Notes under the pieces: model-generated
Databases searched by the model: none
What the model saw: only the letters and a program-made list of their open reading frames with translations
Told to the model about the DNA's origin: nothing
In this document: in pieces, positions 1 to 64,000 of the stretch
Layout: each line of letters opens with the position of its first letter
Numbering within the stretch: the first letter of the stretch is position 1
Translations under genes and position numbers: made by a program
DNA from: Lytechinus pictus
Lineage: Eukaryota
DNA length: 64,000 nucleotides
Direction: 5' to 3'
Assembly: GCF_037042905.1 (NCBI RefSeq)
Contig: NC_087253.1
Coordinates: 25,296,001-25,360,000, forward strand

Positions 1-3000
1 CCCAACGAGGTGATACAATCTGTCAGGAATCGGCTTTATGAAGAAGGTCATGTCTTTGCTAGCTACGAAGCCATTCTGTATAAAAAGAAGTACGCCATAT
101 TGGTTAATCTTTGAGACAAATCATAGGTCTATACCAGTTAGAATCGCATTTAAATAAGTAAAGTAAGAATTCAATAAGAGCGTCGATATTTGTATGAGAT
201 CCGATAATAATTTGGCCAGACAATACTTTTATTAATCAATATAACATCAAACACATTGAGTCAGTTTGTTTTCAATAGGGCCTACTTTGATAAATTGTCT
301 TTGAATATTCAGAAAAATGCATACCAATAATCTTCCATTTTGTTCGCTTAAGGACACCATAGAATCATGTTTTTGACCCCTCACGTGACCGACATAGTAT
401 CCATGGTTACGGTGTAAACGTTGCGCTCTGAGCGACGTGTGGTTGGTGCCGGTTCCATGCCAGTGATGAAGGACGACGTGTTCAGGAAAGACATTGTCTA
501 GAAGATCGACAAAATAAAAAATAGACCCAGGAATGGAAGCAAACAGGAATACGAAGAGAGAGAGAGGATGGGGGGGGGGGGGGGGAGAAAAGGAGATCAA
601 GGTACAGGGAGATATTGGATTTGATTTATTAATTTCCACATTCCAATAACAAAAGTATATACAAGTGTAATCATTTTCTCTTAGCATAACATAACAATAA
701 GCAAATGACATAATGAATAACATATGCTGATAATAATGATATTAATGACAATGTGAACAATTACATCAATAATTATAATGGTGATGGAAATGATGATGAA
801 AACATGATGATGATGACAATGATGTTAATCATGATGATAATTATAATGATAATGAAATTTACACATTTAAAAGAAAGTACTTACTATTATCCGGCTCCAA
901 GTCGAGCGTATATTCTGTGCCGAAAGCGTGTATAAGATATGAACGCCCACCATCACTGTCGTGGGATTGGTGGAAGGTTTGATCATGTGATACCCTTGAG
1001 CTATGATTCTGTATTCTGATTGGCTGGATGATCTCGTACTCTGGAACTGCATAATGGAGAAATATTGACTTTCATTTCTATTCTTTTATTTCCACTCCAA
1101 GATAAAAACATTCATAACTATTTTGTACAATAAAACGAGGCATACTGTACTGGTGGTAAGAATAGAAAAATTGCATTAAACATGCTACATCAAGAATCTT
1201 GTTAGAAATTAACATTGTGCTTTAAAAGCACGAAGAAGATAAGTTTCATGATACTTTGCTTCAACATGTTTCGAATAGACAGTAATAATTTTAACCTTCT
1301 CTACAATCAGTCAATAAGTGTAATTTCTATTAATGATTATACATCAGTAGGATCTTTTCAAATGGGCTAAGGAATATAGATTTCAGTAAAATTTTCTGTA
1401 TTAATGCAGTAAAATGGGTATAAATAATCAATGTAGGGCCTATAAGCTTTTGCATTCTTTTGCAATGTACACACCCACCCAATCCCCAGCAAATTGAATA
1501 ACTGTGTCTTTTCAAACGAATAAAATTTTCTTTCTCAAACAAAATTGAATTGTAGAATACATACCTTCACTATATGACTTAACTCCAAAGAAATCTACCA
1601 GTTCATCTCTGGTCATATGACGGTGTATCTAGCGATAAATGGATAACAGAGCATTGTTTTATTTTCCTTAATCATGAACCCATTTCAAATCAAGAATACA
1701 CTATTAAAATTGTTAGAACCTTTGATTGATCCATTTTTGTAACCTTTTCAGGTCCTTTGGAACCGTTAAATGTTCTATAACATGTACAAGGTACCTTCTC
1801 AGGTTCTTTATACAACATGGGGTTATCCACATTGGCGGCGGAAGTAAAAAAATTGGGGGGTCCACAAAAATTTTAGGGGGGGGGGACGCAGGAAACAAAA
1901 TTGACAAGCAAAAAAAAAAAAAAAGGTTATCAACAGAGATTTTAGGGGGGGTCCGTCCCCCCCACCTCAAATTTAGGGGGGACAGGACCCCCCCCCCCCC
2001 CCCGTCCTCCCACTTCCGCCGCCTATGGTTATCCAGGGTTCTCATGTAGGGGGTTCGATTCCTTTTCTTTCCTTGCAGAAAATATGACAAGCAAACAAAA
2101 AGGGTCATCAGTCAAAATTCTCTGCCATTATGTCTCCGACAAGATACCCCAGGGCTCCGTCTTACAAAGAGTTACGATTGATCCAATCAATCGTAACTCT
2201 ATGGAAATCCATCAGTGTCATGATTTTTTCTACTGAAGAAATTTGCAAAATGTCCTTTGTAAACAAGAAGATCACACCAAATTGTCAAGAAGTCAATGAA
2301 TTTTTGGATATACATTCATATCTAGATTTTTTTTTAAAAATAAACATGCATTTTATATGTTGACTTGGCTGGCTTTCCATAGTTGCGATTGTAAGACGGG
2401 AATATCTTTGTCGGAAGAAGGTCAGAGTAACTCTGTCCTGACTGGCACTACTCCGACTTTTCCTCCGACCATTTCTCCGATCAAACAGCCTCCGTCTGGG
2501 TAGTGCAAGATAAATACTTGTTCGGAATTTTAACCATGCATAATAGAAATTAACTCCGACCAGGATCTGATACGTCTGAACGAGACTTTCTTGTGGTATA
2601 TGATATTGTCCGATAAAAGCTCATATGAAAGGTTCACCTGCCGTTCTTAAAGTCGCTTCCAATTTACGAATATCTTTATGAAATACCTACCAGGATCAAA
2701 CAAGTTTTTTATTTCCGTGGTCTGAACGAGATTTTTTAAGAAAGACATGCTATTTCATTTCTTGACTGGTTGCCAGACAAACCAAACATGAGGGAGACCA
2801 ATGAATGCATGTGATAAATAGTCGGTTTCTCAAAACTATTGTGTCTTATCCGGCTGGTTCGGCTCTTGAATGTGATTAAGCCCTTTTCGTTACAATGATT
2901 ACTTCTACGACTTGGTATGCATTAAGTCATGGACCTATTATGCTGCAGTCACATTTCTCCAACGGCGCTCCGTTTTATTCATTTTTATTCAAACCGCTGG

Positions 3001-3263
3001 TACAAAAAACTTGTTAAAACTGCCGTTTTCGACTCGCCGTACGGCCGCCAAAAGGGAAATGTGACTGCAGTATTAACGCGGACAAGATGGCTGCAGACTG
3101 CAAGTGGTTTAAAAAAACAAGTGGAATAATCAAGATAGATCAACAAAATAGGTGTCGATGATCTACTTACCTTGTGCCGTAATGCAATCGAAGGCCATGT
3201 CAGCAGGCAGGAAACCAAATGAATCGCTATGACGAAATGACGACGCGCAATCCACAGCGACAT
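1..3263 (-). CDS. Secreted M12B (ADAMTS/reprolysin-like) metalloprotease, 5' part: signal peptide and prodomain; continues off the left edge
   Basis: Phase-compatible GT-AG exons on minus: 3171-3263 (MSLWIARRHFVIAIHLVSCLLTWPSIALRHK, signal peptide), 1565-1628 (IHRHMTRDELVDFFGVKSYSE), 885-1046 (VPEYEIIQP...SYLIHAFGTEYTLDLEPDN), 325-497 (NVFPEHVV...YYVGHVRGQKHDSMVSLSEQNGRLL), <1-75 (NGFVASKDMTFFIKPIP). The motifs YEII.P, AFG..Y.LDL.P, Y.G.V.G...S.V.LS and G......FFI.P match the Pep_M12B_propep pattern. Confidence 0.85.
1830..2027. mobile_element. hAT-like MITE in an intron of the metalloprotease gene
   Basis: Termini CATTGGCGGCGGAAGT and ACTTCCGCCGCCTATG; perfect 8-bp TSD GTTATCCA at 1822-1829 and 2028-2035. 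Confidence 0.8.
2152..2400. mobile_element. Harbinger-like MITE (GGGCYCCGTCTTACAAAGAG family), partial
   Basis: Starts gggctccgtcttacaaagagttacgattgatc and ends gtaagacggg; same family as 7949-8936. Confidence 0.6.
2939..3075. mobile_element. Short palindromic MITE; related copy at ~10579-10735
   Basis: Inverted ends ctgcagtcacattt and aaatgtgactgcag; shares the internal ttttcgactcgccgtacggccgcc with the 10.6-kb copy. Confidence 0.6.
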
Positions 3264-3818
3264 GGCAATTAATGATGTATTGCTTTTTATCTAACTTATG
3301 ACGGAGGCGTATAGTCTTAGACCAATTCGGTCTGGGTTCTGTTTTTAATAATTTCTGACTGGGTCTTGTATGCGTTTTAAAAGAACATGACAGAGCAAGA
3401 CATACGACTCACATTCATCTTGAGACCTTTCCCGCTTCAAACACCATGAGAGCCGGACATGGCTGGAGGCTCATAAGAAGTCCAATAATAGGGAATTTTC
3501 TCCTCCATGACGAATGAAGGATTTAAGAATATAGAGAATGTATTATCAATTATACCCTTCATGACAAAGCACAACCAAAAAGTCTTTGTCGAATATTGTT
3601 TAATCAAAACAACATTTTTGTCCTGGAGCCTGGACAAACGAAATACTTCCAGCTTTTTGTCAGCTCCGAAACTTAGGACGAAACTGCTTTTTCGGGTTCA
3701 CCAATTCTCGACAAAGACCTCCCAACTGTTCATTGTCATTTGACGGGCGTTTCAATACATTTGCTGTGTTCTTGAATTCGTCCACGTTGCAGTGCGAAAG
3801 TTCCCTGTTATCATTCGG

Positions 3819-3975
3819 GGCTCCGTAAAACAAAGGTTTGCGATGAATTACAAATATGAAAGAACCGCACTGATTGGTTTCCGTTCAGTATTTTAATCAG
3901 AGTGCGTATGCAACGATGATTTTGATTGGTCATTGGTATTTAGCGATTGATTGCAAACCTTTGTGTTAAGGGGCC
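3819..3975. mobile_element. Harbinger-like MITE (GGGCTCCGTAACACAAAGGTT family); second copy at 24497-24653
   Basis: Inverted ends ggctccgtaaaacaaaggttt and aacctttgtgttaaggggcc. Confidence 0.6.
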
Positions 3976-4455
3976 AAGGTGATTGCGTAACCAGTCAAAC
4001 GTGTTGACCGGTTCACTGTTGTTAGACAAAGGCCTTTACTTCTTGAAACAATCCCGACTTCCCAGACAGAAGTTACCACATATCTTTTTCCTAACACATT
4101 CAAAGTGTACGCATATTTTGCAAACAAAGCTAGTTCTTTAATGCCTGAATGCTTACCAGAGCCGTACCAGACGTAACAACAGCTATTGTGTGCAAACTGT
4201 ATTTCAGTATGTTCGACTTTTCAGACAGACGTTACCGCATACTTTCCCCTAACATATTCAGAGTATGCATATTTTACAAACAAAGCTATAGTTCTTTAAA
4301 ACCTTAAAAGTTTGTAGAGCTAGTCGCTTGCCAGACATAGCAACAAGTATTGTATGCAAACTGTATTTCACGTATAGTCTTTGTAACAGGTGGAGGAATA
4401 TCTTGTTACTAGGTTCCCGTAGGAAAGAAACTTGCCTTAATTGGAATCCTATATA

Positions 4456-7029
4456 CAGAGTGAGTAAGAAAAAATGTCCCATCAGTTCGAGACAATGTCT
4501 ATAGTACTGACCTCACAAAAAAGTTGTTAGCGCTAACAGAGGCCCTAATGTTACAACAATGCATTACTTACACATTGAAATAAATATTTGACATAAAAAT
4601 CCGAAAGATGTGACTGGGCTTACTGTTAGGGGCATTTTCACGGTAACTGACATTACACGGCACAATGTTTTCACACCTTTCATTGTGTGTACCTCTAAAA
4701 CAACAAATGATGGGAGTTTGCTTTTGATAGAGTTAATAAAGTGAACCTTGCTGTAAACTCTGATACTAAGTTTTCCTAAGTAACCACATTTTTTTACGCA
4801 TCAGCAAGCAAAAATGTGTCGGTAACTGACATTACGCAAAAAGACATGCAATTTCAGGGTGTTCATTAAAATTGAAATATCTTATGTCCCTGAGTAGATA
4901 GAGAAATAATTTGAATATGTAAATATACCTCCGTTACTAGGTTAAGATGTGTCAAAATATTAAACAATTCGTTTTTGTCTTTTGGGGGCTATGATAATTT
5001 TTCCACAACCATGCTGGTAACTGACATTACGGTAACTGACATTACACTTAATTTGCCATAGAGATAACACATGGAAGTCAAATGTGTGGAATCATTGCAT
5101 TGTATCTTCTGTGCAGGGCTTCACATGAAAGTGAGCTTGATGTGGAAGTATACCCGAGTTTCTAGGAACGTTTCAATGAAAAAAAAAAATCTTTTTCTTA
5201 ATTCCTTTCTTTGATTTGAACATTTTTATCATTACTTGTTGGTAACTTACAATACAAATTAACATTTACCAGTGCTGTATGATTTTCAAAGGCATAATTT
5301 TCTTGTTACTTATATGTAAGGCTTTTTAAAATCATAAAAGTTTCATAATACTTCACATTTTTAATTATCAAAAGATAAGAAATGTATGTTTTACTTACTC
5401 GGGGGGGGGGGGTGGTGGGGTCATAGCAGCTACATGTTTTCCTAAAGTAATTTAATATTGCATTGACTGTACACATGGATTTTTCTGACTATACACCCAT
5501 GATATATTAATCAGTTTATATAGACTTTTTAAACCTTTTTCTTCTCCAACCTCCCCCTCCCCTTAAAAAAGGCAAAATGAATAAGGGTCTCCTCCCCTAG
5601 GCTACACGTACCCCTCCCCCGAATCTCATGCAGCCATGTAGTTTTATTGATTTCTATTCTGGTCAGTGCAAGCAATGCTTGCTCATATCTGTCGGATTTC
5701 AATTCTCTTCATAATTTGTTTAATCATTTTCTTTGCTAATTTCTTTTTTAAGCTGTCAACAAAAAATAAACTCCAGCTTCTAAACTGATACTGAACTATT
5801 TGTAAATTAGAAAAAAGACACAGTTTTAGTAGATCCATGCAACATTGATCAGAACTGTCAAATTTCACTTTTCATTTATACTTGTAAACCAAAAACAAAA
5901 TTGTATCACACATCCACACCTGTATAAACACCAGGAATTTACTTTTAGCGAAGCAATGCTCAAAAGAATCCTAGAAACTAAAAAAGGGACCCTGTAAATC
6001 CCCTTCATCACAATGTTAAGCTTAATTTTTTTTTGCATATTTAGGCAAAAGGTTGGGAAAAGTACCCCCTACCCCCCCCCCCCGAGAACCAACAAAAAAT
6101 TGTCTGATACAAACAATTAGGTACTTGGTAAGTGCATGTACAAAACAATTTCATAGTATTTTTTTTTGCACAATGGGAATGCAACTTCCTTCATAATTTC
6201 AAATAGTATTCCTTGTGAAATATACCTTTTAAAAGTCAATAGCAAGCTCCTTCTGGTGAGACTTTCAAAGTGAAAGACTTAATAACAAGTATACAATATT
6301 TCTTCACCATAAAATTGACCACATATTTGCATTTCAATATTGGTAACCAACGTTTTATCATGGTATATGACATTACATCTCGGTAACTGACATTACATTT
6401 TCCACTTGGTAACTGACATTACATATATTTAATGGTACCCTATGGCTTCATTGTTAATTGGTAATCTTTAATTTTGGTGTAGAAGGGAGGGGTGTTACCT
6501 AGAGAGGAAATCTACCAAGTTTCATATAATATATCCTCTTTTCCAGGAAATGAGAAAAAAAGTTCATGTTTTCGGTAACTGACATTACATACCATATCAC
6601 ATACTTCATCAATGTTTTTTTATCAGATGAATGAATTACTGGTGTTTCTTTCTGTGGGATTTCAAAAAGTGTTATAATAGCAAGCTAAATCTCAGGCGAA
6701 AACATCATGATCAAACCTGTTCTTTAAAAATCTGTCAAAACGAAATATGTATCAATATACTATTTTCAACACTAATTTGTATCCATACTTTGGCAGCCAT
6801 TTTGAAATAAAAAATGGCTGCCAGAGTCGGAAAAAATGTTTGTCTCAGAAACTTCAGGTCTTGTTTTATTAAAAAACATAAAGCATTTGACATGAATATC
6901 AACTTGATTTTTTTGCCTCTGTGTCCATCTGTGGTAAAAAATGCCCTTAGGCTTTCGTTTCTGTGTGACCGGCACAGAAGATTAAATGTTCATAATTGAT
7001 AGTGGGGAAAAAATTTCTGACTCACTCTG
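4456..7029. mobile_element. Non-autonomous Tc1/mariner-like DNA transposon, 2.6 kb
   Basis: TA|CAGAGTGAGTAAGAAA at 4454 and TTTCTGACTCACTCTG|TA at 7031 give a TIR with TA duplication. No transposase ORF. Seven exact internal copies of GGTAACTGACATTAC. Confidence 0.75.
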
Positions 7030-7948
7030 TAGATGCTTTTCTTTTTATACTCTTCTTTCTTTCCTCCTTCTCTTTTTCCTATTTTTTCTTCTCTTTTTTA
7101 CAACTTGAAACATCAATAATAGAGTAACTCGGGTAAACAACACACAAAATATTAACACAAAAACTCAAAACTTGGAATAAAGTTTAATGTCCGAACACCA
7201 ACGCAGAAATCAACATTTGGATTCTGATCATAAACAAATCAGTTTTCAAAACTTTTAACATTTGTGATTAGAATGACTATGATTCGTCATCCGAAATACC
7301 GAAATTAAAATGTCATCTTGCTGTATAGCATGACTGATTCAAGTCCACTTTGATTGAGAACAATAGCCCTACTTACATCTTACAACTTTCTTCTATAAAA
7401 ACCTGGTCTCACAAATAATTATGATTGATTCGATCAATCCACAACTATGGAAATAAATAAACGTCATAATACCCCAGATAGGAAATCAACAAAATAGGGA
7501 ATTTTGACAACTATTATGCAGACGCTTACTGGAACGTTGAAAATCAATTGTCAGAAGCCCCTCATGACAGAGCAGTCTTTGTCGAATATCGGTGAATCAA
7601 AACAGCAGTGCCGTCCTGGACTCTGGACAATCAATATAAATCATTTTCAATTTTTCGTCAGCAATCTTTGGACGATCTGCCATCCCGATTCACCTATTTT
7701 CGACAAAGACCTCTCAGTGGTTCACTGCGATTTGACGGGCATTTTCAATAGATTTACTGTGTTGTTGAATGCGTTCCCGTTGCAATTGTGAAAATTCCCT
7801 ATTATGCCTTTAGAAACGAACGGAAGCCAAAAATCGATTCGACATAAAGTGCACCATGTTATTCTATGATTATTGTAATAGTATTATTTGAAGGCTCTAA
7901 ACGTATATCAAACATAATTTGTGATGGTAAACTTTATATAACCTGCAT

Positions 7949-8936
7949 GGGCCCCGTCTTACAAAGAGTAATGATTGATCAGATCAATCTCAACTATGGA
8001 AATCCATCAATATCATAATTATTTATTCAGAAAATTTACACATCAGCATCCCTTTGAAAACACCGGGTAGCACGCTTGATTTGTCAAGACAATGATGTAT
8101 GTTCGATTACAAACTATAGTTGGACAGCAATTTGAACAGATCTATTCATTCAAGATATTGCCTGTGCCGGCTCTCCATAGTTGTGATTCATCGGATCAAT
8201 CATAACTCTTTGTATGTCAAGGCAGTACGGAGTTTCTCACCGCGACGAAGAACGATTCAAGAACACAGTAAATGTATTGAAAAATACTAGTCAAATGACA
8301 ATGAACACCTGGTAGGTCTTTGTCGAATAATGGTGAACCGGACAGCAATGTCGTCCCAAAGTTTCGGAACTGACGAAAAAATTGTAAACGTGTCGCTTTG
8401 CCAGAGTCCAGAACAAAACTGCTGATTTGATTCACCCATTTTTGACAAAGACTTCTTGGTTGGTCTTTGTCATGAAGGGAATTTGCCCATAAATCTTATA
8501 CGTTCTTTGAAGCGTTCTGCGTCGGGGCGCAAAGGCTCCACAATGATTTGTGTGAAAGACGTTTTTAGAAAACACTAATGGATTGTATTGATCTAGATAT
8601 TGGTAACAATGAAGTTTCATATAGTTATAATTGATCGAATCAATCGTAATTCTTTGTAAGACGGGGCCCAGGGTCCATCTTACAAAGAGTTACGATTGAT
8701 CCGATCAATCACAACTATGGAAAGCCGGCACAAGCAACATCTTGAATGAATAGATCTGTTCAAATTGCTGTCCAACTATATAATCGAAGATACATCATTG
8801 TCTTGACAAATCAAGCGTGATACCCGTTGTTTTCAAAGGGATGTTGTGTAAATTTTCTGTATAAATAATTATGATATTGATGGATTTCCATAGTTGAGAT
8901 TAATCAGATCAACTATTACTCTTTCTAAGACGGGGC
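7949..8936. mobile_element. Two abutting Harbinger-like MITEs (7949-8668, with an internal insertion, and 8671-8936)
   Basis: gggccccgtcttacaaagag...ctttgtaagacggggccc, then cag, then ggtccatcttacaaagag...ctttctaagacggggc. The internal parts are inverted relative to each other. Confidence 0.65.
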
Positions 8937-10578
8937 ACAGGTTATAGAAAGTTTACCCTCACAAATTATGTTTGTTATACGTTTAGAGCCTTCAAAAAAT
9001 TATTACAATAATCATAGAAAAGAATAGTGCACTTTTTCGAATCTTGAAATATACTTAAGATCAACTGTCCATTCATTTCAGCAATTATTCAAGCAATCAC
9101 AATGTACTTACTACTTGTAAAGTACAATAACTTTGTTATATACATTTAAAAGTCAGCACTGTCTTGTTTATTTTGTTGAAAAAATGTTGCAAATATACTG
9201 ACCGAAGGAATGATTTCCTTAGCAAAATATATTGACATACTTTGTATATGACTGTAGGCAAGCGTTAAAATCTGATTTTTTTTTTTGGGGGGGGGGGGCG
9301 GGGGGTGGGAGAAAAAAAACCTTCACACAGAATTTAAGTTAATTATTGTTACTTTTAAAAAGTTACCTATGTGAATATTCATAACAGATTAACAAACATC
9401 TATTAAATATAAGTGCCATGCTGTAAAGGAAACACATCGTAGTATCAAATGGGACATCACATCTTCATAAGCACAGCGTGACCCGCATTATTGGCAAGAA
9501 TATATAGATATATACCCAGAAATTCGTAAAAGAATATAATAATAATTATAGACCTTAGTGTTCATGTATGATATTTAAGGGAAATAAAAAACGATGACTA
9601 TGAAAATGTGAGTAATATAACATAAAACGTTTTCGTTTTATTGTAAAAACAATAGGCCTACTTTACCATACGCTATGTGCAAAGAAGTGAGAATAGTAAC
9701 CATGACAATAGCTGCTTAAACTAGACAGGGCAATTATCCAAACAATGGCCATCGTTTGCATATGTGATGGCGCATTAGCTTTCAAATGTCACTTGTGAAA
9801 CTTTTCATATCCAAATGGACCTTCAAATGAATTGTTTAAAACGAAATAATCAGGTAATATTAGCACAACCTTTCTCAAATAATACAACAGGCTGTTTTAC
9901 ATTTTGTATTGATAGTGTGGTGAGGTAATATATTACATATAATACACCACGCAGACCAAATATTATACATAAAACACAAATTACATGTGTATACGTTCTC
10001 TTATAATCAGCATTCAAGCTCTTATTTACATCTAACAAAAACGACAATAAATTATCGATATATCGTTCGATAAAGCGTATTAACACAATAAAAAAAAACA
10101 TATTTCGACAAATCCGATACAGATAGATGCAAACATATAAATATAACGACCGGCCGAAGCAGCACAAATTTATATATACTACTCTATGAATATAAAAAGA
10201 CGGATTTTAACGCAAGCTTAACAATGAACATTAAAACAATTCGAATAATGAACGATGAGCACTGAAATCTGCTAATAATACTCGTAACAAACCAAATCAA
10301 AGCTTTCAATTTCAAATTGAAGTTTCATAAATGTCAAACCAAACAATAAATATAATTTATGCAAAAGAAAAAAAATAGTATAACTATAATGGAAATATGA
10401 AACGGGAAATAATTACTTATTAATGTGAAAAGAAACATAAACGAATTTATTTTCATTGAATAACGGATTAATCGTAGATTTTTTTTTCATTTACGGCAGA
10501 TAGAGTTACATCTAGAAAACAATCAATGTACACTAAAAAATGAAATATTAATATGTTATCCAGGGCATGTACAATACT

Positions 10579-10735
10579 TATACCTCTGTCACATTTGTTC
10601 TACGGCGGCCGTACAGCGAGTCGAAAACAGCAATTTTAACATTTTTTGTTCCAGCTAAATATTGGTGCTTTTGAATAAAACGGCTGTTTTCGACTCGCCG
10701 TACGGCCGCCGTAGAGCAAACGTGACCGAGGTATT
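10579..10735. mobile_element. Palindromic MITE
   Basis: Arms tacctctgtcacatttgttctacggcggccgtacagcgagtcgaaaacagc and gctgttttcgactcgccgtacggccgccgtagagcaaacgtgaccgaggta. Confidence 0.7.
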
Positions 10736-11689
10736 ACTGATCGACGAACAGAAAGGTGATTAATAGCGTATTGCAATCAAGGTTCAACTATATGTTTTGA
10801 TAAAAAATTGAATGAAGAAAGAAAAGCGACTGATGTACGATTTTAAGAAAAAAAGAAACATAGCTCAAAAACGCGAGCAACATTAATTCAAATAGCAATA
10901 TTTGTTTGTTTTTTCAATTGAGAAAAGAAGTCAAATTCGACTGGGATTCCTGCAGAATCATAGGAAAGAACTTCGATTTGAAAATAAGCGAATAACGGGT
11001 CTGCAGTTCCACGTTAAATGAGATGATTAAACACACTTTAACGAAAATGTTTGTACGATGAAGAAAAAATATAGTTATACAGATATTAAGATAATACGTG
11101 GATATTGGTAAAAAAATACATAATGCAATGTTGAAATGAAAAACAAAAATTGTACGCAGACTAGAAAACAAAACGAGAACTGTGATTGTACATTAATATA
11201 TAGCTATTAAAAGTATCATTAAATGTAAAGGCAAACATCAATGTCAGATGGATTAAAGATAATTTTCAGAAAGAGCAACGAATTAAATTTTTTTTCCAGA
11301 ATTTTACCCTCCCCCCAAATAAGCATGTACATTTCAACATAGTATTTGATAGAACAAGAAAAACATGTATGGGCCTACTATGCAGGCTTGAAATAATATT
11401 AGGCCAGGACAACGGAGGGCTTCGAATGGGTATTATGAATTTATAAATGAACTTTCTTCATCCTTTAATTTCAATAGTGTATTATACAAGTTTTGAATTC
11501 TTTGAATGTCCAAATAGAATAAAGCATCTAGAGTAAATTATGGTAATGGGTATCTATTTTTGTTCTAGAATTTAACAAATCAATGATCGATAAACCAACA
11601 TTATTCAATTACTATACATGGAAATTACGTCACTAGAAAATATGCATTACTTATTATTAATCATGTTCAACGATTTGTAACGATGTGAC

Positions 11690-12195
11690 GGGTGGCTGAG
11701 TAACGGTGTAAGGTGGTTTAACCGTGTATAAAGATGACGGACTAACCGTGCAAGGATGACGGACTAATAACCATGTAAGAATGGCGGACCAAGGTGTAAG
11801 GAATAAGGATGGCGGACTAACCGTGTAAGAATGGCGGACTGACGGCGTAAGGATGGCGGACTAAGTTGTAAGGATGGCGGACTAACGGTGTAAGCATGGC
11901 GGACTAACGGTGTAAGGATGGCGGACTAACGGTGTAAGGATGGCGGACTAACGGTGTAAGGATGGCGGACTAACGTTGTAAGGATGGCGGACTAACGGTG
12001 TAAGCATGGCGGACTAACGGTGTAAGGATGGCGGACTAACAGTGTAAGCATGGCGGACTAACGGTGTACGGATGGCGGACTAACGGTGTAAGGATGGCGG
12101 ACTAACAGTGTAAGCATGGCGGACTAAGGTGTAAGGATGGCGGAATAATGGTGTAAGGATGGCTGACTAACGGTTTAGGGATGGCGAACTAACCG
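11690..12195. repeat. 22-bp minisatellite (GGCGGACTAACGGTGTAAGGAT)n, ~20 copies, just 3' of the homeobox stop codon
   Basis: Directly visible tandem units; homogeneous at 11870-12130 and degenerate at the edges. Confidence 0.95.
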
Positions 12196-12237
12196 CCTAA
12201 TGGGTGGTGGACAACCGGGATTTGGTAAGGGTAATCT

Positions 12238-15200
12238 TTAATAGTAGGTTGGAACCCAGTCATTGGGTCTATAATAATCATAACCGCCTTCTCGGTAGTA
12301 AGTCTGGCGATATTCACCCTGATAATGACTCTGGCTGTATTCACCCCGGTAATAATTTGTGACGTAATGTGGAAATTCTCTCCCATTTGTGACGTAATGG
12401 GGACATTCTCTCCCGTTTGGTGCTGTGTGCCCACCAACGTTGCAATGGGCGGAGCTTCCCAAATGCAAGTGACTGGTGTCAGTTGCAGCGGGTGCGGTGT
12501 GCAGAGTGATATTTGGGGCGTGGCTTTGGTGACTTGAGGTCAATTTGTTGTCCAATGAAGCGGCGAACTCGGCAGCGTTGTAGAGCATCGTCAGCGGATT
12601 GGTTGATTGGGTTGCTGCGTGTGGATTTTCGCTGCCATTGCAACCATTCTGAGTAGGGTTGGCGTTTCTAGGCGGCGCTCGCTCGTCCGGAAGACGCCGA
12701 TTTAAACTCCTACGTCGGTTTGAAAACCAGTTGTGGATTTGGGTTTTCGTCAAACCAGTTTTATCTGCAAGTTCCATCTCGAAAAGAAAAGAAAAAATAG
12801 TGAATATCAGTTGTGAAAGGAAAACACAAATAATTATTATTTTGAAAATCAAGTCAGGTCAATCATATAGCCTACTTCTACAACGACTCAAATAACTTTT
12901 ATCGTCCAACTCTAATTGCAATTACATAAATATTACAAATGTCTTCTTACCTTTTGTTCTTTCTTTGGAAATTTTGTAACGCTTTGGAAGTGATTCATGA
13001 GTGTTGCTCGTTGAGACGTTGAGAGGCTGTGCTTTATGCGATATCCCGATGGGCAAATGCTTTTTGGAGGCGGAAACCTTTGAAAAAAGAGAGAGATAAG
13101 AGAGTGATCACCATAAGGGTGGTCATGGCCGCGATGATAATCATAGGATGGTGGAGTTGCCAGTTTTGGTAGTGCTTCTGCTGATGGTGGTGGTGGTAGC
13201 ACTAGCAATGATTATGATAGTGATGGTGGTTATGATTATGATGATGACGATGACAATGATGATGTTGGTAATGAAATTGATGATGATGTTTGTGATGAAC
13301 GGTGGTGGTGAATGATGATAATGATGATGATGATGGTGATGATGATGGTGGTGATGGTGGAGTTGCCAGTTGTGGTAAAGTGCTGTTGATGGTGGTGTTG
13401 GTGATAATAATGATGACAGTAATGATGATAGCGGTAATTTCAACGATGATGATGATGATGTTGATAATGGTAAGGGTGGTGGTGATGACGGTGGGGATGG
13501 TGGTGTTGATCAGGCTGGTGGTGGTAATAATGACGATAATAAATAGTATTCACATGCAGACTCATTCAAAATAAAGACAGTATGCCAATATAACACTCAA
13601 TCCAACGGGGGGTGCTGGTGGTACCATGATAGTATGCATTTTGCAGAAATTTAAGCAAAATCACCTTCATTTTCCTAGCGAAACCTTTTTTCCGTCAAAT
13701 TTCTCGTGACCAAAATAACCTTCATTTTGTAGTGAAAACCTCATTTATTCATTTGATCATTTTTTTGCTTATCAATTTTAAACCAGCACACCCTGTTAAA
13801 AAAATTCCAGAGCCATGGCCAATCCAACCAAAAGTTTTCGGAAATGAAGATTTCAAACCATTTGATAATAATTTTTGATGCACCACTTATTTTTGCTTTA
13901 CATAATTATGCTTCTCTGCATAATAAAACCAATTTGACAGTAACCTTCCCTCTCCCATATGCATGATTAAATTAAGGGGCGGATCCCCAGGATTAACAAA
14001 AGGGGGGGCACATGTTCTCGAGGAAACTTTGTCAAAAAAAAAAAAATTGGTGTGACTTTCAAAGGATGGGGGGCACACTTGTGTAAGAACGGCAAATTTA
14101 CATCATTTTTTTTTCATTATGACCCTCAAGGGGGGGGGGCACGGGCCGGATGTGCCCCACCCCCTGGAACCACCACTGATTAAATTTATGCTATTATGTC
14201 TGTCAGTTTTGACCCGCTCGTTTCGCATTCTCTAAATTATTACCTTTAGTCAACTGTTTTCAATCATAAAGGGACATTGGTTTAACTCACCTCTCACGAA
14301 TCCGATACTTGGATACTGACGTTAGAGGGCGTTTTAGATTCCTCTTCTGTATTTCAACAATGCATTCGTCCCATACGCCAATAAGATCAGAACCATCACG
14401 AAATGGTCCAATCTGTCAAAGAAATTAGATAATTATTCCTAAGTTAATAAGTATAAAAATTAAATCCTGACTTATCAATAATAAACAGGTCCGCGGAACG
14501 ATTTTGAAAGTGCGGGGGGGGGGCTGACCCTGCAAAAAACACAATCAGATGGTAATTTTTACGTTTTTGTTCACGGTTTTTGAAAAAGTGTGGGGGGACT
14601 GGAACCACCTAGCCGCCCCCCCCCTGTTTTTGCAGCCCCTGATAAAGGCAGTTAAAAGCTGCTACAAGTGGAACGCCTTTGTCAGTCTCGCCTACATCAC
14701 GCTGCATCTTGGAAAACAAGATGGATAATACTTTTTCTTAAGGGAAGATAACATTTAACCTTGTCTTCATTATCGTTTACATAATTATACAACCTTCACG
14801 TAATAAGAATCTAGTCATATCATTTACATAATGGGTGTACCCCTGTTACATATTCACCCTCGAATAGTTTCACAGAGTGCTGAGCAAAAAAAAAAGACAC
14901 GCATTTTTCCTTATCTGTTTTGCCGGTTGTTCCGCTGAACTATTGCTTCACTACATCTGCTCTTTGGGAGAAAAAAAAATAAAAAGTTTGAAAATCCCTC
15001 TAAACAAATCGATTTCATGAACACCGAGCACGAAGTCCCTCACTTGGACTCTGACTATGTCAAAGAATATACCTTATTATTTTCAAACAAAATGTAAACC
15101 TACCTCGATCAAATGACACGCATGCTGGTAATTCCCCTTCGTCTTCGCATTCATGATCTCGACACGGAGGAGGAGCTCGATCTCGCGGTAATGCTCGATG

Positions 15201-18200
15201 AAGCCCGCGAACACGCCTTCGAACAGCGAGTCAATCTCCGCCCATCGACCCGCCTCCATAAGTTTTTTGCACACGGTACACGCGAGGCTGATGACCGTGT
15301 GATCGGGAGGACTGTATTTATCTAGTGAGATGTTGTACAGCAGAGCGTCCATGTATCTTTGAACGTCAATATTTCTTTCTGTTAATTTGGAGAGAAGTGG
15401 AGATAAGCACTTTAATAACAATATTACGATTAACATTCAGTCAAAATCTAAAAATCTAGCTTTTTCCAAAAAGGGGGTTTGACCAAGAAATTTGACAAGC
15501 AAAAAAAAAAGGAAAAAACATGAAAAAAAGCTTTAGTCCAAAATGAAGGTTATTTACTTATTTTGGTACCGAGAATTTTTTCTACAAGCAAAAAATAAGA
15601 AGGGTTCACTATAAAATGAAGGTAATTTGGGGTTGGCTCCAAAATGTAGGTCATTATTTTTGTTTACTTGGCAGCCCAAGGGGGTTAAACTCCCTACCCC
15701 CTCCCCGTAAGTCCACCACTGTTCAGTCGTTTTATAACGATTTACAAGTAACGTTAAGGGGGGGCGATCTATTCTTGTCATACAGTGTTGATTCAGTGAT
15801 ACAAGGCCTATCTATATATCTTTTTGATGGTCTTCCTTTTTGTCCTCCCTACCTTTTATTCCCCCGCCCCCTTTTTTCCCTCTCTTTTATATTTTCACTC
15901 TGGTATAAACCACATGGGTGCATGGCCTGATATGTCGAGCGAATTGAGAGCTACGCGACCTATTCTTTCATCTCTCTTCCTTTTTCTTCCCTCTTCATTC
16001 TTTTCACTCCGTGAAAGTATATAGAGATGTTTGCCCCCAGCAGGGGCGGAAATCTCTCCCAAAAGGTAGGGGGGACACAGGGGCGGATCCAGCCTTCGCC
16101 AATAGGGGGGGGGCGGAAATTTGTTTCAGCCATATTTTCCCCGAACGGCAGCTCGACGATGATTTGTGTTTGTTTCTTTGAAGGGGTAGTCCTCATTAGT
16201 CACTTCTTAGCTTTATTCTTATAAATTGATATATAATATCATAATCCTTATTTATATGATGCGAGCGTGAAGCGCGAGCTAATTTTTTGGAAATGTTATG
16301 TATTTTTTCCTAAAATTTGAACATTCTGGGCAATGTTTGTTATCTTGAAAAAAATGTGTATGCAACTTACTAATTACTACAAACGCAAAGCGCGAGCAGA
16401 AATGAACTGATGGAAAAGATACCTGTTAAAGACTGCGTGCAGTTAGCATTTAACAATCAAATAATGTGAGCGCGAAGCGCGAGCTGATTTTTTTTGGACA
16501 TTTTCACCTACAGAATGAAATTCTAAGCACTTTTTGTAACTCAAGCAGAACAGGTATATAAATGAGTAGACAATTGATGTGAGCGCGAAGCGCGAGCGGA
16601 ACATTTCGAGATTTAGTCCTATAATATTTACTGAACGAGACACTCCATTCATGTTTTGTAAATCATGAAAAGAATGAGTATTAATAATGCGAGCGCAAAG
16701 CGCGAGCAGAAAATTTTTATATACGTTTTGAACTGGTACCTGTTAAGGACTGCTTGCACTTAGCCATGAAGGCATTACATATTTCAACAATCAAAAAATG
16801 CGAGCGCGAGCTGAAAATTTTTGAAAATTTCTAAAGAAAGAATGGAAAATTTTAATCAATTTTTGTAATCGTGAACAGGATAGCTATATAATTCAACAAT
16901 TGATGCGAGCGCGAAGCGCGAGCATAAAAAAAAATCGAGATTTAGACCTAAAAATTGGCCACTCTGTTCATGTTTTGTAAACAGCCATAGGTTGATCGAG
17001 GGCTTTTTACCGTGTTTAAATGAAATAAATCAATCAAAATCCATGTTTTGTAAATCATGAAAAGGATGAGTAATAGGGGGTCTTCTTACATTAATAATGC
17101 GAGCACAAAGCGCGAGCAGAAAAATTTTGATATTGTGATCTGAAACTGGATAATGATTTAAATAGAGAACATGTTGAGTATTTGAATAAACATGCGCGCG
17201 CGTGTTTCATATTTAGACCTAGAATCTTGGCATTCTAAATACATCTGTAATCATGAAAATCATGAATCGATCTGAAAAAAGAGTCAATTACAGCTTTATA
17301 TTTCAAGCACTTTGTAGGAAAATTATAAGGTGGACATGGATCGCACTTAAAAAGAAGAGTTAAAATTTTCATTATTATTACTTTGAGTTTTGACATAGGA
17401 CCGGGACATCCTTACAACATGTCATGAAAATGATGACAATCTTCCTATTCCTCTTGCTAAGCGCGAGATGAAACAAAAGGGACAATTTAATTATTGAATT
17501 AAAATCATATTTATTAATGCCTAATGAGGGCGCGAAATCTGATATTATGGCATAAAAACTGGACATTTCACTTTTGTAATTATGAATAGGATGCATCAGT
17601 TAATATATTTTGAACCATTAATGCGAGCGCAAATCGCGGGCTAAAATTTTTGATAAACTGTCATGAAAAGGGGGATTTTAAGTAGTTTGTTGTATAATCA
17701 ATATTGAAACATACATAACTCGGCAATCAAAATGCAAGCGTGCAGCGCTAGCTGATACGTCTTGACAATCAGACCTAAAAACGGATATTTTGACAACTTT
17801 ATGGAATACACGAAAATAATAGGTACCTGATAAATCAAAATTTGCGAGCACGCAGCGCAAGCAGCAAATGTTGATAAAATTATTTAGACCAAAAAACTGA
17901 CATTTTTACAGAGCACTTTTTAAAAATCAACTTGTAAATCACACAAAATAATGAAAGTTCGATTTCCGAGGTGAAATATGTTTTGTATATTGACTTCCAA
18001 ACTTGATATTTGAGCTCCATATTGAACAAGATATGTAAATCACCTAACAGGCAATGCGAGCGCAAAGCGCGAGCGAAAATTTTATATAGTGGCACGAAAG
18101 ATTCTTTTTATTTTCCAAGTCTTCCCCTCATCTTATTTTATGCACTCGTCGTCCTTCTCTTCTTTTTCTCCTCTCTTTTCCCTCCTTTTTCCCTTTTTCC

Positions 18201-19006
18201 TTCTTTCTTTCCCTTTTTTTTCGTTTTTGCTCCGCCAATAGGGGGGGGGGGGGCCTCGGCCCACCTGGATCCGCCTATGGGGACAAGGGGCGGGAAAATT
18301 TGTCATGAAAAAAAAAGGTTATCATCCCAAAAGTACGGTCATCTCGTCCCAAAATACATGTTTTATTTCGATTTAGAATGATGTATTTCTTACCATCATA
18401 AAAGACAAAAAATAGTAGGGGGGACATTTGATATTGTGTCCCCCCTACTATTTTGAGTAGGGGGGACACGTCCCCCCTGTCCCCCCTGGGATTTCCGCCC
18501 ATGGCCCCCAGTAACACAGCCCCTGAATATTACATATATATGCCTTTCCTCGGCCAAAACCAAGACCAGTTCTTATTGAAATATACTTGTCAAACTAGCT
18601 GCATAACAGACAGATAATAACGATGTCAATTCTTGTTCTTACGACGAAAATATGGAGAAAGATGAACGAAAACAAGACATGACAAGGGCAGCGGTCGCCA
18701 AACGTGTACCTATTACTTGTACTAAGGCCTAACTGGCCCGAATTCTCGAAGGGTGGCTAACTTAGCCCACGGGGGGATAGTTAGCCCAGTGGGCTAACTT
18801 AGCACGGGCTAAGTTAGCCACCCTTCGAGAATTCGGGCCATTTATTTAGGTCTACGAAGCTTTCGATCCATATATACTCAAACATTCATGCTTACAGAGG
18901 ACCGCCACGGCGCGCCGTTAATTTTAATTTATGTAGATTAAATTGGCATAAATGTAAGGACTTGTGCGAATTTCTGTTGTTAGTAGTAATGCAACTTACC
19001 TGCCAT
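12238..19006 (-). CDS. Divergent SIX-domain + homeodomain transcription factor, ANHX (anomalous homeobox)-like, 356 aa, 5 coding exons
   Basis: complement(join(19000-19006,15104-15378,14291-14412,12951-13077,12238-12777)); all GT-AG, phases 1,0,2,0, 1071 nt open. Protein: MAERNIDVQRYMDALL..SPPDHTVISLACTVCKKLMEAG..LLRVEIMNAKTKGNYQHACHLIE|IGPFRDGSDLIGVWDEC..KRPLTSVSKYRIRER|FPPPKSICPSG..SQRATLMNHFQSVTKFPKKEQK|MELADKTGLTKTQIHNWFSNRRR. It aligns to the SIX domain (RPL..V.KYR.R.KFP.P..I) and to a SINE-class homeodomain (ELA..TGLT.TQ..NWF.NRR). Confidence 0.9.
13135..13545. repeat. Degenerate (GAT/GGT)n trinucleotide microsatellite in intron 3 of the homeobox gene
   Basis: Runs of gatgat/ggtggt; explains the spurious poly-His and poly-Met ORFs. 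Confidence 0.9.
13974..14178. mobile_element. hAT-like MITE; related copy at ~60905-61155
   Basis: aaggggcggatcc...ggaaccaccactg flanked by the 8-bp TSD ATTAAATT (13966-13973, 14179-14186). Confidence 0.7.
16041..18503. mobile_element. hAT-like MITE interrupted by a nested 2.2-kb hAT-like element (16078-18279)
   Basis: Outer termini CAGGGGCGGAAATC and GATTTCCGCCCATG with perfect TSD GCCCCCAG (16033-16040, 18504-18511). Inner termini CAGGGGCGGATCC and GGATCCGCCTATG with GGGACA duplicated. An uninterrupted outer copy lies at 31093-31351. Confidence 0.85.
18735..18839. mobile_element. 105-bp foldback MITE in intron 1 of the homeobox gene
   Basis: GGCCCGAATTCTCGAAGGGTGGCTAACTTAGCCC and its exact reverse complement GGGCTAAGTTAGCCACCCTTCGAGAATTCGGGCC. 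Confidence 0.8.
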
Positions 19007-19400
19007 CTTAGTTGATTCCATTTTATTCGTCCTTTGCGTACACGTTTTGTAGAAAGAGATAGAAATCACACCACCAACCCGTAGTTTGCAAACTCTCACA
19101 TGTAGGATGCGAAGTTACTGCTATCACAGCCACACCAACGAAACCACTCGGAAACCGACCGACGGTCTGCCATTGGAAACAGCGCTATCGCTTTGGTCGG
19201 TTTGGAGTCATTGTGACTGAGACATAAATGCATCACATTCCTCGGTTACATCGTACAGGTGTTTTTATGGCGGTGGCCGCGCAGTGACTCCATTGTTCCG
19301 CGGTGAAATCTACGATTGTGGTTTTCGCGCATTCGAATTCCGCACGCGCGCGTTTACACTAATTATCGATTTCGGCTTTATAAAGATGTCGTCTGCCCAT
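19007..19400 (-). promoter_or_regulatory. Probable 5' UTR and proximal promoter of the ANHX-like gene
   Basis: Unique, CpG-enriched island (gcggtggccgcgc, cgcacgcgcgcg) directly upstream of AAGATGGCAG|gtaagt. Confidence 0.45.
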
Positions 19401-20015
19401 TGAAAATTGATAGGCCTGATTACAATTTTTTGTTTATCTGTCTTATTTACCCGCTCTGGGTGAAACCTGGTCTTAGATCTTGATTTCTTTGTAAGTTTGT
19501 GTTAATGATTATGTTATATGCTTAATAAACAATTACATAAAACTTAAAAATAAAACTTGTCTCTGATCATTGTTAGCTAAATGTAAGCAAATAATACAAA
19601 ACCAAAATAGGACAAAGGAACAAAATGCAAAAGGTAACATGAAAACGACAGTGAAAGCATCATGCTTCTATATCCTATGTAGTCTACATCTTATAACTGT
19701 TAGCAGTGTTATTTTTTTATTACATAATTTTTAGATTGCTTTATTGAAACTATTTCGAAAATGAAATAGTTGGACAGGCCATGTCAGGTATAATGAAGAA
19801 TATTGGCGTTTCTAATGATTGTTAAACCATTTTGTAGTTGAAAGTTAATATACGACATAAGATTAGGCCAATAATCGCCATATAGGTCAGTTATCTTTAA
19901 ATAATAACAAATGCACAATGTTTGTTTTATATCAAACCTATGAAAGAATGTTTGGTGTTCACGGAAACTCTTATAATATCTCATTCATCTGTCTATCGTT
20001 AAAATATTTTATCTA

Positions 20016-22248
20016 CAGTGCGTCTAAAAAAAACTATACACTTTTGAAAGGGCTACCAAACAAAAAATATGTCACTTTTGGGGGAAATATCTATATACAT
20101 GGAAAGCCAATGAAATCAACTTTTAGATGACACCAAAAAGTTGGAAAACTATTCATGCTTGAGTGAGCACTACCCACTTAAACAAAGGGTATGAAAATTA
20201 GGGTGGGCAGGAATTAGCCTTTCGATTTTTTTTTCAGTTTTTGAGAGGCGAGTCCCTTGGAACTTGCAAACTTTAGGGTGTTGTGATAAATTAATGGTCA
20301 TTCATTATCAATTCAAATTGTTAGAGCAAATTTCTTGAATTATTAAATTGAAATTTCATGCACGAGTGTGCGTGAATTGCAATTTTTAGTGCAGCATCTT
20401 AACTTCACCATGTGGATCTCAGCAGTGTATTCATTGGAGTCAGGAGAATAGGTGTGAGATAGGATGTACATGGGTGAAGTAAGCTGATGGGAAAGGGGGT
20501 CAACAGAACGTTTAGCCTCCCTCCTACAGGTCCGTCCGTCCCCCACCCACCCAGTGGCGTAACAGGCGGGAGGGCAGGGGGGGGGGCAAGTTGCCCCCTG
20601 GCGGATTTCACCGGGAAAAAAAAACGGGAAAAAGAAAAAAAGGAGGGAGAAAGAAAGGGAAAGGGGAAGGAAAGGGGAAAAGGAAAGGAGGAAAGGGAAA
20701 GAGAAAAGTGAAAAGAAAACGAAGAAAAAACTTTTTTTAATGGGAAAGGAAGGAAAGCGGGAAAATGTACGAAAGAAGAACATTTGAGAAAGAACAAATC
20801 ATTGAGAAATAGGCCTATATAATGCAATAGCACGGTGGGAAATAAATTTTAAGATGGCAAAATGGCAAACAATAGCGGGAAACGAAGGTAGAATGTAATT
20901 ATTCAAAAGCTAAATTAGAAAACAAAGAAAAGGTACAAGAAAAAAAACAATAACACGACCGGGCTGCCAATGATTGAAATTAAAGAGCGGGAAGAAAAAT
21001 GGACTACATTGTGCTATAAGCTTGCTAAATTTTATGCAAATTAGCTACCGGGGCTTTGCCCCAGACCCCACGCAGTAGGGGGCTCTTCATTTATAACCTT
21101 CAAATGGCTCTATAAAGCCCCCCGTTCAATCACGTTCAATCATTGGCATACAGGAGGAGGGGGGGGGGGGTTCGTGGTTCCACACCCAAGAGGAAATAAA
21201 CAAAATTATAGGAGACAACGTATAATGAAATGAATGGAAACAATGAAATGTGTTATTTGCTGAATATAATGAAAAAATCTATCACATAATTAGAATTTAA
21301 TTTCAGTAGGCAATTTTTTCCAGCTCGCTTTGCACGCTGGCGACTTTTTACAAAATGTTCCCACATTGCTATGTTTTGCCCCCTCAAAATATTTGGTTCA
21401 TTATGCAACCGGGTTTAATAAATGTGTTGTGTAAAAGCTATATTCTGTATATGCCCGCGATTTGATTAAAATTGCGGAAATCTGAGAGGTTTAAATGGCT
21501 TTGATATCAAGAAGTTCCGGGGGCTCCGCCCCAGACCCCAAACGCGTATGGAAGGGTTGGGCCATGGCCCCAAAAAGTTATACAGACAAGAACAACAAAA
21601 AAGGAGGAAAAAAAGCAAAGGAAAATTGTAGGTTAGATTCTCATGAAAAGTTGATTTTTTTCTCGCTCGCTTCGCTCGCTCGGGACTTATATATAAAGCA
21701 GCTTTTTAGCACATGTGCTATACTGCGCCCCTCGTTGTTTTTTTGTTTTGTTTTGTTTTTTACTCTTCACGCTACTGCCGCAAAGAATCCTGTTCACAGT
21801 GGCGTACAGACCACCGTGACAAAAAAGGAATCTAAAGAGAGAAGAATTAAATATTTTATTCTTTGGATATCATGTCAAAATCTATCACAAAATTTGATTT
21901 TTGTATTAAAAAGGTGAAAAATTTTGCTCGCTCGCTTCGCTCGCTCGCAACTTTTTTTAAAGATATATTCTGGCCTTCTCAAAATAGTCGCCTCATTACG
22001 CCTGTTCATACCATGATATGACCGGGAAATTGTTGGCTCTTGCCCCCCCCCCCCTGGCCACCGACCCCTGTTACGCCGCTGCACCCCCTCCTGTTTAGAT
22101 CGAGACTGATTGCTATTACATGTACGCATTAAGTCCAGAGCGGACTGTCAATTTGATAAATTCTAAAAATTAGGTCATCAACTTTCACCTATCAATCATT
22201 CAATCAACAATTTATTAGTAAATCGACTCAATTTTTTGAGACGCACTG
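20016..22248. mobile_element. Tc1/mariner-like non-autonomous element with a nested hAT-like element (20552-22081)
   Basis: Outer TA|CAGTGCGTCTAAAAAA and TTTTTTGAGACGCACTG|TA. Inner CAGTGGCGTAACAGG and CCTGTTACGCCGCTG with a degenerate 8-bp TSD (cacccacc/caccccct). Confidence 0.75.
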
Positions 22249-22759
22249 TATATCTCTGCAAATTTCAAAATAAGATCCCCGACTTTGCTTGCTTTAAACC
22301 TTACATAATGAGTAACAAAGAAATTGAATGCAACATTGCTAAAAAGAAAGGTAAACTTTCTGCTCATTTTCATAAATGGAGGTTTGGCTTTTGATTATTC
22401 TCTGTTTATATCATTCTCTTTATGCACTTTGATATGTCCATTACTATGTATATGACCTTGCATTTAATTCTCTTGATTTATTTATAATTTTGTGTTGAAT
22501 AATTCTGTTGTATTATTCTTGATAATTACTTAATTATACAAATTAAAGACCGATAGCCCTTAACGATTTTCTGTTTAAAAGAAAAAGAAGAATCATCTCT
22601 TTGCTCCTTTTGCTGTAATTCACCATAAACGTTGTTGCATTTTATCAATCATCAAGCTTTGTGGCAAAAAACGGATGATTTTATCAATCGGAAAAAAAAA
22701 AAATATTTTCGGATTTTCAAAGAGTGTTGGTGTTCAGGGTGGGGGGATCCTCCACCCCA

Positions 22760-22965
22760 CCCTGCCTTTCTCTCTCTCTCTATACTCTTTCTAGTATACC
22801 TTTTCTTCTTCTTCTTCTTCCCTTCTTCCTCATCATCTTCTCCATTCCTCTTTTCTTCTCCTCCTCCTTTTTTCCTTCTTCTTCTTCTTCTCCTTCTTCA
22901 TCTTTTTCTTCTTCTTCTCCCTTGTCTCCTTCGTTTTTCTTCATTTTTCTCCTCTTATTTTCACT
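22760..22965. repeat. Polypyrimidine (CTT/CT) low-complexity tract
   Basis: Visible composition. Confidence 0.85.
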
Positions 22966-23222
22966 TTAGATTTTCGGGGATGGTCGTCTCCTACCCCCCT
23001 CTTTCCTGTGGCGCCACCCCGGTACATTTTTTAAATATTAAAATGCATTATTTTAATTAGCATTTTAAGAGTTCGAATAGTGGCTGCACTGAAATTGCTG
23101 CTTTTCAGCACTAAAAGTGCTCAATGTGAAACCATGTCATCTGCTGTTTTTAACACTTCAAAAAAAAAATCAGCGCCTCTTAAGGCCATCGCGCAGCGCA
23201 CCATACGACTGGTCCACGATCC

Positions 23223-23383
23223 GGGGAGTGTTTCATCAACATTTTCATCCGACAAGTTGTCAGATCTGACATCTTTCTCTGATGTTGATTGGTTGAGAGG
23301 TACTGTTACTATGGTAACTGTCGGATAAAATGGGACTTGTCGGATAAAACGTCCGACAAGTCCTTTCATGAAACGCTCCCCCG
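23223..23383. mobile_element. Harbinger-like MITE (GGGGAGCGTTTCAT family), single copy
   Basis: ggggagtgtttcatcaac...tttcatgaaacgctcccc; same family as the triple array at 50125-50603. Confidence 0.75.
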
Positions 23384-23936
23384 GATTTGGAACAAATCGC
23401 ATTTTGCTCATTTTCTGACAATGGGATTGAATATTGTCTTTTTATTTGAGGCCCATATTTACTTTAAGTATATCAATATAACAATTTTTGATGATTGTAA
23501 GTCTTTATATTGTAGTAAAGCACAAATTAGTTTAAATTCGTAGCCAATCGTACGATTGATATGACGTTACTATACGACTAGATATTAAAGTCGCTTTCAT
23601 TCCATTAAGGATTATAGCATAGTCACAGATTTGAACATAGGTATACTGCGTATGATGATTTAGAACATTGTGCAGTAAGATATTCCATGTCTCAATATTA
23701 GCATCAATTAAATTCTACTACGTTTTTACTCCATTATCGGGTCGCAGACTAATCGTAAGGTATGTGTGTGCGGTGGCCTTTAAGCATGCAAAGTGTGGTC
23801 ATCATACCAACTCCTGAATCTGTTGACTTAGTTTGTAGCACTTTATTTTTGTTTAGAATGTAAATGAACGAAAAACAGATAGAAATTTCCATCAAAATAT
23901 TATTGAGTGATAGACGCGCCTTCCGTCAAATTATTA

Positions 23937-24175
23937 CACAGCAAAAACTGTGGTGTTAACCGGTGTACATAGAGGACCACACCAGTTATTTTACACCGCT
24001 GTTAAATTGGTGGTGTTAGTTTTACACCTATAGGTGTTATTACAACACCTATGGTTGTTACATTTACACTCGTTGGTGTTATGTTCAATCTCTAGGGTGT
24101 TATTTTAACACCTCAGGGTGTGGTCCTCTATCAACACCAATTGGTGTCAGTTTTAACACCATAGTTTATACAGTG
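23937..24175. mobile_element. CAC...GTG (EnSpm/CACTA-like) MITE with multiple ACACC/GGTGT motifs
   Basis: ta|cacagcaaaaactgtggtgttaa...ttaacaccatagtttatacagtg|ta. Confidence 0.6.
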
Positions 24176-24496
24176 TACTAATTTATTGAAGAAAACTCCC
24201 CCAGTGTATCTTTAGAATTAAAGGGGAGGTTCACCCTGACAAAAAGTTTAATGTAAAATAGCAGAAAAATAAATAATAAAAAATATTGCCGAAGGTTTGA
24301 GAAAAATCCATCAAAGAATAATAGAGTTATTAGAATTTTGATTATTTGATTTGTGACGACAAATGCGAGCAGTTTTCCTATATAAATTATTATATATCTT
24401 GTGGTAAAAAAAATCAATGAATGCCATTTCCACATAAAATTGAAAATGGTTTTTACTTTACCTTCAGTATATCAATAGACACATCATTTTACACCT

Positions 24497-24820
24497 GGGC
24501 TCCGTAACACAAAGGTTAGCGATTAATCCCTAATTTGAAAGAACAATTCTGATTGGTTCTTATTCAGTCTACTGAGCAAAATGCGCATGCAAAGATGATC
24601 TTGATAGGCCATTTCATTTAGCGATCAATCGCTAACCTTTGTGTTACGGAGCCCAGGTGTGTGTTTCATAAAGCTGTTCGTAAAGTTACGCAAGACTTTG
24701 CGCACGACTGGTGACCTTTGCCACACTATCCCTATGTAGCTCACTTAGCACCTAAGATCATGTTCCAGTCGTGCGTAAAGTTGTGCGTAACTTCACGAAC
24801 AGCTTTATGAAACACCCACC
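24497..24820. mobile_element. Two different Harbinger-like MITEs joined end to end
   Basis: ctg|ggctccgtaacacaaagg...cctttgtgttacggagcc|cag|gtgtgtgtttcataaagctgttcg...cgaacagctttatgaaacacccac|ctg. Confidence 0.7.
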
Positions 24821-24998
24821 TGTTTCTACAAAGAAAACATAAATAAGTCATCACGAGCCATTAAAAAATTGACATTCATGCATTTTATATTACATAACAT
24901 ATGGGGCAGCTGCTCGTTTATGACGTCACAAATCCAAACCTTCTCTCCTCAAAGGTGGGGTAGGGGACACAATTGAGTTTTTCATTGTTCTTGATATA

Positions 24999-25156
24999 NN
25001 NNNNNNNNNNNNNNNNNNNNNNNNNNNNNNNNNNNNNNNNNNNNNNNNNNNNNNNNNNNNNNNNNNNNNNNNNNNNNNNNNNNNNNNNNNNNNNNNNNNN
25101 NNNNNNNNNNNNNNNNNNNNNNNNNNNNNNNNNNNNNNNNNNNNNNNNNNNNNNNN
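24999..25156. other. Assembly gap (N run)
   Basis: 158 consecutive n. Confidence 1.
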
Positions 25157-25299
25157 ATGCATTGTTCTTAGTTCCAACAGAATTTATTTTAAAGTCCAAG
25201 TTTTAAATATAATAAATTTTTATTATACATGTATATATATGAATACAAATATATGTAGCATGACAGTCACTTCTTAGCTCTATTTTTATAAAATAACAT

Positions 25300-26345
25300 A
25301 GATATAAAAATAAATAGTGAGAGCGCGAGCAGAAATTTTTAATACACGTTCTGGCCTGATCGAAAAGGGACCTGTTTAAGGACTGTTTGCAGTTACCCAT
25401 GAAAAATATACATATTTCAACTATCTAATAATGCGAGCGCGAAGCGCGAGCTGATTTTTTTTTACATTTCGACCTCGGTAAAAACTGGACATTCTAAGCA
25501 TTTTTTTGTAATCATGAACAGCATAGTGAAGTAGGTTTCACGGTACACCAAGTATCTTTCTTGGGTGTTGGTCATGAAAAAAAGACCACCAAAACTCGAT
25601 GTTTCGACAAGTGTGTTCTTGTCGTCCCAGGACTGGCCAGGAGAATGAGAACAACAAGAACACACTTTTCGAAACGTCGAGATTGGGTGGTCCTTTTCAT
25701 GACCAACACATGGTGTACCATGAAACCTACTACACTATTATTTTTCGCCATGGAAACATTCAGAAGTTACATGAACAAGATATGTATATCCCTATCCAAT
25801 TGATGCGAGCACGAAGCGCGAGTGGAAACAAAATTGAGATTTCAGACCTAAAAATGGGACATTCTAAGCACTTTTCTAATCATGCACACATAGGTATATA
25901 ACTATACGGCAGGGGCCGCCGAATGGTTTTCAAGGGGGGGGGGGCTGAGCCAAAAGTGTGTGGGGGGCTGACCATGCAAAACATCACAATTATATGGTCA
26001 TTTTTAAATGTGGGGGTGGGGGCTGAAGCCCTCCCCGCTTCCGCGGCCCCATTACGTACAATTGATGCGAGCGCGAAGCGCGGAAATTGAAATTCAGACC
26101 TAAGACAGGACACTCTATTCATGTTACGTAAATCAGGAAAAGGATCTGAAATTGGGTATCTTCCTATATACATTTATAATTTGAGCGAGAAGCGCGAGCA
26201 GAAAAATTTTGACATTCTGATCTGAAACTTTATAATTCAAGCATGCTTGAAAAAAAGCTGCGTATCTGAATAAACATGCGTGCACGTTTTTAGATTTATA
26301 CCTAGAATCTGGGCATTCTAAATATTTTTTCTCATAAAAATCAGT
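25300..26345 (+). mobile_element. Fragment of the GCGAGCGCGAAGCGCGAGC-bearing hAT-like element (family of 16078-18279)
   Basis: Same periodic motif and shared spacers (agacctaaaa, tagacctagaatct, ggcattcta). Confidence 0.7.
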
Positions 26346-26938
26346 ATGAAATTCTGAAGTGTGTGTGTGTGGGGGGTCCTACGAAACATCGTTCATTTTC
26401 ATTACATTTCTGTCATTTATCATACCAGATTTCCAGGGGGTGCTGCCTATGGAAAATAATACACTCAGCACCCCCGAAGTAAAAGTTTGAGGGTTCTTCA
26501 GCACCCCAGAAACCCCGCTTCCCAGGGTCATGTGGACAGTACATTTTATGTTACAGATTAAGACCTACTTCGAATTTATTTAATGAGAATTAGCATCCCT
26601 TGAAAAATAATAGGGATTTTTTTCGCACCAGATCGCAAACTCTTTCAAGAACACATATGTATTGGAAGTGCCCGTCTAAAAACAAAAAACAGTTGTGGGG
26701 CCTTTGTCGCAAATTGGTGAACCAGGACAGTAGTTTCGTCTTTAGTTCCGGAGCTGACGAAAAATGGCAAATTTTTTTTTATGTCGTTTGTCCCGAGTCG
26801 GGAACAAAACTGCCGTTTTTTTCCCACAAATTTTCGACAAAGACTTTTTGGCTACTCTGTGTTATGAAGGGCATTTGACAATACGTTTTCTATGTTCTTG
26901 AATTCGTCTTACGTCATCTAGCAAAAACCCCAATGCCT

Positions 26939-29900
26939 TTAATTCAGCAGGGGATTATTTCGTTGCGTTAAATCGTCATTCATGGAGTAACCGAAGAGTT
27001 TGAAATCGGGGGCGTAAATCTCGTACAATTTAAGGAGATATTCTTTCGAAATCGTTTTATAATACTTGGTGAATATTTCTTCGGTATTGCTCGTGTTCCT
27101 GGATGATTCTCTGAAGTGAACAATGTGATCGATCTTCAGGTATCTTAAGATGTTCTCCGAGTCTTCTTTCCCAGTTTCCAACTTACCAATGTAATCATAA
27201 TGCATAGTACACGGAAGAACCATTTGATAGATCGGCTTCCAGTGTCCATCCATGTTGTTCTTCGCCTCTTTATCTGTGATAAACCGAACAAACTCCGCAA
27301 ACGTCACGCCGACCCCAGTTTCAAGTTCCTCTTTGGATGGGTTGTCCCTGTAGCGTTCGATAATTCTTCGTCCGTAGGACTTCTGGAACACTTTATTGTC
27401 CTCTTCAAGTTTGTTCCTGTACGCGGAAAGGATGCGCGCAAGAGGATCACGTACGAACATGAAGGTGGTGTAATTACTATTCAGACGGTATTTGATCTCC
27501 TCCGGACTGTACTCATCGAGTTTCTTCAAGCTCGGATCGTGCGCCCTCCATCCGGGTATTTCCTCAACAGTTTTAAATTTTCCCTTCAGAACGAGAAACG
27601 CGCTCTTCCAGTGAGTCGACCCGACCTTCGATATAAAGCCATACATTATTCTGTACTTATCGTCGACAATGTAAGGCCATAGCAATCCTTTCTTATTATG
27701 TATGATGTGAGTCAGATTTAATTTCAGTGATGTGTTCTTGCTACACTCGTCCCGCAGGAGCTGTTGTCGGAGAGCTTGTCTCTCTAACCAGGCACCAACT
27801 GATACATCCGTTTTTCCTTCATCCTTAAGTGAAACCTGGAATTTAATCATCAAGTTCATGCAAGTCGTAATGGACAGCACCAATGAACGTAGAGGGCGTG
27901 AACACTTTAAGTGCTGACGTCGTCTACTTTCATTGGTCTGCGAAAGATTTCCTCACAACGCCATGACCATGAAATACAAAATAACAATTATTGAAAGATT
28001 GGTGACTGACAATATTAATTATATATCAATATCCATAGGCCCTGCAACCATATACGTTGTATATCAATATTTCCTATATCCATATGTTGTGTATCAATAT
28101 TTCCTATATCCATATGTTGTGTATCAATATTTCCTATATCCATATGTTGTGTATCAATATTTCCTACATCCATATGTTGTGTATCAATATTTCCTATATC
28201 CATATGTTGTGTATCAATATTTCCTATATCCATACGTTGTGTATCAATATTTCCTATATCCATATGTTGTGTATCAATATTTCCTATATCCATATGTTGT
28301 GTATCAATATTTCCTATATCCATATGTTGTGTATCAATATTTCCTATATCCATATGTTGTGTATCAATATTTCCTATATCCATATGTTGTGTATCAATAT
28401 TTCCTATATCCATATGTTGTGTATCAATATTTCCTATATCCATATGTTGTGTATCAATATTTCCTATATCCATATGTTGTGTATCAATATTTCTTATATC
28501 CATATGTTGTGTATCAATATTTCCTATATCCATATGCTGTGCATCAATATATCCTATATCCATACGTCATGTGTCCATATACCTCCTATATCTATACTTT
28601 ATCCTAACGTAAGTCCTCTACGGCCTAAATTCATACGTTATACGTCTACATCTATACGTCGTATATCCATACATTGTACATCAATATTTCCTATATACAT
28701 ACGTCTCATATCACAGTTATATTCAAACGTCCTATATCTATACGTATTTATATGTCCAAACGTCGTATATACCAATGCGTCCTATATCTGTACGTTCTAA
28801 CGTATATCCTATACGTCCAATATCTACATGCTTCTTGTATTCATAAGTTGTATATCAATACTTCTTATATCCTTACTTCTTATATCCATACGTTGTATAT
28901 CCACACATCCTATATCTACACGTCCTATCATAATAAGTCCAATATCTACATACTTCTTATATACACAATTTTGGTATATCAATATTTCCTATATCCATAC
29001 GATTTTGCCCAATATTCATACGTCTTATATCAACAGTTCTATATCTATGTGTCCTATATCCATGCGTATTATATCCATAAGTCATGTATCAATTATTCCT
29101 ATCCATGCGTCTTATATATGTACGTCCTATAACATATATCATATACATGTACGTCCAATAACATACCTCTTATATCTATGTTGTTTATATGTATATTAAT
29201 ACTTTTTGTATCAATACTGTCTCATTTTATCTATACGTCTTATATTAATTAGTCCTATCTCCATACGTTGTATATCCATGCGTCCCACAGCTATACGTCC
29301 TACGTCTGAATGTATATAATTTACTTCTAATAGTAATATATACATGCTTACTATAAGTTGCATATCAGTACTTCCATTATCCATACGTCTTGTATCAATT
29401 CGTCCAAAAGCCATACGTACATGGTTTAGCCATACATCGTATCCATACGAGAATTCTCAGCGGAGAGTCAGATGCATAATATATAGGATCTTATATCACA
29501 GATCAGAGACCCATTTCATAAAACTCGTTATAATAACAAATTTGCAATAACAGTTAAAAGCTAGTGAAATCCTTCACCCTGATTGGCTGATGGTAAATTT
29601 GTTATAAAAACTGTGCATTTGTTACTGTAACAAGTCTTTATGAAACGTTTCCAACAAAGTCATGAAAGTAAGGAACAATATGCTTACATTTGCCTTTAGC
29701 TCTTCATTGTCATTCGATCGATTACCGTTGGAGCCGAGTTCAATAGAAATGTCTGAAAGACCTGTTAAATGAGACAAAGTGGTAGATGATAAAGATAAAA
29801 TAATAATGATGATGTATATAGTTTATAATAGAATTATAAAAGAATTACATTTGGTAATTTATCAGTGCTTAAATTGACTTTTTATCAGATGGGAATATCG

Positions 29901-32900
29901 AATGTTTTCAGCTCGTGCTCCGAGCTCGCATTATTGATCTCCATGATTAAAAAAAATGTATTCAAAATGCCCAGATTCTAGGTCGAAATCTAAAACACGC
30001 GCACGCATGTTTATTGAGATAGGCAGCTTGTTCTTTATTCAAAAAGTGTTTAAATTATCCAGTTTTAGATCAGAATATCAATTATTACCTGTTTGCGCTT
30101 CACGCTCGCATTACTAGGAAGATACCCAATTACCCATCCTATTCATGATTTACAAAACATGAATAGAGTCCCGATTTTAGGTCTAAAATCTTAATTTTCT
30201 TCCCCTCGTGCTTCGCGCTCGCATCAATTGTTTAGTTACATACCTGTCCCTGTCATGATTACAAAAAGTGCTTAGAATGACCATCTTTTAGGTTGGAATG
30301 TCTAAAAATTTCAGCTCGCGCTTCGCGCTCACATTATTTAATTGTCGAAATATGTATCGTCTTCATGGCTAAATGCAAACAGTTCTTATCAGGCAAGAAC
30401 CTTTATTATAAATTTCTGCTCGCGCTTCGCGTTTGCAGTAGGCCGTAATTATCTAGTTACATACGCATCTTGTTCAGGATCACAAACATTGCCCAGAATG
30501 TTAACTTTTCAGGACAAAATACATGAAAGTTCCCCCCAAAAAAAATTAGCTCGCGCTTCACGCTTGCATATTTTATATACGGCTTATGAGATTATTTTAT
30601 ATTTATGTTATTTTATAACAATAAAGCTAAAACCTGTGCCCCCCCCCCCCCATTAAATACATGAAAGTTCCCCAAAAAAATTAGCTCGCGCTTCACGCTT
30701 GCATATTTTATATACGGCTTATGAGATTATCTTATATTTATGTTATTTTATAACAATAAAGCTAAAACCTGTGCCCCCCCCATTAAATCAAATCCTAGCT
30801 ACGCCACTGCTCCACATAGAAAGACAACTGCATTATATCACGCGTAACATGTATACTGCATAGGCCTTGCATATAGGCATTGTACTACTAATAACGTTAT
30901 TCTCCGTGATCCGATCTGGCTGAAATTTGAGTAAGTGATTTTTAAAATATTGTGTGAAATCTGGAGGAAATTGTGTTGTATGGAAACTGCGTGCATTTGT
31001 GCCAAAATAACCCGGTCTCGTGCCGGACTCGTCGCCGTACCATGTCGAGTTTCGGGCCCCTAGTCCAAGTCTGAGTCATGAACCTTCGAGCCCATGGGCA
31101 GAAATCTGTCCCGAAAGGTAGGGGGACCAGGGGCTGGAAAGTTTGACAAGCAAAAAAAAAAAAAACTGGTTTTCAACCAAAATGTAAGGTCATTTAGTCC
31201 AAAATACATGTATTATTTCGATTGTGAGTGATGTATTTTTCTCCATCATAACAGACCAAGAATAGTAGGGGGATATTGTGATATTGTGTCCCCCCTACTA
31301 TTTTTGGTAGGGGGGACGCGTCCCCCTGTCCCCCTGGGATTTCCGCCCATGTTCGAGCCCGAGTCCGAGACCGAATCCGGCATAAACGGTCTCGAGTCCG
31401 AGCCTGGACTCGAGTCACACGTACACACTGATCTGAATAGTATTCAGATCAGTGTTCACTGGGTTAGAGTTAGGATTGTAATAGAGTTTTTGGTTCAGAA
31501 CAATGTAAAGATTACGATTAGGGTTTATTTAGTTTTGAAACGGAACACAGGTGCGACTAAAGAGGTAAATATCAATATTTGATAATATACGATCAATCAT
31601 AATATAGTGAGCATGAAATGAGCAACGCGTGTTTATTGTGAAACAAACATACAGTGTGTCCAACAAAAAGGAAACATGTTTTCAGAGATACATTTCACAA
31701 TTATTCAACGTGTTTTACTAATTTGATATTTATGAAAAGAGTCAAATATCATCTTTAATATGAGACCAACAGCTTAGCAAAACATTCACGCATGGCAGTT
31801 TACAAACAATGAGTATAAGGGCATGTCAGAAATGATTTGCGCAGAAACTCGCCTAAGGATCTGAATCGACTTTCATTTCAGGGATCAGTGAGAGAAACTT
31901 TACAAAGAATACGAAAGAAATGCGAATGAGCCAATCATCGAATAAGCACCTCTGTTTCATTATGAATCAATCTTGTCAAATTTTTCTGCGCAACCCGATT
32001 TTAACATTGAAATGTCAAACTCGTCTTGCTCATTATTATTGCGTTAAGTTTTCGTGACATAATATTATTAGCTATCAAAATGTAGAATTATTGAATTGTA
32101 TGATGATGTAAATGAATATCATAACTGATTTGCCTTTGAGGAAAACCGATGTGGGAATCTTCGTTTTTTTAGGACGCAATGTACAATAAAATTCGTAATG
32201 TTTGAACACATCTGAGGTGAAAGCAATTGATTAATCCCTTGGTGCTTCATAATTAAGCTCAAACAAACTTTTTTTCTCCCGATTGACATTTCATCCATTT
32301 TCATACAAAGTACACAAATCAATACATTATAAAAAAAACAATGAATATGAATACAATTCTTAAATTATGTGTATTGTAAATGTGTAAAACCCAGAAAGCA
32401 AGAAAAAAAGAAAAGGGTGATATATGATATTATTTTCTTAATATTATGTCAAATCTATCGCAAAATTGAATTTTTATGATAACAATGTCGACATTGTTGC
32501 TCGCTGGCTTCGCTCCCTCGCAACTTTTTATGAATTTTGCACGATACGCATTATCTGCCCCCTCAAAACTTTTGGCTCAATACACCACTGCCCTTCTAAA
32601 CAGTAAGCGTCAATGTGCTGCGTTTGTTGTTTGTTTTCTTTACAGAAATATCAGAATACGTCAATATAATAAATATTATCTTCATCGACATATTAGCAGT
32701 CACATTGAACACGCGGGAAATACAAACAAAATATCGCCTTATATAGGCTTAGTCTATAGGCTTATTTTAAGAAAATGGGATGTACAAAGCAGAGTTCCTC
32801 GGCCGCTTCTCTCCTCCCCCCTCCCGAGCGAAATTGAATGTCTATATATGGTCAAATTTTATGGGGAAAAAAGTGTAGGAAACAGATTCTTACTTTCTTG

Positions 32901-35348
32901 TTTTAAAGTGTTGCGATTTTTTAAAGTTGATTTGACCCAATAACGATGACCTGAGCTACTAATGCGCCTCCCTCCCTCTCCCGTAGATCCACCACTGTTC
33001 TGCTTGCGCAACTCTCGTAAACAGGGAAGAGATGTTGGAGTTTAACCCCACACTCCTTCTTTTTCATTTTAGGGAGCCAGAGGTGAGAGTTTAAACCCAT
33101 AACCCCCCAGATCCGTCACTGCAAATGAAAGAGCGTCATTATGAAGCTGCGATGAATGCAATGAATGCTCCCCAGGGAGTGGAAAGTGTGCATTTGTCGT
33201 GCGGGATTGAAATGAATCCAATGACCGGTGTAATAATATTCTTTAAAGTGCCTTGGGAAAAGCGCTATATAAAAAGCTAGTTATTATCATTATTATTATG
33301 ATTATTAATGGAGGATGTAAATTCGGAACATAGAATGTCCAGCATGTCCATAGAAAGTCGAAGATTTTGAGATGATATGAACAAGCATAGTATTTGGTAG
33401 CTGACAGTGGCGTAACTACGGGGGGCACGTGCCCCCCCCCCCCTCCCCCCATCGGCTGGCCAAAACAAAAACGGGAGGAAAGGAGAAAAAGAGGGAAAAA
33501 TGAAGGAAACGTAGTGTGAAAGAAAAAATAGACCTTTTCATGAGAATCTAACTTTGAGACATTTCTGACATCATGTTCAGTAAATAGACCCTATATAATA
33601 TCATATCTTGCACTTCTTCTTTGCTTTTCTTTCCTCTTTTTTTTTTGTGTTCTTGGTTGTAGAACTTTTGGGGGCATGCCCAAACCGCAAGTGCTATGCG
33701 GGTGTGTTCCGGGGCGGAGCTCCCGGGACCTCTTGATATCAAAGCCATTTTAAACCTTACAGGTTACCGCTATTTCAAATCGCAGATATACAGTATGTTT
33801 TACACAACACATTAATTCAACGCAGTTGCGAAATTAAACAAATATTTTGAGGGGTCACAACATAGCAATGTGGGAAAATTTGTAAAAAGTCGGAAGCGAG
33901 CGAATCGAGCCCGAAAAAAATTGGTCTTTCGAAATGAAATTCTAATTATTTGATAGGTTTTTACATTATCATGATTATATTCAGCCAATAGCATATTTCA
34001 TTGTTTTCCAGTATTTCATTACGTTCTTATTTTACATCCGATTTTGATGAAATTTTCAGCGATATGCTAGTTTGATTTTTCTCTATTTTATTCAAATCAA
34101 TGTTTTCCTGGGGTGGACTTGACCTTTAATAATTCTTTTCACTTTTTCCCTTTTAGTTTTCCTCTTTTCCCCTTTCCTTTTCTTTCTCCCTCCCTTTTCT
34201 CTTTTTCCCGTTTTTTTTATTTTCCCGGTAAAATCCACCAGGGGCAGCCTGCCCCCCGCCTGTTACGCCACTGCGCTGTAGTGTATATACAACGTTTGGT
34301 GTGATCATCCTCTTTAAACACCGGCGGTGTAGTTTTAACATTACTGTTTTTGAAAACAGCACACACAAATAATTCTTATTGTTACCATGTGCTCGTAATC
34401 GACATACTGAAAATCTGAAGAACAGAAAGTGGTTATAAACGAATTCATTGTGAAAACCAATTCATTTTAAATATTAACAGTACAATGCACCCAAATTCAA
34501 AAGTTCATAGCGAAATATTATATCATCATTGTTGTCTGAGCTTACAATCAGAGCAAAGAGTCGTTGTAATTGTTCAGTTTTCCCTATATAGATTGAGAAT
34601 TGCGATTAAGTAATTGGAGTATACACGGTAGAGCAAGGCATTGATATTCCAACAAGTAAAGTCCAAGAAGCAATTCGGTAGTGTGCCTGTGACAAGATAA
34701 ATCTCTTGTCACAGGCACACTGGTATCATTTTAGAGCAATATCAAGTAATGTATATTGACAATAAACATGGCATTTTTTTTTAAAGTTATTTTTTCCCAT
34801 AAAAATTCAAAGATGGCCGTCATAATTGCAAATTTTTGAATGGTTATCTGCATTGAAAACGTATAAATTCATTCGCTAGACGTTTTAGGTTATACATTTT
34901 TTAATGGTTAAAATGCAATGATACAATGATACACCAGAAACCTATTTCCGACTCAACTATTTCGTAACCGTCTGTAAAAAAATGTGAAGAACGAAAATGA
35001 TCTTAATTTTTTATTGAAACCCTTCTTTTTTTTTGCCTGTCAAATTTCTCAGGAGAAAATAACCTTCAATTTCAGTGCACCTTTTTTAAATTAAAAAATG
35101 ATTTGCTTTTTCAAGAAAAAAAAATTGTTTGCTTTTTGCATCAATGTTTAACTCGTGATTCTACTTCAATGCTAAGAGACAACGTCTTTTAAGACGTCTT
35201 TTAAAACTGTTTATTTACTTTTTGGAATGTATTTGAAGCGACCATACTTAGACAACGCATCCGGGTATTTTCTCAGCTCAGTAGCCAATACGATGAGGAC
35301 GATGGTTGATACACAGCCAAAGAAGACTTTCACCAGAACGTTTTTCAT
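26939..35348 (-). CDS. Carbohydrate sulfotransferase, CHST8-14/HNK-1ST family (CHST11-like), type II Golgi membrane protein, 366 aa
   Basis: complement(join(35219-35348,29688-29761,26939-27835)), GT-AG, phases 1,0. N-terminal TM MKNVLVKVFFGCVSTIVLIVLATELRK; 5'-PSB FISKVGSTHWK; 3'-PB FVRDPLARILSAYRNK; GVTFAEFVRFI, HWKP, PC..HYDYIGKLET, LYEIYAPDFKLFGY. Confidence 0.92.
28045..29450. repeat. 30-bp minisatellite (CCATATGTTGTGTATCAATATTTCCTATAT)n, ~17 near-perfect copies to ~28565, decaying into degenerate TATCCATACGT-like repeats
   Basis: Directly visible; intronic in the sulfotransferase gene. Confidence 0.95.
29890..30810 (-). mobile_element. Inverted fragment of the GCGAGCGCGAAGCGCGAGC element, with a ~130-bp internal tandem duplication (30519-30788)
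   Basis: Repeated gctcgcgcttcgcgctcgc; the aatacatgaaagttcccc...cccattaaat block occurs twice; ends ctacgccactg. Confidence 0.7.
31093..31351. mobile_element. Intact 259-bp hAT-like MITE
   Basis: CATGGGCAGAAATC...GATTTCCGCCCATG with perfect TSD TTCGAGCC (31085-31092, 31352-31359). Confidence 0.88.
33140..33306 (+). mobile_element. 5'-truncated SINE (3' half of the 36989-37348 family)
   Basis: ctccccagggagtggaaa...atccaatgaccgg...gggaaaagcgctatataaa followed by an (ATT)n tail. Confidence 0.75.
33405..34273. mobile_element. hAT-like element related, in inverted orientation, to 20552-22081
   Basis: CAGTGGCGTAAC...GTTACGCCACTG termini; 33660-33900 is the reverse complement of 21300-21590. No clear TSD. 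Confidence 0.65.
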
Positions 35349-35451
35349 TTCGAGAACACTTGGTTCACGATTTCGAAGCAAAAAAGCCCTATATTATTAA
35401 AGGAATAACAATAAAATGTCAGGTTAGATTTTATTGAATAAATTAGATGAA

Positions 35452-35535
35452 AACCGTTCGTGTAGTCTAGTGGTTAGAGCATTGGACTCATGATCGCGAG
35501 GTTGTGAGTTCGAATCCCCACTCTGCCATTGTCTT
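35452..35535 (+). mobile_element. tRNA-derived SINE head (A and B boxes); a second SINE head lies on minus at ~35600-35740
   Basis: tagtctagtggtta (A box), gagttcgaatccc (B box); cloverleaf stems do not pair. Confidence 0.6.
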
Positions 35536-35989
35536 AAATTTGATTTTCAAATTACCAAAGAGTAATATCTGTCGTCAAAAGGGTCAGCCGCTAACAAAAT
35601 CCCTTTGTCATTTGAAAGGATGTATGTGAAGAGTAACAAACTTGGATATAAACTCTTGTCAAAGGACATTATAGCGTCGTGTGGGATTCGAACCCTCACC
35701 TTTAGAGCCAATCGACCGAACCACTTCACCAATCACCGTCACATCAGTTCAGTTCAGTTCAGTTCAATTTATTTATTTTCTCAGCATAAAAAAGATGATA
35801 TATATACAATATGTACAAAAATGACAAATAGTATCAGAGAAAATTGGAAACTACAGTTTCCAGTACATTGAATGACATTAATATTAAATGAAAAAAAAAT
35901 GCACACACAGCATCAACAAACACCAGCAAACACACATGGAGGGTAGGGCGGTAAATGTATGAGATTTCAGCAAGGAGAAAGGAAACAAA

Positions 35990-38900
35990 TTATTTTGCAT
36001 ATTCATGTATATACATTCTTTTTAACTTAGATTTAAATGACGTAATTGTTGTTGAGTATTTAATTCCATCGGGGAGATTATTCCAAATGCGTGGGCCATA
36101 ATGCCTTAATGAATTTAGGAGAATTTGTGTTTTGACCTTGGGATAATGAAAATTATTACTTGAGCGAGTATTGTGACAATGAACGGAATTGTTTATTAAA
36201 AACATACGGGATATATTAAAAGGAATTATGTTATGAATAGTACGAAACATCACAGATGCTATCTATAATTTATGAATATCATATATATTAAGGGTATTGA
36301 GATTAAAAAACAAAGGTCGTGAGGGAGCTCTAAAAGGGGAGTTGGTATATATTCTTAAAATTTTCTTTTGCAATTTATGAAGGGGTTCCAATTTTGTTAT
36401 TCCAGCATTCGCCCAAATAATATTACAATATTGAAGATAGGGTGGGGAAAGACAGTTATATATCATAAATAACACCTTCTGTGGCAAAAAAATTGCGAAG
36501 TTTAAAAAGAATACCAATATTTTTTGAGATTTTATTAGCTAAAATAGAACGGTGGCTGTTGTATGACAGTGTATCATCTAAAGTGATTCCGAGAAACTTG
36601 GTTGTTTTTTAACAATTCAAGAGGATTTGATTCAAAAATATTTTAACATCCGAAATATCATGTTTTATATGTTCTTTACTAATATACATAACAGTTGTCT
36701 TTTCATAATTGATTACTAATTCATTAGCATGGAACCAGTTTATAATCTTAATTAATTCTTCATTTGTATTCTTAATAAGTAAATTAAAATCACAATTGGA
36801 CGCAACTAAATTTGTATCTTCGGCAAAAAGGACAAAATTAAAAAAATGAGAAACATTACATAAATCATTGATATATATCAAGAATAAGAGCGGGCCCAGT
36901 GTGGAGCCCTGGGGGACTCCACAATGGACACTCTCATGATGAGAAACAGCATTATTATAAACAGTATAATGAAAACGATCAGTTAAATGGAAGTGGAAGA
37001 GCCGTGGTGTAGTGGTTCTGACTCTCGCCTTGTAAACAGAGGGTCGTGTGTTCGAATCCCACCGCGGTCTAGCGTCCTTTGGCAAGGCGTTAATCCACAC
37101 TTTGCCACTCAGGTGCTAAATGGGTACCCGGTAGGATGCGAAAGATATTGTATGTTTGATTTTGCCAGCGCCATAATGAGGCTGCGATGAATGCAAGGAA
37201 TGCTCCCCAGGGAGTGGAAATTGTGTACTTTTCGTGCGGGATTGAAATGAATCCAATGACCGGGGTAATAATATGCTGTAACGCGCTTTGAGCCATTCTG
37301 GGAAAAGCGCTTTATAAAAATTGGTTATTATTATTATTATTATTATTATTAAATAATCTTTAAACCATTCAAGGGCAATGCCACGAATACCAAAATGAAA
37401 TAGTTTACCAAGTAAAATATTATGGTTGATAACATCAAAGGCTTTGCTTAAATCGAGAAAAATACCGAGTGTATGTAGATTATTAGCCATATTATTTAGG
37501 AGATGATCATTAAGGTCGATAAGTGCAAGCTCGCATGAGTAATTTGATCTAAAACCGTATTGTGAATTATTTAATAGATTATTTTTATCAATGTGCCGTA
37601 TAAGCCTATTGTACATTAACTTTTCTAAGATTTTGGAAATACTAGGGAATAAAGTGATAGGTCTATAATTTGAAAATATATGCAAGTCCCCTTTCTTAAA
37701 TACTGGAATAATTTTCCCTATTTCCATGTCCTTTGGGAATCTACCTGTTAAAAATGATACATTAAAGATATGTGTTAGGGGTTTTGTTATGAAATAAATT
37801 ACTTTTTTAATAACACACTGACTAATTCCATCAAATCCCATGCTTTTACTTGATTTAAAAATATGTTTTACTATTTCAATAATTTCATGTTCATTTGTAG
37901 GATATAAGAATATAGAATTTTGACATTGGTTTGAGAGATAAGACAAAAAATTATTAGAACGCTGGGGAATATTTGATTGGATATTGGTAGCTTTATTAGC
38001 AAAAATGTATTAAATTCTTCTACGATAATTTGATCATCAGTTATTTTAACACCATCTTTCAGGAAATAAGTGTTTAAATTATGTTTATTTGTAAAAAGAA
38101 CCTCATTAATTATTTTCCACAACTTAGAAAGATTATTTTTATGTTTTTGCAACAAGTTACTATATTATTGTTTTATTGGCCTTTTTTAGAATTAGGTTCA
38201 ATTTATTTCGGTAAGATTTAAACTTCCTTTCAATTGTTTGATTTCTACTTTTGCAAAAACGTTTATATAAATTGTCTTTTTTATGTATGCATTTGAATAA
38301 AGAGTTTGTTATCCATGGCTTGCGTATTTTTTGCTTTGTTTTTGTTCTTATTGATACACAGTTACTGTCGTACGCAGTTTTAAAATAGTGCATGAATTTA
38401 CAATAGGCATTATCAATATCTTTGCATAATACAACTTCATCCCAGGAAATATTAGATAAGTCATTTTTCAGATAATTTAAAGAAGCTGTTTCTGTCTTAT
38501 GTATGGTGGGAGGTATAATATTATTGGTCTTTTGTTCGCAATACAGATTATTTATTTGGAATATGGGGAGATGATCAGTAATGTCGCTGTAGAATATCCC
38601 TGTCTGAATTTGAGAAGTATGTACGTTAGTAATTAATGTTGTCGATTAAAGTTGAAGATTGGGTGGTAATCCGGGTGGGCTTATCTATTAAAGGACGAAT
38701 GAATTATTACATAAAATATTAACAAAATCATTTATGTATTTATTGGAATCAATGTACAGAAAATTTATATTAAAGTCGCCCATAATCATGATAATCTAAA
38801 TGCACTTATTTTCATGCGACAATTTGTCAAGACATTCATCAATATTTTCATTAAAGCCTTTGATATCTACATGAGGATCTCTATATATGACACCAACCAC

Positions 38901-39414
38901 AATATTCTTTCTATGTTGCAATACTATATCGATAAAAAGGGATTCACAATAATAATTTGATAAACATATATCTGATCTTATTTTGACATTAAATGAGTTA
39001 TATGGATTAGCAAGGCAACACCGCCTCCTCTTCGATCGTGTCTGTCACTGTGATAAAAACTGTATCCGTCTAAATTAAACAAGAATGGTGTGTTATTATG
39101 AATCCACGTTTCACTAAAACCATGAATAGAAAATTTTAAATTAAGTTGAGTAATAAAGGAATGAATATCATCAAAATTTCTATATAGACTTCTAGAATTA
39201 AAATGAAGCATACTAAATCTCTCTGTGTTTTCTTCACATATCTGTTTGTTATTATTGAATTCATTACATAACCAATATCTTGATGGATTGTCAAAAACAT
39301 AAAATTGTCATCTGGGTCTAAGTCATCAATATTTTCTTGCTCAATAGATGATACAACATGAGTAAAATCAGTATTATCAATTGCATTACCTGGAGAGGGG
39401 GGACAACTTGACAT
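35990..39414 (-). pseudogene. LINE ORF2 (APE endonuclease + reverse transcriptase), frameshifted
   Basis: DLDPDDNF; HFNSRSL..SETWI..DR..RRGGGVALLI (APE); KPWITN; [48 protein letters not shown] (catalytic FADD mutated); GPRIWNNLP..FKSKLK. Split over many short ORFs. Confidence 0.92.
36989..37348 (+). mobile_element. Full-length tRNA-derived SINE inserted into the LINE RT domain
   Basis: A box tggtgtagtgg, B box gttcgaatcc, core caggtgctaaatgggtacc, L2-like tail gaaaagcgctttataaa + (TTA)n. TSD TTAAAT. Removing it restores EWFKDYL-TDRFHY. Confidence 0.9.
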
Positions 39415-40413
39415 AGTCAAAACACACACACACAAGTACACACACTAGCACATTCAGATAATAAAAACTAAAATGGCAGTATATATTATAAGTATAACAG
39501 ATGAATAAGATGAAGCAATGAATAATATATTCATTAACCTGGATAGCAAATGCATATAATATTAGAAAAAAAAAATACTGGTGACAGACAAGCTGTCTGA
39601 ATGGAATACGTAAACCAGATATATATTAGAACAATCGTAAAACTTGATATTTCATGTTGTAAATGTAAACACAGTGTAAATGACAATCATTCAGTGAAAA
39701 GAGAAAAGAGAGAGAGAAAAAAAATTGCAGCCTATGTTGTGCCTGAAAGCATTGTGTTCTAGCTGTCTAATGAATAATAAAAAATAATAAAAAAATCAGA
39801 TTAAATAACTGTAATAACAAATGTCAATGTCAATAGCATGACAAAGATAAAGATTATAATATAATTGAAAAACAGAAGGAAAACTATGCTCAAGTCAAGA
39901 CTAAAATAACAAAGTTTAAATTACCACTGTCAATATAGCATGACAAGGACAAGTACAACAAGTATAACAAGTTTAAATTACCTATGTTAATATGGCTAAT
40001 ATACCTATGTAAATATAACATGACAAGGAAAAGTATGATATGAAGTGTCACATCAAATAAAGATAAAAAGAAAATGAAAATACGGTGAAGTCAAGTTAAA
40101 CTTGAATGACTTTCATATTGAAATAGGTCAAAATTATTGAGCAATGAATATGAAGAAAAAAATAACAATATATATCAATCCAGAGGTACAGGTCATCATA
40201 GCTGCAAGTCATGATGTCAAAAGAAAAGAAATTTACTGGTCTTTAAAACAAATTGGAGAGTTTGTAGCTCATGTCTGTATAATTTATGACACAAATTTAA
40301 TAATCATAAATAGAAAAAGTATTGATACAGAATAATCATATGACGAATTGGCAATGTTTGATAACTAGCCAATGACAAGGAGGTCTTCTTTCCTGTTTAT
40401 TTGTCTCTTCATA

Positions 40414-43400
40414 TAGTCTGGTAGGGAGATAGGGTTCCCATGCACCCGAATGATATATTTTTTTAACCTACATTTTTGTAATCCGTAAGATGTGTAGTAA
40501 ATGAATTTTGATGTTCCCAAAACGAAATATTGTCCCATGGGGTTCAAATTCAAGATGGCGTCCAAAATGGCCGCCATATTCATGGGATTTGGTTTTTCGT
40601 ACATAGATTCCGACACAAACATTCATTTGCCACAAAATTAGTGTCATATGAAAGATAAATAAATTTTCCACAAGTTGATACTATTCATGGGTGATGAAAA
40701 GCTAATTCGGCTGAGATTTTAATAAGAAAAGTGCAATTTTGAGAATTTTTTCCAAAAAATTGAAAATTGGCAAAATACATGATTTACCATAAATCTAAAG
40801 AAAATTAGGGAATCGCCTCAAAAATTTGTAGAAAACTTTCCTAATATACAAATATTAAGTGGACGAAATTCCAAATTGATATCGTTTTTAGTCACAAACT
40901 TATAATGTCTCAAACTTGAAAATTCAATTTTCAGAAATTTAGCTTTTTTACTGCATATCGGAGACTTGGATATACTAATGTATATTGTCACATTTTCAAC
41001 CCAAAAAATGGAGATAGGCCTTAATAAAATGCGAAATTATATATTATTTTGTTGGTAGAATTTACTACAATCCCTTTATTCTTCGATTTAAAGTCGGTTA
41101 ATAGTTTTTGAAAGAATTAAGACTTTTGGCCAAAATTTGTATGTTTTTGGTTTTAAAAAATGCACATGCACTGTTATTGATCAGATTTATCATGAATGTT
41201 AGTAATAAATTCATAATCTCAACATTCGATATGAAAGAGGATGTATCAACGAGAATATTGGCAGGCTTCATGCCAACATAAGTATCTTCATTTGCTTTAG
41301 AAAGAATGAAAATATGCTGAATGTATTAAGCGATTTTGCGCTAAAGTGATGCCAAAAAGCAACCTCGGTGTGGCAGTCACACCCATGAAAACGATTGCAA
41401 AGTGATGAATGGTATGTCATTCAAATAATACAATAGCTTGGATCAGCCTCTCGCATCGATTGTGTTGGTATGACTAACACACCTTAATGTACAGTATGTA
41501 ATGTGCATCGTAATAGAAATGTATCTGATTCAGAAGGATGTAAAGGCAAAAAAGTGTTTCTGTTACATCATAAAGAATTCATTTAATTAAGTCTTTTGGA
41601 AACAGTTATAAGATACACTAGCACTGTAGGTAATAAAGATGAAGTTCTGACACATCAATATACAACTGAAAGGAACATGTCAAAGCTACCTCCACCTTAT
41701 CTGTATTTTGAATTTATGGCCTGTATTCCAAAATCAGGTTTATTTTCCAACACATTCTAACTCTTTATTAAATTTATGAAGAGCCAAAATTCTGTTTATT
41801 GTATATCTCTTATGTTTACAACTCTGTTCCGTTTGCTTTTATAATGAAGGAAAAACCTCAATTATCATTCTCAGACAACTATGAACCGTTTGGGGGTCAA
41901 TATTAGTGGAATTGGCTCTCCACAGTAAAAGTCATTGGGGGTTATTCTGTCGCCAGTCAAAAAGTGATCATAGGTGAAAACCATAACGTAGTTCAGATGA
42001 CCGAAGATCTGACATGATATCTGATGATCGTTTACCAAAACAAAAGAAATCACGATCAAAATCAAAATGTCGAAAGAACTAACCAATCTGCGAAATAGAC
42101 ACAGCACACGATGCTATCACAGATCATGATCATTATCAGTCTAAAGGCAGTCTATCCAACTTTGCATAATTTGACACAATACACACCAATGGGTCACACA
42201 CAGTTGTAAATTCAGAAGGTACAGTAGCATTTGCTAATGCCCACAGAGTCGGTCAACATAAGCTCTACTTAAGAGTTGACTCACGTGCAAGTACTAACAC
42301 TATCATAGTACGTACGCCAAGGAAATATAAAGTTCAAAGTGGGAATCATTAGTGAAACAAACACCAGTATAAAACTTGAAGCTTATGGTGAGATTCCAAT
42401 TAAATGTAAAGGTACACTTGAAATAAAATGTTACAGTCCGAAATGGTCAACACAGACATTCTATGTACCAGATGTCAAGGTTTCAGCTATCCTTGGGTTG
42501 TAAGGTTGCACTGACCTTGGAATTATCACAATTCACTCAATGTACAATTATGACACACCTACACCTAACCCTAAACCTAAACAAACACCAATCACAAGTG
42601 ATAAGGATCTCGAACAAGCATTTCCAGAGCACTTCGATGCTATTGGTCGTTTCAAAGGAAAAGCGATGCTTCATGTCAAGGACATCGCTAAACCTACCAT
42701 AGACGCACCACGCAAGTGCACTAATTGAGGGACAAGATCAAGATCAACGTGGAGGAACACAACAAGAATATGTACTTGTTCATGGAGACGGCAAGCAAGA
42801 AGACTCAGTGTTCAACAGCTCCAAGTGCACAATCAAGAAAGAAGCTATCAACTTCTTTGGCTCCAAGAGCACTAGATCAGATGTCTACCCAGATCCTAGC
42901 AAGGTAGAAGCCAACACATTACCCAAGTACTATTACCCAAGGACAAAGAGGATGTTCAGAAATGCCTAGTATCGTTCAAATACCTAGCAGCATATGTTCC
43001 TAATTTGTGGGAAAAGTCAGCACCACTTCGATAACTTCTCCACAAGGAAGTACCGTTTATCTGGGACGATGATCATGAACATTCCTTGAACAGCCTGAAA
43101 TGTGCAGTATCATCAGGTGCATGTCTACAGTTCTATGACCCAGAGAGAGAGAGAGAACTGTTGAGATAGATACATCAATGAAAGATCTAGAAGCATGCCT
43201 GCTTCAGGAAGGTAACCTGTTGCGTTTGCATCCCAAGTCTTTCCACTGCACATTCCAACTACTCAAACATAGAGGGAAATCTTAGTCCTAATGTTTGGTA
43301 ACAAACGCTGCTATAATATCTGTTCGCGAAAGAATTTCACAGTCATAATCAATCACAGACCACTGGAAATTATATGGAAAAAAAAACTCTTACAAGTGCA

Positions 43401-46400
43401 GCGCCGCATCTACAGTGATCGCTTATAATCAAAGTCCAAGGAAACGGGTGTCAAATCAATTACCGACCTGAAAACGACATGATTCTTTCCGATCCGTTGA
43501 GTCGACTTCCTAATCCCAAGGAAGCATGCGATGTACCGTCAGGTGTCAGAGTTAAATCCATCTGCTCTGAGGAAAAAGATTCGCATATGCGATCGACTTA
43601 TTACTCTTCGGAAAACACAAGAGGACAGAACTTCAGAGAGAAACGGCTAATGATCCAATTCCCAGATCATTATGACAGATTTGGCCTAAGTTGGCCTGAA
43701 ACAATCCAAGAGTTATTGAAATCCCTTAGGCAGTATTGGTCGTATAGAGATAACATCGGATTATCACATGGAGTACTCTTCACGGGAAGTCAAGTCATCA
43801 TACCGAAGTCACTGAGGAATAATATCCTTGGACAGCTTCACCTAGGACACATGGGAATCGAAAGTACCAGACGACTTGCTCGTGAGACAGAGTTCTTGTC
43901 AAACATCACAACGAGGACATCGACCTGTTGATAAAGCAGAGTGAAACATGCCAGAAACATCAAGCAAGGCAGCATTAGAAAAGAAGTGGAATATCAAGCA
44001 CATTACTTCTTCTCCACACTATCCAAGATCAAACGGATTAGCTCAGAGGATGGTTCGTACAGTCAAGAATCATTTGACAAAATGTTCTCAGACTGGCCAA
44101 GACAGTCAACTAGCAATGAACCTGAGAGCAACACAAGTCGAAAGTAACTTGATATCACCAGCAGAAATGTTATTTGGTAGACCCATCAGAACCACATTAT
44201 CAAGTCACTATTTCTCGAGAGATTCTACTACCACTGATTTTCTCTTGAATAGGCAAGACAATGTGAAGGAAGTGCATTATCGACATGCAAGATCTAATCT
44301 ACCACCTCTGCATGTAGGACAGCCAGTGAGAGTTATACATCCAAGATAACACATTTGGATACCAGCTAAAGCATCCAAAGTCTGTGAGGAACCCAGGTCT
44401 TACGAAGTATCAAAGCCGAGCGGAGGAATCTTGAGAAGGAACAGATCACACGTGAGGAAAATTCCATCCACCATCCCCACTCCAAAGCAGGGCTCGAAAT
44501 TAGCGGTTGCCCGGGTGACATTGGCAACCAAAACTGCCATCATGGTTGCCCGGATGGCAACCAAGAAAATTCCGTGGTTTTTTCTCAAAGAGAATAAAAA
44601 TCTCTTAAATTTTGCAGCAAGCAAAATTGCTTTTCCAGTCAAAAGTTTACAACTTCTGGATCAGGAATATATCTTTAAAGATCACATTGGCACAAAGTTT
44701 TAGCTCAAAAAGATCGCCCAAATCTAGCACATGAGCCTGCCAATGACTTCTAAGATTGACTGCCTGTCTGTCAAATCCTCCATAAGAACCATAAGCTTAC
44801 ATTTTGACATGATACAAGTCAATTGTTGCAAGTTTTAAAATGCAATTTACAGGAGGCCTTTTCCGTGGTACTGATTCGTCACCACATTTTCTACTTTTGA
44901 AAATATTAAATAGATTAATAACACAACCATACACATCTCAATGTTCCAAAAAGACCTTCTCCTTCTTTACATTGGTCAACAGAGGTTTTTCATTTTTGGC
45001 ACTTTAATGTATCAGAATTGTTTAATTCAAATCGTAAAGAATAAAGATAACCCACTCAATTAATTTCTCATAATCAGAATACCCTCAAAACATTTGTAAT
45101 TTGTTTTCCTATGACGTCGAATTGAAAAGTTCTGTTCAGAGTTTTTTGTCAGAATCCAAGATGACCGTCAAGGTGGCGGCCAAGGGACAATATTCAAGTT
45201 TTCAGAAGATCAAAATAAATTCATTCAGTATACGACTCCAAGATTGAAAATGTGTAGGTTAGAAAAAATTATCAATATGTTGAAAAGAGTGGTAAATATA
45301 ATGACAATATAGTACATTTAAGTCTGTAAAATGTAGTAAAAACAACAACTCAATTTCTTAATAATTGTATATTATTATATAGGAAAGTTTTCTAGAAAGT
45401 TTCAAGACAATTCCTTTATTTTCCTTAGATATATGGTAAATCAAGTATTTTGCAAATTTCCATTTTTTGGGGAACAATTTCAAAATGCACTTTTCTTATT
45501 AAGATGTCAGCCGAATTACCTTTGAATTACCTATGAATAATATCAACTTGTAGAAAATTTATTCATCTTTCATATGACACTAATTTTGTGTTCGAAGATA
45601 AACCTGATTTAGGAATACAGGCCATAGATTCAAAATACAGATAAAGTGGGGGTAGCTTCGACATATTCCTTTGAGTTGTGTATTGATGTGTAAGAACTTC
45701 ATCTCTATTACCTGCAGTGCAAGTGTATCTTATAACTGTTTCCAAGAGACTTCATTAAATAAATTTCTTTATAATGTAACAGAAACACCTTTTTTGCCTT
45801 TACATCCTTCTAAATCACATTTCTATTACGATGCACATTACGGTTTGTTAGTCATACCAACACAATCGATGCGAGAGGCTGATCCAAGCTATTGTATTAT
45901 TTGAATGACATGCCATTCATCACTTTGCAATCGTTTTCATGGGTGTGACTGCCACACCGAGGTTGCTTTTTGGCATCACTTTAGCACAAAATCGCTTAAT
46001 ACATTCAGCATATTTTCCTTCTTTCTAAAGCAAATGAAGATACTTATGTTGGCATGAAGCCTGCCAATATTCTCGTTGATACATCCTCTTTCATATCGAA
46101 TGTTGAGATTGTGAATTTATTACTAACATTCATGATAAATTTGATCAATAACAGTGCATGTGCATTTTTAAACCAAAAACATACAAATTTTGGCCAAAAG
46201 TCTTAATTCTTTCAAAAACTATATCAACCGACTTTAAATCAAAGAATAAAGGGAGTGTAGTAAATTCTACCAACAAAATAATATATAATTTCGCATTTTA
46301 TTAAGGCCTATCTCCATTTTCTGGGTTGAAAATGTGACAATATACATTTGTGTATCCAAGTCTCCGATATGCAGTAAAAAAGCTAAATTTCTGAAAATTG

Positions 46401-46911
46401 AATTTTCAAGTTTGAGACATTATAAGTTTGTGACTAAAAACGATATCAATTTGGAATTTCGTCCACTTAATATTTGTATATTAGGAAAGTTTTCTACAAA
46501 TTTTTGAGGCGATTCCCTAATTTTCTTTAGATTTATGGTAAATCATGTATTTTGCCAATTTTCAATTTTTTGGAAAAAATTCTCAAAATTGCACTTTTCT
46601 TATTAAAATCTCAGCCGAATTAGCTTTTCATCACCCATGAATAGTATCAACTTGTGGAAAATTTATTTATCTTTCATATGACACTAATTTTGTGGCAAAT
46701 GAATGTTTGTGTCGGAATCTATGTACGAAAAACCAAATCCCATGAATATGGCGGCCATTTTGGACGCCATCTTGAATTTGAACCCCATGGGACAATTTTT
46801 CGTTTTGGGAACATCAAAATTCATTCACTACACATCTTACGGATTACAAAAATGTAGGTTGAAAAAATATATCATTCGGGTGCATGGGAACCCTATCTCT
46901 CTCCCCTACTA
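40414..46911. mobile_element. 6.5-kb DNA element with ~1.3-kb terminal inverted repeats and TAG...CTA ends (Academ-like), non-autonomous
   Basis: 40420-41750 is nearly the exact reverse complement of 45595-46900, which gives the twin ORFs 40468-40671(-) and 46654-46857(+). Ends TAGTCTGGTAGGGAGATAGGGTTCCC and GGGAACCCTATCTCTCTCCCCTACTA. The superfamily is inferred only from the termini. Confidence 0.7.
41860..44480 (+). pseudogene. Highly degraded Gypsy/Ty3 pol relic (protease, RT remnant, RNase H, integrase)
   Basis: LRVDSRASTNTI (protease-like); FPEHFDAIGRFKG..KPTIDAPRK; MILSDPLSRLP; IIPKSLRNNILGQLHLGHMGIESTRRLARE (IN zinc finger); HITSSPHYPRSNGLAQRMVRTVK; SPAEMLFGRPIRT; PRSYEV..GGILRRNRSH. 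The RT core and IN core are deleted; many stops and frameshifts. Confidence 0.88.
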
Positions 46912-47548
46912 AAGCTGATAGGACATTGGATCCTTGCAGATTACTTGCTTTTGTTGCCTCCCACAGAAGTGAGCGATTAGTCTTTGTTAACTCTTCATGC
47001 AGACTCATTTTTGTGTTCTTTAACTTTCTTCTGTTCATGAGTAGATTTTGACTGTGCTGATACGATGTCAGTTTAATAATGATCGCTCTTGGTTTGATTT
47101 CTCCTTTTTCATTAGGTACAGGTTCATTACGACGTGGTACACGATGACTTCGGTCAATATCACGTAGATGCAGATCGACACCAAGATGTTGCTGTGCTAT
47201 TTCGCAGACTCTTTCACTGGTTTTCTCGTTCTCTTTCTCAGGTACTCCAAACAGACGAATACAGTTTATCCTAGAGTACTGTTCCTGATCGTTGAGCTGT
47301 TTCTCTAACCATCTATTTTTCTCCTCACACTTCTGTTGCTTCTTTTGCAGGTTTGCAAGACTACTCTCGATATTGTTAATCCTATTATGAAGTTCCAGAA
47401 TAGATCCATCTTGTGCATCTAGACGTTTGATAAGTACATCAAACTTGGAGTCTAAGGCTTCCATTATAGCTCCTTTTATGAAGGCCAATACATCATCATC
47501 CTTGAGTGCATCCTTGACAAGATTTTTGGTGGTCCTTGTATTAGCCAT
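46912..47548 (-). pseudogene. LINE ORF1 (coiled coil + RRM-type, L1 ORF1p/Transposase_22-like), truncated by the TIR element; probable C-terminus at 40365-40413
   Basis: Heptad region, then EQYSRINCIRLFGVPE, IDRSHRV, PRAIIIKL, RRKLK..LHEELT. KRQINRKEDLLVIG* resumes beyond the insertion. Confidence 0.88.
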
Positions 47549-50124
47549 TGTTAGGGAATTAAATCCAATGATAATCCTTTCATAGATCCCACAGTATAGA
47601 GTAGATCACTGATCAATTGATGCACAAGAGATTACTGACTGATGAAAGTTCAAGTTTTAGGTGAGGTAGACTACAAGAATAATACCAGATGGGACTGGGC
47701 TGAAATTTCTCCTATATAGATCAGGAACTCGCTGATAAAATTATCTTTTCTGTCACCATTAACAATCCAGGCAATGATCAGAAATGTTGAACAAACTTAC
47801 ATTTATTCCGTTGTCATCATCGAAAGTTTGTTGAAAGTTCAATGTAATGCCAAAAAAGTTGATAAATCGAGAGCAAAAGAGCAGTATGTAGTATGAAGAT
47901 GATTTCGTTTTTGAACGATGTATAGTTTTATTTTTTTGCAACATTAACATGTTTTACAAGGTCACCAGCTAAGTCAATATAGCTTAATTCTTCATAAAGC
48001 TCTCACTATAATTGAATGGTTAGAAATAAATTTACCTATTAAGATATCATTAAGATGATCTAACAGAATTTAGGGAGATGAGTTCTTCGGACAATACAAT
48101 GCAGCTTTCTTATTAATAATGCTGGCATCTTTCAGCAAAACATTTTGGATACTACTTCTTCTTAGTAAGCTTATTAGCTCCCTAAAATAGTTTACATTTT
48201 TTAGATCAAGTATAATATTATGAATAATTCTTTTTTTTTAATTTCATGGTGAAACTTTGCACATTATCATGAAAAAAAAAATATTAAATCCCTCTGCATA
48301 CGTACCTGATATTACGACTCAACAAATACTTTTTTCCAAATTTCAGCTGAAGAAGGTTGTTCAATAAATTTATCGAAAGAATCAAACGATTGAACGTGAG
48401 TAACTGTCACAAATTTCCTTTCAATTTGTATTAAACGGGGTGTAGGGTTATGTGCTCCGATAAACGTATACTGGTGGATGGAGATAGGTTCCAATCCCAA
48501 ATAAGCGTGATAAGACAATATGCCAGTTCGTAGTTCCTTTCTGCGCATGATCAAAATATTCTACGCATGATCAGAAGAAGTTTATTTGCACTAAAGTTAC
48601 ATGGTGGTTTAAAATCTAGTGAGATAAGCACCAACTTTGATGTCTTGATTATTCATATATTCTTTTGAATAGTGGTATTCATTTACATCCACAAAAAACA
48701 ACAATGCGTCCACTAACTACTGGTATTTCACAGTTTGCCAAGTACATTGTGCAACATGCTATGATATGCATTCAAAGTAGGAATGCAACAAATACCTTCA
48801 TAAAGTGTTCATTGGTGTGATATTCTAGTCACCTGGTCTATTCAATTTCTTCATCCTGCTATGTAAGGCAAGCTTACGTAATATCTTGCTTTGAAATCTG
48901 CCTATCATAATGAAAGAAATGAAAGGTCATTTGACCAAAATTGTCCAGAAGTAACTACGAACTGGTCTATTCAACCCGAAAAAAAATGCTCTGCATGTTT
49001 TTTCGTATATATCCGAGTGAATACGCCAATGAAAAGCGAGTAAGGGTAAACGTGTATCTAATGCACTGATCGAATATTATCTGATAATATTCAGATCAGT
49101 GGTCTATTACGTAGTCTCCTGTGCAAACCCTTCACTCGAGACAAGGTCTGAATGTGTAGCCTCCTCATGCCTTGTGTACTAAAGGCCATCTCATCAAGTT
49201 ATGTATGTGCTAGTCTTTGCGTGGAGACACAGTCTTGTTGATCAAAGCCCGGGGATCAAAGTTTTAATCAGGGTCTGTGCCTGTAGACTAGGTCTTACGT
49301 GTGGTGCGGTGCAAGGGGGGGGGGCACTGAGGTCAATCCATGGCATCATACTAGCTACGATTCAATTGGGGGAGGGGTGTAACAGTAGATCACCCCGGAT
49401 CACCCCCCTCCCCCGAACGATTGCTTCATTGCATGCTTGTTTAATGTTTGATTATTATTTTAATGCTTGTAGATACGCAATGATGATTGGGGGAAAGAGA
49501 TTGAGGGGGTACAGGTTGGCTTGAAGTTGAAGTGACCAAGTAACATGTTTGACCATTGTTTTTACCGGTACACAATATCACTTTTGCTCTGAATATCTTC
49601 ATTTTATTTATGTTGCCTTGGATGGAGTTGGGGTGGTATGGGAAGGAAGACCTGTGGGTTATGGTTATTGAGTTAACATTTTCCAAAACCAGGCAGCCTC
49701 ACCAACTCTCTTCTTATTCATTTACTTGTTTGTAACTCTGTATTCTATAGAAATGCCAAATAAAATTATGATAATTTTCGCCAGTGGGTGGGCGGGAGCG
49801 CCCCTTTAGTGGCCTTTCATATTCTTTGGGGTTTTTGATGAATAAAGGAAGGAGAAAATAAGAAAAGACGGGAAACGGGAATAGAAGAGATAGATAGTTC
49901 CTACTCAGGGGTGGCATGGTGCCAGCGTCGGGGGGGGGGGGTGGGCAGGGAGGCCGCTGTGATTTTGTAAGTAGTGAAAAAATGGGAGAAGTAACAAAAA
50001 AAAGGAATAAACGGAAAAGGAAAGCGAAGATAGGCGTCTGTGTCGCAGTGTACCTCCATCGTACCCATCTTATTCATCATTGATAGACAAAACAACGTCA
50101 TGTTTAGATTTTTTGCCACACCTG

Positions 50125-50603
50125 GGGAGCGTTTCATGAAAGGACTTGTCAGACGTTTTATCCGACAAGTCCCATTTTATCCGACAGTTACCATAGAAAC
50201 AGTGCTTCTCAGCCAATCAAAATCCAGAAAAGTTGTCAGATCTGACAACTTGTCGGACAAAAATGTTGATGAAACGCCCCCCCGGGGGGCGTTTTATGAA
50301 AGGACTTGTCAGACGTTTTATCCGACAAGTCCCAAATTATCCGACAGTTACCATAGGAACAATGCCTCCCAGCCAATCAGAATCATGGAAAGATGTCAGA
50401 TCTGACAACATGTCTGACAAGTCCTTTCATGAAACGCTCCCCAGGGGGGCGTTTCATCAACATTTTTGTCCGACAAGTTGTCAGATCTGACAACTTGTCT
50501 TGATTTTGATTGGCTGAGAAGCACTGTTACTATTGTAACTGTCGGATAAAATGGGACTTGTCGGACAAAACGTCTGACAAGTCCTTTCATGAAACGCTCC
50601 CCC
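50125..50603. mobile_element. Array of three ~158-bp Harbinger-like MITEs (two direct, third inverted)
   Basis: Units begin gggg(a/g)gcgttt(c/t)at and end atgaaacgc(c/t)cccc, joined through ccgg and ccagg. Confidence 0.85.
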
Positions 50604-52281
50604 GAGCTTCGTCGTAACTTCTCATCAACGAACTTAGAGGGCGTCAACACTTTACTACTACGTTTGCAGTCAGAGTTATTACTAGTATAGATTTTACTAT
50701 ATTTTTGTTTTATTACTCTATAGCTGTTTCATAGAGATTATATTTCTTTACTCTTAAAAAAAAGGTTTTTTTAGCCTTTATTCAGATAATATCACATATT
50801 TCATACATACAAGGGTAATGAATAAAATAGAAAAAATAAAGTGAAGTGCAGGTATACAGCAATATAACAAATGAAATATTATACATTGTGATATACATTT
50901 TTTTAAACAAAGATTATCATAACCCATAATGCAAACTTTGGGAGTTAGTAAAAGTAGCCACAGTATACAATGAATCTAGTCTCCTTGTTCAGACTCTGCA
51001 TTACATACACTCTGCAGAAACCATTAAGGGTATGTGATTACAGACTACGTAATTATTATCGGCAAATGTAAGAGTATGTGAAAAGAGAAAATAGAGAGAA
51101 AGACGACAGGACTATATAAAATTCCGATACCTGACTTTGTAAAAACAAATGTTATTACTTTTGGTAATTTTTTTTTTTTAAGCCTTCTCAAGTTATAATT
51201 GTGTGAGTTTCGGTACAAGTGAATGAAGGTAATTTATATATCATGTCTATATTTGAATATCAGTCATACTTTCCTGACATGTTATGATTTAACCCCCCCC
51301 CCATTAAATCCTGGATTCGTCCTGTCAATTGTACCCCCCCCCCCTCGCCGTCATCAAAATCTGCCTCTCGGTCTGGGTGAAGTTGCAGCAACCATTATTT
51401 CATGATATTTCTTTTTTTAATCAAGGTTGACTGCCACCATATTAGCAATTCGTATTCTGTCTTGTTTTGATACGATAGCCAAATTTTTATCCAAAATTCA
51501 ATTCACTTTGGCACCAACCTATGTGGAGAACCTTTCGACAGAAGTTTTGAATTATATAGATGATCCCCAGGAATTAGCTGGTGCCTAATTTTATATTTCT
51601 CTTGTAATGTTTATATATTGAATATGTCATGTTTGTTATCATTATTGTTATTATCTTGCCTGGAAATAAAATATATGAATAAATTGGCATATAACATCGA
51701 ATGTCTAAATTGGGTTCACTTACATAAGCATGCTAAATAATCATCACTCTGTAATCATGAAATCAAAGCTGAAAATGATCAAACTGTTCATCACCAACAC
51801 ATATCAGCACTGTGATGTAATACAATTCGTTTATTCTCTCCTGGAAAAAAAAAAGCGACACTCAGTGGCTGGCATGGTATGCCTCTTTTGTCCGCATCTC
51901 TACAGTTATACTTTTTACCAGAAACATTTAAGCACATATATATTTTTTCTTGAATCCATTCACGTAAACTTGCCTTCTATACAAGCTTTGCTTTTCTTGG
52001 CAAGTACCTCCGTTCATTTCTACATTCTTTTCATAGATAAAATAAATTGCAACTCACTTTAGTTTTGTTTAATTTATCTTCAATATTTGTTATGAAATGT
52101 CATTGATCTGTCTGTATTATATTGAATATGTATTGTTACTTTGATTATGTTTTGAAAATTTTGCTGAACGGACATTTTTATTTAAAAAAAATCAAATTTT
52201 CGTTAGATTTTGACATCAAATTCATAGTTTCATGTCTTTTTATCTCTCTTTTTTCCCTTTTCCCTCTTCGAAGTCGTGAAT

Positions 52282-52321
<40 letters not shown>

Positions 52322-52584
52322 GGGGGGGGTAGTGCCCCCCCTAAGCCCCCCCCCCATCTGCCCCATCTGTACTTCACTGCATGTAATAACTTGGATGGTG
52401 AGATTTTTTTTTTATTCTGTTCGAATTTGTTTTCAAAATGTTGCCACAACTGGCATTTACTTTACTATGTGATATTTTTATTAAATTCTTTTTGGGGGAG
52501 GGGGCTGTTGTTTTTATAACAAATCTGAGAATTTTAGCTTGATTCAAAATCTGTTAAACCAATAATAAATTTAGGGAAAATTCG

Positions 52585-52867
52585 TAGTCGCGGACGGGCA
52601 CGGATCCACCTCTCGTCTTGCCCAATAGCCACCCTCACACCCTCGTTTCTAAATGGGGTCTGCGTTGTTAGGTTCAAAAACTTTCAGCCAATCAAATTTC
52701 AAAGTTCATGACGCAAAGTACGTTATGGAGCTCGCCTGCACTTTTGTGTATCGTTTTAATATCGTTTCCAATATCGATATTCAAGGTAAACAGCTGACGA
52801 AGATACGACCAGAGGATTTGTATTTCTGCCACAGATGCCTAAATCGAGCTATTTTTCCTGAAAGCAG
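52585..52867 (+). promoter_or_regulatory. Probable promoter and non-coding first exon of the DRAM-like gene
   Basis: CpG-rich unique segment; two CCAAT boxes (~52622, ~52688); TGACGCAA at ~52709; candidate donor CAG|gtattg at 52867. A second candidate UTR donor CAG|gtaagt lies at 56777. Confidence 0.4.
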
Positions 52868-53198
52868 GTATTGAAGATGACCTAGTTTGGTACCTTAATG
52901 AGTTACTGATCCCTTTTGTCAATGCCAAGGCCAATTCATGGTCATTGTGTATGGTATATGCTCGTTGTTGATGTTGTCGAACCGTCATTCGTTTTGTGCA
53001 CGGGCACCAGCCCGTGACACTCATTCGGCAGCTGCATGACCGCGGCCTCTTCCAATGTGTGCGATTTCTAATGCACACAAGTGAATGGCTGATATCATAA
53101 TTCCTTGTCTTTGATGCTGCTAGTCCTGCAGAAATATGTTGTTGTGTGCTAGACCTTGACTTGCATGCTCAGTGTGAATGATGTGAGTGGGTTATGAG

Positions 53199-53446
53199 CA
53201 CTAGCGTACCTACGGGGGGGGGGGGGCGGAGGGGGCAGACTGCCCCCCCCCCTGGCCCTGACGAGTCTTGAACTTTGAAGACCTTTTTTTTTTTTTACAA
53301 TTTTTTTTTGTTTTTTTTTTGGCTTGTCAAATTTTTTGGCGGACGAGATCCTTTATTTGTGGTTGAAGACCTTTTTTTTTTTTGCTTGTCAAATTTTTTG
53401 GCGGACGAATTTGCCTCCCCTGTGGAAAATCCTAGGTACGCCACTG
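53199..53446. mobile_element. hAT-like MITE
   Basis: cactagcgtaccta...taggtacgccactg; TSD gttatgag/gttatgaa (7 of 8 match). Confidence 0.7.
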
Positions 53447-53829
53447 GTTATGAATATGAGTCTGGACTGAACTTTCTGAGCTGAAGTGATGTCTGTTAAA
53501 AAAAAGCTTGCATGGCCTAAAAATAAGTTACAAATAACCATCAGATGACGAAGCAGAGATAACAATGAAACTAATTTGGAGATGTACATGTAATCGGTGG
53601 AACAAATGATTGAGTTTTCATAACTAGATCTTGTTGTTTCAGCTTTCGTTTTGAGTCTTATTGTGTATGATGCCGCTATGTTTCATCTAATTTTTAAGTT
53701 TGCGAATGTTTCACTTTGAAATTTTATTCATTTCTAAAACATTTTAGTTTTTCAAAATTCTAAAAATATATTAAAAAACACCAAATATCATTATGATTTT
53801 TGTTAGATGACTGGATTTTTTTTGTTTGC

Positions 53830-54640
53830 TTGAAGTTTGAACTTTTTTCCTCTTTCTTTCTTTTGTATCATTCTTTGTTCATCCTTATATCCTTCTTGCT
53901 TGCCCTTTTTTGTTCCATCTATCTTTATTTCCGATCTTTTTTTCCTGAACCTTTCTCTTTCTCTCTCTGTTCACTTGTCTTTCTCTCCTTCTTTCTGTTA
54001 GTGTTACTTTCCTTTATTAAATTTCCATTTTTTATTTCCTGAATTCATTCTTTCCTTAAAACTTTTTTTGCTTCCTTCTCACTTCCTCTCCCTTTTTTCG
54101 TTTTCTCCCATTATTTTCTCTTGCTTTCATTCTCACTTCCCTTATTCTTTCCTCCCTCTCTTTCCTCCTTTCTTTCATTCTTTATTTTATTTTTCCTTCT
54201 AATTCTTTTCCCTTATCATTTCTTTCCCTTCCTTCCTTCCTTCCTGTTTTCTTCTTTGTTTGTGTCTTTCTTCCAAAGAATGAAGGAAACATTTTTCTTT
54301 CCTTCATTCTTTCTTTCCTCCCTTTTTTCTTACTTTCTTTTTTCCTTTCTCTCCTTTATTTTGTCTTTCACACATTTATTCATCTTCCCTTCCTTTCTTT
54401 CTTTTTCTTTCTTTCTTTCTTTCTTTCTTTAGAACTATATTCATTTCAAAGAATGACGGAAACCCTTTTTCTCTCTTTTATTCTTTCTTTCATCCTTCTT
54501 TTATTCTAACTTTGATTTTTTCTCTTCATTTTCCCCTTCAGTTCATTTTTCCTTTCTTTCTTCTCTATTCATCTCTTTTCTTTTGTCTTTTCTTTCTCTC
54601 ATTCTTTCGTTTACCATCCCTTTCAATTCTTTATATTTTT
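53830..54640. repeat. Long polypyrimidine (TTTC/CTTC) low-complexity tract
   Basis: Visible composition; source of the F/S/L-rich ORFs. Confidence 0.9.
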
Positions 54641-57581
54641 CACAAGTCTAACACTGTGCATCTTTGTTGATCTTTTTTGTCGATTGTCCCGTATTTCATT
54701 TTGTGAAATCTGGTCACCCTGATAGTCATACACAGACGGCTCGCTATGGTGCAGCCACCATTAGGGGTTAACGATGTAAAATCCCCCCCGGCAGGGCTCA
54801 TCGAGTTTTGTCTTTATTTCATACAAATGTATGAAAAAGAACTATACCAAAATGAAGATATTATTCCGTTTTGGCCTGAAATGCACCAAAACGGGGAAAA
54901 ATAATCTTAAAAGGGGGAAAAACAGTGACTTACTTCGGCTGTCGGGCAACTTCATATCCCTGTTTTATCCGAACTTTATAAACACATGGCCATTGAGCCC
55001 CTGTACAGATCGAGCTAGAACTTTGGTCTCTGTAGCCTATTTGGTGAGTGGAGCATATAATAGAGACCGAAGCTTTTGGTCTAGCATGGCCTGGCTTTGG
55101 GCAGTGTATCTTGCCGGACACCATTGTTTCTAAGATGCTTTAAAAATGACAACTAAGCTAAGATAGACTAGAGCCTTGTTTACAATATAATTGTGTTATA
55201 TGGGTTGGTACTGTATGATTTAGACCGTTGGATGAATTGGATTGGAATACCTGGTGGTCATTTTCTTGTTAAAATGTTTTTTCTTAAATTTTAACATTAG
55301 ATGTGACAAGATCTAACAGTTATAGGTGACTGATGATGGATCTTGTACATGTAAGCTACAGCTAGCCTACATTACATGAACCATCATCACCATCAGGATG
55401 AGTCCATAGAATTTGGACTGTTGATTTATGACTTGCATGATTTTTTTTTAATTCATGCAAAAAAGAACTAACCAGGCATCTATAAAGTTTAAGATGTACA
55501 TGTAGACCCTACTCGAGCAATCAGCAACTAGTTTAGACCTACTCCTTCACATGGGCATATTTCTATCACGTATCACTTTGGAAACCCATAGATCCATGGA
55601 TTGAAAACCCATAGATCTACCTACATGTACATGTATTTCTTCATGTGTAATACATTTCTCCGCTGATTTGAAAACATTGTGTGTGATCGCAAGTAAAGTA
55701 TGTGCAGCTTAACGGAATAATTTTGCTTTACAAATTTGAATAGCATTTTTGGTCATTAAAGCTCTCAACTACATGTAGTAATTTACAGTCCTACTGTGTA
55801 AAAATATGCTATACAAAAGACTTTATGCATAGCAGTCTTTCAAAAATGTGGAGCAAATTGCGATGCGATACCAGGAAAATTATTCCCTGAGCTAGCTGGA
55901 GTCTGCGGTCATACTTTCAATTGCTAATGTGATCGGTTGGTGATGTGGGTCGCTTTATAATCACAGACTGCAGTCTGGGAGAATAGTCTCCCCAGCAACA
56001 TCTGCTCATGTCCTGTGCAATTATTCAAAAACAAGCTAAAAACATTTTCTCTGTAAACACAAACTTCATATTTTGTAAGCACTTGGAGAGTAGAATTCAT
56101 ATATTACATGTACACTCCAACTGTATAGCTCCCCCCCCCCCTCCCCCATTCAGCAATTGGCCCAATGTCGCAAAAAACGAAGTCCCTGAAAATAAAAATG
56201 ATTTCCTGCTACCCCGGTAGTTTTTATCGGACAAACTTCATATAATCGGTAAAGGAAATAATCAGTTGTCTCGTGATGCGGCAAACTGATGTTGCTGTAG
56301 AGACTATTCTCCCAGACTGCAGTCTGTTATTAAGCGACCCACATCACCAACCAATCACATTCGCAATTTGAAGTATGACCGCAGCCTCCAGCTAGCTATT
56401 AATTTTCATGGATCTATGGGTTTTCAAAGTTTGCGGCATCGTGAGACAACAGATTATTTCCTTTACCGATTCTATACTACCACGATGATCAACATCTTCC
56501 GTACTTTTACACTTCATATAGTTGTGATGTCATAATAGCCAGGTATGACATCATTTCACCAGGATAGTGCTTTAAAAGTACCCTCTATACATGTAGCTTT
56601 GACAAAGGAATTACCGTAATCTAGGTTGGACACTATTGCATGTGTCACAAATCAGGCTGCAATATGTACTCTGTGTTGAATAAAGCAAAGGTTTGACATC
56701 ATAATGGGCATCCCGGTTCAGTAAACTCTTTGAATTCTTCAAAACTTTTTTGACAGCAGATAAAATGCTATGGTCAGGTAAGTATCCTTTGTACTGTTCA
56801 GTGCATTGAGTCTAAACTTTTCATTTATTGTGTCATCTTATTCTATACATTAGGTACTATAGCCTGAATAATGCTGACTCATAGGAGTTGTGTGCAGCAT
56901 ACACTTTTCAGATAATATACTTTGTTTTTGTCACCACCTTGGTTTGTTGCAAAATTAAAAGGACTTCTGCCACTAACTTAGGAACATTAAATTGAATTAA
57001 AACATATTTCTCATCATGCGGTATCTGTAATTGTGTGGCTGTGAGGATTCGGCAAGGAGTTGTCTTGTATTTTACATGTACCGTTTCACGGTGTACTTTG
57101 AATTGTACATTCATCTGCGATAGCTGTTTGCAGTTGCAAGAGATGTTAAACTCTGAGAGGAGCATGTTGTACCTGTTGGATATATTTTAGTTGATTCCTC
57201 AGTAGTCATTTTTGGAATAGGAGGATTCTTAGCCAGAATGCAGTATATTTAGAGGATATTTGATCTGAAATATGTAGTGTATATATTATGCATACATGTA
57301 ATACCGGTATTCAACTCATCAACTCATGAAAAAGGGAGGAGTTTTGTCAGCCCTTCTTAAGCAATTGTAGAAATGACTTGTCTTGCATTTCTTGGAAAAG
57401 TACAATCTTAGTCTCTGCAATTCATGGAGTAACAGTCATAGTGGTGGTGCCATATTTATGTACTGGAGTTTAAATACCTCAGCTTTGCTGCTAGACTTGT
57501 TCAGCTTATTTTTATTAATTTCCACAAGCATCAATCTCTATTTAGTTGTCACTCGCCTAAAAAACAGTTGTGAAAAGGAAA

Positions 57582-60500
57582 ATGGATCAGAAAGAAGGAA
57601 ACTTTGCGCAGCTTCTTACAGCAAAAGGAGAAATTGAAGGAGAGGATCTTTACGGAATTGACAATGAATGGAATGAGATAGAAGTATATATTGTAAAAGA
57701 TGAAAGAGGAGCAGAGGACAACGATATAGGGAACGACAGAGAAGGATTAGAAAAGGGAGGGGATGGTTTAACTTCAGTAGAGGAAGGAGTAGACAAAATG
57801 GACATGGATGGCATGCAGAGTAAGAAGGAAAGTCATGAAAGCCAGAAGAATGGAAAATTAATAGGAGAAAATGGAGAAGAAATCAAAGGAGGAGAAGGAG
57901 AAGAAGAAAAAGAAGAAGAAGGAGGAGGAGAAGAAGGAGGAAGAGAAGAAGAAGGGGAAGGAGTTGAAGAAGAAGAAGGAGGAGGAGATGGAGGAGAAGA
58001 AGAAGGAGACAAAGGAGAAGAAGAAGAAGACAGAGGAAGAAGAAAAGAAGGAAGAGAAGTAGAAACAGCAAAAGAAAAAGGCAAAGAGAAAGAAAAAGAA
58101 TTAGGAGGAGAAGGGAATATGAGAGAAGAAGAAAAGGGAGGAGGAGAAGAAGTGAGCACAAAAGAAGAAAAAGTAGAAGGGGGAGACAAAGAAGGAGAAG
58201 GAAGGAGAGGAACAGATAGTTCTATTCTCATCCCGGAGTGGTTGTTTGAACAACCAAACATCTGTCAAGATGATGCAACACGTAAGATATCTAGAGCTGT
58301 ATATGTACTGTAGATTGTGGTTGTGTTTCACCAAGATTTGAGCAGCTAAAATCAACGAAAAATAGAATATTTCATTGGGTTTGAAAATTTGAATTCCAAG
58401 TGGATACCATGCGTGACCATGGGGTTCCAAAAAGCACCCTATACAAGTATATTCTGAAAATGCACCCCTTAAGTATTGGAAACCAAACGGAACCCTTGAC
58501 AAGTATTCCCTGAATTGATATCTTAATTGTTATTTCACAGACGTCGGCTTTACCTTTTCTTTCATTGGGATTAGTACCACCCCACACACCTCGCTCAAAT
58601 CGGACCCTAAACACGTGTTGGGGCAAAAAGTACATCCTTTATAAAGTATTTTTTTAAAGTATAAAAAGGAATAAGAATTAATCATTGTTGCCATTTTGAG
58701 AAGCAAGAGTAAATCGACCTTGACCTTAATGAAGCTTCATGTTTGTGCTTTTGTCATTATTTATTCCCTTCAGCAAGAAATTTATTCACATCTGCTGCTC
58801 TCAATCCAGGTTAAAGTAAATGGGTTTCCAGTAAGATTTATTCCTCGAATGCTTTAGCTTCCAAGGAATGTAGTAGAGCAGGGGTATATAGTAATTCTGC
58901 ATGAAATAAATGGAATTATTATTATTATATTTTTGATACAGGGGTTGTTGAAAGAAAGAATTTAGGAAAATTTAGAGAATTTACATACAAACAGAAAAGA
59001 TCACTGGCCAAACTCAAAATTTAAATGATGCCTGCACAACAATAATACTACTAGAAATAGAATGAATACTGAAAGATAAAAACCCTCCACTCTTCTCCAG
59101 TTATGGTTTTATGCGTTCAGGTTAAATTAACGTTCACTTAACTGTAGCACTGAATATTTGCTAAATACCTCTGTTCCTCTCTCTGTTTGCACATACAATT
59201 TTCTCACCACCTGAATTTTCTTTTCCGTTCTTTTCTTTTTTACCTGGCTTTCATCTTCACTTCTACCAGTCTATGCTTTTATTATTGAAAACATTATCCA
59301 GTAGAATTTGTTTTGTTACCGTCTTATGCCATTCTTTATGATTGCATACGCTTATACATGGAATCTGTGTAGTTTATAAATAAAATGCCATTGTAGAATA
59401 AATGTTTATTTTTTGTGAACAAAACAAATTCACACTGTGGACAATAACACAAAATTGAATTGAATTTTTTTTCAGGAGGAGCAAGTGGTTCATCATCATC
59501 ATCATCGGAAGATAAGATGGAGTCTCCTCGATGTCGATGCTGCCCCTCTTGGCATCCTTGGTTCTTCATCGGTCTCGGTTGGTTACCCATCTTGGTTGGC
59601 ATCTTCCTTTCTCTCAGTATCGTCATACCGTAAGTATCAATAATAATGATAATAGGCATTTATATAGCCCCATCTATCTAAAAATATTCTATACCGAGGC
59701 GCAATGTTATTATTATTGCCCCGGCTTTAGTTCGAGCTGCCTTTCAGCGCTCATGCATTCAAGGAATTAATCCTACCGGGTACCCATTCACCTCACCTGG
59801 GTTGAGTGCAGCACAATGTGGATAAATTTCTTGCTGAAGGAAATTATGCCATGGCTGGGATTCGAACCCACGACCCTCTGTTTCAAAGTCAGAAGACTAA
59901 TCCACTGGGCCACAACGCTCCACAAGTATTCAAGCTCTTTACAATCTTGAAGTGCCATGGTGTAGTGGTTCAGACTCTCGCCTTGCAATCAGAGGGTCCT
60001 GTGTTCAAATCCCACCGCGGCCTCGCGTCCTTTGGCAAGGCATCTATCCATACTTTGCCACACTCCACCCAGGTGTCAAATGGGTATGTGGTAGGATGTT
60101 AAAGCCTACAATAGGCCTATCATGTAGCAATGGAGTCTTGGAATTGGAACTCACATTGGAATGCTCCCCAGGGAGCAGAGAAAGTGCGTACATTGTGTGT
60201 GGGCATGCTAGGATCCAATGACCGGGGTTAAAATAATTGCAATGTAAAGTGCTTGGAAACAAAGTATATATTAAGTGCTATTCTATTATTATTATTGTTA
60301 TTATAATTATTATCCTCATTAATATGTCACTCAAGTGTAGTTCACTATTCATGTTTAATGAGTAAACAAACTAGAAATATTGATATCCCTTCATTTAGGA
60401 TTGCGCAAAAACAAGAAAGTTATTATAAAAGGATGGTAAAATGATTCATTTCAACAATTAAAGCCTGAATATAATATAATTTTTAAGAATCTAAGAAAAA

Positions 60501-62134
60501 GAATTTGGACAATGATTTGCCTAATGGAACCACTGGTCCCTGTACAAAGTGTACAAAATTTACAGTACTTTAGTGAGCTGGTTAACAACACTAATTCGTT
60601 TTTAGATTGCAGCGAGGACACGTCAAATTTCTTATAATTTTTAATCTGTACAGGGGCTCTTTTTCTGTGATTAAATTCATTCCAAATTACAAGCCCTTTC
60701 TTTGTATTGAATTTAATGGTAATTCATGCTAGCTGCATGTATTTGTTTCTCCACTTATCAAATGTCTCTTGTCTCTGATATTTTGCAAGACTCTTTATAC
60801 TGCAGACATACAAGTTTAGGAGCCTTTAACCAACAAGCTATGCTTTTACTTTTTTCTCCTTCATATCCACACTTCTCATTTTCTAATGTGATACTTAACT
60901 TACTCTGGGGTGGATCCAGGATTTTCCAGGGGGGGGGGGACAAGCAAAAAAAAGGAAAGAAAAGTACCGGTAAAAGGGTCCTCACTTGTGTATGAACGAC
61001 ATATTCCATTACAAATATACATGTGCTGTAACTTTCATAAGGGGGGGGGGCATACATGTGTAAGAACGGCATAGTTACATTAAAAAAATATTGACTATGG
61101 CTCTCAAGGAGGGGGGGGGGGGCATGGGCCAGATGTGCCCCCCCCCCTGGATTCTAGAACAAACAACAAGGTCTTTATTATTGGTGCTTTCTTAATCAAT
61201 ATTTCTAAAAAAAATTATGCATTTATTTCATAGGGAGATTATTTTATTTAACACTTGTACAAAAATGTGAAATGTTCATGTGAATAAAAAACCTTGAAAC
61301 CTTTGCTTTGTGCTAGTCCATGTACATAATGTATACCAGGGGTTTAAGGGCTATAATACATACAGCACATGTACAGTGTACAGTAGATTATGAATATGAA
61401 ACTAAAACAATCATTAATGAATCATGTACTAGTATAAACAGAAACTAACTGAAGCTTTAGATGCAATAAAAATCCCAAGGTTTTGTTTTCCTTGTACTTC
61501 TGTCTTTGAATGTAAAGTCAATAAATAAAAGGGAAGTTGATAATTTAATTTTCTTTCTTTCTTTCGATACACCCTACATATTCATGAACACATTTATATG
61601 GTTTTAGTCAATAACTGTAGCTTTCTTGGTTGCCCTGCATGAAAACTACTGTGGTTTCATATGCACATGAACATGTTACAAGTAACTTTGAGATTTGTAT
61701 GTTCTTTTTCATACCATTGTTTTAAAGGACCAATATTAAAAGGGGCCATTAAACTTGGACATCCCAATGGGTTTTACTCCACATTAGCTTGAATATCAAT
61801 AATGTTTTGTTTTATAAGGGCCATGGATTTATGCTTGTCTTTCCTTGTTTTATTTTACTTATTCTATTTAAAACAATGTATCCAAAATTTTTGTTTGTAA
61901 TCCCAACAGTATAAAGTCTATTTCATTCTGTCTATGTATTTGTTATTTCGTAAACCCGATGTGAAAGGAATTTCCTACAAAAGACAATAAATATATTCAC
62001 TTTTGACAATTCAATTCAATTCAAAATTGCCTGAAAGGGACTTCTCATGACCTTTTGATTTCACTTTCTCTTTCCTATAGATATTGTATTGCTGTAGGCT
62101 TGAAACACGTATCACCAGGATTTCCCTATATCAG
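57582..62134 (+). CDS. DRAM/Frag1-family membrane protein (DRAM1/2-like), 5' part, with a putative acidic N-terminal extension; continues past 62134
   Basis: Exons 57582-58281 (Glu/Gly-rich), 59476-59629 and 62081-62134; GT-AG, phases 1,2,2. The last two encode MESPRCRCCPSWHPWFFIGLGWLPILVGIFLSLSIVIP|YCIAVGLKHVSPGFPYIS, matching the DRAM N-terminus (GL.FLP......SY..AV...H..P..PYISDTG). The DRAM exons are high confidence; coding status of the acidic exon is moderate. Confidence 0.75.
58765..58930 (+). mobile_element. Truncated SINE core
   Basis: ccttcagcaagaaattta...ccaggttaaagtaaatggg...(ATT)n; same family as 59637-59922. Confidence 0.55.
59637..59922 (-). mobile_element. Full-length tRNA-derived SINE
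   Basis: On minus: tggcccagtgg (A box), ggttcgaatccc (B box), acccaggtgaggtgaatgggtacc core, gctatataaatgcc + (ATT)n tail. Confidence 0.85.
59949..60312 (+). mobile_element. tRNA-derived SINE (36989 family)
   Basis: tggtgtagtggtt, gttcaaatccc, ccacccaggtgtcaaatgggta, ctccccaggga, atccaatgaccgggg, (ATT)n tail. Confidence 0.85.
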
Positions 62135-63494
62135 GTGAGTGCTAGTGTCTCTTCAAGGCCGCACTTTTAAACCCTAGAGTTACGCCGCGCAGCTTTCATA
62201 GGTTCAAAATTAATGTTTGTTTTCTTCTCAAATTGGCAACATTCGTTAATTTTTTTTTAAATCGTATTTGTATTGAGAAAAATTATAGATGGATATACAC
62301 ATAACATGAGTAAGAATTTATGATGACGGGAATTTTAATGAAAAGTTGTCCATTTCCATTTTGTTAAAAATGGGTTTTGACCCGTTATCATTACAGTCCT
62401 AAAATTAGTTTAGTGGAAACCAGTTTATTTGAAGCAATCTTTAAGTGGTCTTCCAAGAAGTTCCAACCCAGTTTGGAAAACCACCTCATGATGTGGTTCT
62501 CAAGAACTCTGTGCTTCAGATTCATTTATTGTTGATCCATGATAAAATACATAGAAATTTGGCCTCCACTGGCTGTACATACAAATGATATAAAGTATAT
62601 ACAAACACAAACAACATATACATTGGGCGAATATATTGAAAGGAAATATATACATAAACAATTCAAACATATATTGCAATACAACATAAGGGAGATGTCA
62701 AATAATTTACCCATTAAAGACAAAGAGTGAGAAACGGCTGAGAGTTAACTAAGAGATAGATGGAAGAGACCATGCAAGCAAGAAGAGAAAGAATTAGTTG
62801 GATAGAAACCAAAGTGGAGAAGGAAAGTGAGCGAAGAAGATAGAGGGAAATCATAGCAGAGAGAGAGAGAGAGAGAGATAGAGAGGGAGAGAAAAAAGCT
62901 TAAACGGAATGATAATTAGGCATTACAAAATTGCAGCGAAGTTACACAGCTGTATTCATACGTTAAAAGTAATTACATAATAAGAAAGAACACATTAAAA
63001 ACCGACTTTGAAGTGCATAACAAGCTGGAAAGGACAGAGGCAAGAATGGGCTGGAGATCGATTACAAGTGTGTTCGAATTGAATTGAGCTAGTTTTGCGT
63101 AGGTGAGGACAAAACCGTTTTTTGGGGTCCACACAGTCTTCACTACTCCACACACGCTTTGTGTAGAATGCCTACAGTACACTGGGGTTTCATATTTCAC
63201 ATGAAATTTGTTACCCCTCTGAGTGTGTTCCCATAGCAACAAGACCACTTTTACGGGAAGTGGTTCTAAAAAAACCAGTTCAGGAGATGGTGATGCGTAG
63301 TCTGCAGGCACAGACCCTGATTGCAACTTTGATCAACAACTGGGTCTCCACGCAAAGACTAGCACATACAAAACTTGCCGTTTCAATTAAGGAGAGGGCC
63401 TTCAGTACACAAGGCATTAGTAGGCTGCACATTCAGACCCTTAACTCGAGTGAAGGGTCACACAGCAGACTAGTTGATGAGGACGCGAGCGAAG

Positions 63495-63732
63495 TGATCT
63501 TCTAAACTGAATTCTCTTCCACAGAGTTTGAAAACCCAGACTTCAGCGACCACCTTCAAGGGCAACCTTAAAACATACCTCTTTTTAAAGAGTGCTTTCT
63601 GATAGACATTGACTTATTGTTCAGACATGTACATGTATTATATGTAAATAGCTTTTGTTGTTCTGCTCTGAAGCGCCTTGAGCATCTGAATCAAGATTGA
63701 AGTGCGCTATATAAATCTCATGTATTATTATT
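63495..63732 (+). mobile_element. L2-type LINE 3' end fragment
   Basis: Encodes NSLPQSLKTQTSATTFKGNLKTYLF, followed by aagcgccttgagc...gcgctatataaat...tattatta. Confidence 0.7.
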
Positions 63733-63823
63733 TCCTACAGTATAAAAAAAAACTGGTTTATTAAAGGGAAACAAGTTCAAGAAGTTATACTGAGAACAGG
63801 GTTTTTGTTGTCTTTACTGTGTA

Positions 63824-63938
63824 AAGGGGCTTTCACAATTGCTTGTGCGATCGTTTGCGATCACTTGGTTACAATATATGTTGCACAGAATCGCAACGGT
63901 TGTAAGAAGTCGCACCACCAATTGTGAAAGGGGCTTTT
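63824..63938. mobile_element. Short palindromic MITE
   Basis: aaaggggctttcacaattg...caattgtgaaaggggcttt. Confidence 0.55.
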
Positions 63939-64000
63939 CATACCAGTTTAAAGCGTGTAATGATAAACTCAAATTAAATGGTTTTTATTACACAACTTTG

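What the first reader, a model, noticed from the sequence alone, without database searches (positions are those of the whole stretch)
12238..19006. Intact ANHX-like (anomalous homeobox) SIX-related gene in an apparent invertebrate deuterostome
Seen: five phase-compatible exons give a 356-aa protein with a full but divergent SIX domain fused to a SINE-type homeodomain; the ORF track shows only fragments of it. Knowledge, recalled and not searched: Six1-6 have FPLPRTIWDGE plus a class tetrapeptide (ETSY/QKTH/ETVY) and WFKN, whereas human ANHX has approximately PPAELVTLAGRLC, ACRLLE, NPPPPSLCPEG and one extra residue between helices 1 and 2. This protein has PPDHTVISLACTVC, ACHLIE, FPPPKSICPSG and the same extra residue, and it lacks WDGE. 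Inference: it is an ANHX orthologue. I know ANHX only from vertebrates, so this would make it an old fourth branch of the SINE class dating at least to the deuterostome ancestor.
Basis: partly seen in the sequence, partly recalled or inferred. Interest (0 to 1): 0.88.

Follow-up and report, generated by a model that had tools for sequence, protein, structure and literature searches.

The report
Sea urchin counterpart of ANHX homeobox gene
This sea urchin gene is intact and encodes a SIX-domain plus homeodomain protein that lies outside the three classical Six families, in a fourth, old animal family whose amniote member is the poorly understood ANHX gene.

Summary
A five-exon minus-strand gene with GT-AG introns encodes 356 aa, or 361 aa from an in-frame ATG 15 nt upstream at 19021. 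It is 98% identical to a Lytechinus pictus RefSeq model named "SIX6-like".

- **Domains:** that near-identical protein passes Pfam SIX1_SD and Homeodomain. Its predicted fold (pLDDT 92) matches only the SIX1 crystal structure significantly.
- **Tree:** a SIX domain + homeodomain ML tree splits 100/100 into Six1/2, Six3/6 and Six4/5 against a fourth group. That group holds the urchin genes, amniote ANHX, and genes from a hemichordate, amphioxus, molluscs, a nemertean, a scorpion, a priapulid and cnidarians (including the published "csSix-X").
- **Introns:** two SIX-domain introns are shared across all ten fourth-group genes mapped. The urchin's canonical Six genes lack them.
- **Specific link to ANHX:** only urchins and ANHX share a homeodomain intron at 31/32 (phase 0), a one-residue loop insertion with a VT motif, and a PP motif.
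- **Weak points:** sequence trees alone do not resolve urchin+ANHX (80/55). No microsynteny was found and no spliced reads were found.

The ANHX interpretation is supported, and the family is older than the deuterostome ancestor. I found no paper describing invertebrate ANHX relatives.

The parts
19000..19021 (-). Coding part of exon 1 (MESTKMA + first base of the Glu codon, phase 1).
   Evidence: in-frame ATG at 19021, donor G|gtaagt after 19000. The L. pictus model starts MESTKM. Diadema coding exon 1 is also 22 nt, phase 1.
15379..18999 (-). Intron 1 (3.6 kb), rich in repeats.
   Evidence: Nine copies of a GCGAGCGCGAAGCGCGAGC-core repeat lie here.
15104..15378 (-). Exon 2: N-terminal helix, PP motif and the first about 60% of the SIX domain. 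It ends ...ACHLIE| with a phase-0 donor.
   Evidence: SIX1_SD profile positions 8-65. The intron position is shared by all fourth-group genes mapped.
14291..14412 (-). Exon 3: C-terminal part of the SIX domain (..DLIGVWDEC..KYRIRE[R]), with a phase-2 donor.
   Evidence: SIX1_SD profile positions 76-106. The phase-2 intron in R-x-R-x-[R/K] is shared by all fourth-group genes mapped.
12951..13077 (-). Exon 4: FPPPKSICPSG motif, homeodomain N-terminal arm, helix 1 and the loop with one extra residue (..FQSVTKFPKKEQK|). The phase-0 donor lies between homeodomain positions 31 and 32.
   Evidence: The homeodomain intron at 31/32 is shared only with Diadema and amniote ANHX.
12691..12777 (-). Start of exon 5: homeodomain helices 2 and 3 (MELADKTGLTKTQIHNWFSNRRR), with Ser at position 50.
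   Evidence: Homeodomain 26 bits, Homeobox_KN 29.6 bits on the exon-5 piece. W48, F49, N51 and R53 are invariant in alignment A2.
12238..12690 (-). Rest of exon 5: C-terminal tail with conserved blocks (STNPLTML.NAAEF, a duplicated NGRE.PHYVTN, and a Tyr-rich end ..DWVPTYY) and the TAA stop.
   Evidence: blocks conserved with S. purpuratus P0001. A 30-nt x 2.2 tandem repeat lies at 12355-12419.

Best explanation
The locus is an intact, single-copy, five-exon protein-coding gene of a Lytechinus sea urchin. It encodes a transcription factor of 361 aa (356 aa from the second ATG). The protein has an N-terminal helix, a divergent SIX domain, an atypical 61-residue homeodomain and a Tyr-rich tail.

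It is not a Six1/2, Six3/6 or Six4/5 gene. It belongs to a fourth SIX-domain family found in cnidarians and bilaterians, referred to here as ANHX/Six-X. Within that family it is the echinoid counterpart of amniote ANHX.

**Shown here:** the gene structure, the domain content, the fold, the family split, the shared introns and the shared indels.

**Inferred mechanism:** the protein binds DNA through a complete homeodomain, because W48, F49, N51 and R53 are kept. Position 50 is Ser (Ala or Thr in relatives) instead of the Lys that defines canonical SIX proteins. The N-terminal arm carries CPSG instead of WDGE plus the class tetrapeptide. It should therefore recognise a different site from the canonical SIX target. 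The SIX domain would act as a protein-interaction module, as it does in SIX1-EYA, but the partner is unknown.

**Speculation:** a germ-line role is possible. Human ANHX is expressed in oogonia and drives germ-cell genes, and jellyfish csSix-X is expressed in gonads.
For: **Gene model.** All junctions are GT-AG and the reading frame is open. The protein is 98% identical to a 361-aa L. pictus RefSeq model, with conserved blocks in S. purpuratus, and Diadema has the same five-exon structure.

**Domains.** P0002 scores SIX1_SD 44.1 bits (cut-off 27.4) and Homeodomain 41.1 bits. The PDB sequence search gives SIX1 4EGC at 4e-15 across both domains. The AlphaFold model has pLDDT 92.2, and Foldseek's only match at E<=0.001 is 4EGC.

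**Family.** In a phmmer search of 1.84 billion representatives, the hits after the urchins are PPPxSICPxG proteins and ANHX. ML trees give a 100/100 split from the canonical SIX families, and the split also appears for the SIX domain alone and the homeodomain alone.

**Rare characters shared by the whole fourth group.** These are an intron after ..LLE| (phase 0), an intron in R-x-R-x-[R/K] (phase 2), a one-residue insertion in SIX-domain helix 1 (LAGxxC), and PPPxS[IL]CPxG instead of PLPRTIWDGE. The three canonical Six genes of the same genome encode the SIX domain and homeodomain in one open frame.

**Characters shared only by urchins and ANHX.** These are a homeodomain intron at 31/32 phase 0 (lizard, bird, platypus, Lytechinus, Diadema), a +1 loop with VT, PP six residues before helix 1, and Cys in AC.L[LI]E.

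**Tree support for the pairing.** The 49-row tree pairs urchins with ANHX (80/55). In the 91-row set, the tree constrained to urchin+ANHX is 5.7 lnL better than the one the free search found.
Against: - Single-domain trees do not recover urchin+ANHX. With the SIX domain alone, urchins sit with cnidarian members (82/73). With the homeodomain alone, they are unresolved at the base.
- AU tests do not reject urchin+Saccoglossus (p=0.20) or ANHX+amphioxus (p=0.42).
- Both lineages are long branches, so attraction between them is possible.
- Loop length is labile. Montipora has +1 while its sister Desmophyllum has +3.
- There is no microsynteny. Sauropsid ANHX lies between DEPDC5 and a 14-3-3 gene, whereas urchin DEPDC5 and the 14-3-3 genes are on other contigs.
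- Amphioxus and Saccoglossus carry the other subtype. An exclusive urchin+ANHX subfamily therefore needs an old duplication with reciprocal losses.
- No ANHX from fish or amphibians appeared among the hits.
- Transcription is not shown. Three RNA-seq runs gave no exon reads and no junction was seen.
Confidence: 0.8

Rival explanations
1. The gene belongs to the fourth (ANHX/Six-X) family but is not specifically closer to ANHX than other invertebrate members are. The family would be a single orthology group with one gene per genome. The 31/32 intron, the +1 loop and the PP motif would then have arisen in parallel in echinoids and amniotes.
For: - Every genome sampled shows one member, and the urchin genome has only one.
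- Species-tree-like constraints are not rejected.
- The SIX-domain-only tree puts urchins with cnidarian members.
- Loop length changes within one coral clade.
- Saccoglossus and amphioxus, which are closer relatives of urchins and vertebrates respectively, have the other subtype.
Against: This needs the loss of the 44/45 intron and the gain of an intron at exactly the same codon boundary and phase twice. It also needs a parallel two-residue loop shortening to the same VT-containing loop and a parallel PP motif. The concatenated tree favours urchin+ANHX. Under this rival the urchin gene would still be an ANHX orthologue in the broad sense.
Confidence: 0.15
2. The gene is a fast-evolving, lineage-specific duplicate of Six1/2, Six3/6 or Six4/5. 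It groups with other divergent sequences only through long-branch attraction.
For: The fourth group consists of long branches and the canonical group of short ones. phmmer scores to ANHX (60-78 bits) are only slightly above those to canonical SIX proteins (up to 74 bits). NCBI names the orthologues SIX6-like and SIX2-like.
Against: - The 100/100 split appears in the combined and in both single-domain trees.
- Two exactly shared SIX-domain introns are absent from the canonical Six genes of the same genome.
- The group shares a helix-1 insertion and the PPPxSICPxG motif.
- The gene is not in the Six cluster on contig C7.
- Orthologues occur in urchins as distant as Diadema.
Confidence: 0.02
3. 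The locus is an untranscribed relic or a decaying gene rather than a working gene.
For: No exon reads were found in three RNA-seq runs, each sampled to about 25%. A degenerate copy of the tail with six stops exists on contig C31.
Against: The frame is open across five exons and all splice sites are canonical. The protein is 98% identical between two Lytechinus genomes. The SIX domain, the homeodomain and tail motifs are conserved in S. purpuratus, and the exon structure is conserved in Diadema. DNA-contact residues are intact. Contigs of run X2 fall inside exon 2, exon 5 and the 3' region but not in unique intron sequence. Germ-line-restricted expression would explain the silence elsewhere.
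Confidence: 0.03

Closest known systems
Amniote ANHX (anomalous homeobox, formerly LOC647589)
   Same: - SIX1_SD plus homeodomain architecture.
- [FN]PPPxS[IL]CPxG in place of PLPRTIWDGE.
- No Lys at homeodomain position 50.
- One extra loop residue with a VT motif.
- PP six residues before SIX-domain helix 1, and Cys in AC.L[LI]E.
- Three introns identical in position and phase, including the homeodomain 31/32 intron.
   Different: - Only about 25-30% identity over the two domains.
- ANHX has YNWFANYRRR where the urchin has HNWFSNRRR.
[quoted passage not shown]
- The C-terminal tails are unrelated, and ANHX has more 3' exons.
- No shared gene neighbours.
- Tree support for an exclusive pairing is weak.
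Cnidarian csSix-X / Nematostella XP_001633591 and their bilaterian relatives (Saccoglossus, amphioxus, molluscs, priapulid, scorpion, nemertean)
   Same: - The same fourth clade (100/100).
- The same two SIX-domain introns.
- The same PPPxSICPxG motif and helix-1 insertion.
- A non-Lys residue at position 50.
- csSix-X was published as an unclassifiable Six gene with an Irx-like WFAN helix 3 (PMC3340352).
   Different: - Most of these have a three-residue, TALE-like loop extension with PYP.
- Most have helix 3 reading TWFANARRR.
- The homeodomain intron is at 44/45, and Saccoglossus has none.
- They lack the PP motif and have a Trp in the N-terminal helix.
Canonical SIX proteins (Six1/2, Six3/6, Six4/5; SIX1 structure 4EGC)
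   Same: The order is SIX domain then homeodomain. The overall fold matches: 4EGC is the best and only significant structural match. The KYR[IV]R linker and the helix-3 residues W48, F49, N51 and R53 are kept.
   Different: - No WDGE and no ETSY/QKTH/ETVY tetrapeptide.
- Ser50 instead of Lys50.
- An extra loop residue.
- Three introns inside the region that canonical urchin Six genes encode in a single exon.
- The gene lies outside the Six cluster on contig C7.

Membership tests
SINE/SIX class | SIX domain immediately N-terminal to a homeodomain | tested here: met
   P0002 (98% identical to the window protein) scores SIX1_SD 44.1 bits against a cut-off of 27.4, and Homeodomain 41.1 bits. The window's separate exon pieces hit SIX1_SD positions 8-65 and 76-106, each below threshold on its own.
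SINE/SIX class | SIX1-like three-dimensional fold | tested here: met
   The AlphaFold model has pLDDT 92.2. Foldseek against the PDB gives 4EGC_A (SIX1) at E 9.4e-07 over 183 columns, the only match at E<=0.001. The global TM-score is low (0.39) because the two domains are oriented differently.
SINE/SIX class | Lys at homeodomain position 50 (WFKNRRQR) | tested here: not met
   The window has WFSNRRR (Ser50). S. purpuratus has Ala, Diadema has Thr and ANHX has Ala. PMC2959044 describes K50 as characteristic of the class.
Six1/2, Six3/6 or Six4/5 | PLPRTIWDGE plus the diagnostic tetrapeptide ETSY / QKTH / ETVY at homeodomain positions 3-6 | tested here: not met
   The window has FPPPKSICPSGYRIKH.
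Six1/2, Six3/6 or Six4/5 | Falls inside one of the three clades in a SIX domain + homeodomain ML tree | tested here: not met
   A 100/100 branch separates all canonical sequences from the group that holds the window protein. The result is the same for each domain alone.
ANHX | SIX domain + homeodomain with an NPPPxSLCPEG-type motif, no WDGE, and a non-Lys residue at position 50 | tested here: met
ANHX | Gene structure: introns after ..LLE| (phase 0), in RxRx[R/K] (phase 2) and at homeodomain 31/32 (phase 0) | tested here: met
   All three are identical in the window, Diadema, Rhineura, Empidonax and platypus. The third was not found in any other fourth-group gene mapped.
ANHX | 61-residue homeodomain with one extra residue between helices 1 and 2 (loop ..VT..P) | tested here: met
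   Caveat: one coral member also has a +1 loop, so this character can recur.
ANHX | Exclusive clade with ANHX in sequence phylogeny | tested here: inconclusive
   The pair is sister at 80/55 in the 49-row tree. The constrained tree is 5.7 lnL better in the 91-row set. The pairing is not recovered with single domains, and the alternatives are not rejected (p = 0.20 and 0.42).
ANHX | Conserved gene neighbourhood | tested here: not met
   Sauropsid ANHX lies between DEPDC5 and a 14-3-3 gene. The urchin DEPDC5 is on contig C2 and the 14-3-3 genes are on C1, C2 and C16, not on C9. Microsynteny is not expected to survive this evolutionary distance.
ANHX | Germ-line expression (human oogonia; PMC11850904) | not testable with these tools
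   The tissue of the available RNA runs is unknown, and no exon reads were found.

The most novel reading that the evidence does not exclude
The textbook count of three Six families is incomplete. A fourth SIX-domain family (ANHX/Six-X) dates at least to the cnidarian-bilaterian ancestor. Its ancestral form had an Irx/TALE-like homeodomain with a three-residue loop extension, a WFANARRR helix 3 and an intron at 44/45. A duplication before the deuterostome ancestor produced an ANHX-proper lineage with an intron at 31/32 and a +1 loop. That lineage survives only in echinoids and amniotes, possibly with a conserved germ-line role. The human orphan ANHX would then have a tractable invertebrate model.
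Probability: 0.4. Interest if true: 0.75.

Novelty: new member of a known kind. Interest (0 to 1): 0.65.

Why it matters
ANHX was named "anomalous" because it fitted no homeobox class, and it was traced only to placental mammals (PMC3141429). Later it was merely listed with the SIX class (PMC5928047). Its function is only beginning to be studied, in human germ-cell induction (PMC11850904).

This locus shows three things:
- Sea urchins keep an intact gene with the same three diagnostic introns as ANHX.
- ANHX, the cnidarian "Six-X" oddity and many unnamed or misnamed invertebrate genes form one old family beside Six1/2, Six3/6 and Six4/5.
- Many members of that family join a SIX domain to a TALE/Irx-like homeodomain, which bears on how the SINE and TALE classes relate.

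In practice it offers an experimentally accessible organism for studying ANHX function. It also corrects database names such as "SIX6-like" and "SIX2-like".

Tried and rejected
- **RNA evidence.** Neither run search listed a holder on record as RNA. Laying three RNA-seq raw-read runs of the species label (X22-X24) and the contigs of X2 on 11900-15500 gave reads only on intronic repeats. X2 contigs lay wholly inside exon 2, exon 5 and the 3' region. No junction was seen, so splicing remains unconfirmed by reads.
- **Synteny.** DEPDC5 and 14-3-3 genes flank sauropsid ANHX but are on other contigs in the urchin. Neighbours in Diadema, amphioxus, Nematostella, the oyster, Priapulus and Desmophyllum share nothing obvious.
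- **Profile search.** A search with an urchin+ANHX alignment returned almost only mammalian ANHX. It did not reveal more invertebrate, fish or amphibian members.
- **Missing loci and a partial mapping.** P0015 and P0009 were not on record. The Empidonax mapping stopped after residue 221, so only its first four introns are reported.
- **Second paralogue in the urchin.** The search found only the three canonical Six genes and a TGIF-like TALE gene.
- **Literature.** Searches for "Atale" and for SINE/TALE hybrids found nothing relevant.
- **Not attempted.** No complex prediction with EYA was run, because I make no binding claim.
Full report
**1. The observation**

The region was read and the model rebuilt base by base. 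On the minus strand the exons are 19000-19006, 15104-15378, 14291-14412, 12951-13077 and 12238-12777. They join in frame through four GT..AG introns with pyrimidine tracts, giving 1071 nt, which is 356 codons plus TAA.

An in-frame ATG lies 15 nt upstream in the same exon, at 19021, and extends the protein to 361 aa. This start is used by a Lytechinus pictus RefSeq model named "homeobox protein SIX6-like" (P0002), which is 98% identical to the window protein along its whole length. It also makes coding exon 1 22 nt long and phase 1, exactly as in the Diadema setosum orthologue.

A partial Strongylocentrotus purpuratus model ("SIX2-like", P0001) conserves the homeodomain and several tail blocks. 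The window therefore comes from a Lytechinus genome of 812 Mb in 368 contigs, on contig C9. I cannot say which species. The gene's existence is thus already in automatic annotation. Its classification is not.

**2. Domains and fold**

The separate exon pieces hit Pfam SIX1_SD only weakly: profile positions 8-65 at 14 bits and 76-106 at 16 bits. The exon-5 piece passes Homeodomain. The intact near-identical protein P0002 passes both curated cut-offs, with SIX1_SD at 44.1 bits against 27.4 and Homeodomain at 41.1 bits.

Against PDB sequences the best match is human SIX1 (4EGC, 4e-15) across both domains. That alignment shows one extra residue between homeodomain helices 1 and 2. An AlphaFold model of residues 1-225, built on a 29-sequence alignment, has mean pLDDT 92.2. 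Foldseek's only PDB match at E<=0.001 is 4EGC.

The model also predicts a long N-terminal helix (residues 3-26) before the SIX domain. The DNA-contact residues W48, F49, N51 and R53 are invariant across the alignment. Position 50 is Ser, not the Lys typical of the class.

**3. Relatives**

A full HMMER scan of 1.84 billion representatives with P0002 ranked the hits as follows:
- Diadema (208 bits).
- A set at 60-96 bits that all carry PPPxS[IL]CPxG instead of PLPRTIWDGE.
- Canonical SIX proteins at up to 74 bits.

Cluster look-ups identify the second set in two parts.
- **Invertebrate members:** a Saccoglossus "uncharacterized protein"; Branchiostoma; the molluscs Saccostrea, Nucella, Gigantopelta, Patella, Argonauta, Mizuhopecten, Mytilus and Sinanodonta; the nemertean Lineus; the scorpion Centruroides; Priapulus; and the cnidarians Craspedacusta, Nematostella, Montipora and Desmophyllum.
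- **ANHX members:** a block named "anomalous homeobox protein" from a turtle, lizards, birds, the platypus, marsupials and placentals.

All ANHX proteins tested pass SIX1_SD.

**4. Phylogeny**

An ML tree (LG+C20+F+G4 PMSF, 91 rows, 195 columns of SIX domain + homeodomain) has a 100/100 branch. It separates 54 canonical sequences from 37 sequences made up of 3 urchin, 11 ANHX and 23 other fourth-group proteins. Among the canonical sequences, Six1/2, Six3/6 and Six4/5-type proteins form the expected groups. I left out the partial P0001, multi-homeodomain proteins, isoform duplicates, and most of the near-identical Six1/2 and Six3/6 rows.

The split recurs with the SIX domain alone (100/100) and the homeodomain alone (100/98).

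Inside the fourth group resolution is poor:
- The 49-row tree pairs urchins with ANHX at UFBoot 80 / SH-aLRT 55.
- In the 91-row set, the best tree constrained to urchin+ANHX is 5.7 lnL better than the tree from the free search (p-AU 0.67).
- The SIX-domain-only tree puts urchins with cnidarian members (82/73), and the homeodomain-only tree leaves them basal.
- AU tests do not reject urchin+Saccoglossus (p=0.20) or ANHX+amphioxus (p=0.42).

Sequence alone therefore places the gene firmly in the fourth family but not firmly next to ANHX.

**5. Rare genomic characters**

I mapped ten annotated proteins exactly onto their own genomic loci (scripts). With the window gene, that makes eleven fourth-group genes compared.

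Two introns are shared in position and phase by every fourth-group gene examined. One lies after ..LLE| (phase 0). The other lies inside the last codon of R-x-R-x-[R/K], just before PPP (phase 2). The genes are those of the window, Diadema, Rhineura, Empidonax and platypus ANHX, Saccoglossus, Branchiostoma, Nematostella, Desmophyllum, Saccostrea and Priapulus.

The three canonical Six genes of the same urchin genome sit together on contig C7 at 19.59-19.97 Mb. Each encodes the whole SIX domain and the homeodomain in a single open frame. These two introns are therefore family markers that do not depend on the tree.

The third intron splits the family:
- The window, Diadema and all three ANHX genes have it between homeodomain positions 31 and 32, phase 0, exactly 17 residues before W48.
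- Nematostella, Desmophyllum, the oyster, Priapulus and amphioxus have a phase-0 intron at 44/45.
- Saccoglossus has none.

The same partition is drawn by three further characters:
- the helix 1-2 loop, which is +1 residue with VT in urchins and ANHX, against +3 with PYP in most others;
- a PP motif six residues before SIX-domain helix 1;
- a Cys in AC.L[LI]E.

Loop length is not fully reliable, because Montipora has +1 while its sister Desmophyllum has +3.

**6. Interpretation**

In the broad sense the urchin gene is very likely an ANHX orthologue, because it belongs to the same old family and I found a single copy per genome. The urchin genome has no second member. A search with the Saccoglossus protein found only the canonical trio and a TGIF-like gene.

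The exclusive characters make it likely that the urchin gene and ANHX share a more recent origin than either shares with the amphioxus or hemichordate genes. That would require a pre-deuterostome duplication with reciprocal losses. The alternative is parallel relocation of the intron and parallel shortening of the loop. I cannot decide between these with the genomes I could reach.

**7. Function**

Nothing is shown directly here. The complete homeodomain with conserved contact residues implies DNA binding. Ser/Ala/Thr at position 50 and the replaced N-terminal arm imply a specificity different from canonical SIX proteins. The SIX domain implies a protein partner.

Human ANHX is expressed in oogonia and promotes germ-cell programmes when over-expressed (PMC11850904). 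Craspedacusta csSix-X is expressed in gonads and at the manubrium opening (PMC3340352). A germ-line role for the urchin gene is a reasonable guess. It would also explain why three RNA-seq runs of unknown tissue gave no exon reads. In run X2, contigs fall inside exon 2, exon 5 and the 3' region and not in unique intron sequence. This hints at transcription, but no junction was crossed.

**8. What is known**

- Zhong and Holland (PMC3141429) introduced LOC647589, now ANHX. They said it fits no class, found it only in placental mammals, and reported it lost in mouse and rat.
- Dunwell and Holland recorded the name (PMC5094009).
- Paps and Holland listed ANHX under "SIX class" in a table (PMC5928047).
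- Hroudova et al. described csSix-X and Nematostella XP_001633591 as unclassifiable Six proteins with an Irx-like WFAN helix 3. They discussed a fusion or an ancient hybrid gene and did not link them to bilaterian genes (PMC3340352).

I found no paper that reports invertebrate ANHX relatives or a fourth bilaterian Six family. The searchable library is incomplete, so prior description elsewhere cannot be excluded.

**9. Verdict**

It is a new member of a known kind, of real interest to homeobox evolution and as a model for an unstudied human transcription factor. The caveats are weak sequence-tree support for the exclusive pairing, no synteny and no junction reads.

Noticed in passing
window 11729-12193: A 22-bp tandem repeat (TAAGGATGGCGGACTAACGGTG, 20.8 copies, 84% matches) starts about 45 nt downstream of the stop codon, probably within the 3' UTR. 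Contigs of run X2 cover parts of it.
   Followed up: partly
window 16261-18074, 25433-26199 (+) and 29911-30702 (-): A dispersed, array-forming repeat with the near-palindromic core GCGAGCGCGAAGCGCGAGC. It has 20 copies at up to 3 mismatches against 0 expected, spaced about 100-530 bp (mostly 100-220 bp). Nine copies lie in intron 1 of the gene.
   Followed up: partly
G000:C31:496259-496717 (loci L012, L017, L019): A degenerate copy of the C-terminal tail region of this gene (47% identity to residues 195-355) with six in-frame stops. It is a pseudogene fragment on another contig.
   Followed up: no
window 26942-27883 (-): A single-exon 314-aa ORF with a full Sulfotransfer_2 domain (197 bits), probably a carbohydrate sulfotransferase gene about 8 kb from the homeobox gene.
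   Followed up: no
window 36612-37946 (-) and 43479-43928 (+): Reverse-transcriptase fragments (RVT_1) and a weak integrase zinc-binding match. These are retrotransposon remnants.
   Followed up: no
G000:C7:19591411-19968244 (loci L001-L006): The three canonical Six genes of this genome lie within about 380 kb on one contig. Each has its SIX domain and homeodomain in a single open frame. This looks like a retained Six gene cluster.
   Followed up: partly
L021 and L022 (Empidonax and Rhineura ANHX loci): In a bird and a lizard, ANHX lies directly downstream of DEPDC5, and in the lizard it lies upstream of a 14-3-3 gene. The human gene is reported at 12q24.33 (PMC3141429). The gene may have moved during amniote evolution.
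   Followed up: no
P0004-P0013, P0020 and relatives (loci L020, L024-L028): Most invertebrate members of the family join a SIX domain to a homeodomain with a three-residue loop extension (PYP) and helix 3 reading TWFANARRR, as in Iroquois/TALE proteins. They hit Pfam Homeobox_KN over its full length at 47-63 bits.
   Followed up: partly
G000:C2:35429113-35507364: DEPDC5-type (IML1) exons appear twice in opposite orientation about 70 kb apart. This may be a duplicated or inverted-duplicate DEPDC5 locus, or an assembly of two haplotypes.
   Followed up: no
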